Shown: in pieces, positions 1-29,315 of the stretch
Layout of the letters: each line of letters begins with the position of its first letter
Numbering within the stretch: position 1 is the stretch's first letter
UHGV virus genome: UHGV-0059448
Reading direction: 5' to 3' (one strand)
DNA length: 29,315 nucleotides
DNA from: a virus
Made by a program: the position numbers and the translations under genes
Notes under the pieces: model-generated
Database searches by the model: none
Told to the model about the DNA's origin: nothing
Seen by the model: the letters and a program-made list of their open reading frames with translations, nothing else

Positions 1-201
1 TTATACAGAGTTGAGAGCCCTACTCCATACGTTTTTGATACGCTTTGTCGTGATCCACCGGTTGGCCTCATCGGGTGACATGTCGTGGTTAAGCGCGGCG
101 AGGTTGCGCACGAATGCGCTGGTCCGGACTATCTTGCGGCCAGACGGCTCGCGGGTGATCGACCTGTTGAAAGCTGAGATTTTATCGTCGTAACGCGGCA
201 T
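1..201 (-). CDS. small basic protein (66 aa) immediately downstream of a LexA box; function unknown, candidate SOS-induced regulator
   Basis: ATG at 201..199 with AGGGAGG Shine-Dalgarno about 5 nt upstream; 66 codons to TAA at 3..1. The ORF-track entry 1..264 begins at a TTG; the ATG with the strong SD is preferred. Arg/Lys-rich product not recognised as any named family. Confidence 0.6.
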   Translation of the reverse strand: MPRYDDKISAFNRSITREPSGRKIVRTSAFVRNLAALNHDMSPDEANRWITTKRIKNVWSRALNSV

Positions 202-221
202 GACTCCCTCCCTAAAATCTA

Positions 222-241
222 TACTGTGTATGCATACAGTA
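222..241. promoter_or_regulatory. LexA (SOS) box-like operator
   Basis: TACTGTGTATGCATACAGTA fits the LexA consensus TACTGT-N8-ACAGTA (CTGT at 224..227, ACAG at 236..239); lies in the 108-bp gap between stf stop and the start of the 1..201 gene, about 30 bp upstream of its ATG. Confidence 0.55.
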
Positions 242-309
242 TTTTTAATTCGAAGGGAGATCAATACTGGTTATAACTATCAATCACCAGAACAGGGATT
301 ATTCGCGCA

Positions 310-1578
310 TCAGCTCGGGCTACTGTCAGCACCACCACCTTGTTGTGCGGCTTTCAGTTTCTGGTTGAACACCGAACTTTCTGGCATTTCGAGACGCAGG
401 TCTATCCATCGCCCGGCGGGAATATCCATCGGCTCACCTGCGACGATCATAGCGGTTTCACTGTCAAAGCGACGTTTAAAAACCGACACGATAATGGTTC
501 CGCCCTGAGTGGATTGCGTCTCCACAAAACACAGGGGGTTGCCATTTGAATCCTGTGGGATTTCAATAGTCCAGCCGTCAGCGTGTAGCCCGACAGCGCC
601 ACGTATTTCATATACGCCAGTAGCAATTTTTTCCGCTGTAACGCCTTCCGCCTCCATATTGGTCGCGGCACAGCCAGAAAGTGAAAAATCTTCGAGAAAA
701 CCAGCAGGCATGCCTCTGTGATCATTGGTAAGTCGCACAACAGGTGAGGCTTTTTTTATAAACCCGTTTGCATCAACAGTGGTTGTCAGATTGTCCAGCA
801 ACAGACGGGTTGTTGAAACCCCCGCAGTGCCGTATCCGGACATTACACGGATGCCCCTGGCAAAATAATGCACGCTCATGAGAAACCACGTATCGTTTGC
901 TCCCACCCATAATGTGGGCGCACTTTGTGGAATTTCATAGAATTCACCCGTCATTGGCAATATGTTCTGTAGGGTTGCAAGACTGAATCCCCTCATTTTT
1001 GCCACGACGTTATCAATCACAGATTCACTGGTCGAATTATATTCGGATACAGGAAATCCTTTTTTCAAACCAAGCCCTTCACGTGCGCTGGCCTGGGTAG
1101 TACCGCCAGTACCGCCCTGCTTTACAGACAATGCTGTGGTCAGCCCTTCCAGACTGGTGATGTCTTTATTTACCCCTTTTTTTGCCATGCTGCCAATGGA
1201 GGGGATGCTCATGCTTACACCGTTGATGGTGACCGTGATCATCTGGTTGGCTGTAGTGCTGGCGAACGCCTCCCATGCCCCAATGTTCTCATCGTACTCG
1301 TTAATGAGCTGGGAAATGCTCTGAGCCAGCCCGTCAACCGAGATATTGTCTGATACCAGAATGCCGTACTTCTTGCCGCTCAGCGCCGGTGATGCAGCAG
1401 GCGTTACCGTCATTGACGTGGCGCTATTCACGGATGAAATCTGAAACAGCTGCACCGGGTTAGACATCACGATAATCGTCTGGCCAGCGCGGACCTGGCT
1501 GGCGGGAGCTGTCCAGTTTGTGCCGGAGCCGGTTGCGGTATTTCCGTTAATAGAGATAGTTCCGGTGCTATAAATCAT
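310..1578 (-). CDS. tail fiber protein (side tail fiber-like)
   Basis: 422-aa ORF, ATG at 1578 with AGGAG 5 nt upstream; Gly/Thr/Ser-rich N-terminus (MIYSTGTISINGNTATGSG...) typical of lambdoid tail fiber proteins; position distal to J as for lambda stf. Confidence 0.7.
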   Translation of the reverse strand: MIYSTGTISINGNTATGSGTNWTAPASQVRAGQTIIVMSNPVQLFQISSVNSATSMTVTPAASPALSGKKYGILVSDNISVDGLAQSISQLINEYDENIGAWEAFASTTANQMITVTINGVSMSIPSIGSMAKKGVNKDITSLEGLTTALSVKQGGTGGTTQASAREGLGLKKGFPVSEYNSTSESVIDNVVAKMRGFSLATLQNILPMTGEFYEIPQSAPTLWVGANDTWFLMSVHYFARGIRVMSGYGTAGVSTTRLLLDNLTTTVDANGFIKKASPVVRLTNDHRGMPAGFLEDFSLSGCAATNMEAEGVTAEKIATGVYEIRGAVGLHADGWTIEIPQDSNGNPLCFVETQSTQGGTIIVSVFKRRFDSETAMIVAGEPMDIPAGRWIDLRLEMPESSVFNQKLKAAQQGGGADSSPS

Positions 1579-2083
1579 AACAACTCCTAAATTTAGACAA
1601 CATGAAGCCCGGAGAGGTATATAACCCTCACCAGAAATAATTTCTGAATTGGTTTTTAATACATGTTGGGCAACGCCAGTGTTGGCATAGCTATAGTTGT
1701 ATCAAATGCCATTGACCACCCACCCAAATAATAATTGCCGACTACTTTATTCCTTTCTGCTCTGACATTCCCACCTGTCATTACAATTCCTTTATACCTA
1801 ATATTTCCGTAACCACCAACGTGTCGACAGTTAGCCCCGGTATAAACAATCTGGCAAAATTCATCACCAATATTCAGGTTCGCATTGGCGATATTTATTG
1901 TCCCATCAAAAATGAATGGCTTCGTGCAAGTAAGAAGACGTTTGCGTTGACGATTGGTTTATTCAATCCATCAACTAAAATACCATGTAAACGAATTGCC
2001 ATAACATTTCCCACTTTATTTTACTTACTCAACACAACAAGTATATTAAAATTGAACCTTGTCAACAACACAAAGGAGTCCCA

Positions 2084-2317
2084 ATGAAACTCGCTCTAAT
2101 TATGCTGCCATTATGTCTGTCCCTCACTGCATGTGGTAATGGTTTAAATACCGGTAAACCAAATTCCGGTGTCATTCCAAAACCTTTGGATCGAGATGGT
2201 AACGGTTCTTTAATTTATGATACCGAAAACCTTCCAATGACGGGGCAGTGGTGTCACGAGATTGATCACGAATACCGACGAATCGGTAGCCCTTCTAACT
2301 GTGTTATAGACTACTAA
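2084..2317 (+). CDS. small lipoprotein (77 aa), divergently transcribed moron; possible Cor-like superinfection exclusion protein
   Basis: ATG at 2084 with AAAGGAG SD 5 nt upstream; signal peptide MKLALIMLPLCLSLTAC with lipobox LTAC; opposite strand to all flanking tail genes; AT-rich surroundings; hairpin terminator directly after stop. Confidence 0.7.
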   Translation: MKLALIMLPLCLSLTACGNGLNTGKPNSGVIPKPLDRDGNGSLIYDTENLPMTGQWCHEIDHEYRRIGSPSNCVIDY

Positions 2318-2320
2318 ATA

Positions 2321-2350
2321 TTAACCCCTCAAAAGAGGGGTTAATATTTT
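2321..2350. terminator. bidirectional rho-independent terminator between lipoprotein gene and J
   Basis: Perfect 10-bp inverted repeat TTAACCCCTC-AAAA-GAGGGGTTAA followed by TATTTT on the plus strand and by a T-rich run on the minus strand; sits between the convergent stops of the lipoprotein gene (2317) and J (2349). Confidence 0.7.
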
Positions 2351-5300
2351 AACCTGTGAATGAACCAGATCCGTGTGATACTATGATAGTAGGCGAAGAA
2401 ATTGACGCACCACTGTTATTTTGAGCGGACACTTTAATACGCACTGTTACGTTTGGACCTGTTACAACCGCAGAATGCATGATAAGTCTCTCCATGTCTT
2501 GCACGGATGAACCACTCTCATTGCCGTTAATATTGATTAGTCCTGCACCATTACCTTTAACGTTTGCTATAACACAGACGTGTCTTGCGTGCCCAGAACT
2601 GGATGAATCCGTATAAGTTATTACCTTTTCTAAAAGACCGTCACTAGACCGACTAACGTTAGTTCCGGTGTGCATATTTGCAATGTCCCCGATAAAACTT
2701 TGGGCTTCCACAGTCCCTTTGAATTTACCGCTTGTTGCTTGGATCTCACCAGTAAAGCTACCGCCACTAGCATATACTACACCTCTGACGGTCACATTGT
2801 TGAATTCAGCATCTCCAGCTTTATTCAACTTCCAACCAGCAGAACCAGCTGCATAGTTGTTGGACTGGATATAGTTGCCGATTTTGGCGTTCTCAATGGT
2901 GCCGTCCTGGATGAAGCTGGCCCGGATGAATGTCTGCCCGTTCTGGATCACGAACGGCAAAGCTACGCTATTTCCGGCTGCCGTGGTGACGGCGAAGCGG
3001 TCAGCCAGAAAAATTACCTGTGATTGCATGCCGCCAGGTGTATTTTGTACCCCTATGCCCATACCTGCAGCGTAATACTGGCCGTTAGCGGCAACGCCAA
3101 CTTTGATGTTGTACATCGCGTTTAGGTTGCCGTTTACATCTGCCACCGCCTGCGCCGTCTGGTTGATGGCTGCAGTCTGCCCGTTCACTGTCACCGTCAG
3201 AGAGTTAATCTTCGTGGCGGATGCCTGGGTGAAATCAGCCAGTGTCTCCGTCAGGTCGGTCGCGTTCGAAACATTCCCACCCGCAGACGCATCAAGCGTA
3301 ACCAATGCCCGGGCAACCGCCTGGCTGGTATCGGCAATGGTGGTGTCTATCCGGTCAATTTTTGCGACATTGCCGTTATTGGTGGCAGTCTGGGAACGGC
3401 GGGAAGTCACCTGCGCCAGGCTGTTCTGGATCACGGCAATTGATGAGTTTTTGACACCGCCGGTCATGCCGTCCATCGACACAGAAATCTCGTCGATCTT
3501 CACTTCGGCCTGAGCCAGCCCGTCAGCGTTCTCCAGGATGTCTTTCGCCTGCTGCTCGAGTTCGTCGGCATGGTTTTTAATTTCGTCAGCCATGCCAGCA
3601 ATTTTTTCATTGCTGTCCACCGCGTTCTCGATCAGGTCTTTGAACGTATCGGAGTCTTTAATTTCCTCCAGAATCACATCTGTGATATCGGAAACATCGA
3701 TGCTGGCCTGTCCTCGCACCCATTCTGTGTACCCTGATTCGTTGCCGCTGCGGTCCACCAGCTGCGCGCGGTACCAGAAAATCTGCCCAGCCTTAAGGCC
3801 CATCTGCTGATATTTGCGCTGCGGGTAAGGCACATCGGCCAGCAGCATGGCATCGTCTTCAGTACCGGTCAGGCTGTACTGAATTTCCGTCTTCAGCGTG
3901 TCGTCGGTATTCGCCTGGAATCCCCAGTTCAGCTCGATACCGAACACCACGTTTTCAGAGGCGATAAAGCCAACCGGCTTCGGTGGATTGCCCACTTTAC
4001 CCGTCAGCGTTTTCTCTTCTGAATAGCCCCATCCGGATGAAATTTCTGCGGCATTGATTGCGCGCACCCGCACCAGGTAGCGCCCGGCATAAATCCCCGG
4101 GACGTCGAATGACGTGGTGGAGGTGCGCGGCACGTTAACCCAGTTCCCGTCATTGCGACGCCACTGTGCCTCATACGCGATAGCATTTTTCGCCTGGTCC
4201 CAGCTGACGCGCATGGTCTCAACGCTGATATTCTGCTGAACGACAGAAAACGAACTGATCGCGATATTAGCTGGCGGGGACTGATTACCGGGCGGAATTA
4301 CACTTATTGGCCGCTGGTCGATAATGGCACCGGTATCGATACGCGCATATTTATCCGGATCGTGCAAAGCGCCAGCAATCGAATACGTTCCGTCATTATT
4401 ATCCGTAACGCTGATAACGCGATATTGCTGCGCGTAAAGCTCTTCAGACTCGACAATCCACACCGATTCCACTGCAGGTGTTTCGCTGTATGCCGTTGTC
4501 ACAGTGACGGCCCGCCCGTTTACGCTCTGTATCGTCCTGCTCTGCGATGCGCCGGACGGAAGGTTAACCATCAGACGGCTTCCGGGAGCGGCTGGCGAAT
4601 CACGATCAAGCGTGATAACGCGACCGTTAACCGCGCTGATGCGCCCTCCCATCACTTTTCCGGAAAGCAGCTCATCGGCAACCGCGATGATATAACCAGG
4701 CTGTGGGATCTTACCGTCAAGACCAACATCGAACGACACGATGCGATCCTTGTTATTGGTCAGGATACCCCAACGTCCTTTGCGGTTTGCCTCTGACTGC
4801 CGGGTACAACCAATGGCTGTCATTTCGAGCTGATTTGTGCCAAAGCGAGCAACGAGATCCTGCTCAAATACAGGCTCCATCGCATCCGCGTAGGCATTAC
4901 CCGGATCGGACCAGGAAACCAGTGCCGTGGTATAGCGGGTTTTGGTGGTGCTGCCCGAATAGGTAAAGCGCCCATTAACCACGTTTGCACGCGTGTAGCT
5001 GTAATCCACATCGCGGGGCATATCCGCCAGCGCAACGATTTGATCGCCACCCCAGTACGTCATGCCCCGGAATATCGCCGCAAAATCACGTAACACGGTA
5101 TAGGCGTCATTCCTCTCCTGCACGTACACGTTACAGGTATAGCGAGGCTCAGTGCCGCTACCGCCTTTACCATCAGGAACCGGCTGATCGCAATATTGCG
5201 CGACCTGATAAAGCGTCCATTTATCAATATTGGCCGCCGTCAGGCGATTGCCCAGCCCAAAGCGGTCGCTCACCACCAGATCGTAAAAAATCCAGGCTGG

Positions 5301-6143
5301 ATTATCCGTCCACGCCCACTTAAACGCCCCTGTCCATGTGCCGCTGTAGGTGCGGGTCTCCGGGTCATACGTATCCGGCACGCGGATAACGCGCCCGCGC
5401 GGTTCACAGGAAATTTGCGGGATGGAGCCGTTAAACTGGCTTGAGTCGAATTCGATGTACAGCAGCGCGGTATTTGGATAACGCAGTTTGGCGTCAATAA
5501 CCTCTGTGTAGCTCTGCAGCGTCATCGTGTCGCCAATTTTCGCGCTGTTGGCATCCGCCGTAAGCTTACGCAGGCGCACCGTCCATGTACTGCCTGCCTG
5601 CGGTAAGTCGATACGGTGGCTGCGTTCGTAGCCTGACGTGGTTTTCCCGGTGACGCTGGTATTAAGCACGGTCTGCCAGGTACCGCCATCTGTCTGCAGA
5701 TCGATAGCGTAATTAATCGAATAGCCGACCAGATCGCCGTCGTCCTCCTGTTTAAACAGTGATGGCCATTTGAGGCGCAGACGAATGGCTGACAGCTGGG
5801 TGTTGGTAAAGGTATGCGTCCAGGCCGTAGCGCTTGACACTTCGGTGCCCACGCTGATTTCATTTTCTGTGCCGGGGATACCCTGAATATATTTTTGTGC
5901 CTGAGTCCCCGGACGAAATTCCCACGCCACGCCACTGAAGTTTTGCGATCCGTCTGCATTCTCCAGTGGCGTGCCATCGAGATAGATATCCTTCGCCGTC
6001 AACTGCCCTGCAAATTCGCCCTCTCCCAGTGCAACAAGAATTTTGGCTTTCGCTACGGACTGGAGATCGTCTGGTTGTTCAGTCGGGGTGCGTGAACTGG
6101 AGCTGCCGCCCTTGCGGCCTCTAATCGGAGTAGATGTAGCCAT
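2349..6143 (-). CDS. J: tail tip host specificity protein J
   Basis: 1264-aa ORF, ATG at 6143; blocks such as YPNTAL, YCDQPVPDG, GTEPR recalled from lambda J; last gene of tail operon after I. Confidence 0.95.
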   Translation of the reverse strand: MATSTPIRGRKGGSSSSRTPTEQPDDLQSVAKAKILVALGEGEFAGQLTAKDIYLDGTPLENADGSQNFSGVAWEFRPGTQAQKYIQGIPGTENEISVGTEVSSATAWTHTFTNTQLSAIRLRLKWPSLFKQEDDGDLVGYSINYAIDLQTDGGTWQTVLNTSVTGKTTSGYERSHRIDLPQAGSTWTVRLRKLTADANSAKIGDTMTLQSYTEVIDAKLRYPNTALLYIEFDSSQFNGSIPQISCEPRGRVIRVPDTYDPETRTYSGTWTGAFKWAWTDNPAWIFYDLVVSDRFGLGNRLTAANIDKWTLYQVAQYCDQPVPDGKGGSGTEPRYTCNVYVQERNDAYTVLRDFAAIFRGMTYWGGDQIVALADMPRDVDYSYTRANVVNGRFTYSGSTTKTRYTTALVSWSDPGNAYADAMEPVFEQDLVARFGTNQLEMTAIGCTRQSEANRKGRWGILTNNKDRIVSFDVGLDGKIPQPGYIIAVADELLSGKVMGGRISAVNGRVITLDRDSPAAPGSRLMVNLPSGASQSRTIQSVNGRAVTVTTAYSETPAVESVWIVESEELYAQQYRVISVTDNNDGTYSIAGALHDPDKYARIDTGAIIDQRPISVIPPGNQSPPANIAISSFSVVQQNISVETMRVSWDQAKNAIAYEAQWRRNDGNWVNVPRTSTTSFDVPGIYAGRYLVRVRAINAAEISSGWGYSEEKTLTGKVGNPPKPVGFIASENVVFGIELNWGFQANTDDTLKTEIQYSLTGTEDDAMLLADVPYPQRKYQQMGLKAGQIFWYRAQLVDRSGNESGYTEWVRGQASIDVSDITDVILEEIKDSDTFKDLIENAVDSNEKIAGMADEIKNHADELEQQAKDILENADGLAQAEVKIDEISVSMDGMTGGVKNSSIAVIQNSLAQVTSRRSQTATNNGNVAKIDRIDTTIADTSQAVARALVTLDASAGGNVSNATDLTETLADFTQASATKINSLTVTVNGQTAAINQTAQAVADVNGNLNAMYNIKVGVAANGQYYAAGMGIGVQNTPGGMQSQVIFLADRFAVTTAAGNSVALPFVIQNGQTFIRASFIQDGTIENAKIGNYIQSNNYAAGSAGWKLNKAGDAEFNNVTVRGVVYASGGSFTGEIQATSGKFKGTVEAQSFIGDIANMHTGTNVSRSSDGLLEKVITYTDSSSSGHARHVCVIANVKGNGAGLININGNESGSSVQDMERLIMHSAVVTGPNVTVRIKVSAQNNSGASISSPTIIVSHGSGSFTG

Positions 6144-6154
6144 ATTGCGCCCAT

Positions 6155-6178
6155 AAAAAAGGCCACCCGAAGGTGGCT
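6155..6178 (-). terminator. terminator-like hairpin in the I-J intergenic region
   Basis: Minus-strand RNA forms GCCACC-UUCG-GGUGGC (UUCG tetraloop) followed by C plus UUUUUU, ending 12 nt upstream of the J start codon. Confidence 0.4.
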
Positions 6179-6196
6179 TGTAAAAAGGTTTGTTAA

Positions 6197-6784
6197 CTAC
6201 TGCTGATCTTCGACATAAATTCCGGCAGAAATAATTGCCCCGCCGATTCTCCGGCGGCCGTACAGGAGCGGAACCGGGTAACCCTGTGCGGCGGTATTTG
6301 TGACTCCGCCGAACGCGTATGAGGCGCGGTTATCTGAGCTCTGTTTGCTGGCCAGCCCTGTAGCCTGAGGGGATATCATCTGAACTACCCCCCCCAGCGT
6401 TATGGACGCACCAGCAGCAAACATCATATTGCTGGCAGCTATACTCAGACCTGGCATCCAGATCGATGCAATCACTAATACTGCGCCCAGGATAGTTTGA
6501 ATCAAACCGGCTTTTTTACTCCCGATGATTACCGGGACAATGCGGATAACATCGCCGGTAACCGGGAAACCGAGGTCATCCACACCGATGTTTTTTTTAC
6601 CCTTAAATACGGAGTATGTGAGCCCACGGCGCTGGCTGGAAATCATAAACTGCTCAAAGCCCGGAATAGTCTTTGCTAGCGCCACTCCCGCCTCGCTTAC
6701 ACGGGAAATCAGGCGGTGGTGAATTTTACCGAATGTTTTCCCGAGCACGCCGCCAAGCTCAATCCGGGTCATTACTTCCTGCAT
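6197..6784 (-). CDS. I: tail assembly protein I
   Basis: 195-aa ORF with ATG at 6784 (alternative ATG at 6772 overlapping K stop); hydrophobic Gly/Ala-rich middle and C-terminal LLYGRRRIGG resemble lambda I; position between K and J. Confidence 0.9.
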   Translation of the reverse strand: MQEVMTRIELGGVLGKTFGKIHHRLISRVSEAGVALAKTIPGFEQFMISSQRRGLTYSVFKGKKNIGVDDLGFPVTGDVIRIVPVIIGSKKAGLIQTILGAVLVIASIWMPGLSIAASNMMFAAGASITLGGVVQMISPQATGLASKQSSDNRASYAFGGVTNTAAQGYPVPLLYGRRRIGGAIISAGIYVEDQQ

Positions 6785-7503
6785 GTTTCACCTGCCATTA
6801 CATCTTTATAACGAACGATTTTCATCGTGCGCTCCTGCCAGTATCCGCCATAAGGAACACGTTGACTCAGATGCCCATAAAGATGGTGCAGCAGCATGTT
6901 ACCCTCCAGTAAAATCCCGGCATGATTCCACTTATCGGCCTGCACCTGCATGATGACGAGGTCTCCTTCCTGAGGCGGGCCATCAAACTCCCTGAATCCG
7001 CACTCGTACCAGCACTCCTGATAGAAATTGTCCGGGTAGTCGTTTTCCCACCAGGGATAATCTACCCGGTAATCGTGGAGCTCGATACCGTGGGTCTGCC
7101 GGAAATAGCTCATTACCAGACCCCAGCAATCGAAGTGGCCAAGCACGAACGGGCGCTCCAGCAGCGGCAGTTCCCCGCGCGGCTGAATAGTGCGTAAATC
7201 CCCCTCCGGCCAGCTCACAATATGCCAGGGCAGCAGCGTTGCATCACACTGCGCCTTATCCAGCTCGCTGGCCTGCGTCGTCGCATCAGGATGGCTGTGA
7301 ACAATGGCCACCACCGTCCCCCAGTCTTCTGCCGCTGCGTAATCTTCGGGGGACAGGTGAAAATGTTCAGTCGGCTCTGCTGCGAGATTACGACAGGGAA
7401 AATAGCGCTCAACCCGGCTTTTCTGTGCCACCACGCCGCAGCACTCTCGCGGATATTCCGCTGCAGCGTGTGCCATGATGGCATCAATGGTTTTCTGACG
7501 CAT
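6772..7503 (-). CDS. K: tail assembly protein K (JAB/MPN plus NlpC/P60-like)
   Basis: ORF-track start 7542 is a TTG; ATG at 7503 (MRQKTIDAIMAHA...) matches the recalled lambda K N-terminus and sits 1 nt after the L stop; HSHP metal motif present. Confidence 0.9.
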   Translation of the reverse strand: MRQKTIDAIMAHAAAEYPRECCGVVAQKSRVERYFPCRNLAAEPTEHFHLSPEDYAAAEDWGTVVAIVHSHPDATTQASELDKAQCDATLLPWHIVSWPEGDLRTIQPRGELPLLERPFVLGHFDCWGLVMSYFRQTHGIELHDYRVDYPWWENDYPDNFYQECWYECGFREFDGPPQEGDLVIMQVQADKWNHAGILLEGNMLLHHLYGHLSQRVPYGGYWQERTMKIVRYKDVMAGETCRK

Positions 7504-7504
7504 A

Positions 7505-8260
7505 TCAGCTCCTGATAAGAGATGTACCGGGGAAACCGCCAAACGGCAGCTCGTTGCTGTCTCCGTGCCGGAGCTTGCAGGCCGTCAGCGTGCCGTTGCA
7601 GACATCCAGCGATGGATCGTCAACCGGATTATTGTTTTTGTCGAAATAGCGCGTTCCGGCATAGTCGCAGCCGTCGCCGGTCCGGTACTTGTTCCGGATG
7701 CACCAGCTGCATAACGAATGCAGCTGCCGCGTGGGTATCATCTGGCCCTGTAAATCCATCGGACTGGAAAGCGTAAATTCAACAGATTCATCCGTCTCGG
7801 TGCTTCTGGCATCGATATAAAAGACCTTCAGCTTTTCCTGTGACGGGTCTGCAGTGGGATTGCCCTGCGGAAAATTTCTGGCGTCCAGATACTGTGCCAG
7901 CGTGTCGTGGATACTCACTTTCGCCTGCAGCAGATCGTCATACGCCAGACAGAGCGCTGAGATCGAGCTGTCCAGGTTCGCCACACTCAGTTTTGGCTGT
8001 GGACTGGTACCGTCCGTAGTCGCTTCAATACCCTCAACCTGACACGGCCAGGCTTTATACTCCTCCCCCTGCCACCAGATGGACTTCGCCGGAAGTTTAT
8101 TCTCATCCCCGCCTGCAGCCTCAATCTCTTCCGGGGTATGCGCGATATTATGTGCGTGGAAGCGGAGTACATCTGACATACCGAACGCTGTGCCATCGAC
8201 AGAAAAAAGCCGGACTTCATTGCCCGGCTCGAGTTTTTGATAATCAGCATTAAGACTCAT
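7505..8260 (-). CDS. L: minor tail protein L
   Basis: 251-aa ORF, ATG at 8260 overlapping M stop (ATGA); Cys-rich C-terminus as in lambda L; position between M and K. Confidence 0.95.
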   Translation of the reverse strand: MSLNADYQKLEPGNEVRLFSVDGTAFGMSDVLRFHAHNIAHTPEEIEAAGGDENKLPAKSIWWQGEEYKAWPCQVEGIEATTDGTSPQPKLSVANLDSSISALCLAYDDLLQAKVSIHDTLAQYLDARNFPQGNPTADPSQEKLKVFYIDARSTETDESVEFTLSSPMDLQGQMIPTRQLHSLCSWCIRNKYRTGDGCDYAGTRYFDKNNNPVDDPSLDVCNGTLTACKLRHGDSNELPFGGFPGTSLIRS

Positions 8261-8604
8261 GGTGCAAATGCCTGTTCAAACGTTGCGGTTACGGTTATCA
8301 CTTTTACGTTTTTAACCACCTTTTTGAGCGTGTCAGCCTCGACACGCCACAGCGCGGTATCGCCGAAAGGCGGTGTGAAAATAAACGACTTCACTTTATG
8401 CCGCCGAAGGAAAGCGTGAATTTCATTCGCTGTAGTCGGATCCCCTGAAAAGGAATATTCATAGGTACGAATCTCATCATTCAGGCCGGAGCCGCTCACC
8501 TGTGCGTACCCGTCGCCGAACTGGACCTTCCTGACTGTGTCTTTGCTTCCCTCGGTGGGCTGGCTGGAAACCTTAATGCCCCAGGGGAATGTTTCTATCG
8601 TCAT
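8257..8604 (-). CDS. M: minor tail protein M
   Basis: 115-aa ORF, ATG at 8604; size and position (between H and L) as for lambda M. Confidence 0.9.
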   Translation of the reverse strand: MTIETFPWGIKVSSQPTEGSKDTVRKVQFGDGYAQVSGSGLNDEIRTYEYSFSGDPTTANEIHAFLRRHKVKSFIFTPPFGDTALWRVEADTLKKVVKNVKVITVTATFEQAFAP

Positions 8605-8609
8605 AACTG

Positions 8610-11126
8610 TTACCTGCGATTGGTCGCATTCCAGATAAGCCCACCGGGCTGGATTGCCCTGGCGATACCATCGTTGACAGATTTGTTAATCACCTGCTGA
8701 TACGCCTTACCCAGCCTGTCTCCGTCGTTTTGCTGCTGTGCGTTACCGGAAGCATTCTCGACCGTCACCGGGGCATATACACTGACACCGAAAGGTGCTG
8801 CAGCCGGGCCTGTACCACCGCCCCCGACATACCCACCCGTGGCATACCCTTTCATCATCCGGTAAAGATTGCCGACGCCGATCCGGCTGGTAGCCTCTTT
8901 GGTGAAAACAAATTCACCACGGTGAACGACACCTGCAGGTTCATATTTCCCGCCTGAACCGGTATAACCGCCACCTGCAAATCCCAGCGCGGTTGTCGCT
9001 GAATCCACCAGGCCTACCATCGCCTGTTTCAGCAGGATCTGTGTCAGCATGGAGAGCGTGGAGCGGGTGAAGTCAGCCCAGTCAGCCTTTCCGCGCGTCA
9101 GCATGTCAGCCATATTTTGCCCGATGCCATCAAACGCACTGGTGGCAGCCGACTTCATCTGGCCATAAGCATCTGAAGCAGAATCAACATAATCTGCCCA
9201 TGCGGATTTGGCTCCGGACTGCCAGTCGTCCCGCAGCTTATCCTGCTCGGCGTAATACGCCTGCAGCGCCTGCAGCTCATTCTGATAACCAGCATCGTTC
9301 TCCGAACCACCACCATTTTTCCAGCCCTGAAGAAGCTGGGCCTCTTCATTGCGACGTTGTGCTGCACGACTGCTCATACCAGCACTTTCCGCAAGGGCTC
9401 GGGTTTTCTCGCCGATCTGCGTGACGTATTTTTGGGACGTATCCTGCAGGCGATTAAGCCGCTCCTGCGCCACTATCTGATCGCCGAGCTTCGCATTCAG
9501 CTCCGCACGGGAAAGCACCTCACTTTTACTGGCCAGCAGGGATTTTTCCTCAGCAGAAAGCGTTCGGGTCTTCGCGGCCTCTTCCAGAACCGTAAAGCGG
9601 GACTGCTGACGCCACAGCTCCTGACGCTGCTGGCTGATGGTGTCATTGATGCTCTTATGCTCCTGCAGGGTGCGCAGCTGTGTCTGTAGCTCCAGCGTCT
9701 GGGCACTGGCCGTATCGGTGGCACGGGCACCTGCGGGGGTTCTGATTGCCGGGGTCTTCTTCGGCTTTTTAAGGGTGTCTTCGTACTCTTTTTTCGCGGC
9801 GGCCAGGTTGATGTTGTAGTCAGCCTGGAGGATCCGCCCCTCTTTCAGAGCCTTATTGAGCTCGCTCTGCCTGGCCGTGTATTTCTCAAGGGCAGTTTGG
9901 GTTTTGGCATAGTTGGCCTGAGCCTGCGCGGCATATTTCTGACGATCGGACTCTGCGACCGCTTCACGGGAAGCATTCTCTTCGTTCGCTTTGGCAATAC
10001 CAGCCTGCTGCTGCGCCATATCCAGCGCAAGCCTGGCCGTTTCACGATCATTCCAGAACCGGGCGCGGGCCTCATCATTCACATAATGATCGCCTTTACG
10101 CAGATTCCAGATTTCATCAGCCTTTTTAAACGCGGCCTGGGCTTTTGCCACCATCTCCTGGGCGGTGTCAGGTCTGCCAATATCAAGTGCAGCATCCCAC
10201 ATCGACTTGAAGGCACGCTTCAGGGAATCCGCTGAAGACTCAATCGTCCCCATATTGTCGCGGATGGCCTTGGTCTGATCGTTGAATCCGGCAGTAGCAG
10301 CCTGATTAGCCGCCTGCAGTGCGCCAGCCTCATCACCGGCACGCTGCAGCTGTGCCACATGGGCAATCTGTTCGGCCGTAACGTTGTGGAACTGCTGAGC
10401 CATCGCGATCAGGCCTGATGTAGGGTCAGTAGTGAGCTTGCCGTATGCGGCTGCGACTTTTTCCACCGGCACGCCGGAGGCATCAGTAAATCGCGCCACC
10501 GCCTGGCTCATTTCATCAAAGCGCGAACTCGCGCCCACCCCCGCGTTGATAAGCTCGCTCAGGGCTTCGCTGGTCTGATTGAACGTCAGCCCCGCTGCCT
10601 GGCCGTTTCGTGCCAGCGCCAACATACGATCGGCAGTCAATCCGGCCGTGTTCCCCGACAGTACCAGCGTTTTGTTGAAGTCAGATAGTGTGGATGAGCC
10701 CTGGTACCAGGCATAGAACAGCGCACCCGTTGCGGCGGACAGCGCACCGATGCCGACCATCAACGGTGAGATCGTACCCAGTAAGGCCCGGAATGTTGGT
10801 ATTATCCCGCCAAAGGAGTCCTTAACCTGACCGCCCTGCTGAAGCAGAATCAGCCAGGGGTTCTGCCCACCCGCCAGCTGCGTGGCCACGTCAGTAAACT
10901 GCGCCGGGAGCATACGCATCGCTGCGTTATACTGACCCACTGAAATACCGGCCTTACGCGCGGCGTTCTCCTGGCGGCTGAAGGACTGCTGGATACGTAA
11001 CGCTTCATCGTTTGCCGTATTGCCGGTCTGTTTTAATTCTTTTTTGACGTAGCTGAGCTGCTCGTTGAATTTTGTCGAGTTAACGTCAAGGTTAACGACC
11101 AGATCACCGACTGCCGTCTGGGCCAT
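8610..11126 (-). CDS. H: tail tape measure protein H
   Basis: 838-aa ORF, ATG at 11126 with AGGAGG SD; long Ala/Gln-rich helical protein with Gly-rich C-terminal region; follows G-T as in lambda. Confidence 0.95.
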   Translation of the reverse strand: MAQTAVGDLVVNLDVNSTKFNEQLSYVKKELKQTGNTANDEALRIQQSFSRQENAARKAGISVGQYNAAMRMLPAQFTDVATQLAGGQNPWLILLQQGGQVKDSFGGIIPTFRALLGTISPLMVGIGALSAATGALFYAWYQGSSTLSDFNKTLVLSGNTAGLTADRMLALARNGQAAGLTFNQTSEALSELINAGVGASSRFDEMSQAVARFTDASGVPVEKVAAAYGKLTTDPTSGLIAMAQQFHNVTAEQIAHVAQLQRAGDEAGALQAANQAATAGFNDQTKAIRDNMGTIESSADSLKRAFKSMWDAALDIGRPDTAQEMVAKAQAAFKKADEIWNLRKGDHYVNDEARARFWNDRETARLALDMAQQQAGIAKANEENASREAVAESDRQKYAAQAQANYAKTQTALEKYTARQSELNKALKEGRILQADYNINLAAAKKEYEDTLKKPKKTPAIRTPAGARATDTASAQTLELQTQLRTLQEHKSINDTISQQRQELWRQQSRFTVLEEAAKTRTLSAEEKSLLASKSEVLSRAELNAKLGDQIVAQERLNRLQDTSQKYVTQIGEKTRALAESAGMSSRAAQRRNEEAQLLQGWKNGGGSENDAGYQNELQALQAYYAEQDKLRDDWQSGAKSAWADYVDSASDAYGQMKSAATSAFDGIGQNMADMLTRGKADWADFTRSTLSMLTQILLKQAMVGLVDSATTALGFAGGGYTGSGGKYEPAGVVHRGEFVFTKEATSRIGVGNLYRMMKGYATGGYVGGGGTGPAAAPFGVSVYAPVTVENASGNAQQQNDGDRLGKAYQQVINKSVNDGIARAIQPGGLIWNATNRR

Positions 11127-11855
11127 AGCGCACGCCTCCTGAAATACCTGCAGCCTTCGCCATCAGCGTATCGTCATCCGGATCATCGATGTCGATGGCT
11201 TCCGGTGCAGAGGAAAGAATGCTGAAACTGTCCGGGGTTAACTCCGGATCGGCAAAAAACAGGGTTGAGATGGTGTAGAGCAAGCCGGAGAAATGTGCGT
11301 CCAGCTGCGCATCATGAAAGTAATTGTCCTGGTAGAAGATTTTCCAGTCGCCGTACTCCGTAGAGGACATGCCAGCAAGCATGGCACGCCAGTCCGGGCG
11401 ACCGAACTCACGCGCCAGTTTCATGGCAAATTTCAGCTCACTGGCGAGGACTTTTCCGCAGTAACGGGTTCAGCGGGATCATTACGTTCTTCACCGGATG
11501 AAGTCGGTTCTTCAATGACAGGCGCAATCATCCCGGACAGGAGTTTCACCTTATATTCCGCTTCGGCAACCAGTTCGGTCGGCCATGACTGCATGACCTC
11601 ATCCTGAATCTTTGCCACTTCCGCCGCCGCATTTTCTCCCTGGGAGCCTTTCAGTTCGTGGCCGTGCCAGAGTGACATCGCCACGAGGAACGCCCCACTT
11701 TTTACGGTGAGGGTGATGGCCGCCTGAAAATCGCCAGCTTCAACTGCCTCCAGCTGCTTCAGGTATTCGAGGTATTCAATACGCTGAAGCGCCGAAAGCT
11801 GGAACAATGTGACGCTGCTGCCGTTGCATTCAAGCAGTTCGCTCTTTAGAAACAT
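11104..11855 (-). CDS. T: tail assembly chaperone G-T fusion (programmed -1 frameshift product)
   Basis: The T reading frame (ORF 11104..11424) is -1 relative to G and stays open across the 3' end of G; putative slip site G GAA AAG at 11457..11451 (lambda uses G GGA AAG). Exact slip position is inferred. Confidence 0.7.
11433..11855 (-). CDS. G: tail assembly chaperone G
   Basis: 140-aa ORF, ATG at 11855 with GGAG SD; acidic C-terminus; position between V and T/H as in lambda. Confidence 0.9.
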   Translation of the reverse strand: MFLKSELLECNGSSVTLFQLSALQRIEYLEYLKQLEAVEAGDFQAAITLTVKSGAFLVAMSLWHGHELKGSQGENAAAEVAKIQDEVMQSWPTELVAEAEYKVKLLSGMIAPVIEEPTSSGEERNDPAEPVTAEKSSPVS

Positions 11856-11891
11856 AATTACTCCGGGGGAACGGGGCTCGCGCCCCGGTTA

Positions 11892-12629
11892 TCAGGAAAC
11901 AGTGACTTTGCAGATCGCCACAAAGTTACCGTCATTGCTCATAACGATGATTTCGACGGTGCCTGCCGCCACGCCGGTGACCGTCAGTGTGTTACCGTTA
12001 GCCGTAACTGTGGCTTTGGCCCGGTCAGCTGACGATACGCGGAAGGATTTATCTGACGCACTGGCCGGAAGAACAGATACAACCAGTTGCACAGTTTTAC
12101 CGACCGCAACAGCTGCAGTGGATTTATCCAGGCTGATCCCCGTGACAGCAATCGGCGCGGCACCACTGTCTTCTGCCAGTGATGGTTTGCCGTTGTTGGT
12201 GATTTTGGCCGTCCGGGTCATGACCTCTTTGGACGTAATGGTTTTACCGAGGCTGCTCACCCAGCCCTTAAACACATCGACAACACCATTTGGGTATTTG
12301 ATTTTATATCCCCTCACGGTGCCCTCATCGAACCAGATCACAAGGTCCTGCTGACCGGAATCTCCCGGCATCCACGCGAGCGTCAGGTTGGTTTCACCGG
12401 CTGATTTCTGCCCCTGCATGGTTGATGTCCAGTCAGCATTCTCATCATCGATGTAGGTATCATCCTCAGATTCGGCGGTCAGTTCGCCGGGCTGCAGGTC
12501 TTTAATCTTTGCCAGGCGCAGCCAGTCAACGTCTGAAAGCGGATTGGCGTATGGATCTCCGGTTCCGGTGTAAACCCAGAGGGTGGTACCAGCACCTTTT
12601 GTTGGTGTCAGCGGGTTTGGTGTGGCCAT
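11892..12629 (-). CDS. V: major tail protein V (with C-terminal Ig-like domain)
   Basis: 245-aa ORF; N-terminus [10 protein letters not shown]...[13 protein letters not shown] and C-terminal Big_2-like segment closely resemble lambda V as recalled. Confidence 0.95.
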
Positions 12630-12636
12630 AGGGTCC

Positions 12637-13035
12637 TCACATGTCGTAAGTAATGGAATATTTCAGGTCCGCAGAACTCCACAGCGCCATATCGTCATCG
12701 CGCTGGTAGTCATAGCCCTGCTGAACCATTGTGGTGATAAGGGATTCAAGCCCCGGAACCTCTGCGAGAACCGGATACACTCGCGTCTCCATCCAGTCAT
12801 CCAGCTCAGAATCAGGTACCTGAGCCTCAAGAAAGACTTCGATATGCAGAATGGCCTGCCAGCTGTCGGCGTCCAGTTCTTCCCCGGTGTATTCCGCATC
12901 TGTCAGGTAAACGGCAACAGCGGGAAAATCACCCTCTTCGAGCACTGCAGGTCTGCCGTCAAAATAAATGGCGTCAGTACCAATCGCGCTCTCCAGCGCG
13001 TCAATAATCACCTTGCGAATATCGCTGTGTTTCAT
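12637..13035 (-). CDS. U: tail terminator protein U
   Basis: 132-aa ORF; FDGRPAV...FPAVAVYLT...EYTGEELD motifs as in lambda U; ATG overlaps Z stop. Confidence 0.95.
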
Positions 13036-13586
13036 CGTGTCAGAATTAACCTGAGTTGGTTGGTAAGGGATGCCCGGAGTTCTTTGGGCATATCTGACTC
13101 CATAAGCTTTGGCAGTTCTTCTTTAAACGCCGTAGTTAATGGAGCTGCCAGCGGGATGCTGACCACTTCAATGGGGTAACGGGGTTTTGACGTCCGCCTC
13201 ATGACATGCCAGCGGCCATTTTTAAGCTGCTGGATAAAACCGCCCGGAAAACGGAACGGCCCTATACGCAGAACGCTGTTGGCCCCTTTCTTGTCACGTT
13301 TTCTGCGGGAAAGTCGCACGCTTGCGGTACCGAGTTTAATAGCCGGTAAATTGCCCCGGTTTACACGGATAAGCGCGCGAGGTTTATTGACCGTGGCACG
13401 CTTCACCCTGGCGCGTTGCTTTACCAGTTTTCGCGGTACGCGCGTATCTTTTGATACGACTGCCACGCTGCGGCTGACGGCCCGGTTTGCCACGCGGTTA
13501 ACGGCCTGCGCCGATGCCCGCGGAACAGCCGTTTTGCTGATGCTGTTAAGGTTTTCTATGGCCTGTTCAAGGCCTTTTATGGACAT
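13032..13586 (-). CDS. Z: tail completion protein Z
   Basis: 184-aa ORF; MSIKGLEQAIENL... and FIQQLKNGRWHVM motifs as in lambda Z. Confidence 0.95.
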   Translation of the reverse strand: MSIKGLEQAIENLNSISKTAVPRASAQAVNRVANRAVSRSVAVVSKDTRVPRKLVKQRARVKRATVNKPRALIRVNRGNLPAIKLGTASVRLSRRKRDKKGANSVLRIGPFRFPGGFIQQLKNGRWHVMRRTSKPRYPIEVVSIPLAAPLTTAFKEELPKLMESDMPKELRASLTNQLRLILTR

Positions 13587-13595
13587 ATGCGCTCC

Positions 13596-13949
13596 TTAAC
13601 GGCGACGCGAAGATGCAGGTGGAGAGCCGTTACCCAGACAGATATGACAGGAGCCACAGTCATCCGGACCAATACGTTCAACCCAGAATTGCCGACCGTT
13701 AATCGTCAGCGTGTCCATACGCTGCAGCTGCCTGACAGTGGCGGTTTCCACAAACAGGGTCGGGCTGGTTCCTTCAACACGAATCCCGGCACCGGCATAT
13801 CCGATATTTTCTGGATCATCGAATACACCGACCAGGGTGGCACCTGACAAAGCGCCTGACATCACCTTTGCCTCTGTGCCCATCACACCACGGATAGCGC
13901 TATCAGCTCGCGACATGGCCTCGTCAAAGAGATTATCGAAATCAGCCAT
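13596..13949 (-). CDS. FII: head-tail connector protein FII
   Basis: 117-aa ORF beginning MADFDNLFDEA..., with VFDDPENIGYAGAGIRVEG as in lambda FII. Confidence 0.95.
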   Translation of the reverse strand: MADFDNLFDEAMSRADSAIRGVMGTEAKVMSGALSGATLVGVFDDPENIGYAGAGIRVEGTSPTLFVETATVRQLQRMDTLTINGRQFWVERIGPDDCGSCHICLGNGSPPASSRRR

Positions 13950-13959
13950 GTGGCCCCCT

Positions 13960-14394
13960 TCAGACTTCGAAAGCCAGCCCCTTTGCGATCAAGTCGTCGG
14001 CATCCTGTTCAGATACGCGGATAATCACACCAGGCTCTACGATAGATACCGGCTCGTTACGCGTGGCATGCAGAGCGTCAATATGCAGGGTGGCCAGCGT
14101 TTCTACTGATACCAGGTCACCCGTTGTGGCCGATTCCGTTTTTACTTTTGCCACGTTAGCAACATTGTTGTCGGTGCTGTCGGTGCTGTCGGTGCTGTCG
14201 GTGCTGTCGGTGCTGTCGGAAGCATTCTGCACGCCGTTTTCACCGTCAACTGACCCGGCATTGCCATCCAGTTCCTCTTCAAGCTCAGCAATACGCATCG
14301 TCAGTTCCTGAATGGTGCCGCTGGTACTGACCTCGCGGTTAAGCTGGGTCCCAAGTTCATTCAGGCGGGCGACCAGCTTTTCTTTTTCTGTCAT
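13960..14394 (-). CDS. FI: DNA packaging protein FI
   Basis: ATG at 14394 (MTEKEKLVARLNELGTQLNREV...) with GGAG SD, preferred over the upstream start at 14430; C-terminal LHIDALHATRNEPVSIVEPG resembles lambda FI; contains an in-frame (STD)n repeat. Confidence 0.85.
   Translation of the reverse strand: MTEKEKLVARLNELGTQLNREVSTSGTIQELTMRIAELEEELDGNAGSVDGENGVQNASDSTDSTDSTDSTDSTDNNVANVAKVKTESATTGDLVSVETLATLHIDALHATRNEPVSIVEPGVIIRVSEQDADDLIAKGLAFEV
14170..14214. repeat. 9-bp tandem repeat GTCGGTGCT x5 (plus degenerate flanking copies) inside FI, encoding (Ser-Thr-Asp)n
   Basis: Five perfect head-to-tail copies at 14170..14214 with partial copies at 14164..14169 and 14215..14220; in frame on the minus strand (AGCACCGAC). 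Confidence 0.9.
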
Positions 14395-14439
14395 GGGAAA
14401 TACTCCAGAAAGGTGGCCCGACAGGGCCACTGGGGGAAG

Positions 14440-15465
14440 TTATGCCAGTTTGACGGAGACGAATGCGTCAGGGTCTGGCAGCAGCATCAGCGGAGCTGAC
14501 TGAATCATGGTGAATTCGCGCGCCGGATCCCCCGACTGCACCCAGTTTTTCGGGTAGCGTGTCGAGGCATTGATACCTTCGCGCTGGGCATCAGCATCAA
14601 GAATGCAGCCATAGGTACGCAGGCCACGAGCCTGGGTATTCCCCAGCACCATTGTCAGGTCCGGCAGATAATTCTTTTTGACGTCGTTTTCGACGTACTG
14701 GCCGGAGTACACCACGATGGCCACATCGCCAAACATCCCCTTGTATGAAACAGCCATACCCAGGTCTTTCACGGCAGTTTCCAGCTCAGAGTTAGAACCA
14801 CGACGCGTATCCAGCTTCTTCTCAACAGCCTTGAAGGAACGGAACAGCGCCCAGCCTTTCGGATCGAACACAATGATGTTGACCACACCGCTGGCGTTGA
14901 GCGCGTAGGCTTCAATGTCATCGGTCGGGTCATACGTTTCTTTGTCGCGGGTTGACCATGCAGCCGCACCGGCCTGGACAATGTTGTTACCAGCGCTGCG
15001 GCCCATATCGACTTCAACAGGCTCGAACGCTTCCCCGGTCATGGTGTATTTACCGCTGAGCACCGCCGAAACAGCCTGTTTCTCTTCGACCTGAGCAATC
15101 GCCAGCTCTTCATCCTTCATGTTCTGAAGGATAATGCGGCGACGGCGATAGACCGGGTCAGCGAGATTCTGCGGATCCTCATCCGGCAGGCGGCGGAGAG
15201 TCATCAGTGGGTTAACTTCGTGTTTCGGCTTCACATAACCCGGCGTGAATTCAGAAGTGCTGCCGCCCCGGGAGCGGATCACTTTGCCGGAGACAATCGG
15301 CGAGACGTAAAGCGCCATATTGACCAGGCCAGGAATTTGCGACAGGTAAACCTTCTCTGTACTGAAGGGATAGGTTTCGCGGAAAAAGATACGCAGGAAA
15401 AGCGGATCGAATTTGAGTTTCTTCTCATTGACCGCCAGCAGTTGGGCAGTGGTGTAAACGGACAT
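14440..15465 (-). CDS. E: major capsid protein E
   Basis: 341-aa ORF nearly collinear with lambda E as recalled (MS.YTTAQLLA...KFDPLFLR...YLSQIPGLVNMALYVSPIVSG...). Confidence 0.97.
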   Translation of the reverse strand: MSVYTTAQLLAVNEKKLKFDPLFLRIFFRETYPFSTEKVYLSQIPGLVNMALYVSPIVSGKVIRSRGGSTSEFTPGYVKPKHEVNPLMTLRRLPDEDPQNLADPVYRRRRIILQNMKDEELAIAQVEEKQAVSAVLSGKYTMTGEAFEPVEVDMGRSAGNNIVQAGAAAWSTRDKETYDPTDDIEAYALNASGVVNIIVFDPKGWALFRSFKAVEKKLDTRRGSNSELETAVKDLGMAVSYKGMFGDVAIVVYSGQYVENDVKKNYLPDLTMVLGNTQARGLRTYGCILDADAQREGINASTRYPKNWVQSGDPAREFTMIQSAPLMLLPDPDAFVSVKLA

Positions 15466-15478
15466 AGATTTTTCCCGT

Positions 15479-15503
15479 AAAAAAAGCCGCGCAAGCGGCT
15501 TTT
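15479..15503 (-). terminator. intrinsic terminator-like hairpin between D and E
   Basis: Minus-strand RNA AGCCGC-UUGC-GCGGCU followed by UUUUUUU; lies 30 nt after the D stop and about 15 nt before the E start. Confidence 0.55.
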
Positions 15504-15532
15504 ATGAATGATGATGGTTGTAGAAATGCGGA

Positions 15533-15865
15533 TTAAACGATGCTGATTGCAGTACCGGCGAACGCGTTACGTTTAATGTTGTCGTCGGTGACGGCAGATG
15601 GCCAGAGGACATCTTCAATACGGAAAGAGCCAGATTTGTAATATGCCAGTTCCGCGCTGTTCTGGTCTGCGGTTACAGCCAGGATGCCCATTGCCGCGCC
15701 AGCATGAGCACCATCCCAGACGGTCAGCTTGCCGGAAGTGGCATCCAGCATCAGGGGCGTCATCGCCGGTACTGCTTTCGTCAGTTCACCAGGTGCAAAA
15801 CCGGTATGCGCCGGATCACTGTTCCCGAGGGGCTGATTGTGCGTAAATTGTTCAGTGTTAGACAT
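15533..15865 (-). CDS. D: head decoration protein D
   Basis: 110-aa ORF; [14 protein letters not shown]...AMTPLMLD...FAGTAISIV as in lambda D. Confidence 0.95.
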
Positions 15866-15874
15866 GTTGACCTC

Positions 15875-16282
15875 TTAAACAGGCGTATTTAACAAATCGT
15901 CACCCGCTTCGGCAGAAGCGCTACCTGCCGTTATGGTGCCGGGTGCGGTTTCCATCAGACGATCCAGCGCGGTATCCGTACGCGCCTGAGCACTCAGAGG
16001 AGCCGCGGCAAGGATGCGCTGGGCACTTTCCACCGTCATCCCGGGCGTTTCCGCCAGCGCGCGCGCCTGTGATTCACGCCCTTTCGCCTCTTCACAGTTC
16101 AGGATCCCCATAATGCGACCGTTTTCGGCTGCGACCGCCGCTGCCACCTGGCTGCTGATATCAACAGTTGCGCCCGCTGCAGGGTCAGTAACGACCGCAG
16201 CAGGCACGTCAACGGTGGTCACGGTCTGGTCAGCAGATGCTGCTGGTTGAGTGGTATCTGCGGATGCAGTAGTACCTTTCAT
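15875..16282 (-). CDS. Nu3: capsid scaffolding protein Nu3 (nested in-frame in the 3' part of C)
   Basis: Internal ATG at 16282 preceded by GAGGAGGAAGC Shine-Dalgarno inside the C frame; product begins MKGTTASADTT... and ends with the C C-terminus, as for lambda Nu3. Confidence 0.75.
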   Translation of the reverse strand: MKGTTASADTTQPAASADQTVTTVDVPAAVVTDPAAGATVDISSQVAAAVAAENGRIMGILNCEEAKGRESQARALAETPGMTVESAQRILAAAPLSAQARTDTALDRLMETAPGTITAGSASAEAGDDLLNTPV

Positions 16283-17212
16283 GCTTCCTCCTCGGGAAAT
16301 CATCGTTCGTTTGTTAATTGCATCGCGCATAACGTTCAGCGCATCCATGTTGTTGACCAGCTGCTCCGCCAGGCCGTTGTCAACTGATTCCTGGCCTGAA
16401 AAAACAGCTGCTTCAGTATCAAGAACGGCCTGAACCGACATGCCGGTATAACCCGCCACCTTTTCAGCGAACATCTGCCGGGTAGCGTCGATACGCGCCT
16501 GAAAATCTGCGCGTACCTCTTTGGGTAATTTCTCGTAGGGGTTCCCGTCCACCTTGTGATCGCCGCTGTAAATCAGCGTGACCTCAACGCCGCTGGTTTT
16601 AAGGGCGGCGCCGTAATTGCTGTGGGCCATCATGACCCCGATGGATCCCGTTCTGGCCGTCTGGGTCACAAGCCGACGTGATGCCGCACTGGCAATCAGC
16701 TGGCCAGCGCTGCAGTTCATATCGTTGGCTAACGCCCAGATGGGTTTGATATCCCGCATGCGGGCGATGATGTCCGCACAGTCAAAGGCACCCGCCACCA
16801 TTCCACCTGGCGTATCCATATCCAGAAGAATGCCGTCTACACCCGGATCGCTGATTGCCTGCTGGAGGCGGGCGATGATGCCGTTGTACCCCGTCATCCC
16901 CGAATACGGCTGGAGTGAGCGGGTTTTACTGACCAGCGTCCCGGAAACAGGCAGCACCGCGATACCATCAGTAACCTGGTAGCTTCGCGCTGGTTTTGGG
17001 CCCATGTCCTCATCATCACCAAAGAGAGCCAGCGGTTCAGCCATCTGCTCTGCACCTAGCGTCACGCCCGACACGGTGTCGGTCAGACGGGTGATACCTA
17101 ACTGACCAGCGAGAGCACAAAAGAAAACCCGCGCATAGGCGGGTTCAAGTAAAAGCGGCTCATTGAAGGCCATACTGGCAATGTGCGGGAGATTACGCAG
17201 CTCTGGCGTCAT
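15875..17212 (-). CDS. C: prohead protease C (ClpP/S49-like)
   Basis: ATG at 17212 ([19 protein letters not shown]...) with GAGGAGGGG SD, preferred over the upstream ATG at 17227; DMDTPGGMVAGAFD motif; overlaps the 3' end of B. Confidence 0.95.
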   Translation of the reverse strand: MTPELRNLPHIASMAFNEPLLLEPAYARVFFCALAGQLGITRLTDTVSGVTLGAEQMAEPLALFGDDEDMGPKPARSYQVTDGIAVLPVSGTLVSKTRSLQPYSGMTGYNGIIARLQQAISDPGVDGILLDMDTPGGMVAGAFDCADIIARMRDIKPIWALANDMNCSAGQLIASAASRRLVTQTARTGSIGVMMAHSNYGAALKTSGVEVTLIYSGDHKVDGNPYEKLPKEVRADFQARIDATRQMFAEKVAGYTGMSVQAVLDTEAAVFSGQESVDNGLAEQLVNNMDALNVMRDAINKRTMISRGGSMKGTTASADTTQPAASADQTVTTVDVPAAVVTDPAAGATVDISSQVAAAVAAENGRIMGILNCEEAKGRESQARALAETPGMTVESAQRILAAAPLSAQARTDTALDRLMETAPGTITAGSASAEAGDDLLNTPV

Positions 17213-18785
17213 CGGTCCCCTCCTCATTCGATTTTTTCACTCCAGACTCAAAGGCCGAAGCCGCCCACGCTGGCGGTTTAAGTCCCGCTGCGCGACGCTC
17301 CATCGTTTCGCGAACCTGCTGGGCAAAGATTTCCTGATAATCTTCCCCCCGTTTGGCGCATTCCTTCTCATAGGTGCTCAGCCCAGCCTCAATGAGCATG
17401 ACAGCCTCCTGCACCTCCTTCAGACCGTCAATGGCCATTCTCCCGGAGCCGATCCAGTCTGCATTTCCCCAGGCGCTTCTCGCCTCCTGAAAACTGAATC
17501 GGGCTTTAGACGGTAGTGTCACCACCCGGCGAACAATGGCCTCTTCCAGCCAGCATAAAAACATCTGACAGGCCTGGCGGGAGGCAACAAATTTGCGGCG
17601 CCCCATAAAGTACGCCCAGGACTCGTTAGCACTGGCGCGGGCGGTGGAATAACTCATCTGCGAATAGTTGCGAGAGAGTTGCTCATACGACACACCCAGC
17701 CCTGCAGCAATGTAGCGCAGCAGAGATTGTTCAAACGTCGAATAGCCGTTATCAGTATCCTGCGCTGACTGAAGATTCAGGGAGTCGCCCGGCATCAGAT
17801 GCGGCACCTTCGCGCCGCCGAGACGAACCGGCGCAGCGGTATAGTACGAGGCCATCTCCCCCAGCCAGCCGGTCATCTTGCTTTGCTGCTCTTTACTGTC
17901 TGAGCCGAGAATAAAGTCCATCGCGGTTTGCGTATCCAGCTCACTTTCAATCGTGGCGGCATACATCGCCTTGACAATCGCGCTCTGGAGCTGCGTATTC
18001 TGCAGTGTATCGAGCATTTTCATTTGCTCCATGACGCTGTAAAACACGTTAGCACCGCGTGTCTGCCCATCTTCCAGGGGTTCAAATACGTGGATAAAGG
18101 AAGGCCGCCCGCCTGGCAGCTCACGCGGGATGTAGGTCCACTTCTGCGCCATCCACCCCGGATAGCCATCTTCGCTGACGTAATATCCCAGCGCGGCGCC
18201 ACTGTCATTTGTTCTGACCCCCGCCCGACAGTTTCGCGTGTCTCCGGCGTTATTGGGGTTGCTGATGCGTTTCGGGCTCACCATTTTGAACTGTGTGCGG
18301 AAAAGACGCGTGGAATCACTGTCCCAGGTGGCCTGTGCACATAACTCACCGTTAAACGCATGCATGGATACACCTTCACGGATCATCATGGTGAATGTAC
18401 GCTTACGTTCCGCATCAATGCAGCAGCAATCATCCTCCGCAAATTCTTTCCAGGCCGCCTCAACTTCACGGGAGAACGCCCGGGCCTCTTCCTCTCCAAT
18501 GCCAAGAAAACGCCAGCTGGGCCGATAACTGAGCCGGAAAAACGACCCTACAATGTGGTCCTGATGGAGCTGTACCGCGTTTGCCGCATAGCCGTTATTG
18601 CGGACCAGATCGTCAGCGCGCGCGTTACCACGGGAAAAATTAGGCAATAACGCAGCATCTGCGCTTTCACTCGGTGGATTCCAGGCGCGGAGCTGACCGC
18701 CAAAGCCACCAGCACCGCCATGGTATCCGGCATAATCCCGCAGAGCGGTTTTACCGTCCGGTCCTAACAAAGCAGGTGTTTTCAT
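17193..18785 (-). CDS. B: portal protein B
   Basis: 530-aa ORF nearly collinear with lambda B as recalled (YAGYHGG...GFGGQLR.WNPPSES...). Confidence 0.97.
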
Positions 18786-18988
18786 GCGTAAAATCCTGCC
18801 GGTCCCCGGCGTCGTGGAGTGGTGCCAACCTGTGACTCAAGTTCGGCAATGTATTTTTTCAGGTCACTGACGGAGGTCGCGGTAAACTCAACCCGCCGGC
18901 CGTCTTTTTGCACCGTTGCCACCCGCTTTCCCATCATGAGATCGTGCAACGCAGCGCGGGCGGCATCCAGATCAGTCTGTGTCGCCAT
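18782..18988 (-). CDS. W: head-tail joining protein W
   Basis: 68-aa ORF; [42 protein letters not shown] as in lambda W. Confidence 0.95.
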
Positions 18989-20910
18989 TATTCATCTCCA
19001 GATAATGCCCTGGCATAATCAGCCAGGGTTTTGTTATTGGTCCGGTTCCCCTCTTCCTCCAGTAGGCTCGCGAGCAGTGAATCAAGATTCAGTTGCCATC
19101 GCGAAATACTGATCCGCAGGGCAGCCAGCGCGTACACGAAGCAGTCCAGCGCCTCATTTCGTCGCTTTTTGCTGTCCCAGACGATTTTCTTACGCCCGTC
19201 CACCCATTTTTCAACCTGCTCCTCAGCAGTAAGCTGCTGCGCCTCAGCCAGATCATAAATTTCGGGGTTATTGGGAAAATGCACGGCACCGGCAAGAGGT
19301 TCACTCCCTTCCGGCTGAAGTGTGAAGCGGTTATAAATCTGCTCCTTTGCGGTATCAGTCCCCACTTCCGTCAGATAAACGCCGTTCTTGTTGCGTTTAC
19401 GCGGCATATTCGCGACAGGCTTACCGTAAACGGAAGCCCCTTTAATCGGGATCACGCGAAACAAACCATGCTTTTTTGAGCGATTGTAGACAATGGTGGG
19501 GTCAATACCGCCGATATCCCAGCAGATACGGGATACCGACATTTCCACGCCATTCTTTCGGAGATAGGTTTTGTTAATCGCCTCGTCCACCCTGACGAGG
19601 GTCGCTTCATCATCATGACGGCCCATAATGATCTGCCGGTCAATCAGCCAGCTTTCCTCACCGGGCCCCCATCCCCAGACGCGCATTTCATATCGATCCA
19701 GTTGGGAGTCGATCCCGGCTGTCAGATAAGCAACACGCTCCGGTACGGATGCCCCGAAGAACTCTTTGCGTTCGGCCATGAGCTCCGCGTCAGGCCGTTC
19801 ACCAATTTTAGGCTCCCATGTTTCGCCCAGAGTGGTGTTCACGAAGGTTTTACGCTTTCCTGTATCCCCTTTCGTTTTTAGCCAGTCTTTAACGATCTGA
19901 ACCCAGGTGGTAAACGGGCTGTATGCCGTCCAGATGTGAAACGTCACGCTGTCTGGCGGGTCGATTTCGGTGCCTGTTGATGAAAACCAGGATAAACCGT
20001 CGCGCGTCCAGATCCCGGTGGTGTCGCAGATGTAACGAGCTTCAGTGAAATCCAGCTCCTGCTGCTTAATGACGCAGGCATTATGTTCACACAGGTAAAA
20101 GACGCTGGAGGGTTCGCCCGGTGTCCATTTCAGCCCGAACGGGGTCTCTTTGTCGCCGAATTTAAGGTACTGCTCTTCACCACAGTGCGGACAGGCAACA
20201 TGAAAACGCATGAAATGCCCGGACTCGCTGGCAGCACGCTCAATCTGGCAGGTCCCCTTTGTTTTTGGCGTTGAGCCGCGAATAGATTTGGGCCAGACAG
20301 ACCCCTCAATACGTTTATCACCCAGGAACGTCGGGGATCCCTCTTTCTCAATATCTTCATCGAATGCCGCCAGTTCATCGTAACCGGCGACATCGACCGA
20401 TTTCTCACGATAGTTTTTCGCCGCTTTACCACCCAGACACCAGAACCCGCGACCGTTGGAGAAGCGTTTCATACTGAGCGTATTGTCCCGGTGCTTTTTT
20501 CCATACCAGGGGGCCAGCGCCAGAAGTGACGGAATATCGCGAATCGTCGGCTCAACATGCGACTTCATAAAGTTTTCGGCGTCACCATCAGTAGGCAGCC
20601 AGATAAGGGAATTTCGCTGCTTGTGCTGAATAAAATACGCATAAACACCCAGCAACATTTTTGAATAGCCAACACGGGCAGACTTAACAACGTTGACCTC
20701 ACGTATGTAATCGTTACCCATCGCATTCATGATCGCGCGTTGAAACGGCAACGTTTCCCAGCGCCCTTCCTGGTAGGCCGACTCTTTGGGGAGATAGTAA
20801 TTATCGTCTGCCCATTCAACCGCCGTTTGCGGCTCAGGTCGGTACAGCGAAAGTAGACCCGCGCGCGCAGAGTGCTGCAGCCCCTTAACCTGACTGTTCG
20901 ATATATTCAC
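18988..20910 (-). CDS. A: terminase large subunit A
   Basis: 640-aa ORF starting at a GTG (20910..20908) that overlaps the Nu1 3' end, as in lambda; MNISNSQV... and extended collinearity with lambda A as recalled. Confidence 0.97.
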
Positions 20911-21430
20911 TCAGCAACCCCGGTATTATTTCATCCAGCGCAGCTGCTTTGTTCATGGCTTTAATGATGTCCTTCTTGAGGAAATCAATATGTCGGTTTT
21001 CCAGCTCCGGGAAGCGCCGCTGAACCGACAGAGGAACTCCATCAAGAATGCTGGCTACTTCTCCGGCCATCCGCGACAGCACGAACGTGCAGAATGCGGT
21101 TTCCACCACCTCAGCGGAATCTTTTGCATTTTTTAGTTCCTGGGCATCTGCCTGCGCTCGGGTGAGGCGGTGACGCTCATAGTCAATCGTACCAGGCTGA
21201 AGGTCGGATTCCGATGCAAGACGAAGGTCTTCCACCTCCTTCCGTAATTTCTCATTCTCAATCGCCGCGTCGCGTGCGGAATACCATTCGATAGCCGCGG
21301 AAGATTCATAGAGGACCTCATTACCTTTTCCACCGCCACGTGCTACAGGCATTCCCTGATCCTGCCAGTTCTGAATGGTTCGCACGCTGACCCCAAATAT
21401 TTCAGAAAGACGCTTTTTGTTGACCTCCAT
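20885..21430 (-). CDS. Nu1: terminase small subunit Nu1
   Basis: 181-aa ORF beginning MEVNKKRLSEIFGVSVRTIQNWQDQGMPV... (HTH), ending ...SEYIEQSG as in lambda Nu1; first gene after cos. Confidence 0.95.
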   Translation of the reverse strand: MEVNKKRLSEIFGVSVRTIQNWQDQGMPVARGGGKGNEVLYESSAAIEWYSARDAAIENEKLRKEVEDLRLASESDLQPGTIDYERHRLTRAQADAQELKNAKDSAEVVETAFCTFVLSRMAGEVASILDGVPLSVQRRFPELENRHIDFLKKDIIKAMNKAAALDEIIPGLLSEYIEQSG

Positions 21431-21650
21431 AGCTCACTCCATACACAAAAACAGAGAAAGGAAACGCCCTCTGGCTATTTAGCCGTTTTTAAGGCTTATC
21501 ATTTCCTTTCTTTTCAGGGGGTGTTTACAGTTAAAACAATGAATTAGCGAGAAGAAGAACGGAAACGGCAAATGCCTGAAAATTTTCATAAATAGCGAGA
21601 ATCTGCGCGGACGCCGCCCCGTAACAAGGCGGATCGCCGGAAAGGACCCG
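21431..21650. other. cos: cohesive end site cos (cosB-cosN-cosQ region)
   Basis: Plus-strand CGGACGCCGCCC at 21608..21619 (minus strand GGGCGGCGTCCG) differs at 2 of 12 positions from lambda cosN GGGCGGCGACCT as recalled; flanks toward Nu1 contain lambda-cosB-like strings (TTTCGCTATTTATGAAAATTTTC on the minus strand). Confidence 0.8.
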
Positions 21651-21677
21651 CAAACGACAATAATTATCAATTGCACA

Positions 21678-22406
21678 CTATCGACGGCACTGCTGCCAGA
21701 TAACACCACCGGGGAAACATTCCATCATGATGGCCGTGCGGACATAGGAAGCCAGTTCATCCATCGCTTTCTTGTCTGCTGCCATTTGCTTTGTGACATC
21801 CAGCGCCGCACATTCAGCAGCGTTTTTCAGCGCGTTTTCGATCAACGTTTCAATGTTGGTATCAACACCAGGTTTAACTTTGAACTTATCGGCACTGACG
21901 GTTACCTTGTTCTGCGCTGGCTCATCACGCTGGATACCAAGGCTGATGTTGTAGATATTGGTCACCGGCAGAGGTGTTTCGATTGCCGCTGCGTGGATAG
22001 CACCATTTGCGATAGCGGCGTCCTTGATGAATGACACTCCATTGCGAATAAGTTCGAAGGAGACGGTGTCACGAATGCGCTGGTCCAGCTCGTCGATTGC
22101 CTTTTGTGCAGCAGAGGTATCAATCTCAACGCCAAGCGTCATCGAAGCGCAATATTGCTGCTCACCAAAACGCGTATTGACCAGGTGTTCAACGGCAAAT
22201 TTCTGCCCTTCTGATGTCAGAAAGGTAAAGTGATTTTCTTTCTGGTATTCAGTTGCTGTGTGTCTGGTTTCAGCAAAACCAAGCTCGCGCAATTCGGCTG
22301 TGCCAGATTTAGAAGGCAGATCACCAGACAGCAACGCGCCACGGAAAAACAGCGCATAAAGCACTTCATTAGCAGCGCCAGATAGCGTAATGATTTTGTT
22401 ACTCAT
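21678..22406 (-). CDS. hypothetical protein (243 aa), function unknown
   Basis: ATG at 22406 (MSNKIITLSGAANEV...) with AAGGAAA SD, preferred over the upstream start at 22445; lies between an upstream terminator and cosQ; not recognised as any lambda gene. Confidence 0.7.
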   Translation of the reverse strand: MSNKIITLSGAANEVLYALFFRGALLSGDLPSKSGTAELRELGFAETRHTATEYQKENHFTFLTSEGQKFAVEHLVNTRFGEQQYCASMTLGVEIDTSAAQKAIDELDQRIRDTVSFELIRNGVSFIKDAAIANGAIHAAAIETPLPVTNIYNISLGIQRDEPAQNKVTVSADKFKVKPGVDTNIETLIENALKNAAECAALDVTKQMAADKKAMDELASYVRTAIMMECFPGGVIWQQCRR

Positions 22407-22517
22407 GGAATATTTCCTTTTAGGCGTGAGCCTGTCGCACAGCAAAGCCGCCGAAAGTTAACGGTTTGCCCAGGCTCACAACTGAAAGACTTTCTACGGT
22501 GTGCGCGTGCGATGCGC

Positions 22518-22545
22518 ATAAAAAAGCCCCGCATAGGCGAGGCTG
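22518..22545 (-). terminator. rho-independent terminator after the peptidase gene
   Basis: Minus-strand RNA AGCCUCGC-CUAU-GCGGGGCU followed by UUUUUUAU, about 20 nt after the stop of the 22563..23465 gene. Confidence 0.6.
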
Positions 22546-22562
22546 GAATCAGACAGGGGGGA

Positions 22563-23465
22563 TTAAGACTGGATATTCCAAATCATTGCGTTACCGTTAT
22601 GATTTTCAATGATTTTTGCCAGTGGTGCTCCACCAAAAGAATGCATGTAGCTGTGATGTATAGTCAAAACCAAATCTTGAAGTACTTGATCACTTTCAAG
22701 TTCGGTAACATTCAACCCAATTTTCTGCGCCTTATCAAAATGAATATGACGCGAGTGGGTATAGGTTGTGTGATGGTTGTTTAACTCTGAACAAACATGT
22801 GTTGCTTTTGATTCTGCCTCAGGATCATTATCAAACATGCCTGTCATAAGCCAATGCTTAACAATCTCATTTGCCCATTTGATTGCTTTCTCACACTCGC
22901 CGATGATCGTCGGGTTTAGCTTTTGAAGAATGAACTGCCACATCTGAACAGCTGCGGGATTTTGAAAAATTTCCGTCTGCGCACGATTCCATTCTTCAAT
23001 GATGGCATGGGTGGAGAAACCGTTGAACTGAGGATCAATTGGGCCAATGTTGGACTGTTTACCCATGATGATTTCATTGGCACAACATGCAAGCATAGTT
23101 CCGCAGGACATTGAAATCATAGGAACAATTGCTCTGATGTTAGTTCCAAACTTCGACCTTAAGTAATGCCCGATTGATTCCAAAGCGGCAATATCACCAC
23201 CTGGAGTATGAAGTATCAAATCCAACCCTTTTGATACATCTAAACCATTGATGGCTGTCATCAACCCGTTCTTATCATCATCAGTCATCTGAGTAAGATG
23301 GCGTACTTCTGCACCACCATGCTGTAACCACCCTGAGTAATATGTGATTACATTTCTTCCAGTATGATTCGAAAGTTGAGATAAGTATTTACGGCGAACC
23401 TCATCCATAGGACTTTTATGGGCGAGAGCCGTTATCTCGCCCAGTACGTCGCTCCAATTAGGCAT
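22563..23465 (-). CDS. ClpP-fold serine peptidase-like protein (S49 / serine dehydrogenase proteinase-like), accessory
   Basis: 300-aa ORF, ATG at 23465; motifs LILHTPGG and ISMSCGTMLA followed by IGPIDPQ resemble the oxyanion/nucleophile regions of ClpP/S49-family peptidases; lower GC than structural genes; second such protease in the window besides C. Family assignment is from motif recognition only. Confidence 0.65.
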   Translation of the reverse strand: MPNWSDVLGEITALAHKSPMDEVRRKYLSQLSNHTGRNVITYYSGWLQHGGAEVRHLTQMTDDDKNGLMTAINGLDVSKGLDLILHTPGGDIAALESIGHYLRSKFGTNIRAIVPMISMSCGTMLACCANEIIMGKQSNIGPIDPQFNGFSTHAIIEEWNRAQTEIFQNPAAVQMWQFILQKLNPTIIGECEKAIKWANEIVKHWLMTGMFDNDPEAESKATHVCSELNNHHTTYTHSRHIHFDKAQKIGLNVTELESDQVLQDLVLTIHHSYMHSFGGAPLAKIIENHNGNAMIWNIQS

Positions 23466-23468
23466 AAA

Positions 23469-23669
23469 TCAGTACGTGTAAAGTTGATGACTTGTAGTTT
23501 GGTTTTGCTTCGATTGTGTAGCGGTACCTTGTGAGTACCAAACACCTGTGTTTCCACTCGTACTAGTTTGCTGTGCCATTACACGAGAAGCGAAGTTGTT
23601 AACAGTTTCACCAGTCAACATTTCTGCCGGTTTGATATTGTAAACATCGTAGAACTCAGCTGGGGTCAT
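23469..23669 (-). CDS. small hypothetical protein (66 aa), first gene of the peptidase operon
   Basis: ATG at 23669 with AAGGAG SD 8 nt upstream; stop TGA 3 nt before the peptidase ATG (possible translational coupling); C-terminal half Gln/Thr/Ser-rich. Confidence 0.65.
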   Translation of the reverse strand: MTPAEFYDVYNIKPAEMLTGETVNNFASRVMAQQTSTSGNTGVWYSQGTATQSKQNQTTSHQLYTY

Positions 23670-23754
23670 AATGATAGCTCCTTTTATAGCGCTACATATA
23701 GTGCCTGTGCCAAGGGGGACATACTATATGTGCCATTGTTGTCATATTTAAATG

Positions 23755-23780
23755 TGCAAAAAGCCTCAAAAGAGGCTTGA
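23755..23780 (-). terminator. terminator-like hairpin downstream of the lysis cassette
   Basis: Minus-strand RNA AAGCCUC-UUUU-GAGGCUU followed by UUUGCACAUUU; lies 260 nt after the Rz stop and upstream of the small-protein/peptidase operon. Confidence 0.5.
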
Positions 23781-24039
23781 AAAAGATGCAAAAATACTAT
23801 CTATGACGTGACTATAGCTACTTACCCACAGTTTATACAAGCCAAAAATGCTAAATTCAGATAATCCTATTCGCTGAAAAACTACACAAAAGCTACGTTC
23901 ATCTTGTCATTAGATAACGTCAGTAACTTTCACTGGATCTAAGCCATTGGTGAAAAAGCTAATTGCATGATGAAGCACTGTAATGTAGCAGTTGAGGTTG
24001 TTAAATGAGAATCACCCTAACAATGTCAACGGACATTAT

Positions 24040-24576
24040 TCATTTTCGTAACTTCTCAATCTCTCGTATACCCGCCAGGTTATTGTTGCCCTTCTCAATA
24101 ACAGCCAGCAAAGGTTCAATCCAGAGGACGGCCTGGCAATACGTCATTGAGCTGGCGGCAGCGGTACTATCATCGGTTGCGTTAGTGTTCCCGGTATCGG
24201 GGTGCATTGCGCTGGCACGTAAACGGTACGCGTATTTGAGCAGCCCACCAGCGACATCAGCAGGAACAGGCAGATCACAGGTCTTTTCACGTCGGAGAAT
24301 CTCCCGGTATTCGATGACAGTTTTCTCAGTACCGGCATCGATCAGCGAGTTAAGGCGGTTGGCGTTCTCTGCTATCTGGTTAAACCGATTGAAGTTGAAA
24401 GCCTGTGTAGTTATCACCGTCGCCTGCAGCGCGTTATCATTACGTAATACCCGATTCTCACTCTGTTCTGTTTCAAGAGCTGAGCGGCTACGAACCAGTA
24501 ATACGCTAAGCACTGCAATAATGATTACGACAGCCACCAGCAGAACCGCAACAATCGTAATTTTTCTGGGTTTCAT
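24040..24576 (-). CDS. Rz: spanin, inner membrane subunit (Rz-like)
   Basis: 178-aa ORF with N-terminal transmembrane helix (ITIVAVLLVAVVIIIAVLSVLLV) and a charged helical periplasmic part; start overlaps the endolysin stop; contains an embedded lipoprotein ORF in another frame. Confidence 0.8.
   Translation of the reverse strand: MKPRKITIVAVLLVAVVIIIAVLSVLLVRSRSALETEQSENRVLRNDNALQATVITTQAFNFNRFNQIAENANRLNSLIDAGTEKTVIEYREILRREKTCDLPVPADVAGGLLKYAYRLRASAMHPDTGNTNATDDSTAAASSMTYCQAVLWIEPLLAVIEKGNNNLAGIREIEKLRK
24144..24290 (-). CDS. Rz1: spanin, outer membrane lipoprotein subunit (Rz1-like), embedded in Rz
   Basis: Frame embedded within Rz; probable GTG start at 24290 (GGGAG about 10 nt upstream) giving MKRPVICLFLLMSLVGC with lipobox LVGC; Pro-rich mature part (...PIPGTLTQPMIVPLPPAQ). 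The ORF track lists an ATG at 24338 as an alternative start. Confidence 0.7.
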   Translation of the reverse strand: MKRPVICLFLLMSLVGCSNTRTVYVPAQCTPIPGTLTQPMIVPLPPAQ

Positions 24577-25148
24577 CAGAATACCCCCGGAACTGATACC
24601 GGAATGCCAGGGTTAAGCGGCCCGAGTCCATCCCCCAGAACCTGAGGTTTCTCTGCCCACAGGCAAACTTCACGCTCAATCTCACGCCTCGTGATTAAAC
24701 CCTTCCACTGTTTGTCACCAGCATAGATCCAGCGCCGCAGTTGTTCGCATGCGCCTTTCGAATCACCCTGGTTGATTTTTCGTAACAGTGTGGAGGTTTT
24801 GAAGTTTCCCGCGCCTACGTTATACGCAAATGAGTACAGCGCCCCTCTCATCGTTTCGGGGATCGGAGCATTGATATATGGGTTAATCTGTCGGGCGACA
24901 ATATTCAGGTCTTTATCCAGCAGCGCCTGGCACTCTGCTTTGGTGTAGGTCTTGCCGAGGATAATATCTTTACCAGTATGGCCCCAGCATACAGTCCACA
25001 CTCCAACAACATCCCGATAAGGCTGATAGCGTACACCTTCAAGGCCATCATTACCCGTTGGGCCAGTAATCAACGCCGCAGCGATAGCAATAGCGCCAGC
25101 GGGTATCGCTGCAATAACGCTATTCTTCAGCTTTGGTGGCATAGCCAT
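24576..25148 (-). CDS. R: SAR endolysin (T4-type lysozyme, phage 21 R-like)
   Basis: 190-aa ORF; N-terminal signal-anchor-release segment ([18 protein letters not shown]) followed by GNDGLEGV...[14 protein letters not shown] catalytic region resembling phage 21 R as recalled. Confidence 0.9.
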
Positions 25149-25398
25149 TGCGCCGATCCTCCCGTTCTTTCCAGCGGAAATACCAGTTCACTGCACAGGT
25201 AATAACAGTGCATGCGATACCGACAATAATTGCCCAGTCGCTCAGGCTTAACCCTGCAATTCTGTCGGCCAACATCCAGGACACCTCTTTTGCTGTTTTA
25301 GCTGTTTCGGCATATGCCTTCGCTGATACACCGCAGCCGGTCAGCGTGGTTCCTGTTCCATATGAAAGTCTGCTGTAAATGGTGCTCATTCTGGTCAT
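25120..25398 (-). CDS. S: holin (phage 21 S-like pinholin) with dual-start motif
   Basis: 92-aa ORF beginning MTRM (ATGs at 25398 and 25389) with GGAGGTGAGG SD; two predicted TMDs and C-terminal KEREDRR resembling S21; 3' end overlaps the endolysin start. Confidence 0.85.
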
Positions 25399-25605
25399 AG
25401 CCTCACCTCCGATTTTTCGGATGGCGCTGTGTGTGTGTTTGAAAAGGGTCAGGCTTCACGGGCTGGATTTATCAACAAAGCACGTAGCGGATGATTCCCG
25501 TGAGCCTGAAATTGATGAATATGTCTGAAATAACTAGACCATTAGTAAAACAACTCGATAAATGTGGTTAAATGAGACTACGTTCTCACAACTTAATTAG
25601 TACCA

Positions 25606-25776
25606 ATGATTATCAAGCCCTGCCCCTACTGCGGAAAGTTAATTAACCCAGAATCACTTGTGTGTAGCCACTGCCGGATAGTGAATCCTTTTGTGAAGGC
25701 CAGCAGAAGAGAAAAAGCGAAGAATGTATTAGTAATCGCTCTCGTTGCTGCTTTTTTAATTTGGATGATTCTCTGA
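25606..25776 (+). CDS. small zinc-ribbon membrane protein (56 aa), putative
   Basis: Plus-strand ORF MIIKPCPYCGKLINPESLVCSHCRIVNPF... with two CxxC pairs and a C-terminal hydrophobic helix (VLVIALVAAFLIWMIL); below the ORF-track size cutoff; weak SD; AT-rich insert between tR'-like terminator and holin. Confidence 0.4.
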   Translation: MIIKPCPYCGKLINPESLVCSHCRIVNPFVKASRREKAKNVLVIALVAAFLIWMIL

Positions 25777-25807
25777 GTTGCCAGTTTTCAATGAAGATAA
25801 TGCGGGC

Positions 25808-25835
25808 AAAAAAAAGCCTGCTCGGACGAACAGGC
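25808..25835 (-). terminator. rho-independent terminator, candidate tR' of the late leader transcript
   Basis: Minus-strand RNA GCCUGUUC-GUCC-GAGCAGGC followed by UUUUUUUU; about 140 nt downstream of the candidate late promoter. Confidence 0.6.
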
Positions 25836-25978
25836 ATGAAAAATAACAATACCGTCAAGGAGGTGGCGCCGGGTGCCTCCCGGTGGAACAGCCCCAGCCG
25901 ACTAGTTCCGCGCAAACAAACCTGGACAAAAAAGTTTGACTGGACGCCCCGCCGCATAGGGGGATTCACCACACGAAT

Positions 25979-26008
25979 AGATTAACAACATGTTAATTTT
26001 CTGGTCAA
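25979..26008 (-). promoter_or_regulatory. candidate late promoter pR'
   Basis: Minus-strand TTGACC (26008..26003), 18-bp spacer, TAATCT (25984..25979); context ATATCTTATTGAC resembles the lambda pR' region as I recall it. Weak -10, so assignment is tentative. Confidence 0.3.
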
Positions 26009-26144
26009 TAAGATATAAGCAAATGATGACATGCAGTTTTCTTATTGCTGAGTAACTTCAATCTGGTTCAGGGCTCTGCGCGGAAGGGCTTTGACGTGTC
26101 GTGCAGCACGTCTCTACCCAAGAGCCCTGACCGGATCGCAGGCA

Positions 26145-26172
26145 TAAAAAAGCCCCGGCGGATTGCCGAGGC
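26145..26172 (-). terminator. rho-independent terminator about 90 nt after the stop of the putative Q gene
   Basis: Minus-strand RNA GCCUCGGC-AAUCC-GCCGGGGC followed by UUUUUUAU. Confidence 0.55.
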
Positions 26173-26261
26173 TAATTTTACAAACTGGTATATGACTATC
26201 ATCTTCATGCCGCCACTTAAAGTTAAGGCAGCATATCAAAGTAGACTCAAATATGACGTAT

Positions 26262-26951
26262 TTAATTGACTTTTGCAAGACCCTGCTGCGAAAAAGTCGC
26301 TTTTTGTTGTGATCGTGTTCTCACAGCACAGAGAAGAGAGTCGCTATCAAGCCGCTTAAAAATGGCGCACATAGCCCGCCAGTAATCAGCGTAGTTATGG
26401 CACCAGTTATCAGGCTTAACGCCACACAGGGCTGCAAGGTCCTGGTGCTGATATACATACTTACCCGCCAGCTCTGCTTTCACGTCCTGTGCCGCCAGCC
26501 ATATCAGTTTCTTCAGCCGCTCCATCGTCTTGCCGGCCACTTTCTTAGCGCCGAGTTGATCACGGAATTCTTCCCATGCCCACTGTGTTATCGCTACTTG
26601 ATACTCAAAGCGGATATTGTCGCTGTAGTTCCACAGCAACCAGGATTTCTGGTGGTCTTCCAGCGACAGGAGGGCGCGGCGCCAGCTGGCTGTCGAGTAT
26701 TCAACGGGCAGAACGAGAGCGATTGAGGAACCCTTAGCGCGGGACTGGCTGCCGCTCATCGGCGGTCCATCCGGGTTAACCATTTTTTGCTTCACCTCGC
26801 TATACACCTTCTTCCGGCCACGGCTGCGCGCCGTAGCGGTAAATTGCGCGTTCTCTGCAAAAGCTACCAGTTGCCCTTTCGTCGCACCACTCAGATCGGC
26901 GGTGGCCACTATCAGCTGCTGGCGAACAAATTCCAAGTATTGAGCTGTCAT
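26262..26951 (-). CDS. putative late-gene antiterminator (Q-like by position; family not verified)
   Basis: 229-aa ORF, ATG at 26951 overlapping the stop of the preceding small ORF (ATGA); last gene before the late promoter/terminator region and lysis genes; sequence does not resemble lambda Q as recalled. Confidence 0.5.
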   Translation of the reverse strand: MTAQYLEFVRQQLIVATADLSGATKGQLVAFAENAQFTATARSRGRKKVYSEVKQKMVNPDGPPMSGSQSRAKGSSIALVLPVEYSTASWRRALLSLEDHQKSWLLWNYSDNIRFEYQVAITQWAWEEFRDQLGAKKVAGKTMERLKKLIWLAAQDVKAELAGKYVYQHQDLAALCGVKPDNWCHNYADYWRAMCAIFKRLDSDSLLCAVRTRSQQKATFSQQGLAKVN

Positions 26952-27088
26952 GCTGCTTCTCCCAGGCGCTTATAGATACGGACGAAATTGCGTAATATTT
27001 TGTAGTCGACCAGCACGGTGCCGCGGCTACGCAGGAGGCGAAGCTTTTGCCAGCGGTCGCGGATGCGTTCGATAACGTCACGGCTCAT
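26948..27088 (-). CDS. small protein (46 aa), translationally coupled between rusA and the Q-like gene (ylcG-like position)
   Basis: ATG at 27088 overlaps the rusA stop (ATGA); stop TGA at 26950..26948 overlaps the start of the next gene; product [46 protein letters not shown]; below the ORF-track cutoff. Confidence 0.5.
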
Positions 27089-27447
27089 GCGGACTCCATT
27101 TCAGTAATGGTTAGCTCAAGCCGCCCACCTTTGACGACAGGCATTCTCTTCACGCTGTAGTAGTCAACCTGCTGGTCATCGAGCCAGAAACCCGATTTCG
27201 TCAGCGCGTCAAAAGCGGCCTTTTGCAGATTATCCAGGTCACGGCGACGGCGATCCGGCATGTGGCACTCAATGCGGATTTTCACAGGCATAGCCAGACC
27301 GATATCCAGCATTGCGTTTTTAATGATTCGGGCGACGTTATCGCGGTATGCCTGCCCTTCTGCGCTGATGTGCGTGCGCCCGCGATTATGGCGGTAGTAG
27401 CGGTTATTGCTCGGCGGCCAGGGCAATGTGATGTTGTAAGTATTCAC
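27085..27447 (-). CDS. rusA: Holliday junction resolvase RusA
   Basis: GTG start at 27447 overlapping the ybcO-like stop (GTGA) gives a 120-aa product [37 protein letters not shown]... matching E. coli RusA as recalled; the ORF-track start at 27510 would add 21 non-conserved residues. Confidence 0.9.
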
Positions 27448-27734
27448 GCCTTGATTACCCCCTCTTTCAGCCAGATAACCTGCGTTCTCGCCATACCTTC
27501 CAGCGCGCATTCTTTAGCATACTCAGCATCGACAAAATGTGTACGGCGGTCGATCTCGTCGTGACAGGCAGAGCATGCAATGGTGGCAATAAGGTCTGGC
27601 GGTTTAATACCGGTGCCGCACAATCCAGCCAGCCGGATATGTGCCAGTACAGACGTTTCAGGATTGCCATTACATACGCCAGGGATTCTTACCTGGCATT
27701 CCCGACCACGCGCTGCTTTTCTCAAATCAGCCAT
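27444..27734 (-). CDS. ybcO: YbcO-like Cys-rich protein (DUF1364 family, putative nuclease)
   Basis: 96-aa [38 protein letters not shown]... closely matching DLP12 YbcO as recalled; ATG at 27734 overlaps the ninE 3' end. Confidence 0.8.
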
Positions 27735-27897
27735 GTGACCTCCGCGCTTTCAGGCGATCCCATTTCACCTGGGTCAGTCGCGCGGTGTAGCCGAGCAGTG
27801 ATGGGATTTCGGATGGCTTGAGTTCAGGCTTGCGCTTAGTGCGTGTCCGGACCCGGTAGATTTCGTTGGTGATGATGCGAGCGAGAGGGCTAGCCAT
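27727..27897 (-). CDS. ninE: NinE-like protein (56 aa)
   Basis: ATG at 27897 overlapping the ninB stop (TAATG); product [56 protein letters not shown]; below the ORF-track cutoff; position between ninB and ybcO as in DLP12-type nin regions. Confidence 0.75.
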   Translation of the reverse strand: MASPLARIITNEIYRVRTRTKRKPELKPSEIPSLLGYTARLTQVKWDRLKARRSHG

Positions 27898-28334
27898 TAC
27901 GCAACCCTCCCGAAGTAATCACCTGAGTAGCGAACTTCACGGAGTTGCACGCCGTTTTGCACAGCAAATGCCTGGCTGTATTCGATGAGACTGGTCATGC
28001 GACGGATGCCCATCTTCGCAGTGCTTTCCCGGATGGCGCAGAACTCCCCTTCCAGACCCGGCACCACTTCACCAGGCTTACCGGTGGCAATGGCATGGCC
28101 TGAGACATACAGGACTTTCCATGAAGCGAGGTCGCGCGACTTGCCAGCCCATTGCAATTGCTTCGCTGTATCGCCACAGAGAGCGTGGAAGAGGTCGTTT
28201 TGGGCGAGAGTGCGGTCAGCCTCAGAAAACTTCACCACGAGCGGCAGAGCGTCGTTAACAGGCAGCTTCCTGATGTAGTCGATGAGGTTATCGCGAACGC
28301 GTTCGTCGCGGAGGTAGAAAACAGGCTGTTTCAT
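27897..28334 (-). CDS. ninB: recombination protein NinB
   Basis: ATG at 28334 (MKQPVFYLRDERV...) with GGAGGTG SD, preferred over the upstream start at 28382; 146-aa product with ...LAQN...ASWK...VVPGLEGEF... resembling lambda NinB. Confidence 0.85.
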   Translation of the reverse strand: MKQPVFYLRDERVRDNLIDYIRKLPVNDALPLVVKFSEADRTLAQNDLFHALCGDTAKQLQWAGKSRDLASWKVLYVSGHAIATGKPGEVVPGLEGEFCAIRESTAKMGIRRMTSLIEYSQAFAVQNGVQLREVRYSGDYFGRVA

Positions 28335-28421
28335 ACGCCACCTCCGAGAGGTAACGCAGAATACAGAAAATCGCAGGTACATTTCTGCATCTGTGACAAG
28401 GTGAGAAGTTCATATTGTGGT

Positions 28422-28445
28422 CGCATTTAAGTCCCCTTAAATGCG
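28422..28445. repeat. perfect 10-bp inverted repeat CGCATTTAAG-TCCC-CTTAAATGCG upstream of ninB
   Basis: Read directly from the sequence; lies between the stop of the 166-aa gene (28523) and the ninB start (28334); no adjacent U-tract on either strand, so not a classical intrinsic terminator. Confidence 0.8.
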
Positions 28446-28522
28446 CAGAAGTCACCGGAGTTGTTCAGGCTCCGATGACATGATTATGGCTGGTTGATTT
28501 TGGAAAATCAATTGCGCTGAGT

Positions 28523-29023
28523 TTAATCAGCAAGATCCTCATCTGTTACAACCATGAAGTTAAAGAATGAAATAGCATTTATCCATTGCGCGTAAATATC
28601 GCTGCTCATGCTGTTGGGCTCCTCTCCCCGGAAGAAAGCATCCGGTCCGACTTGATAGTTGAGCTCTTCAAAGAGCTCCATATTCAATTGGCTTAAGAAG
28701 AATTGTTTTAGCTCTCTTATATCAAGCTTGTCATCATTTTCGGTATGATCTTTTATGCTCTCCATTGCCAGGTTAAGGCATCGAACTATATTGGCAGCGT
28801 CATAGAAATCCCACTCTGCACCTCTTTTGCCCTTTGAGAAAGAATTAGCTTTTTCGGCAGTGGATTTTAGAAGCTCATACAGGCTCATTCTGCTTTGGAT
28901 TTTTAGTGCTTTTGCTGCCGTCTGCCTGCTTGCAATAGCAGCCCAGGCAGAGGCGATGGCCGCGGCGACTGAAAAACCGGAAATGATTACCTCTGAATGT
29001 TGCTTTATATATTCGAATATCAT
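28523..29023 (-). CDS. membrane-anchored hypothetical protein (166 aa), accessory
   Basis: ATG at 29023; N-terminal hydrophobic helix (VIISGFSVAAAIASAWAAIAS) then a charged soluble domain; AT-rich; sits between the replication-side gene and ninB, flanked by hairpin elements. Confidence 0.6.
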   Translation of the reverse strand: MIFEYIKQHSEVIISGFSVAAAIASAWAAIASRQTAAKALKIQSRMSLYELLKSTAEKANSFSKGKRGAEWDFYDAANIVRCLNLAMESIKDHTENDDKLDIRELKQFFLSQLNMELFEELNYQVGPDAFFRGEEPNSMSSDIYAQWINAISFFNFMVVTDEDLAD

Positions 29024-29038
29024 ATCTGTGCACTCAGA

Positions 29039-29077
29039 AGCTGAGCCACGTTTTTGTGGCGGAGCTCAGCTTTTTTT
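29039..29077 (+). terminator. terminator-like hairpin with T7 tract (plus-strand sense)
   Basis: GCTGAGC ... GCTCAGC stem (7 bp, with an inner CAC/GTG stem and bulge) followed by TTTTTTT at 29071..29077; on the minus strand it sits in the 5' leader of the 166-aa gene. Confidence 0.4.
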
Positions 29078-29135
29078 GACTAACAATGAAAATAAAAATA
29101 CTAGATTTAAATTATCTCGTCGAATGGGTTCTGCA

Positions 29136-29315
29136 TCACTTCACCTTCCACTGCGGTGCTGCTGCAATCATCGCGCGGTATGCAGCCTGCATGTCGTTGT
29201 CATCATCGTCTGTGTACGGAGCCGAATCCCATGCTGCACGCATATCCGGAGTAAGCTCAACCGGCACCATCACCCAACCATCTGGAATCACCGTTGCATT
29301 TCCACCCTGAACAGT
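29136..29315 (-). CDS. hypothetical phage protein, 3' end only (5' part beyond window end)
   Basis: Minus-strand frame open from the window edge to TGA at 29138..29136; C-terminal 59 aa ...LTPDMRAAWDSAPYTDDDDNDMQAAYRAMIAAAPQWKVK; not in the ORF track because its start lies outside the window. Confidence 0.5.
   Translation of the reverse strand, partial: TVQGGNATVIPDGWVMVPVELTPDMRAAWDSAPYTDDDDNDMQAAYRAMIAAAPQWKVK

Follow-up and report, generated by a model that had tools for sequence, protein, structure and literature searches.

The window analysed here is the whole 29,315-nucleotide stretch of the viral genome UHGV-0059448. Between positions 24040 and 25398 it carries a lysis cassette of four minus-strand genes: a holin, an endolysin, Rz and an embedded Rz1. 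An ORF check found all four frames on that strand and exactly where the initial annotation had placed them; Rz1 (24290-24144) does lie wholly inside Rz (24576-24040), as had been claimed, and ends 104 nt ahead of the Rz stop. The features of the cassette and of the DNA upstream of it are as follows, in the order of transcription.

26262-26951, minus strand: antiterminator Q gene (PF06323, 1.1e-79; PHROG 304, 1.9e-97).
25805-26004, minus strand: STnc100-family RNA (Rfam RF02076, 82.6 bits; gathering score 47).
25404-25426, minus strand: candidate Shine-Dalgarno-sequestering hairpin, CGCC-A-UCCGA / UCGGA-GGUG (minimum free energy fold; z -2.1 for a 50-nt piece).
25120-25398, minus strand: holin, 92 aa in its long (putative antiholin) form, which begins MTRM (PHROG 20 holin, 2.9e-21).
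Start ATG at 25389, minus strand: short (putative holin) form of the same gene, from the second in-frame ATG.
24576-25148, minus strand: SAR endolysin, a GH24 lysozyme of R21 type, 190 aa (PF00959 Phage_lysozyme, 1.9e-44; PHROG endolysin, 3.7e-66).
25124-25062 (residues ~9-29), minus strand: SAR segment of the endolysin, from hydropathy and alignment with R21.
24579-24650, minus strand: C-terminal tail of the endolysin, 24 aa, Gly/Pro-rich, holding the Shine-Dalgarno of Rz in its last codons.
24040-24576, minus strand: Rz (i-spanin), 178 aa (PHROG 214 Rz-like spanin, 1.4e-56).
24144-24290, minus strand: Rz1 (o-spanin), in the +1 frame of Rz, with a predicted GTG start (PHROG 456, 4.9e-7).

With these PHROG and Pfam family matches the four frames are real genes rather than chance ORFs. 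Three plus-strand ORFs opposite the cassette (24005-24616, 24978-25202 and 25148-25378) returned no match in the family search and were treated as spurious.

The cassette DNA is 100% identical to stretches of the E. coli chromosomes KL53 and NCTC 13148, although the Q region of these two chromosomes differs. Over holin, endolysin and Rz it is 92% identical to phage HK225, whose records annotate these three genes. Public genomes contain the cassette already, and most of it has been curated: it is well known, not new. The initial annotation was essentially right on every element, subject to two reservations, one on the mosaic make-up and one on the pinholin label. The surroundings of the cassette are those of a lambdoid phage, and the structural genes are indeed lambda-like, as stated earlier, with Nu1, gpA, a lambda-family portal and gpE all identified. 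In some relatives Rz1 is damaged (by a stop within the signal sequence in locus L011, by truncation of the mature part in L042), and on that ground the cassette might be read as the non-functional remnant of a cryptic prophage in decay, but nothing specific to the window points that way. Its four frames are all intact, the surrounding Q, Nu1, terminase, portal and capsid genes are intact as well, and the cassette is near-identical to that of HK225, a viable phage; we regard the remnant reading as extremely improbable. Very probably the four genes make up an intact late lysis module, belonging to a lambdoid prophage of E. coli, that would follow the phage 21 route (pinholin plus SAR endolysin) and then deploy a two-component spanin.

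Across all 165 residues of phage 21 R (R21), SAR segment included, the endolysin shows 79% identity, and its PDB matches are the R21 structures 3HDE/3HDF (7.8e-90) and 4ZPU (RrrD). Residues Glu37, Asp46 and Thr52 align with E35, D44 and T50 of R21, the catalytic triad established in the work on 3HDE/3HDF. Preceded by the basic residues K6 and K8, the SAR segment aligns with the R21 SAR domain residue for residue; its Kyte-Doolittle 17-mer hydropathy is 2.52, it is 60% Gly, Ala, Ser or Thr, and its Hessa sum of +1.25, against +0.78 for R21, indicates a similarly marginal hydrophobicity. Both the homology and the hydropathy check, with values near those of R21, thus bear out the initial annotation, which had described a signal-anchor-release enzyme rather than a cytoplasmic one. 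The segment is presumably left uncleaved. Endolysins of the R21 type are activated by refolding, those of the P1 Lyz type by disulfide isomerisation via a regulatory Cys in the SAR domain. Inspection of residues 1-53 found no Cys, and with that residue absent from the SAR domain the enzyme appears to fit the R21 type and not the P1 Lyz type.

Translation of the endolysin likely begins at the first ATG, 25148: a GGAGG precedes it by 9 nt, and in some relatives the second Met is replaced by Ile. The 5′ part of the gene overlaps the 3′ end of the holin by 29 nt, and an exchange joint of lambdoid lysis genes is found inside the endolysin gene, at this overlap. At the other end the R21 alignment stops at residue 167, and the tail is absent from R21 and RrrD; among phage records HK225 alone has it. 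It occurs in 11 variants in 25 matches, constant in length and never interrupted. An origin of the tail as read-through of an intergenic spacer was rejected: the spacer behind the untailed R21-like endolysin of Kluyvera locus L020 is not homologous to it.

The holin has two in-frame ATGs, at 25398 (Met1) and 25389 (Met4). The motif they frame had been taken for a classic holin/antiholin dual start, and comparison with relatives upholds it: Met1 and Met4 are each at least 90% conserved in the family alignment, and 57 of 62 full-length relatives begin M-x-[K/R]-M or M-[KR]-x-M. The exceptions include MTIM, which lacks the charge (two relatives), and loss of Met4 (two more). Each start has an SD-like element at a suitable distance: the Shine-Dalgarno GGAGG (25410-25406) lies 7 nt ahead of Met1, within the candidate hairpin, and a second, SD-like GAGG lies 11 nt ahead of Met4. 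The translation-initiation region of phage 21 S is laid out and folds likewise, with an SD hairpin, GGAGG, 7 nt and AUG-N6-AUG. Among 25 distinct relatives the pairing of the hairpin holds in 97.8% of cells, as opposed to 38-52% when the partners are slid, and both arms are invariant while the loops vary; covariation in the same set is not significant, with one compensatory change and a score reached by 132 of 500 shuffles. We treat the hairpin, tentatively, as a candidate.

By analogy, then, both starts would be used, with the Met1 product as antiholin. MTRM could instead be an ordinary N-terminus, with initiation at Met1 only or at Met4 only and no antiholin. The HP1 holin has no dual start (PMC7312051), and the four exceptional relatives lack either the charge or Met4. 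A single start is nevertheless quite unlikely in our judgement: both Met codons and the intervening Lys or Arg are kept in 57 of 62 relatives, two SD-like elements sit at distances that suit their respective starts, and the spacing and hairpin match those of S21, for which both products were shown. The dual start remains our reading. A lipobox-like stretch further into the protein (L19-T20-G21-C22) was ruled out as a lipoprotein signal: no hydrophobic h-region precedes it, and relatives have F, L, G, A or W in place of Cys22.

A pinholin of the S21 type has two TMDs (N-in/C-in), the first of them weakly hydrophobic, SAR-like and able to leave the membrane, and opens heptameric holes of about 2 nm, which depolarise the membrane but are too small for proteins. 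That the holin is a pinholin we infer from its relatives. It passes the Pfam cut-offs of two families, PF16080 (HP1 holin; 44.3 bits, cut-off 28.8; residues 41-79) and PF04971 (P21 holin S, holin superfamily II; 31.6 bits, cut-off 26), both within residues 38-80 only. S21 has been shown experimentally to be a pinholin (review PMC9636201), and the HP1 holin acts as one in experiments, paired with a SAR endolysin (PMC7312051). BLASTP against S21 (a query 100% identical to phage 21 OL657228.1) gives 42% identity over 38 aa (E 2e-4), covering TMD2 and the tail only. Conservation within the protein is highest in a Gly/Thr/Ser-rich N-terminal segment, which lines up with the beginning of S21 TMD1, and the invariant T67 and N71 align with S21 T51 and N55. 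A SAR-type endolysin, from one of two families, lies downstream with the 29-nt overlap in 89 of 89 loci, the N-terminal hydrophobic segment being scored as a 15-mer Kyte-Doolittle maximum of at least 2.06; a soluble endolysin was never found beside the holin in these 89 loci, most of which have holins 98-100% identical to one another and do not count as 89 independent observations.

The first half of the protein fits this picture less well. Hydropathy gives one clear TMD only, the counterpart of TMD2 at residues ~55-74; the C-terminal tail behind it is charged. The segment equivalent to S21 TMD1 is split by an insertion of ~18 aa, smaller by 3 in most relatives, and the best N-terminal 19-mer is less hydrophobic than that TMD (crude Hessa-scale sum +9.0 vs +6.4). 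In the AlphaFold2 model built on the holin family alignment (mean pLDDT 59.8), residues 1-28 fall below 50 and form no helix. These features, with Pfam matches confined to residues 38-80, would suit a holin of the canonical large-hole kind, or one with a single TMD and an extramembrane N-terminal domain of ~50 aa, that is merely paired with a SAR endolysin; SAR endolysins do occur alongside non-pinholin holins, as in P1 (PMC9025707). For the HP1 holin, too, in silico topology has been reported as inconclusive (PMC7312051). Set against homology, at the family level, to two proteins that experiments have characterised as pinholins, the conserved N-terminus with T67 and N71, and the absence of any adjoining soluble endolysin, a non-pinholin seems to us unlikely, though it deserves more weight than the other alternatives considered here. 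The earlier wording "pinholin-like" survives for the family assignment and the SAR partner; pinholin status as such stays putative, because the first membrane segment is interrupted and is even less hydrophobic than that of S21.

A more speculative possibility, to which we give little credence, is that the 84-92-aa holins of the HK225/mEp237/Mulock type are a distinct pinholin variant whose SAR TMD1 is split by a conserved amphipathic insertion, and that the endolysin tail is functional. If so, the ~50-residue N-terminus of the holin would be a periplasm-exposed or membrane-surface regulatory module and not a simple releasable TMD, and the 24-aa tail would be a functional addition, for example in tethering or delayed activation, and not a recombination scar.

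The start of Rz overlaps the endolysin stop (TGATG). Rz has a strong N-terminal TMD (residues ~7-28, Kyte-Doolittle ~3.5) and, in its predicted periplasmic domain, Cys100 and Cys147; mature Rz1 has one Cys beyond the lipidated one, and these residues could be available for intermolecular disulfides. Rz finds no match among Pfam or NCBIfam spanin models, no NCBIfam model matches Rz or Rz1, and BLASTP detects no similarity between Rz and phage 21 Rz (E 0.42). Rz1 marginally resembles the phage 21 o-spanin (BLASTP, E 0.002) in a stretch confined to signal and lipobox. The i-spanin that Kongari et al. 2018 (PMC6139136) list for HK225 is almost the same protein as Rz of the window. Judged by sequence, the Rz/Rz1 pair is an analogue of the lambda/phage 21 Rz-Rz1 family and not a member of it; it belongs with the pairs of HK225 and mEp237.

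The open +1 frame of Rz1 spans 24338-24144. The GTG at 24290 stands 16 codons ahead of the lipobox Cys (L-V-G-C) and yields MKRPVICLFLLMSLVGC: a lipoprotein signal of 16 aa, MKRPVICLFLLMSLVG, then the Cys (codon 24242-24240) with Ser, an outer-membrane sorting residue, at +2, and a mature protein of 32 aa that includes 7 Pro and a Cys besides the lipidated one. The GTG has GGGAG (24305-24301) 10 nt upstream. The alternative in-frame ATG, at 24338, has no Shine-Dalgarno ahead of it. Across 52 related loci the position 16 codons ahead of the Cys is occupied by GTG in 46 and by ATG in one, and GGGAG stands 10 nt upstream in 46, a conservation that is partly constrained by overlapping codons of Rz (the GTG spans Rz Arg-Glu). 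Wherever the GTG was lost (five loci), GGGAG is gone too, and loss of GTG is always accompanied by the appearance of another start; the relative with ATG at the GTG codon pays for it with an Arg-to-His change in Rz. An in-frame stop separates the upstream ATG position from the GTG codon in 20 of the 52 loci, and in 23 the frame lacks any ATG ahead of the Cys.

Were Rz1 made mainly from ATG 24338, the precursor would be 64 aa with a long n-region, and the GTG would be kept only through the Rz codons it overlaps. That ATG is open and in frame in the window, 28 of the 52 loci keep some upstream in-frame ATG, and the Arg-Glu overlap is real. We find this improbable all the same, given the missing Shine-Dalgarno, the stops or absent ATGs in so many relatives, the joint loss of GTG and GGGAG with gain of a new start, and the relative that has ATG at this codon at the cost of an Arg in Rz. 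Kongari et al. 2018 (PMC6139136) also chose the GTG: they give the HK225 o-spanin as 48 aa, 32 aa mature, starting 286 nt into the i-spanin and classed 'emb', and use the same start for HK225 and mEp237. The predicted start at GTG 24290, first put forward as the most plausible one, is now well supported by both the 52-locus comparison and that study. Some initiation at ATG 24338 may occur in the window; the mature lipoprotein is identical from either codon. The spanin family, as read from these loci, uses non-ATG Rz1 starts routinely, with GTG predicted in most members and, in a Pantoea clade, probably TTG.

Viewed by the relationships of its parts, the cassette is a mosaic: its endolysin is of R21 type, its holin is a distant class II member of the HP1/S21 superfamily, and its spanins come from the HK225 family. 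The label "phage-21-type" therefore needs dividing. It is apt for architecture and endolysin, but alignment with the phage 21 proteins, which had been suggested as a check, agrees over the full length for R only (79%), is partial for S (42% over 38 aa), marginal for Rz1 (E 0.002) and fails for Rz (E 0.42). The cassette adds one more case of lambdoid phages exchanging lysis genes as modules; it makes no open question testable, and its main value lies in annotation quality. RefSeq copies of the exact cassette call Rz a "hypothetical protein", omit Rz1 and begin the endolysin at the second ATG. Rz1 starts are non-ATG, and gene callers therefore miss Rz1.

Q is the upstream regulator of the late operon that holds the cassette. 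Between the two lies the STnc100-family RNA, at whose end a terminator scan finds an intrinsic terminator (stem 25835-25816, then a T run); judged by its position, this RNA is probably a leader, cut short by termination, of the late transcript that depends on Q and enters the holin. The neighbouring morons gave no meaningful PADLOC defence-system match. Antitermination by Q would carry the late transcript past the leader terminator into the cassette. The holin would then be made from two starts, a step proposed because of the analogy with S21 71/68 and lambda S107/S105: the Met4 product as effector and the Met1 product, with the extra N-terminal positive charge of Arg3, as antiholin, their ratio probably set by the SD-sequestering hairpin. 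As in its homologue R21, the endolysin would be exported by Sec and held inactive in the inner membrane by its SAR segment. At the programmed time the holin would depolarise the membrane; the SAR segment would leave the bilayer, and the enzyme would refold and degrade the murein. Rz, anchored in the inner membrane, and the 32-aa Rz1, an outer-membrane lipoprotein initiated at GTG 24290, would then disrupt the outer membrane.

Four known systems place the cassette. The holin of lambda, S, belongs to class I: it has three TMDs, makes large holes and is paired with a soluble transglycosylase. It has no sequence relation to the window holin; what the two share is a pair of starts split by a basic residue (sdi, S107-S105; PMC9636201) and, with the candidate hairpin here, an upstream stem-loop that involves the Shine-Dalgarno of the first start. 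Haemophilus phage HP1 is related through its holin, which gives its name to PF16080, the best Pfam family of the window holin, and both have a SAR endolysin as partner, although the HP1 protein, at 78 aa, has neither dual start nor antiholin (PMC7312051).

Phage 21 (OL657228.1) matches the cassette in design. The order S21(71/68)-R21-Rz-Rz1 is alike: a class II holin with a dual start comes first, then a SAR endolysin, then an i-spanin in which the o-spanin is embedded in the +1 frame; the endolysins are 79% identical, the holin initiation regions share one layout, and a basic residue stands between the holin Mets in both (MKSM in phage 21, MTRM here). The window differs in that its holin has 92 aa, not 71, is alignable over TMD2 and tail only and carries the insertion in the TMD1 region; in the 29-nt overlap of holin and endolysin; in the 2 N-terminal and 23 C-terminal residues added to the endolysin; and in its spanins, with Rz unrelated in sequence and Rz1 marginally similar and with a predicted GTG start. 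In HK225 (NC_019717) the likeness extends to the sequences: its holin is 94.6% identical to that of the window (the mEp237 holin 97.8%), its endolysin is likewise the tailed 190-aa form, and its Rz is of the same family. Its GenBank and RefSeq records annotate neither an o-spanin nor a dual start, and the differences between the HK225 cassette and that of the window are point changes only.

Four tightly packed reading frames lie on the minus strand, at exactly the coordinates claimed for them in the initial annotation, and homology and sequence establish both the gene identities and the embedded spanin architecture:

25398..25120, minus strand: holin, 92-aa ORF (PHROG holin, 2.9e-21)
25148..24576, minus strand: endolysin, 190-aa ORF (PHROG endolysin, 3.7e-66)
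24579-24650, minus strand: Gly/Pro-rich tail of the endolysin, 24 aa
24576..24040, minus strand: Rz (i-spanin), 178-aa ORF (PHROG Rz-like spanin, 1.4e-56)
24338..24144, minus strand: Rz1 (o-spanin), ORF inside Rz in the +1 frame (phrog_456, 4.9e-7)

The last family, of o-spanin type, carries the PHROG name Rz-like spanin. Holin and endolysin overlap by 29 nt, and the Rz ATG shares one base with the endolysin stop (TGATG). Opposite-strand ORFs across the cassette DNA returned no family match.

The endolysin shares 79% identity with the phage 21 R protein (R21; OL657228.1), all 165 residues being aligned, and matches the R21 structures (3HDE, 3HDF) at 7.8e-90 and DLP12 RrrD (4ZPU) at 3.7e-89. 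Both the N-terminal signal-anchor-release (SAR) segment and the Glu-Asp-Thr catalytic residues (E37, D46, T52) fall inside the R21 alignment. The segment is 60% Gly/Ala/Ser/Thr, contains no Cys and has a marginal hydrophobicity equal to that of R21; given its place in the alignment and this hydropathy, an enzyme lacking a SAR domain can be rejected, and the proposed SAR endolysin is, by homology, of R21 type. Unlike R21, the window gene opens with two ATGs (MAM...), of which the first probably serves as the start, because GGAGG lies 9 nt upstream and the second Met is Ile in some relatives; PGAP starts the gene at the second ATG in the identical cassettes of E. coli KL53 and NCTC 13148. The first nine codons, MAMPPKLKN (window 25120-25148; loci L057-L136), are common to two unrelated SAR endolysin families, one R21-like, the other a 182-aa LDQFLDEKEGN type. 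These codons are the overlap with the 3′ end of the holin, which places the joint for module exchange inside the endolysin gene.

The Gly/Pro-rich tail is missing from both R21 and RrrD. HK225 is its sole carrier among 50,697 phage records, and 25 loci hold 11 sequence variants of constant length and free of stops. The Rz ribosome-binding site coincides with the 3′ end of the tail DNA. At a Kluyvera sichuanensis locus (L020:799-887) an 88-nt spacer separates an untailed R21-like endolysin from Rz; it holds a short hydrophobic ORF (VNVICFFIAALLAFHGNDAWPWFLAVGVIMS) and has no homology to the tail-coding DNA of the window.

At its N-terminus Rz carries a strong TMD, and two of its Cys residues (C100, C147) are periplasmic. 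Comparison with phage 21 Rz gave no detectable similarity (E 0.42), and neither Pfam nor NCBIfam has a spanin model that Rz matches; no NCBIfam model matches Rz1 either. Rz is a member of the HK225/mEp237 family (PHROG 214), and the spanins of these two phages have been classed as an embedded two-component spanin (Kongari et al. 2018, PMC6139136). Because Rz is unlike its phage 21 counterpart and belongs with HK225/mEp237, the cassette, as judged from its sequence, is mosaic in origin: the phage-21-type label first given to it holds for architecture and endolysin, not for Rz. In the RefSeq records of KL53 and NCTC 13148, PGAP calls Rz a hypothetical protein, without annotation of Rz1.

Sixteen codons ahead of the Cys of its lipobox, L-V-G-C, the Rz1 frame has a GTG, at 24290. 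We compared 52 copies of the gene: the window, HK225 and 50 related loci drawn from 185,579 species-representative genomes. The codon at this position is GTG in 46, CTG in four, ATG in one (L038) and GGG in one. In 20 of the 52 an in-frame stop falls between the upstream-ATG position of the window and the GTG codon, and 23 have no in-frame ATG anywhere upstream of the lipobox Cys. GGGAG is present 10 nt upstream in 46/52 loci, and is lost in all five in which the GTG is lost. The overlapping Rz codon alone does not fix the GTG, since the L038 ATG entails Arg-to-His in Rz and the CTG of the Pantoea clade entails Arg-to-Thr. For HK225 and mEp237 the published list gives o-spanins of 48 aa overall with a mature part of 32 aa, that of HK225 starting 286 nt into the i-spanin (Kongari et al. 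2018, PMC6139136); this is the exact offset of 24290 from 24576. A non-ATG start at GTG 24290, as initially proposed and as already adopted by expert curation, is thus strongly supported. The upstream in-frame ATG at 24338 is open in the window and lacks an SD, and minor initiation there is possible; either precursor yields the same mature product, a 32-aa lipoprotein with Ser at +2, seven Pro and one extra Cys.

In a divergent clade of this Rz1 family (L050, L051, L052 and L055, from Pantoea dispersa and related MAGs; L049; L054) the GTG at -16 and GGGAG are both gone. The four Pantoea/MAG members have a TTG at -24 behind a strong GAGGAGAGGG. The data suggest start-codon turnover between non-ATG codons within this embedded gene family. 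In Citrobacter portucalensis (L011) a stop lies inside the Rz1 signal sequence, and in Kluyvera genomosp. 3 (L042) mature Rz1 is truncated to 19 aa; Rz is open in both, and these are apparently decaying o-spanins.

The holin begins ATG-ACC-AGA-ATG (MTRM), with ATGs at 25398 and 25389. An M-x-[K/R]-M or M-[K/R]-x-M start is kept in 57 of 62 full-length cluster representatives, so that the long form carries one more positive charge, paralleling S21 71 relative to S21 68 in phage 21 (PMC9636201). The initiation region has the layout of phage 21 S: a hairpin pairing GGAGG, 7 nt, then AUG-N6-AUG. Both arms of the hairpin stay invariant in 25 distinct relatives that differ in the loop and in the flank upstream; with only one compensatory change, covariation is not significant. 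On homology and sequence, the dual-start motif noted in the initial annotation is conserved.

The start motif, the layout of the initiation region and the endolysin pairing given below favour its description of the holin as pinholin-like. Matches to the Pfam HP1 holin family, the best (44.3 bits; gathering threshold 28.8), and to the P21 holin S family (31.6 bits; threshold 26) cover residues 38-80 only. Against S21, whose query sequence was confirmed as 100% identical to phage 21, the BLASTP alignment is confined to TMD2 and the charged tail (42% over 38 aa, E 2e-4). In the family alignment an N-terminal Gly/Thr/Ser-rich stretch, more conserved than any other part of the protein, aligns with S21 STGIAYGTSAGSAG; an insertion of ~18 residues follows (3 residues shorter in most relatives) before alignment resumes at W41. 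The stretch is less hydrophobic than S21 TMD1, itself marginal, and AlphaFold2 leaves it unstructured. Given these features, the two-TMD topology that defines class II pinholins is plausible without being demonstrable from sequence. The HP1 holin shows pinholin behaviour with a SAR endolysin experimentally (PMC7312051). In all 89 loci with a readable downstream gene, this holin is followed by an endolysin whose N-terminal part includes a hydrophobic segment, a pairing weaker than the count suggests because near-identical holins dominate; the endolysins belong to two different lysozyme families with the same 29-nt holin overlap.

The window is a lambdoid prophage, and the cassette has these neighbours:

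upstream of the cassette: Q antiterminator (PF06323, 1.1e-79)
25805-26004, minus strand: STnc100 sRNA family match (RF02076, full-length, 82.6 bits; gathering score 47)
25606-25776, plus strand: 56-aa ORF between leader terminator and holin
21678-23669, minus strand: three genes between Rz and Nu1, namely a 66-aa ORF (phrog_25714), a 300-aa ClpP-like SDH-family serine protease (PF01972, 8.4e-23) and a 255-aa ORF (phrog_17079)
downstream of the cassette: Nu1, gpA terminase, lambda-family portal and gpE capsid protein

The STnc100 match, on the late strand between Q and holin, ends in an intrinsic terminator (stem 25835-25816 plus T run). Its position suggests the terminated leader of the late promoter, comparable to lambda 6S RNA or StxS; STnc100 has been related to PasD sRNAs (2026 preprint). 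In the 56-aa ORF an N-terminal zinc ribbon (sub-threshold DUF2116 and Zn_ribbon_3 matches) precedes a hydrophobic segment at the C-terminus; reverse-strand genes occur at this position in HK225 and phage Louie too. The three genes between Rz and Nu1 fill the usual moron slot of lambdoid phages and gave no defence match in PADLOC.

On the phage 21 paradigm, Q-dependent late transcription would pass the leader terminator and two holin products would build up in the inner membrane, where the long form, with its Arg3, would delay triggering. Sec-exported endolysin would be kept tethered and inactive until triggering collapsed the membrane potential, whereupon the SAR segment would exit and the enzyme refold. 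Murein would then be degraded, and the Rz-Rz1 complex would disrupt the outer membrane. The small-hole nature of the holin is the least secure of these steps.

The 1.7-kb cassette occurs at 100% identity in the KL53 and NCTC 13148 chromosomes; it is matched to some extent in 122 of 5426 complete E. coli genomes, at least 80% of it in only 12. HK225 is the nearest isolated phage (92% over holin, endolysin and Rz). The sequence already stands in RefSeq, the phage closest to it carries annotation, and the spanins, GTG start included, have been catalogued. The remaining details, namely the insertion in the N-terminal region of the holin, the tail of the endolysin and the SD hairpin, amount to modest variation on a well-understood system.

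Follow-up and report, generated by a model that had tools for sequence, protein, structure and literature searches.

A small predicted zinc-ribbon protein with a putative membrane anchor encoded antisense in the Q-to-holin slot of lambdoid prophages

We identified a self-contained cargo gene (moron) in the slot between Q and the holin gene of lambdoid prophages, on the strand opposite to the late genes. The gene was found as a short plus-strand open reading frame (ORF) in UHGV virus genome UHGV-0059448, a stretch of 29,315 nucleotides that is referred to below as the window. Comparison of alleles indicates that the ORF is a real, conserved gene under purifying selection, and its product, judged from its sequence features, is a tiny predicted zinc-binding protein with a putative membrane anchor. 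As things stand, it represents a rare, uncharacterized prophage cargo gene that is already listed in databases, and nothing links it to virulence, lysis or defense.

Identification of a conserved gene between Q and the holin gene

The coding sequence occupies positions 25606-25776 of the plus strand, with an ATG at 25606, 56 codons and a TGA stop codon at 25774-25776, and its translation is MIIKPCPYCGKLINPESLVCSHCRIVNPFVKASRREKAKNVLVIALVAAFLIWMIL. The ORF is as the initial annotation had described it, containing CPYC and CSHC pairs and a hydrophobic C-terminus and lying between a minus-strand terminator and the start of the holin gene (position 25398). ATG-initiated ORFs of at least 56 codons occurred in 322 of 2,000 shuffles of the gap (16%); thus, the length of the ORF alone is not beyond chance, and its reality rests on comparative evidence.

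Conservation and dN/dS in related prophages had been named as a way of checking the ORF, and the outcome favors a gene. The ORF was intact in all of the about 31 loci that were found in E. coli, Salmonella and Citrobacter, which represent 11 distinct alleles at the nucleotide level. The proteins fall into three subfamilies (55-64% identity). Nei-Gojobori dN/dS values were 0.15-0.26 in most within-subfamily pairs and rose up to 0.62 where there were few differences. For example, the window and one of the loci, L007, differed by 14 synonymous changes in 36.8 sites and 11 non-synonymous changes in 131.2 sites (binomial p = 2e-4). Between subfamilies, dS was saturated and dN was 0.32. Variable sites at codon positions 1, 2 and 3 numbered 11, 12 and 28, respectively (p = 0.005). 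The ORF frame was the only one of the six that was open across all alleles, and purifying selection was detected in this frame and in no other.

Four Cys residues (C6, C9, C20 and C23) are invariant in every homolog, and N27, P28, F29, V30, K31, A32, E36 and N40 are invariant within the close family; distant relatives retain a [DN]PF motif. The hydrophobic tail differs in sequence among the subfamilies and keeps its hydrophobic character, and the length difference between subfamilies preserves the reading frame. In L007, homology to the window is mostly limited to the ORF, and the flanks have diverged.

A spurious ORF, in which selection on DNA signals or on the leader of the late transcript, not on a protein, would account for the conservation, could be argued from the frequency of similar lengths in the shuffled gaps, the lack of a Shine-Dalgarno sequence, the missing PGAP call in 10 complete genomes and the location of the region in a transcribed late leader containing conserved RNA elements, but the comparative data already contradict this explanation and make it extremely improbable, given the third-position bias, dN/dS around 0.2 with saturated dS between subfamilies, a single frame open in all 11 alleles, the exchange of the tail for a different hydrophobic sequence together with an in-frame length change, the retention of the ORF between the diverged flanks of L007, and plasmid homologs that lie outside any late leader. 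A second ORF, of 109 aa, overlaps the zinc-ribbon gene on the minus strand (25643-25972). Most other alleles have stop codons within its frame, and the upstream half of this second ORF falls in a match to an sRNA, STnc100 (see below); we therefore treated it as spurious.

Domain architecture and relation to known protein families

The zinc-ribbon knuckles have the pattern CPYC-x10-CSHC (residues 6-23; positions 25621-25674, plus strand), in which CPYC corresponds to residues 6-9 and CSHC to residues 20-23. They are followed by the NPFVKA motif and a basic juxtamembrane stretch (residues 24-40; 25675-25725, plus strand), with a net charge of +4 across residues 28-40, and by a C-terminal hydrophobic helix that is predicted to be a membrane anchor (residues 41-56; 25726-25773, plus strand). 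Residues 41-56 are hydrophobic throughout (Kyte-Doolittle mean of 3.1 over 15 residues). The tail comprises 16 residues in the subfamily of the window, which is short for a membrane span, and 19-20 residues in the other subfamilies. The hydrophobic segment ends the protein and is preceded by KASRREKAKN, and the same pattern was seen in all subfamilies, as is characteristic of tail-anchored proteins. An AlphaFold2 model (pLDDT 82) consisted of the zinc-ribbon knuckles and one long helix formed by residues 28-55 (pLDDT about 91 for the helix). The model superimposed on NZF/RanBP2-type knuckles with an rmsd of 1.1 A, a match that was not significant. Fold searches with the model against PDB and BFVD, as well as a sequence profile search against PDB, returned only generic zinc-ribbon knuckles, none of them significant.

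In databases, the exact protein carries the NCBI name "DUF2116 family Zn-ribbon domain-containing protein" and the JGI label "predicted nucleic acid-binding Zn ribbon". The window protein scored 24.6 bits (E = 2.5e-5) against Pfam DUF2116 (PF09889), whose gathering threshold is 26.8 bits; members of the family scored 16.5-25.9 bits, and none reached 26.8. The alignment covered about positions 5-56 of the 59-position model, and the architecture typical of DUF2116, i.e., four-Cys knuckles, a charged region and a hydrophobic C-terminal segment, was present. On these scores the window protein is a borderline relative of DUF2116, not a certified member, despite its NCBI name. DUF2116 proteins (PF09889, described as "probable treble clef"; COG4068, "predicted nucleic acid-binding Zn-ribbon protein") are roughly 60 aa long and share with the window protein the CxxC...CxxC arrangement, the basic stretch and the hydrophobic C-terminus, whereas the window family has its own invariant NPFVKA or [DN]PF motif. 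DUF2116 is itself without a known function, so the label explains nothing. Against a second Pfam family, Zn_ribbon_3 (PF13248; threshold of 27 bits), the window protein scored 23.5 bits; scores of its homologs were 27.8 and 30.4 bits for two close ones (P0154 and P0007) and 28.1 bits for a distant one (P0013).

We searched a database of 5.8 billion proteins and, with a profile, 1.8 billion representatives. The close family comprised 8 clusters, and about a dozen more distant short proteins had the same architecture; none of these distant proteins in the two datasets had an informative name. The exact protein was found on 583 contigs; in the 90% clustering, it is grouped under an unrelated representative of 980 aa. 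A PHROGs scan returned only families of unknown function, PADLOC only a chance-level zinc-finger match, and NCBIfam only chance-level matches, among them anti-sigma and YacG proteins (E = 0.07). Literature searches on small zinc-ribbon prophage membrane proteins or antisense Q-holin cargo genes found nothing relevant.

Distribution and cargo behavior

The ORF was present in 10 of 5,426 complete E. coli genomes (about 0.2%), suggesting that it is optional cargo; the 50,697 phage records searched had no copy of it. One and the same protein allele was seen beside holins of four families and Q genes of at least five types, in every case in antisense orientation. Of 31 loci, 21 had the ATG 203-270 nt from a holin start, and 8 others had it at a distance of 654-782 nt. 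An empty-slot relative was found in ECONIH5, which shares Q, tRNA-Asn and the leader hairpin with the ORF-containing KL53 but has no ORF. In HK225, Louie and Mulock, tRNAs or other antisense ORFs occupy the same slot. The earlier suggestion of a cargo slot was borne out in this respect: the ORF is present in some and absent from other related prophages within a conserved backbone, as expected for a moron, and other phages carry other inserts at this site. Relatives with 51-53% identity were found alone on 8 Enterobacter IncFII plasmids, and more distant relatives occurred in T4SS/BrnTA, SocA and IS66 contexts. The stand-alone plasmid relatives argue against a lysis-specific role.

Several known cargo genes are placed in a similar way. 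The nmpC/lc porin gene of DLP12 is an optional antisense gene in the same Q-to-holin slot, and borD of DLP12 and bor of lambda, which are located after Rz, are antisense genes that adjoin lysis genes. In lysogens, these genes are expressed, each from a promoter of its own. Unlike the ORF, to which they have no sequence relationship, they encode outer-membrane proteins, a porin and a lipoprotein. Sense-strand cargo is also found in this slot, downstream of Q and its terminator. Stx phages carry stx genes and tRNAs there, Klebsiella phage Mulock has tRNA arrays, and KL53 and ECONIH5 have tRNA-Asn. Such genes have the late orientation and need Q read-through, whereas the ORF is antisense and is preceded by a promoter-like element of its own.

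Elements adjacent to the gene

The gap between the terminator and the holin gene is 417 bp long and has a GC content of 41.5%, as compared to 52.3% for the whole window, in agreement with the AT-rich gap of roughly 400 bp that had been described. A further statement, that this gap is longer than in lambda, did not hold up: the distance from the end of the lambda tR' hairpin to the S start codon is about 405 nt. An intrinsic terminator with a stem and T8 (25816-25835) was called by a terminator scan on the minus strand only, 40 nt past the ORF stop codon; on the plus strand, this hairpin has no U tract. It coincides with the 3' end of a match to the STnc100-family prophage sRNA (25805-26004, minus strand; Rfam RF02076, 82.6 bits, threshold 47), and a second terminator is located directly after Q (26151-26173). 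The initial annotation had referred to a tR'-like terminator. A minus-strand terminator is indeed present, but its identity as tR' is not established, because it forms the end of STnc100 and another terminator lies right after Q.

STnc100 is convergent with the ORF and ends 29 nt past its stop codon, so that there is no overlap with the coding sequence. In L007 and L033, it is located on the opposite side of the ORF, and it is absent beside the ORF in the loci of the second subfamily. STnc100 is a separate module and not part of the zinc-ribbon gene. Its candidacy as an antisense regulator of the ORF was rejected, as the mutual arrangement is not conserved.

On the other side, the ORF has a divergent neighbor, the holin gene (25120-25398, minus strand; PF16080, 44.3 bits; PF04971, 31.6 bits), which has a dual-start MTRM antiholin motif. 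Alignments and RNA folding revealed a long-loop hairpin in the holin 5' leader (25450-25508, minus strand), which is located 151 nt from the ATG of the ORF in most loci and shows compensatory changes at two pairs. This hairpin is a backbone element that is widespread in phages without the ORF.

Promoter and translation start

A putative sigma-70 promoter (25545-25573, plus strand) was recognized as a conserved motif at a fixed distance from the ATG. It consists of a -35-like GTAAAA (25545-25550), a TG (25565-25566) and a -10 element TTAAAT (25568-25573), and transcription would be expected to start near 25580. The sequence TGTGGTTAAAT / TGTGGTAAAAT is kept 32 nt from the ATG in all subfamilies, and the conserved extended -10 motif is TGTGGT(T/A)AAAT. 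A consensus promoter scan of the window made no call at the extended -10 of the ORF, because position 2 of the -10 element is T; in a second locus, L034, the scan called TTAAAA-17-TAAAAT with a TG upstream. A LexA-like or palindromic operator was also considered in the conserved region 25513-25547. The candidate, TCTGA-N4-TCAGA, was present in some loci and not in the window, and it was dropped.

The leader (25574-25605, plus strand) is A/U-rich, and no Shine-Dalgarno sequence was found in it ahead of the ATG. The region around the start codon is unstructured (-4.3 kcal/mol, z = +1.4 relative to shuffles). The weak ribosome binding site that had been noted is therefore real, in that the Shine-Dalgarno sequence is missing, but the suspicion of a spurious ORF that had been attached to it is at odds with the comparative evidence for a gene. 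A terminator scan found no plus-strand terminator-like site within 25000-26600, i.e., the gene does not show a terminator of its own, a further feature by which morons are recognized.

Proposed mode of action

In a lysogen, a transcript would be made from the extended -10 element TG-n-TTAAAT (25565-25573), starting about 25 nt before the ATG. Since its leader is A/U-rich and unstructured and has no Shine-Dalgarno sequence, translation would be Shine-Dalgarno-independent. The N-terminal 26 residues of the product are predicted to form a four-cysteine zinc ribbon, to be followed by NPFVKA, the basic stretch and the hydrophobic helix. The helix would anchor the protein in the inner membrane in a tail-anchored manner, with the zinc ribbon facing the cytoplasm according to the positive-inside rule. 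This combination of a lysogen promoter, Shine-Dalgarno-independent translation, a zinc-ribbon product and inner-membrane anchoring appears highly probable to us.

Gene neighborhoods are informative with regard to the target. No partner gene travels with the ORF, and its relatives are found alone on plasmids and in other mobile elements, suggesting that the protein probably acts alone and that its target would be a host or invader component and not the phage lysis proteins. Upon induction of the prophage, Q-modified late transcription would run head-on into the gene and produce a full-length antisense RNA, by which the gene should be switched off.

As to the benefit for the lysogen, we tentatively suggest that the protein may be a superinfection-exclusion or defense factor that would act by binding a protein or a nucleic acid on the cytoplasmic face of the inner membrane; PADLOC and PHROGs scans gave no link to exclusion or defense. 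HK97 gp15 and P22 SieA and SieB are small inner-membrane superinfection-exclusion proteins that lysogens make from stand-alone cargo genes. This functional class is our best guess for the ORF product, whereas the proteins themselves are different from the window protein in that they have no homology to it and no zinc ribbon. Taken as a whole, with the cargo gene, the mechanism and the guess about function combined, this explanation is the one that we favor with moderate confidence.

Alternative functions

A membrane-tethered antagonist is one of the other functions that could be assigned to such a protein. Here, the zinc ribbon would capture a cytoplasmic regulator at the membrane, such as a transcription factor, a sigma factor or a nuclease, and thereby reprogram host gene expression in the lysogen. 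Anti-sigma factors, the zinc-finger protein DanI and the membrane inhibitors of LytTR regulatory systems are antagonists of this kind. A predicted zinc-binding cytoplasmic head with a membrane anchor resembles zinc-binding anti-sigma factors, and the nearest structural matches of the model, the NZF/RanBP2 knuckles (not significant), are protein-binding modules; in the NCBIfam scan, however, the anti-sigma and YacG matches did not rise above chance, and no regulator gene is adjacent to the ORF in any locus. The precedent is DanI, a 69-aa protein of uropathogenic E. coli that is labelled DUF2116 and antagonizes the LytTR regulator DanR (bioRxiv 10.1101/2025.06.10.658900). It is the only DUF2116-labelled protein with a function reported in the searchable literature. 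Similar to the window protein, DanI is a small four-cysteine zinc-finger protein encoded on a mobile island. In contrast, it has no membrane anchor, and its partner gene danR is adjacent, whereas danR is absent at the ORF loci. We also compared the DanI sequence of UTI89 and rejected it as a relative: a hydrophobic tail is missing, no similarity to the window family was detectable (hhalign probability 0.8%), and its match to DUF2116 (19.2 bits) was partial, below threshold and limited to the knuckles. On this evidence, we regard an antagonist as unlikely.

A regulator of lysis timing (antiholin-like or holin-modulating) would bind holins or the mRNA leader and tune or block hole formation, for example, guarding the lysogen against leaky holin expression. 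It is difficult to reconcile such a role with the orientation of the gene: the ORF is on the opposite strand in all loci, late transcription is antisense to it, and it cannot be co-transcribed with the lysis cassette. Its proximity to the holin start, within the two distance ranges given above for 21 and 8 of the 31 loci, and the 151 nt between the ATG and the conserved holin-leader hairpin, a fixed position that could reflect a role in lysis, would speak for a regulator; yet this hairpin is also common among phages without the ORF. The product is a predicted inner-membrane protein, as holins are, and JGI labels it as a predicted nucleic acid-binding Zn ribbon, but the occurrence of one allele beside four unrelated holin families makes a specific holin contact unlikely, the holin already carries the dual-start MTRM antiholin motif, and the homologs with 51-53% identity are solitary genes on plasmids, with lysis genes absent from their surroundings. 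A lysis-timing role thus seems quite unlikely.

We also give little credence to a small membrane toxin, belonging to a type I toxin-antitoxin or abortive infection system, whose tail would damage the membrane on accumulation and which would be held in check by an antisense RNA (STnc100 read-through or the late transcript). No conserved antisense sRNA overlaps the ORF, and STnc100, though convergent with it in the window and ending in a terminator 40 nt past the stop codon, is non-overlapping and lies on the opposite side in L007 and L033. The plasmid homologs have no sRNA neighbor of this kind in the gene table used, which omits RNA genes. Distant relatives adjoin BrnT/BrnA and SocA toxin-antitoxin genes. 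Small size, a very hydrophobic C-terminus and a poor ribosome binding site, which is common in type I toxins, would all fit a toxin; however, the start region is open and not sequestered, and a 26-residue zinc ribbon with NPFVKA is atypical. A conserved zinc ribbon and NPFVKA are not known as features of type I toxins such as Hok, TisB, Ldr, Ibs or Zor.

Returning to the favored explanation, a cargo gene for a lone inner-membrane factor, it is a speculative and rather doubtful extension that the protein might be the founding member of an unrecognized class of single-gene mobile-element factors protecting their carrier, be it a prophage, a plasmid or a conjugative element. Members would be tail-anchored zinc-ribbon proteins of roughly 60 aa with the motif CPxCG...CxHC-x3-[DN]PF, with the prophage copies located antisense in the Q-to-holin slot. 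They would block incoming phage or plasmid DNA or trigger abortive infection from the inner face of the inner membrane, and head-on late transcription at prophage induction would serve as the off switch. If the protein proves to have a function, the set of prophage genes expressed in lysogens would gain a single-gene factor of very small size, which would also be a clean bacterial example of a tail-anchored zinc-ribbon protein.

Annotation of the gene in sequenced genomes

The gene also illustrates an annotation problem. Although the gene is under purifying selection, the standard pipeline, PGAP, did not call it in any of the 10 complete RefSeq E. coli genomes in which it occurs, and elsewhere it is labelled DUF2116, a family whose threshold the protein does not reach. 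Another small prophage protein of the same length, YnfU of the Qin prophage (NCBIfam NF038384), likewise has 56 aa and two CxxC pairs. However, YnfU has no hydrophobic tail, its similarity to the window protein was at chance level (E = 0.083), and it is a separate gene. In the loci of the second subfamily, a YnfU-like gene was observed 360 nt downstream of the ORF (L034:3542-3712).

Coding status and putative expression signals

The ORF lies on the plus strand, antisense to the holin gene, with its ATG at 25606 and a TGA at 25774-25776. As the initial annotation had read it, the product is 56 aa long (MIIKPCPYCGKLINPESLVCSHCRIVNPFVKASRREKAKNVLVIALVAAFLIWMIL), contains CPYC and CSHC pairs (ten residues apart) and ends in a hydrophobic segment, residues 41-56 being uniformly hydrophobic (Kyte-Doolittle 3.1). 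Taken by itself, such an ORF is not beyond chance, because 16% of gap shuffles contained an ATG-initiated ORF of 56 or more codons. Protein and pattern searches recovered it in E. coli, Salmonella enterica and Citrobacter assemblies and in 25 IMG/VR viral contigs. Lack of conservation of the ORF in related insertions, which the initial annotation had named as grounds for rejecting it, was not observed: the ~31 loci carried 11 distinct nucleotide alleles, every one of them intact. Three subfamilies were distinguished: the window type (56 aa), a second type of 59-61 aa with ~55% identity, and a third of 63 aa with 64% identity.

Within subfamilies, dN/dS (Nei-Gojobori) was 0.15-0.26 in most pairs and reached 0.62 where differences were few. 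The window and a Salmonella Veneziana locus (L007), whose homology is largely limited to the ORF, differed at 14 synonymous and 11 non-synonymous positions on 36.8 and 131.2 sites, respectively (binomial p = 2e-4). Between subfamilies dN was 0.32 and synonymous sites were saturated. Variable sites were distributed 11/12/28 over codon positions 1/2/3 (p = 0.005), and the ORF frame was the only one of six open in every allele. Four cysteines and an NPFVKA motif were invariant across the family; the hydrophobic tail was swapped between subfamilies for an unrelated, equally hydrophobic sequence, with the length change in-frame. The ORF had been suspected of being spurious on account of a weak ribosome binding site, and no Shine-Dalgarno sequence precedes the ATG, but this explanation is contradicted by the substitution pattern. 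Judged from the alleles compared, the ORF encodes a protein and evolves under purifying selection.

A promoter-like motif (TGTGGTTAAAT at 25563-25573 in the window, TGTGGTAAAAT in the second subfamily) was found at constant spacing in all subfamilies, the end of its -10 lying 32 nt before the ATG. It reads as a putative extended -10 promoter whose weak -35 lies 17 nt upstream. In L034, a second-subfamily locus, the promoter scan called it as TTAAAA-17-TAAAAT with TG upstream; in the window the scan gave no call at the motif because the second base of the -10 is T. The predicted leader is 25 nt long, without a Shine-Dalgarno sequence, and the start region, rich in A/U, folds less stably than shuffled controls (-4.3 kcal/mol, z = +1.4), which would be compatible with Shine-Dalgarno-independent initiation. 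A terminator scan of the plus strand found none for the ORF.

Genomic context and cargo behavior

The late genes of this lambdoid prophage are on the minus strand and include those for the Q antiterminator (26262-26951; Pfam PF06323, 268 bits), holin (25120-25398; Pfam PF16080/PF04971), lysozyme (24576-25148) and an Rz-like protein (24040-24576). The Q-holin interval is 863 bp. An intrinsic terminator directly follows Q (26151-26173, minus; 9-bp stem with 7 GC pairs, T6), 89-111 nt past the Q stop codon. A second one, a stem followed by T8 (25816-25835, minus), was detected by the terminator scan and closes a match to the STnc100 sRNA (25805-26004, minus; Rfam RF02076, 82.6 bits, threshold 47). 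The label "tR'-like" given to the latter is therefore not established, as it is part of an STnc100-family sRNA and another terminator follows Q. With two terminators and a leader hairpin upstream of the holin gene, late transcription must pass all three. The flagged stretch is AT-rich, as noted earlier (41.5% GC versus 52.3% for the whole window), but, contrary to the earlier claim, not longer than in lambda: it spans 417 nt, and the lambda tR' hairpin ends ~405 nt before the S start.

An opposite-strand holin start was located 203-270 nt (or 654-782 nt) from the ORF ATG in 29 of the 31 loci. Neighbors included four holin families and at least five Q types, and the same protein allele occurred with three of the four holin families. 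ECONIH5 (L045) serves as an empty-slot comparison: it has Q, tRNA-Asn and the leader in common with KL53 (L001), but the ORF, STnc100 and an HNH gene are absent. Across the compared loci the ORF is optional cargo, and in prophages it always occupies the Q-to-holin slot in antisense orientation. In other phages the same slot held antisense ORFs of other kinds (HK225, Louie) or tRNA arrays (Mulock), and in DLP12, a lambdoid prophage of E. coli K-12, nmpC is antisense in this slot and borD is antisense after Rz. These two DLP12 genes are established precedents of lysogen-expressed cargo in such a position.

The full cassette was present in 10 of 5,426 complete E. coli genomes, none of which had a PGAP/RefSeq feature over the ORF (e.g. 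NZ_CP030919.1 1778057-1778344), and in none of 50,697 phage records. The identical protein is named by NCBI in other assemblies, so annotation of this small gene is inconsistent.

KL53 (L001 3854-4390) and ECONIH5 differ by a block that carries the HNH endonuclease gene together with STnc100 and the ORF; mobilization of this block might have been aided by the endonuclease gene. Beyond the lysis cassette and before the terminase region, a 300-aa ORF (22563-23465, minus), whose counterpart in the matching KL53 prophage is annotated "SDH family Clp fold serine proteinase", probably represents a further cargo gene.

Predicted protein architecture

A stretch of net charge +4 directly precedes the hydrophobic residues. 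The AlphaFold2 model built from the family alignment (mean pLDDT 82) has short beta knuckles in residues 1-26, after which a single long helix spans residues 28-55. Fold searches returned only generic zinc-ribbon knuckles (NZF, RanBP2 fingers; rmsd ~1.1 A over 27 residues), none significant, and no solved structure of any relative was found. The positive-inside rule would place the predicted zinc ribbon in the cytoplasm and let the C-terminus extend barely to the periplasmic face, hence a tail-anchored reading.

Pfam DUF2116 aligned over positions 6-56 of its 59-position model with 24.6 bits; its threshold of 26.8 was reached by no family member (best 25.9), and three homologs passed that of Zn_ribbon_3. 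The identical protein is present on 583 contigs of a large collection, named "DUF2116 family Zn-ribbon domain-containing protein" by NCBI and "predicted nucleic acid-binding Zn ribbon protein" by JGI. Since NCBI already lists this sequence under a name, the existence of the protein is not new. Its 90%-identity cluster (39 members) has as representative an unrelated 980-aa solute-binding-like protein, a clustering artifact due to which the exact match was missing from one homology search. The searchable literature contained nothing on its function; DUF2116 was mentioned in a single paper, and there only for DanI, a 69-aa protein of uropathogenic E. coli. DanI, the sole DUF2116-labelled protein with a reported function there, was rejected as a functional guide, being unrelated and soluble. 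We file the ORF as a small prophage cargo gene of an uncharacterized zinc-ribbon-plus-anchor type.

Relatives outside prophages and possible function

Eight Enterobacter IncFII plasmids carry, as solitary genes in their accessory regions, homologs with 51-53% identity and an unchanged architecture. Searching 1.8 billion representatives with a profile added about a dozen short proteins that share the zinc ribbon, an [DN]PF motif, the basic stretch and the C-terminal hydrophobic helix. Where readable, their contexts were mobile or accessory: beside BrnT/BrnA and a type IV coupling protein, close to a SocA-like gene, or close to IS66. No conserved partner gene was found in any prophage, plasmid or distant context read. 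Together with the stand-alone plasmid and mobile homologs, this argues for a protein that probably works alone and whose function has no tie to phage lysis. The consistent antisense placement and the spread to plasmids are mildly notable.

In the lysogen, the ORF would be transcribed from its own predicted promoter and the zinc ribbon would be tethered to the inner membrane at its cytoplasmic side. Upon induction, head-on Q-dependent late transcription would shut its expression off and also yield a full-length antisense RNA. The likeliest function, though a low-confidence guess, is that of an exclusion or defense factor binding a ligand at the membrane. Less probably, the protein could be a membrane-tethered antagonist of a regulator, against which it counts that DanI is unrelated and soluble. 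Against a type I-like membrane toxin, no conserved antisense partner exists in the compared loci, and a structured zinc-ribbon head is atypical of such toxins. A regulator of lysis timing is disfavored by the strand of the ORF, its association with four different holin families and the plasmid homologs.

Holin leader, STnc100 and other features of the slot

The holin 5' leader contains a conserved long-loop hairpin (25450-25508, minus; 52-110 nt upstream of the holin ATG) with stems CAGGCT/AGCCTG and CACGGG/CCCGTG and a loop of ~34 nt. It was found with four different holin families and also in many phages without the ORF (HK225, mEp237, Louie, Gifsy-2 and about 29 Klebsiella phages), with compensatory changes at two base pairs (L037, Mulock). 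It had no Rfam match; its organization recalls the long loop of lambda tR', although it has no clean U tract. Directly ahead of the start codon, a small hairpin (25399-25428, minus; CCAUCCGA...UCGGAGGUG) pairs the holin Shine-Dalgarno sequence GGAGGUG, and the holin N-terminus has the dual-start motif MTRM. The arrangement resembles ordinary translational control of holin and antiholin, comparable to the lambda sdi structure. A (TG)n run in the leader (25429-25439) varies in length among otherwise near-identical loci (TGTGTGTGTGTTTG in the window versus TGTGTGTG--ATG in L004 and L005).

STnc100 is convergent with the ORF in the window, where it supplies the "late terminator". It is an independent module rather than the Q-specific pR'-tR' transcript, because it follows several unrelated Q types and flanks the ORF on the opposite side in L007 and L033 (L007 4467-4673). 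A 2026 preprint relates it to PasD sRNAs (bioRxiv 10.64898/2026.05.13.724894).

The second-subfamily loci (L034-L040) generally resemble the Qin prophage. They carry, as in L034 (3542-3712 and 4120-4499), a gene for a YnfU-like 56-aa zinc-binding protein 360 nt downstream of the ORF on the same strand (L034 3542-3712), together with cspA-like genes that match the cspA thermoregulator, and an isrI sRNA. In L038-L040 the holin leader and its hairpin are duplicated, at -601 and -151 from the ORF.

Follow-up and report, generated by a model that had tools for sequence, protein, structure and literature searches.

Predicted phage 82-type late-gene switch and two additional mosaic cassettes between the Q and holin genes of a lambdoid phage genome

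The window analysed here is a stretch of 29,315 nucleotides of the virus genome UHGV-0059448, in which the genes relevant to late transcription all lie on the minus strand. NinB, YbcO and RusA are encoded upstream of a Q antiterminator gene, and between Q and the holin there is a gap of 863 nt that holds the features described below, with a SAR endolysin gene and an Rz-like ORF after the holin (Table 1). An initial annotation made from the sequence had read this region as regulating late transcription in a lambdoid phage, which is correct. The two intrinsic terminators that it had placed in the gap are both present on the minus strand and conserved, and the holin sits 3' of both.

Table 1 Features of the late regulatory region, with positions given in the coordinates of the window
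Feature	Coordinates	Strand	Basis or remarks
Q antiterminator gene	26262..26951	minus (26951->26262)	229 aa, PF06323, phrog_304
Predicted late promoter pR' (82 type)	26250..26278	minus	sequence and geometry in related loci
Predicted sigma70-dependent pause element	26219..26238	minus	published 82 pR' description and conservation
Predicted terminated leader RNA, ~98 nt	26145..26243	minus	predicted start and tR'
tR' intrinsic terminator ("first terminator")	26145..26173	minus	stem and T6, conserved position
Interrupted hairpin module, 79 nt	26060..26138	minus	fold and recurrence
Probable decayed tRNA 5' fragment (GAAGTTACTCAGCA)	26046..26059	minus	at junction with STnc100 cassette
STnc100 sRNA promoter	25979..26008	minus	conserved upstream of STnc100 copies
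STnc100 sRNA, ~165 nt, with own terminator	25808..25972	minus	Rfam RF02076
Holin, first late gene	25120..25398	minus (25398->25120)	PF16080 and PF04971, phrog_20
SAR-type lysozyme (SAR endolysin)	25148->24576	minus	PF00959; after holin
Rz-like ORF	24576->24040	minus	after SAR-type lysozyme

The Q protein matches PF06323 with an E-value of 1.1e-79 and 267.7 bits over positions 1-217 of the 220-position profile. PF06323 is the Q82 family, one of three unrelated families of Q proteins (PMC9388147), and by its sequence the antiterminator of this phage belongs to this family and not to that of lambda, in agreement with the suggestion in the initial annotation that a different antiterminator family might be at work. 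It shares 58% identity with the phage 434 Q, annotated in its record as "Q82-like", and 57% with that of Gifsy-1, annotated as similar to REGQ_BP82. A sequence search against solved structures returned no match for Q, and a search of phage records for a homologue of an antisense mini-ORF found none.

The late promoter, its terminator and the leader RNA

The predicted late promoter overlaps the Q stop codon, with a -35 element TTGCAA (26278-26273) in the 3' end of Q, a 17-bp spacer and a -10 element CATATT (26255-26250), which gives a predicted start at 26243/26242. Both hexamers are moderate, with matches at 4/6 positions each, and the promoter falls below what is called in a consensus scan. 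Beginning 14 nt after the -10, and predicted to span +6 to +25, there is an extended -10-like sequence TGaTATGCT (26238-26230) followed by GCC (26229-26227) and the AT-rich stretch TTAACTTT, whose last letter is a T at 26219 (~+24/+25). [quoted passage not shown] When the start is taken as 26243, TATGCT occupies +9 to +14, GCC occupies +15-17 and position +25 is a T, so that the arrangement in the window matches the published geometry of 82 pR'.

With a view to the conservation of this arrangement we compared 80 viral contigs encoding a Q protein of 87-100% identity, which yielded 78 loci and 62 distinct post-Q sequences. The arrangement of -35, 17-bp spacer and -10 is invariant across the 62 distinct sequences, a conservation that is confounded with coding constraint as the -35 lies within the Q coding sequence and the spacer overlaps it too. 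Past the coding sequence the motif TGnTAnnnT is found exactly 14 nt beyond the -10 in 61 of the 62, among three sequence classes, and in a segment map of the loci the first ~60 nt past the Q stop stay linked to Q, also in loci in which the terminator and all that follows have been replaced. Phage 434 has its -35, 17-bp spacer and -10 as in the window and Gifsy-1 has an equivalent promoter at its Q stop, consisting of TTGACA, an 18-bp spacer and TATATT. On this comparative evidence the late promoter is in all likelihood an 82-type pR' straddling the Q stop codon, at which RNA polymerase would start, pause and be loaded with Q. The initial annotation had instead taken as the late promoter a site further downstream (TTGACC-N18-TAATCT), a proposal that is contradicted by the 82-type promoter and pause element at the Q stop, which are kept in the related loci. 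One other minus-strand candidate, ATGATA-16-TAAAAT (26202-26175), was called by the consensus scan and was rejected as pR' as its start would fall within the terminator stem.

The first terminator downstream of this promoter has a stem running from 26173 to 26151, with 9 bp of which 7 are G-C and a loop of 5, followed by TTTTTT to 26146 (dG -17.3 kcal/mol). Each of the 62 distinct Q82-type loci has an intrinsic terminator at 50-163 nt beyond the predicted start, built on one of several unrelated stem sequences. The pairing of an 82-type pR' with a terminator in every related locus identifies the first terminator as the expected tR'; it had been thought foreign to the lambda layout. From its sequence and position it is the canonical tR' of an 82-type pR', and Q would be expected to allow polymerase to read through it. 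The number of terminators is in itself uninformative, with three terminator-like sites in 24500-27500 against 2.8 +/- 1.6 in shuffled sequence, that is not above chance; it is the conservation and position of the terminators that exceed chance. Neither of the two is followed by a U-tract when read on the plus strand. These results are mainly of use in correcting an annotation: Q82-family phages have a late promoter that overlaps the 3' end of Q, and tR' is the first terminator after it. A late start directly after Q with termination at 26145..26172 had been named in the initial annotation as the outcome that would overturn its own reading, and it is this outcome that the comparative evidence backs.

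The RNA released at tR' is predicted to run from 26243 to 26146 (~98 nt) and to fold into a 5' hairpin (26234-26207) followed by an AU-rich single strand ahead of the terminator, with a fold energy of -32.4 kcal/mol and z = -3.3. We predict this leader to be the 6S-like RNA of this phage and a positional analogue of IsrJ, IsrK and StxS. When a 251-nt query was compared with Rfam, including isrJ and isrK (RF01393/RF01394), the leader of the window gave no match even at E <= 10. In one class of sister loci, however, the leader at the same position matches Rfam isrJ, and the Gifsy-1 leader matches Rfam isrK. IsrK has been reported to arise from a phage promoter that is regulated by antitermination (PMC7547250). 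Judged by sequence the leader of the window is therefore a positional analogue of isrJ and isrK and not a member of either family. As isrJ and isrK, listed in Rfam as "island" sRNAs, coincide in position with 82-type pR' leaders, the unannotated 98-nt leader is a candidate sRNA of the same origin. Assignment of either the leader or the hairpin downstream of tR' to a known Rfam family was considered and rejected, as only sub-threshold terminator-like chance matches were obtained.

The STnc100 gene

The site taken as the late promoter in the initial annotation comprises TTGACC (26008-26003), an 18-bp spacer and TAATCT (25984-25979), with a predicted start at ~25972. It is below the threshold of the consensus scan, its -10 matching at 3/6 positions. 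It is present where it had been reported; the distance given, ~140 nt upstream of the second terminator, does not hold as there are ~165 nt to the end of that terminator. The second terminator has a stem running from 25835 to 25816, with 8 bp of which 5 are G-C and a loop of 4, and a T8 tract to 25808 (dG -13.5 kcal/mol). The segment from 26004 to 25805 matches the Rfam family RF02076 (STnc100) across the full model (positions 1-206 of 206) with 82.6 bits against a gathering score of 47 and an E-value of 2.2e-17. What had been read as a 6S-like leader formed by the promoter-like site and the second terminator is by this match an STnc100 gene, and the alternative suggestion of an sRNA in this region was in that respect correct.

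We compared 44 distinct copies of STnc100 in the fetched loci. These fall behind six unrelated classes of upstream sequence, all of which keep a TTGAC/A-type -35, a spacer of 17-18 bp and a TAnnnT -10, the latter ending in each class exactly 8 nt ahead of the invariant motif GGTGAATCCCC. The retention of the promoter in six unrelated contexts indicates that STnc100 has its own sigma70 promoter. There is thus good comparative evidence, at the level of sequence, that the promoter-like site and the second terminator make up a self-contained STnc100 gene that would act as an independent transcription unit. In line with this, ChIP-exo has located RpoD binding at Salmonella copies of STnc100 (PMC10794520). 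In Stx2 phages copies of STnc100 are found 75 nt downstream of stx2, where an Hfq-bound sRNA has been described (PMC12370729, PMC12711010), and in the EHEC copy STnc100 overlaps the Hfq-bound sRNA EcOnc27, which is reported to act in trans (PMC12711010).

A rival layout in which TTGACC-N18-TAATCT is the late promoter, the ~165-nt RNA ending at 25808 is a 6S-like Q-responsive leader and 26145-26173 serves only to end an early or Q transcript has in its favour that the promoter is real and conserved, that a strong terminator follows it upstream of the holin and that the lambda 6S leader is of similar length at 194 nt, with a termination site at +193 (PMC4914094). The unit is nonetheless the Rfam STnc100 cassette, which also occurs downstream of a Q21-family gene (in locus L206), in other loci ~900 nt past a tRNA gene and downstream of stx2B, and which shows no co-variation with the type of Q as a Q-utilisation site would need to. 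It is moreover absent from most Q82-type loci, yet at their Q stop these still carry a promoter, pause motif and terminator. STnc100 is therefore not tied to Q82-type loci, and this phage does not use it as its Q-utilisation site. The initial transcribed region of STnc100 (GTGGTGAATCCCCC) also has no good -10-like repeat, with the A at position 2 missing, and we regard the rival layout as very improbable. Promoter and terminator pairs downstream of an 82-type switch, such as that of STnc100, are better viewed as separate sRNA cassettes that Q-modified polymerase would also have to read through. The components listed in the initial annotation were thus right, and it was the roles of the two promoter and terminator pairs that were swapped.

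The hairpin module

Between tR' and the STnc100 cassette lies a 79-nt module with perfect 10-nt arms at 26068-26077 and 26121-26130 and an inner stem formed by GACGTG (26093-26098) and CACGTC (26107-26112). Its minimum free energy is about -36 to -38 kcal/mol (z = -3.7) and none of 200 shuffled sequences folds as well. The outer and inner stems are located where they had been placed in the initial annotation; the branching of the Y-shaped structure drawn there is not recovered, as the module folds as one interrupted stem of 27 predicted pairs, made up of basal stems of 5 and 3 pairs, an outer stem of 9, a middle stem of 4 and an inner stem of 6. A search of Rfam with the hairpin gave no match. 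A tRNA or tRNA-like identity was also rejected, with ARAGORN reporting 0 genes in the window and RF00005 giving no match at E <= 10.

The module of ~80 nt recurs at 79-100% identity in more than 120 IMG/VR contigs, in 42 phage records (38 of Klebsiella plus HK620 and HK633) and in 60 of 5426 complete E. coli genomes, where it is always unannotated. A 26-nt hairpin pattern had 0 matches in species-representative genomes, and a 17-nt pattern gave essentially chance matches in high-GC genomes with one possible true match in Kluyvera. In 103 of 117 non-redundant loci the T-tract of a terminator lies directly upstream of the hairpin. Downstream of it there is a tRNA gene (Thr, Gly, Asn or Met) at a distance of 0-2 nt in 60 of the 117 and STnc100 at ~85 nt in 31. 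The boundaries of the module are sharp and constant while its flanks are exchanged, with at least four types of terminator upstream and either tRNA or STnc100 downstream. It is found downstream of all three families of Q, namely Q82, Q-lambda (HK620, vB_Kpn_RAH1) and Q21, and is therefore not a Q-specific cis element. It is also dispensable, since in many Q82-type loci it is missing and tR' is followed at once by a tRNA gene. A covariance model found no divergent homologues of the hairpin in 43 related loci without the module.

At the junction between hairpin and STnc100 cassette there is a short sequence (GAAGTTACTCAGCA) that is probably the decayed 5' fragment of a tRNA gene fused to the sequence upstream of STnc100. 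Two other loci (L040, L041) carry CTGGTTTAGCTCAGCA, a 16-nt intact tRNA-Thr 5' end, at the same place and fused to the same downstream sequence, and in L016 the tRNA-Thr adjoining the hairpin begins with exactly CTGGTTTAGCTCAGCA.

Over 67 distinct variants of the hairpin 97% of cells are paired, and compensatory changes are seen in 3 of the 27 pairs (C-G to U-A, A-U to G-C and G-C to A-U), all of them in the middle and inner stems and accompanied by many G-U intermediates. The covariation score of 0.099 compares with 0.095 in shuffles and is matched by 7 of 500 shuffles, that is it is marginal, and an earlier sample anchored on the 5' arm gave no covariation. An apparent restriction of G-U pairs to the sense strand was rejected as an artefact of this 5'-arm-anchored sample, the 3'-anchored sample being symmetric. 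Fold energies make the antisense strand the more stable in 41 of 54 variants. The fold does not resolve the strand, and it is the constant orientation of the module and its end at -1 of sense tRNA genes that lead us to treat it as a sense-strand RNA.

Our tentative view of the hairpin is that it serves to process or stabilise the late transcript made by read-through. With 27 predicted pairs it has the length of an RNase III processing site, for which at least ~20 bp of interrupted double-stranded RNA is taken. It may also be, although we hold this to be somewhat doubtful, that it is a functional RNA motif, a post-tR' hairpin cassette that can be swapped with the unrelated hairpin of lambda type at this site and is exchanged as a unit by phages of any Q family. 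Cleavage within it, for example by RNase III, would then separate the leader on which Q is loaded from the rest of the transcript and set where the tRNA array or late mRNA begins.

Equally doubtful in our estimate is that the hairpin has no function of its own and is either a mosaic junction that has spread recently or what is left of a decayed element, such as a tRNA-associated or other mobile sequence, conserved only through the youth of its copies. The high identity among copies, the lack of divergent homologues in the covariance model search, the weak covariation, the absence from many related phages and of the 26-nt pattern from species-representative genomes and the tRNA fragments adjoining the module would all fit such an origin. 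The boundaries, however, stay sharp and constant while both flanks change and the module is found with all three Q families, its pairing is maintained with compensatory changes and G-U intermediates, the HK620 copy still folds at 79% identity, and lambda carries at the corresponding position a long hairpin of unrelated sequence; neither ARAGORN nor the Rfam tRNA model matches the module.

We think it unlikely that the hairpin is instead a DNA-level palindromic site for protein binding or recombination that marks a module boundary. As an imperfect palindrome it folds about equally on both strands, the covariance model matches the opposite strand too, if weakly, and the hairpin lies exactly at mosaic junctions. 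At ~79 bp, on the other hand, it is far longer than typical operator sites, the asymmetric internal loops are conserved, and its constant orientation to late transcription and its end at -1 of sense-strand tRNA genes are as expected of a transcribed leader. A sharply bounded hairpin that is absent from Rfam recurs between tR' and phage tRNA genes in more than 100 prophages of Klebsiella, Enterobacter and E. coli that represent all three Q families, and the cassette is a testable candidate for a processing signal of late transcripts.

Proposed layout and comparison with known systems

Taken as a whole the region is very probably organised as a phage 82-type late-gene switch within the 863-nt gap with two extra mosaic cassettes, the hairpin and STnc100, downstream of it. 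Sequence comparison establishes the Q family, the geometry of promoter and pause, the terminators and their conservation, the membership and promoter of STnc100 and the conservation and context of the hairpin, and we infer promoter activity, a pause, Q loading, read-through and such functions as the leader and hairpin may have. RNA polymerase would start at a constitutive sigma70 promoter overlapping the Q stop (~26243) and pause ~25 nt further on at the -10-like repeat. Without Q, transcription would terminate at tR' (26173-26146) and release the ~98-nt leader RNA. A Q82-family protein loaded on the paused polymerase would allow it to read through tR', the hairpin and the whole of STnc100 including its terminator and into the holin, endolysin and spanin genes. 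STnc100 would be transcribed independently of Q from its own sigma70 promoter (~25972) to its terminator (25835-25808) as an RNA of ~165 nt, in keeping with what is described for family members from prophages of Salmonella and EHEC. The 79-nt hairpin would follow tR' in the read-through transcript, where it may provide a site of RNase III type or act as a leader that fixes where the tRNA or late RNA downstream of it begins.

The closest parallels to the switch are phage 82, phage 434 and the antQ-IsrK region of Gifsy-1, which likewise combine a Q of PF06323, a promoter overlapping the end of Q and a short leader ending in an intrinsic terminator. With phage 82 pR' the window also has in common the extended -10-like repeat 14 nt after the -10, the GCC and the AT-rich stretch. 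It differs from 434 and Gifsy-1 in that their Q proteins are only 57-58% identical to that of the window, in that its leader is a different sequence variant with no isrJ or isrK match, and in that this leader of ~98 nt is longer than that of 434 (~55-60 nt). Compared with lambda 6S RNA, StxS and IsrK/IsrJ the predicted leader is alike in coming from a constitutive late promoter, in being ended at tR' and in placing an AU-rich single strand ahead of a strong terminator, whereas it resembles these RNAs neither in sequence nor by covariance model.

The STnc100 family overlaps EcOnc27/sRNA103 of EHEC and is structurally related to PasD. The copy in the window shares with the family the 5' motif GGTGAATCCCC, the stem-loop CCGGGAGGCACCCGG and its own promoter and terminator, and like other members it sits in the late leader of a lambdoid prophage. 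Its centre (25940-25885) is a rarer variant found in common only with L009-L011, and the helix arms of this centre carry compensatory changes with respect to the common Klebsiella form. A resemblance of the lambda late leader to a degenerate STnc100 was suggested by eye and set aside, as it is unsupported by cmscan.

Lambda itself has a long interrupted hairpin at 44775-44875 with ~28 pairs, -34.7 kcal/mol and z = -3.5. It lies like that of the window directly past the T-tract of tR', is of similar size and stability and has in common with it the junction motif ...TTTTT(n)ATCTGCA... (TTTTTTATATCTGCA), but its stem sequence is unrelated and no tRNA genes follow it. According to the title of a paper from 1988 that PMC7547250 cites, the late transcript made under Q in lambda has processing sites for RNase III, and if these lie in the lambda hairpin it may offer a precedent for processing at the hairpin of the window. 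A hairpin in this position had been called unexpected from the lambda layout; the presence of a long hairpin at the same position in lambda indicates otherwise. The Q82-type switch and STnc100 are thus of kinds already known and the hairpin is an undescribed cassette of narrow distribution. Once the family of Q is recognised there is no departure from the lambdoid layout, as lambda too has tR' followed by a long hairpin.

The STnc100 variant and its junction

The central helices of the window's copy of STnc100, the Rfam sRNA encoded with its own promoter and terminator, are unlike those of the common Klebsiella variant. Both arms are changed, reading GGAACnAG...CUGUUCC in the window versus GGGCCAUGU...ACAUGCUC in the common variant, and among the compared loci the window shares this rarer central form with L009-L011 only. 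In the window, and in L040 and L041 just past the hairpin (the ~80-nt interrupted-stem module directly after the terminator tR'), the STnc100 upstream sequence is joined to tRNA genes of which only a truncated 5' end remains, and these fused ends suggest recombination of the STnc100 cassette into a tRNA array. A 19-nt inverted repeat with 74% complementarity takes in both the -35 region of STnc100 and the tRNA remnant; it is probably due to chance.

Coordinates of features in the window and in compared loci (L-numbers; mostly viral contigs with related post-Q regions)
Feature	Locus	Position	Strand
Lysis cassette (holin + lysozyme)	window	24576-25398	-
56-aa ORF	window	25606-25776	+
STnc100 central helices	window	25885-25940	-
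19-nt inverted repeat	window	25995-26013 / 26040-26058	
tRNA remnant	window	26046-26059	-
isrJ/isrK at pR' leader	L051, L053, L054, L059, L060, L061, L066, L083	3206-3282	
isrJ/isrK	L005	3211-3287 and 4047-4121	
HK620 sites	L207 (NC_002730)	1453-1495 and 2084-2110	
Lambda-type hairpin	L059, L078-L081	~3290-3330	
Lambda-type hairpin	L207	1820-1940	
Lambda-type hairpin	L302	376-476	

Antisense ORF and lysis cassette

A 56-aa ORF runs antisense to the late operon with the STnc100 terminator on one side and the holin on the other. Its product has a CxxC...CxxC zinc-ribbon motif and is hydrophobic at the C-terminus, and its Pfam matches (DUF2116 and zinc-ribbon families) all fell below cut-off. No homologue was found in phage records by tblastn, and its DNA is shared with L009-L011 only; the ORF could represent a small moron gene. 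The neighbouring holin matches the P21/HP1 holin families (PF04971, PF16080) and is paired with a lysozyme carrying a hydrophobic SAR-like segment at its N-terminus, which suggests a pinholin/SAR-endolysin system.

Late leaders and alternative hairpins after tR'

The Rfam sRNAs isrJ and isrK correspond to the short leader running from the 82-type late promoter pR' to the terminator, immediately 3' of Q82-family genes; Gifsy-1 has a second isrJ copy farther downstream, without an adjoining Q. In HK620 a clear intrinsic terminator (AAGCCCTGAG...CTCGGGGCTTTTTC) lies inside the stretch annotated as 'qut', approximately 50-70 nt past pR'. Directly 3' of it comes a copy of the hairpin with 79% identity, and the 'late terminator tQ' of the record lies 600 nt beyond. 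The terminator within 'qut' looks like the real tR'. The sequence of the hairpin that lambda carries after tR' (CTGCACAACAGGTAAGAGCATTG...) recurs at this place in several Q82-type loci, and HK620 has it too, with an insertion; there are therefore at least two alternative hairpin cassettes at the post-tR' site.

Follow-up and report, generated by a model that had tools for sequence, protein, structure and literature searches.

The locus that precedes ninB in the viral genome UHGV-0059448 raises the question of whether it encodes a genuine accessory gene and, if so, what this gene does for the phage. We analysed the available stretch of 29,315 nucleotides (hereafter, the window), for which a sequence-only reading had proposed a 166-aa gene at this place. 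The open reading frame was confirmed at positions 28523-29023 of the minus strand (ATG start, stop codon included), in the same direction as the series ninB-ninE-ybcO-rusA-Q. Its product is a full-length match to the HMM of phrog_1779 (E=2.7e-53, 181 bits), with residues 8-166 aligned to positions 8-169 of a profile of 169. A search of 5.8 billion clusters gave 23 homologues and one of 1.84 billion proteins gave 37 representatives; almost all of these proteins have a length of 150-180 aa, and size and architecture are the same across homologues. A closer alignment profile found only four loci among 185,579 species genomes. The ratio dN/dS ranges from 0.04 to 0.19 with dS>1, i.e., with saturated synonymous sites, which indicates strong purifying selection. 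The PHROG match, the homologues and these ratios together establish that the open reading frame is a real and selectively maintained gene.

The family itself says little about function. Searches of Pfam, NCBIfam, PADLOC and PDB sequences with the window protein returned no match and the function label of phrog_1779 in PHROG is "unknown". The sequence-only reading was right that the product belongs neither to the nin nor to the replication proteins. In UniRef, the name of the E. coli sister clade is "DUF4760 domain-containing protein"; DUF4760 was matched in the Pfam copy used at E ≤ 10 neither by the window protein nor by the UniRef-labelled protein itself (P0089), and by 0 of 31 family representatives at E ≤ 0.1. 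Literature searches on phrog_1779, on two WP accessions and on DUF4760 yielded no functional study, Vassallo et al. 2022 was uninformative on this gene, and an Rfam scan of positions 27800-29315 gave nothing relevant. The proposed check by homology and structure prediction delivered a family and an AF2 model and did not reveal a function.

Relative to phi80, blastn aligned window positions 28331-28498 with positions 2474-2643 of the phi80 sequence (L001) and positions 29118-29315 with 2680-2877, which defines an inserted cassette at 28499-29117, 619 bp in place of 36 bp. The GC content of the cassette is about 0.40-0.47 and that of the coding sequence is 0.43 vs 0.52-0.59 in the flanks, in agreement with the description of an AT-rich single gene, here a stand-alone cassette. 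Phi80 is devoid of the 166-aa gene and retains the 5' boundary AACCCATTCGACGC joined to ACTAAACGTCAAGCAAC, the latter corresponding to the end of an L026-type copy of the gene (its final codon and stop, with the 3' flank); this junction looks like a deletion scar. In the prophage of E. coli KL53, 97% identity extends across window positions 22508-28511, the match ends at 28511, and the slot is occupied by a different gene of 145 aa on the opposite strand. The cassette of the window is present in identical form in other E. coli strains, for example NCTC9040 and PEC422. The same slot of PhiR26_1 contains ren, PD-lambda-1/SNIPE and rha plus a relative of the 166-aa gene. Lambda carries ren at the equivalent position, between P and ninB, as the sequence-only reading had it. 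Lambda Ren differs from our protein in that it is 96 aa long and unrelated in sequence (hhalign probability of 0.07% against the family profile) and is not known to have a membrane helix. Since PhiR26_1 has both ren and a member of the family, the two are not alternatives.

Under the usual definition, a moron is an additional gene that has been inserted along with signals of its own. The 166-aa gene is inserted between sequences that adjoin each other in the related phage phi80 (with a different gene in KL53) and has a base composition unlike that of its neighbours. It is separated from them by 112 nt upstream and 185 nt downstream, whereas the nin genes overlap. Downstream of the gene, the window presents only a weak 6-bp hairpin (28515-28532) and no clear terminator on the gene strand, the next terminator-like element being in the ninB leader; strong terminators directly follow the gene in the distant homologues L014, L017 and L022. 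Homologues always occupy accessory positions of pR or pL early operons, or a small integrative element, and all contexts examined show them in the orientation of the early operon, also in pL, between ea-type genes and xis/int. One distant homologue (n=1) adjoins an RT + SLATT_5 membrane-effector defence system. HK97 gp15 offers a likeness: it too is one gene, inserted between two that adjoin each other in relatives, and it carries the annotation "moron product" and a terminator of its own. HK97 gp15 is a small exclusion protein, set apart from the 166-aa protein by size and architecture (62 aa) and by its place in the late (tail) operon. These results support the reading of the gene as a genuine single-gene, moron-like accessory cassette of lambdoid prophages, in a slot between replication-side accessory genes and the ninB leader.

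The boundaries of this cassette differ from those initially proposed, where a single unit at 28335-29080 merged the cassette with the ninB leader. The latter, the ninB/ybcN leader (28331-28512, minus strand), lies outside the cassette, is structured (z=-4.4) and conserved, and has matches in over 2000 complete genomes of E. coli. It contains, on the minus strand, a promoter-like sequence TTGATT-17-CATAAT (28511-28483) within the palindrome 28494-28511, a hairpin at 28451-28479 with the conserved loop CCUGAACAA, and a second hairpin at 28422-28445. This second hairpin is a perfect 10-bp inverted repeat (arms 28422-28431 and 28436-28445), of which we estimate that about 0.05 would be expected by chance in 900 bp. 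The repeat had been taken as a downstream flank of the gene; it does exist, but it is the annotated IR4 of phi80, part of the widespread leader that the window shares with that phage, and we rejected it as a flank of the cassette. The leader further includes a 31-aa orf33/ylcH-like open reading frame (28331-28426, minus strand) whose stop overlaps the ATG of ninB. The identity of ninB itself holds (27897-28337, minus strand; Pfam NinB, E=5.6e-39). On the upstream side, the neighbour is represented by its C-terminal end (29136-29315, minus strand) and runs off the window; it resembles phi80 gp52 and N15 gp45 and, placed on the replication side by the sequence-only reading, is not demonstrably a replication gene. 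Independently of the cassette, the structure of the ninB/ybcN leader bears on the control of the nin operon.

The features of the protein suggest where it would act. It possesses a single hydrophobic segment, N-terminal, at residues 12-30 (Kyte-Doolittle 19-residue mean of 2.01), with one K/R before it and four in the following 15 residues, which is a positive-inside bias. As a prediction, this supports the proposed single N-terminal transmembrane helix. The same pattern is found across family representatives: 25 of 31 reach a Kyte-Doolittle value of at least 1.6, 26 of 31 have no K/R before the helix, and two to six K/R are found within 15 residues after it. One homologue is fused to extra hydrophobic segments. 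Two points speak against an anchor: the helix is only marginally hydrophobic, a simple sum of Hessa-scale values coming to about +1 kcal/mol, and the confidence of the AF2 model is lowest over residues 1-20. The protein is predicted, from the charge bias, to be bitopic in the inner membrane with an N-out/C-in topology and about 11 residues outside. The predicted helix is Ala/Ser-rich and would present a conserved small-residue face (A26, A29 and S32), three residues that count among the family's 14 most conserved positions.

Alternatively, the N-terminus could be a cleavable Sec signal peptide, such that the helical domain would act in the periplasm. The h-region VIISGFSVAAAI and an AXA-like motif after the hydrophobic stretch, with a possible A-S-A cleavage site at residues 23-25, are compatible with this idea, and there are several exclusion proteins whose site of action lies outside the cytoplasmic membrane. 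However, the N-region has no net positive charge, the lack of K/R before the helix and the two to six K/R after it extend to the relatives, and the residues that surround the putative cleavage site rank with the best conserved ones in the family. In addition, the AF2 model (pLDDT 86, with the lowest confidence over residues 1-20) presents one continuous helix from residue 2 to residue 63 that packs into the domain. We consider a signal peptide very improbable.

For the membrane-anchored protein, the remainder would form an acidic, all-helical cytoplasmic domain with an orphan fold, as searches for fold or sequence relatives of this domain found none. The charged cytoplasmic domain of the initial description accordingly stands as an acidic one (protein pI 4.67, net charge -8). 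It ends in the tail TDEDLAD, which is conserved in the family as (T/S)D-x-DL-x-D. Only A, S, Q, L, N, W, I, F and P occur among the nearly invariant residues of the family, and the family alignment presents no conserved catalytic-type residues. For this reason, the protein would most likely act through the binding of a partner at the inner membrane face rather than through catalysis. Two other membrane-related identities were rejected. A spanin (Rz-like) would have the reverse charge bias, and lysis genes are elsewhere in the window (a holin and a lysozyme at 24576-25398, consistent with a lysis cassette). A membrane organiser of DNA replication similar to phi29 p16.7 is disfavoured by the acidic domain (pI 4.7), which speaks against DNA binding.

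We then considered how the gene would be expressed. Our searches found no strong promoter on the gene strand for the 166-aa gene in the window. A weak sigma70 candidate is present at 29095-29123 (minus strand), composed of TCGACG (29123-29118), a spacer of 17 nt and TATTTT (29100-29095), from which transcription might start near 29088. This candidate has a PWM score of 7.7, a value reached by about 160 sites on the same strand of the window, and 8/12 matches to the consensus. Six diverged cassettes keep the spacing at exactly 17 nt, and their mean pairwise identity, 0.58 in the spacer and 0.42 downstream, reaches 0.94 in the -35 and 1.00 in the -10. All six occurrences of this 5' module in viral contigs are in front of this gene; the -35 block TCGACG is also present in phi80, which is without the gene. 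This pattern suggests that TCGACG-17-TATTTT may be the gene's own weak promoter. In the sister clade, a perfect TATAAT is found directly upstream of the gene, in a module TATAAT-CCCCTC...GAGGGG.

Between this candidate promoter and the start codon lies a hairpin at 29038-29077 (arms 29038-29046 and 29064-29072, with an inner 4-bp stem and a T7 tract at 29071-29077). An upstream hairpin with a T7 tract had been described; both elements exist, but the T7 is 3' of the hairpin on the plus strand only, and the structure is therefore terminator-shaped only antisense to the gene. It has a folding energy of -25.5 kcal/mol (z=-2.35) on the plus strand and a z of -1.54 on the gene strand. Read on the gene strand, the arrangement is A7-hairpin-UUCUGAGUG, a stem-loop in the 5' leader that ends 14 nt before the ATG. 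In L028, the stem has undergone a compensatory change, from GCTGAGC/GCTCAGC to GCTGAAC/GTTCAGC. A Shine-Dalgarno-like GAGTG (29031-29035, minus strand) is located 7 nt upstream of the ATG, in a TGAG(T/C)(G/A)C block that is conserved in the clade. As a separate observation, a portable promoter/terminator/RBS hairpin module is present ahead of several unrelated accessory genes.

A terminator shape antisense to the gene invites the possibility of an antisense transcript. Of all sigma70-like sites in the window, both strands included, the best match is located within the coding sequence, at 28765-28792 of the plus strand (TTGCCA-16-TATATT, 10/12 matches, PWM 12.75), and faces the hairpin and T7 of the same strand about 280 nt away; no plus-strand open reading frame of at least 30 aa lies wholly between the two. 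The gene could then encode a membrane-active, toxin-like or exclusion protein restrained by a cis-antisense RNA of about 280 nt, which would start at 28765-28792, stop at 29038-29077 and cover the ribosome-binding site and codons 1-75, by analogy with P22 sieB/sas or with a type I toxin-antitoxin pair. In P22, the antisense RNA sas controls the translation of sieB, and the prophage antisense RNA STnc6030 mediates exclusion (PMC7067206). Conservation speaks against this scenario. The site is weakly conserved in homologues: the strong -10 is specific to the window and L002, the corresponding sequence being TATGTT in L012 and AATATT or AACATT in the four remaining cassettes. Moreover, the site overlaps the most conserved motif of the protein (the AANIV..LAM codons), such that its partial conservation is confounded by coding constraint. 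The canonical plus-strand T-run is found only in the window and in L012-type copies, the sister clade is without the antisense terminator, and synonymous conservation over codons 1-77 (0.52) is not above that over codons 78-166 (0.60). At 166 aa, the protein is also far above the typical size of a type I toxin. Sas-like or type I antisense signals are thus not conserved across the six cassettes or in the sister clade, and we regard such a control as improbable.

The N-antiterminated early transcript of pR would include the gene, since the orientation is shared and no terminator on the gene strand comes before it. A second, probable source is the gene's own weak promoter, through which it would be expressed in the lysogen as well. 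A rival explanation is that the gene encodes an early lytic accessory protein without a role in the lysogen, made only from N-antiterminated pR (or pL) transcripts, that acts on a host membrane component or neutralises a membrane-associated host defence in favour of the phage's own growth (host takeover or counter-defence). The constant co-orientation with the early operon is just as well accounted for by an early lytic gene, and no strong promoter of its own is apparent in the window. Several anti-restriction proteins are acidic, as is this domain with its net charge of -8, the nin region of phi80 carries a Lar-family restriction-alleviation gene, and the distant homologue next to the RT + SLATT_5 system could be read in the same way. 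Against a purely lytic role, the -35/-10 pair keeps its exact spacing of 17 nt amid diverging surroundings, the gaps on both sides of the gene are unlike the overlapping nin genes, distant homologues have strong terminators directly after the gene, and the sister clade has its perfect TATAAT. We hold the lytic alternative to be somewhat unlikely.

The best explanation as a whole, to which we give a probability of roughly 40%, is that the phrog_1779 gene is a moron-like cassette whose membrane-anchored product has a role in phage-phage conflict. This role would be exerted at the membrane, through exclusion or abortive infection of incoming phages. A precedent from this slot is SNIPE (PD-lambda-1), a membrane-bound nuclease defence of lambdoid prophages that is a single-pass N-out protein with a short periplasmic N-terminus, one helix and cytoplasmic domains (bioRxiv 10.1101/2025.11.03.685801). 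The same topology is predicted for the 166-aa protein, and SNIPE resides in the same ren-to-ybcN/ninB slot, two genes from a relative in PhiR26_1; by analogy, this shared slot makes a role in exclusion or counter-defence plausible. The two proteins nevertheless differ, as ours is acidic and without a nuclease motif, and SNIPE is on the opposite strand in PhiR26_1. The PADLOC-DB v2 models gave no match for the window protein at E ≤ 10 and only noise for four relatives (E ≥ 0.008). SieB of P22 and lambda is likewise a prophage accessory protein and is membrane-associated, and the antisense promoter-like site within our gene recalls sas. SieB has no Pfam similarity to our protein, an hhalign probability of 0.2% and a different genome position, and the antisense signals of the 166-aa gene, in contrast to sas, are not kept in the family. 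RexB showed no relation to the family profile either (hhalign probability of 0.05%).

The initial reading of the locus as an exclusion gene hence keeps its position and anatomy, but it finds no similarity to SieB, RexB, Ren or PADLOC systems and has location as its sole basis. A role of the 166-aa protein in exclusion or abortive infection is accordingly a guess from context, and the gene is a reasonable but unproven candidate for phage-versus-phage conflict. A more specific version, which we find rather unlikely as formulated, is that phrog_1779 is a single-protein, non-enzymatic, membrane-anchored conflict factor that either takes part in exclusion or abortive infection or inhibits host defences bound to the membrane. 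The acidic domain and the D-x-DL-x-D tail would dock on a partner at a DNA-entry or membrane site, and the leader hairpins would insulate expression from lytic read-through. The sister clade would achieve this by a promoter set within a terminator that has the ribosome-binding site as its 3' arm, and the window copy may perhaps have added an antisense RNA.

If a role of phrog_1779 in defence or counter-defence is borne out, the replication-nin slot would gain a membrane-anchored mechanism that is small and works without an enzyme, and this would give a function to a family that is labelled only as "hypothetical" in prophages of Enterobacteriaceae. If it has no phenotype, it would be another well-conserved orphan phage gene. 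The structure of the leader and the portable hairpin module bear on the control of lambdoid accessory genes and of the nin operon.

The window genes in the region of the 166-aa ORF are all encoded on the minus strand. In the direction of transcription, they run from a gene similar to phi80 gp52 and N15 gp45 (3' end, 29136-29315+) through the 166-aa ORF (28523-29023, ATG at 29023), ninB (27897-28337; Pfam E=5.6e-39), ninE, ybcO, rusA and Q (26262-26951) to the holin and lysozyme genes. This region is the early-right/late junction of a lambdoid prophage. The ORF presents a Shine-Dalgarno-like GAGTG 7 nt upstream of its ATG and is bordered by intergenic gaps of 112 and 185 nt, whereas the nin genes overlap. 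An initial sequence-only reading had described the gene as AT-rich, and indeed the GC content of its CDS is 0.43 compared to 0.52-0.59 for the flanks. The reading as a whole was largely correct, but two flanking DNA features were misattributed.

The predicted protein matched the PHROG family phrog_1779, which has no assigned function, over its full length (E=2.7e-53), and no match was found in Pfam, NCBIfam, PADLOC or the PDB sequences. A word-indexed search of 5.8 billion clusters yielded 23 relatives. When a profile was run exhaustively against 1.84 billion representatives, 37 were recovered, nearly all of them 150-180 aa long. In the clade to which the window's copy belongs, six cassettes sampled independently of one another in E. 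coli, Enterobacter, Citrobacter and metagenomes gave dN/dS values of 0.04 to 0.19, with saturated synonymous sites (dS > 1). The ORF is a conserved protein-coding gene of a small family and is under purifying selection. The distribution of this family is patchy: the identical protein was recorded on 160 Enterobacteriaceae contigs, and one protein of the sister clade, a second group of homologues, on at least 1000 contigs. Among complete E. coli genomes, the window-type cassette was present in 2 of 5426 and the main sister type in 26 of 5426, and a close relative was found in only 4 of 185,579 species-representative genomes. UniRef names one E. coli sister-clade protein (P0089) 'DUF4760 domain-containing protein'; in the Pfam copy that we used, neither the window protein nor P0089 itself presented any hit at E <= 10.

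The gene is an exchangeable cassette. The window aligns to phi80 (JX871397) at 86% identity over 28331-28498 and at 97% over 29118-29315, and between these flanks 619 bp of the window stand in place of 36 bp of phi80. At the phi80 junction (2644-2690, between PHI80_52 and PHI80_53), the 5' boundary of the cassette, AACCCATTCGACGC, is fused to ACTAAACGTCAAGCAAC. In one type of copy of the gene (that of locus L026), the latter sequence comprises the final codon, the stop and the 3' flank. The 36 bp of phi80 therefore look like the deletion scar of a phrog_1779-family gene. A prophage of E. coli KL53 (NZ_CP030919) is 97% identical to window 22508-28511; exactly from the 28511 limit on, the sequence changes to another hypothetical gene, 145 aa long and oppositely oriented (10161-10598 of the KL53 locus), without Pfam or PADLOC match. 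The presence of a different gene in a near-identical prophage supports the view that this slot is an exchange hotspot. In PhiR26_1, the slot between P and ybcN contains ren, PD-lambda-1 and rha together with a member of the family. Closer relatives are invariably located directly upstream of the ybcN/ninB leader. Distant relatives were found between a Dam methylase gene (5') and rusA/Q (3'), at the end of the pL operon 5' of xis/int in Cronobacter prophages, and downstream of O/P in a form fused to extra membrane segments. In every context examined, the gene has the same orientation as the flanking genes, which are those of the early operon in all cases where it is located in a prophage. One distant homologue (P0033) is part of a small int/AlpA-type HTH/Ogr-Delta/theta-like element, which adjoins a reverse transcriptase paired with SLATT_5, a system of the defence type that has a membrane effector (L014 2031-3931 and 6001-6519).

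The hydrophobic segment at residues 12-30 (VIISGFSVAAAIASAWAAI; mean Kyte-Doolittle value of 2.01) is preceded by a single K/R and followed by four in the next 15 residues. Such a segment with this charge bias predicts a short N-terminus outside, a single membrane helix and a cytoplasmic body, in agreement with the N-terminal transmembrane helix and charged cytoplasmic domain proposed from the sequence alone. Kyte-Doolittle values of at least 1.6 were observed in 25 of 31 family representatives, and 26 of 31 lack any K/R ahead of the helix. The helix is rich in Ala and Ser with marginal hydrophobicity, and A26, A29 and S32 rank within the family's 14 most conserved positions; their conservation suggests a helix-packing face rather than a passive anchor. 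The cytoplasmic part is acidic (pI of 4.67, net charge of -8) and is predicted to form a membrane-anchored domain of orphan fold. Its C-terminal motif (T/S)D-x-DL-x-D is found in approximately 20 of the 31 representatives, including distant ones. Because the family alignment revealed no family-wide conserved D, E, H, K, R or C, binding or scaffolding appears likelier than catalysis. The 288-aa family member P0050 (L020 6001-6867) possesses an extra N-terminal region with about three more hydrophobic segments, a fusion that supports membrane localisation of the family.

A stable hairpin ends 12-25 nt 5' of the start codon in all 11 cassettes examined, across both clades, which makes it a conserved family trait; its sequence varies, and one copy presents a compensatory stem change. 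In the window, an inner stem is enclosed by arms at 29038-29046 and 29064-29072. The upstream hairpin with a T7 tract that had been reported is real, but the tract (29071-29077) lies 3' of the hairpin on the plus strand, so that it is the antisense direction that has the canonical terminator shape (-25.5 kcal/mol, z=-2.35). The gene strand reads A7-hairpin-UUCUGAGUG and is not a terminator (z=-1.54). The plus-strand T-run is restricted to the window and copies like that of L012 and is not a family trait. This terminator (29038-29077) is faced, at ~280 nt, by the strongest sigma70-like match of either strand of the window, TTGCCA-16-TATATT, which is located inside the gene (28765-28792, plus strand; 10/12 consensus positions, score of 12.75 with our own PWM). 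No plus-strand ORF of at least 30 aa lies wholly between the two. It is conceivable that a non-coding antisense RNA covers the 5' end of the gene, an arrangement recalling the sas RNA of P22, situated within sieB (PMC7067206). The probability of such an RNA is low, however, since a strong antisense -10 is peculiar to the window copy, there is overlap between the promoter-like site and the conserved AANIV..LAM codons, the terminator lacks conservation among homologues, and synonymous conservation beneath the putative RNA (0.52) is not above that of the rest of the gene (0.60).

No strong gene-strand promoter was found upstream of the gene. Even so, TCGACG-N17-TATTTT (window 29123-29095) recurs in six diverged cassettes, with a hexamer spacing of exactly 17 nt. 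Against a background of saturated synonymous sites, the -35-like block has a mean pairwise identity of 0.94 and the -10-like block one of 1.00, compared to 0.58 for the spacer and 0.42 downstream. On viral contigs, this 5' module was found only ahead of this gene (6/6). These sequences are probably the gene's own weak promoter, with the caveat that the -35 block is still present in phi80. The 5' end of the sister clade is different: a perfect TATAAT abuts a CCCCTC-loop-GAGGGG hairpin, a T-run usually separates this hairpin from the ATG, and GAGGGG, the 3' arm, is positioned to serve as Shine-Dalgarno sequence. The layout is suggestive of a promoter nested within a terminator, in which case translation would be limited to mRNAs initiated locally. 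A transcript starting ~7 nt past TATAAT would lack the 5' arm and would thereby be neither terminated nor occluded at its ribosome-binding site, unlike read-through transcripts; insulation of expression from read-through is an attractive hypothesis for this module. The portable form TGTATAAT-CCCCTC-N6-10-GAGGGG-(T-run)-ATG is found at L003 5694-5740 (minus strand) and 5' of the family gene in L005, L006, L007 and L008. On viral contigs, 22 instances (e.g., L035, L050, L060 and L093) directly precede at least four unrelated small lambdoid genes, which encode theta/HolE-like proteins of ~84 aa, a protein of 60 aa, one of 150-164 aa and the phrog_1779 family.

The perfect 10-bp inverted repeat reported downstream of the gene (28422-28445) exists, but it lies outside the cassette, corresponds to the annotated IR4 of phi80 and is part of the ninB/ybcN leader. 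This leader (28331-28512, minus strand) has matches in over 2000 complete E. coli genomes. Among promoter-like sites on the minus strand of the window, the best, TTGATT-17-CATAAT, lies here within a palindrome. The stem of its hairpin at 28451-28479 (minus strand) varies in at least six ways across 13 loci, with covarying stems, and the loop CCUGAACAA is retained. The IR4 hairpin, also on the minus strand, contains the start codon of a 31-aa orf33/ylcH-like ORF whose stop overlaps the ninB ATG (ATGA), through which the two are likely translationally coupled, and a highly conserved terminator-like element lies inside this ORF (28372-28389, minus strand). The leader folds much more stably than shuffled controls (z=-4.4). 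It looks regulatory and may act by attenuation or by translational coupling. In the phage 82 record, its features are annotated as putative only.

Overall, the gene belongs with the orphan accessory, or moron-like, genes of lambdoid phages. It would be expressed via pR read-through, and probably also from its own weak promoter, and its product would bind a partner at the inner face of the membrane. The 166-aa protein resembled neither SieB, RexB or Ren nor any PADLOC model and is not assignable to a known exclusion family; the initial designation of its gene as a variable accessory gene of the exclusion type is a plausible conjecture. Involvement in phage-phage conflict is a guess from context, since the same slot holds SNIPE/PD-lambda-1 (in PhiR26_1), a defence nuclease that acts at the DNA-entry site and has the N-out single-pass topology (bioRxiv 10.1101/2025.11.03.685801) also predicted for the 166-aa protein. 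A function early in lytic growth or in counter-defence is almost as probable, as the gene is always co-oriented with early operons and the family is also found in the pL accessory region. The gene constitutes a candidate for defence/counter-defence screening.
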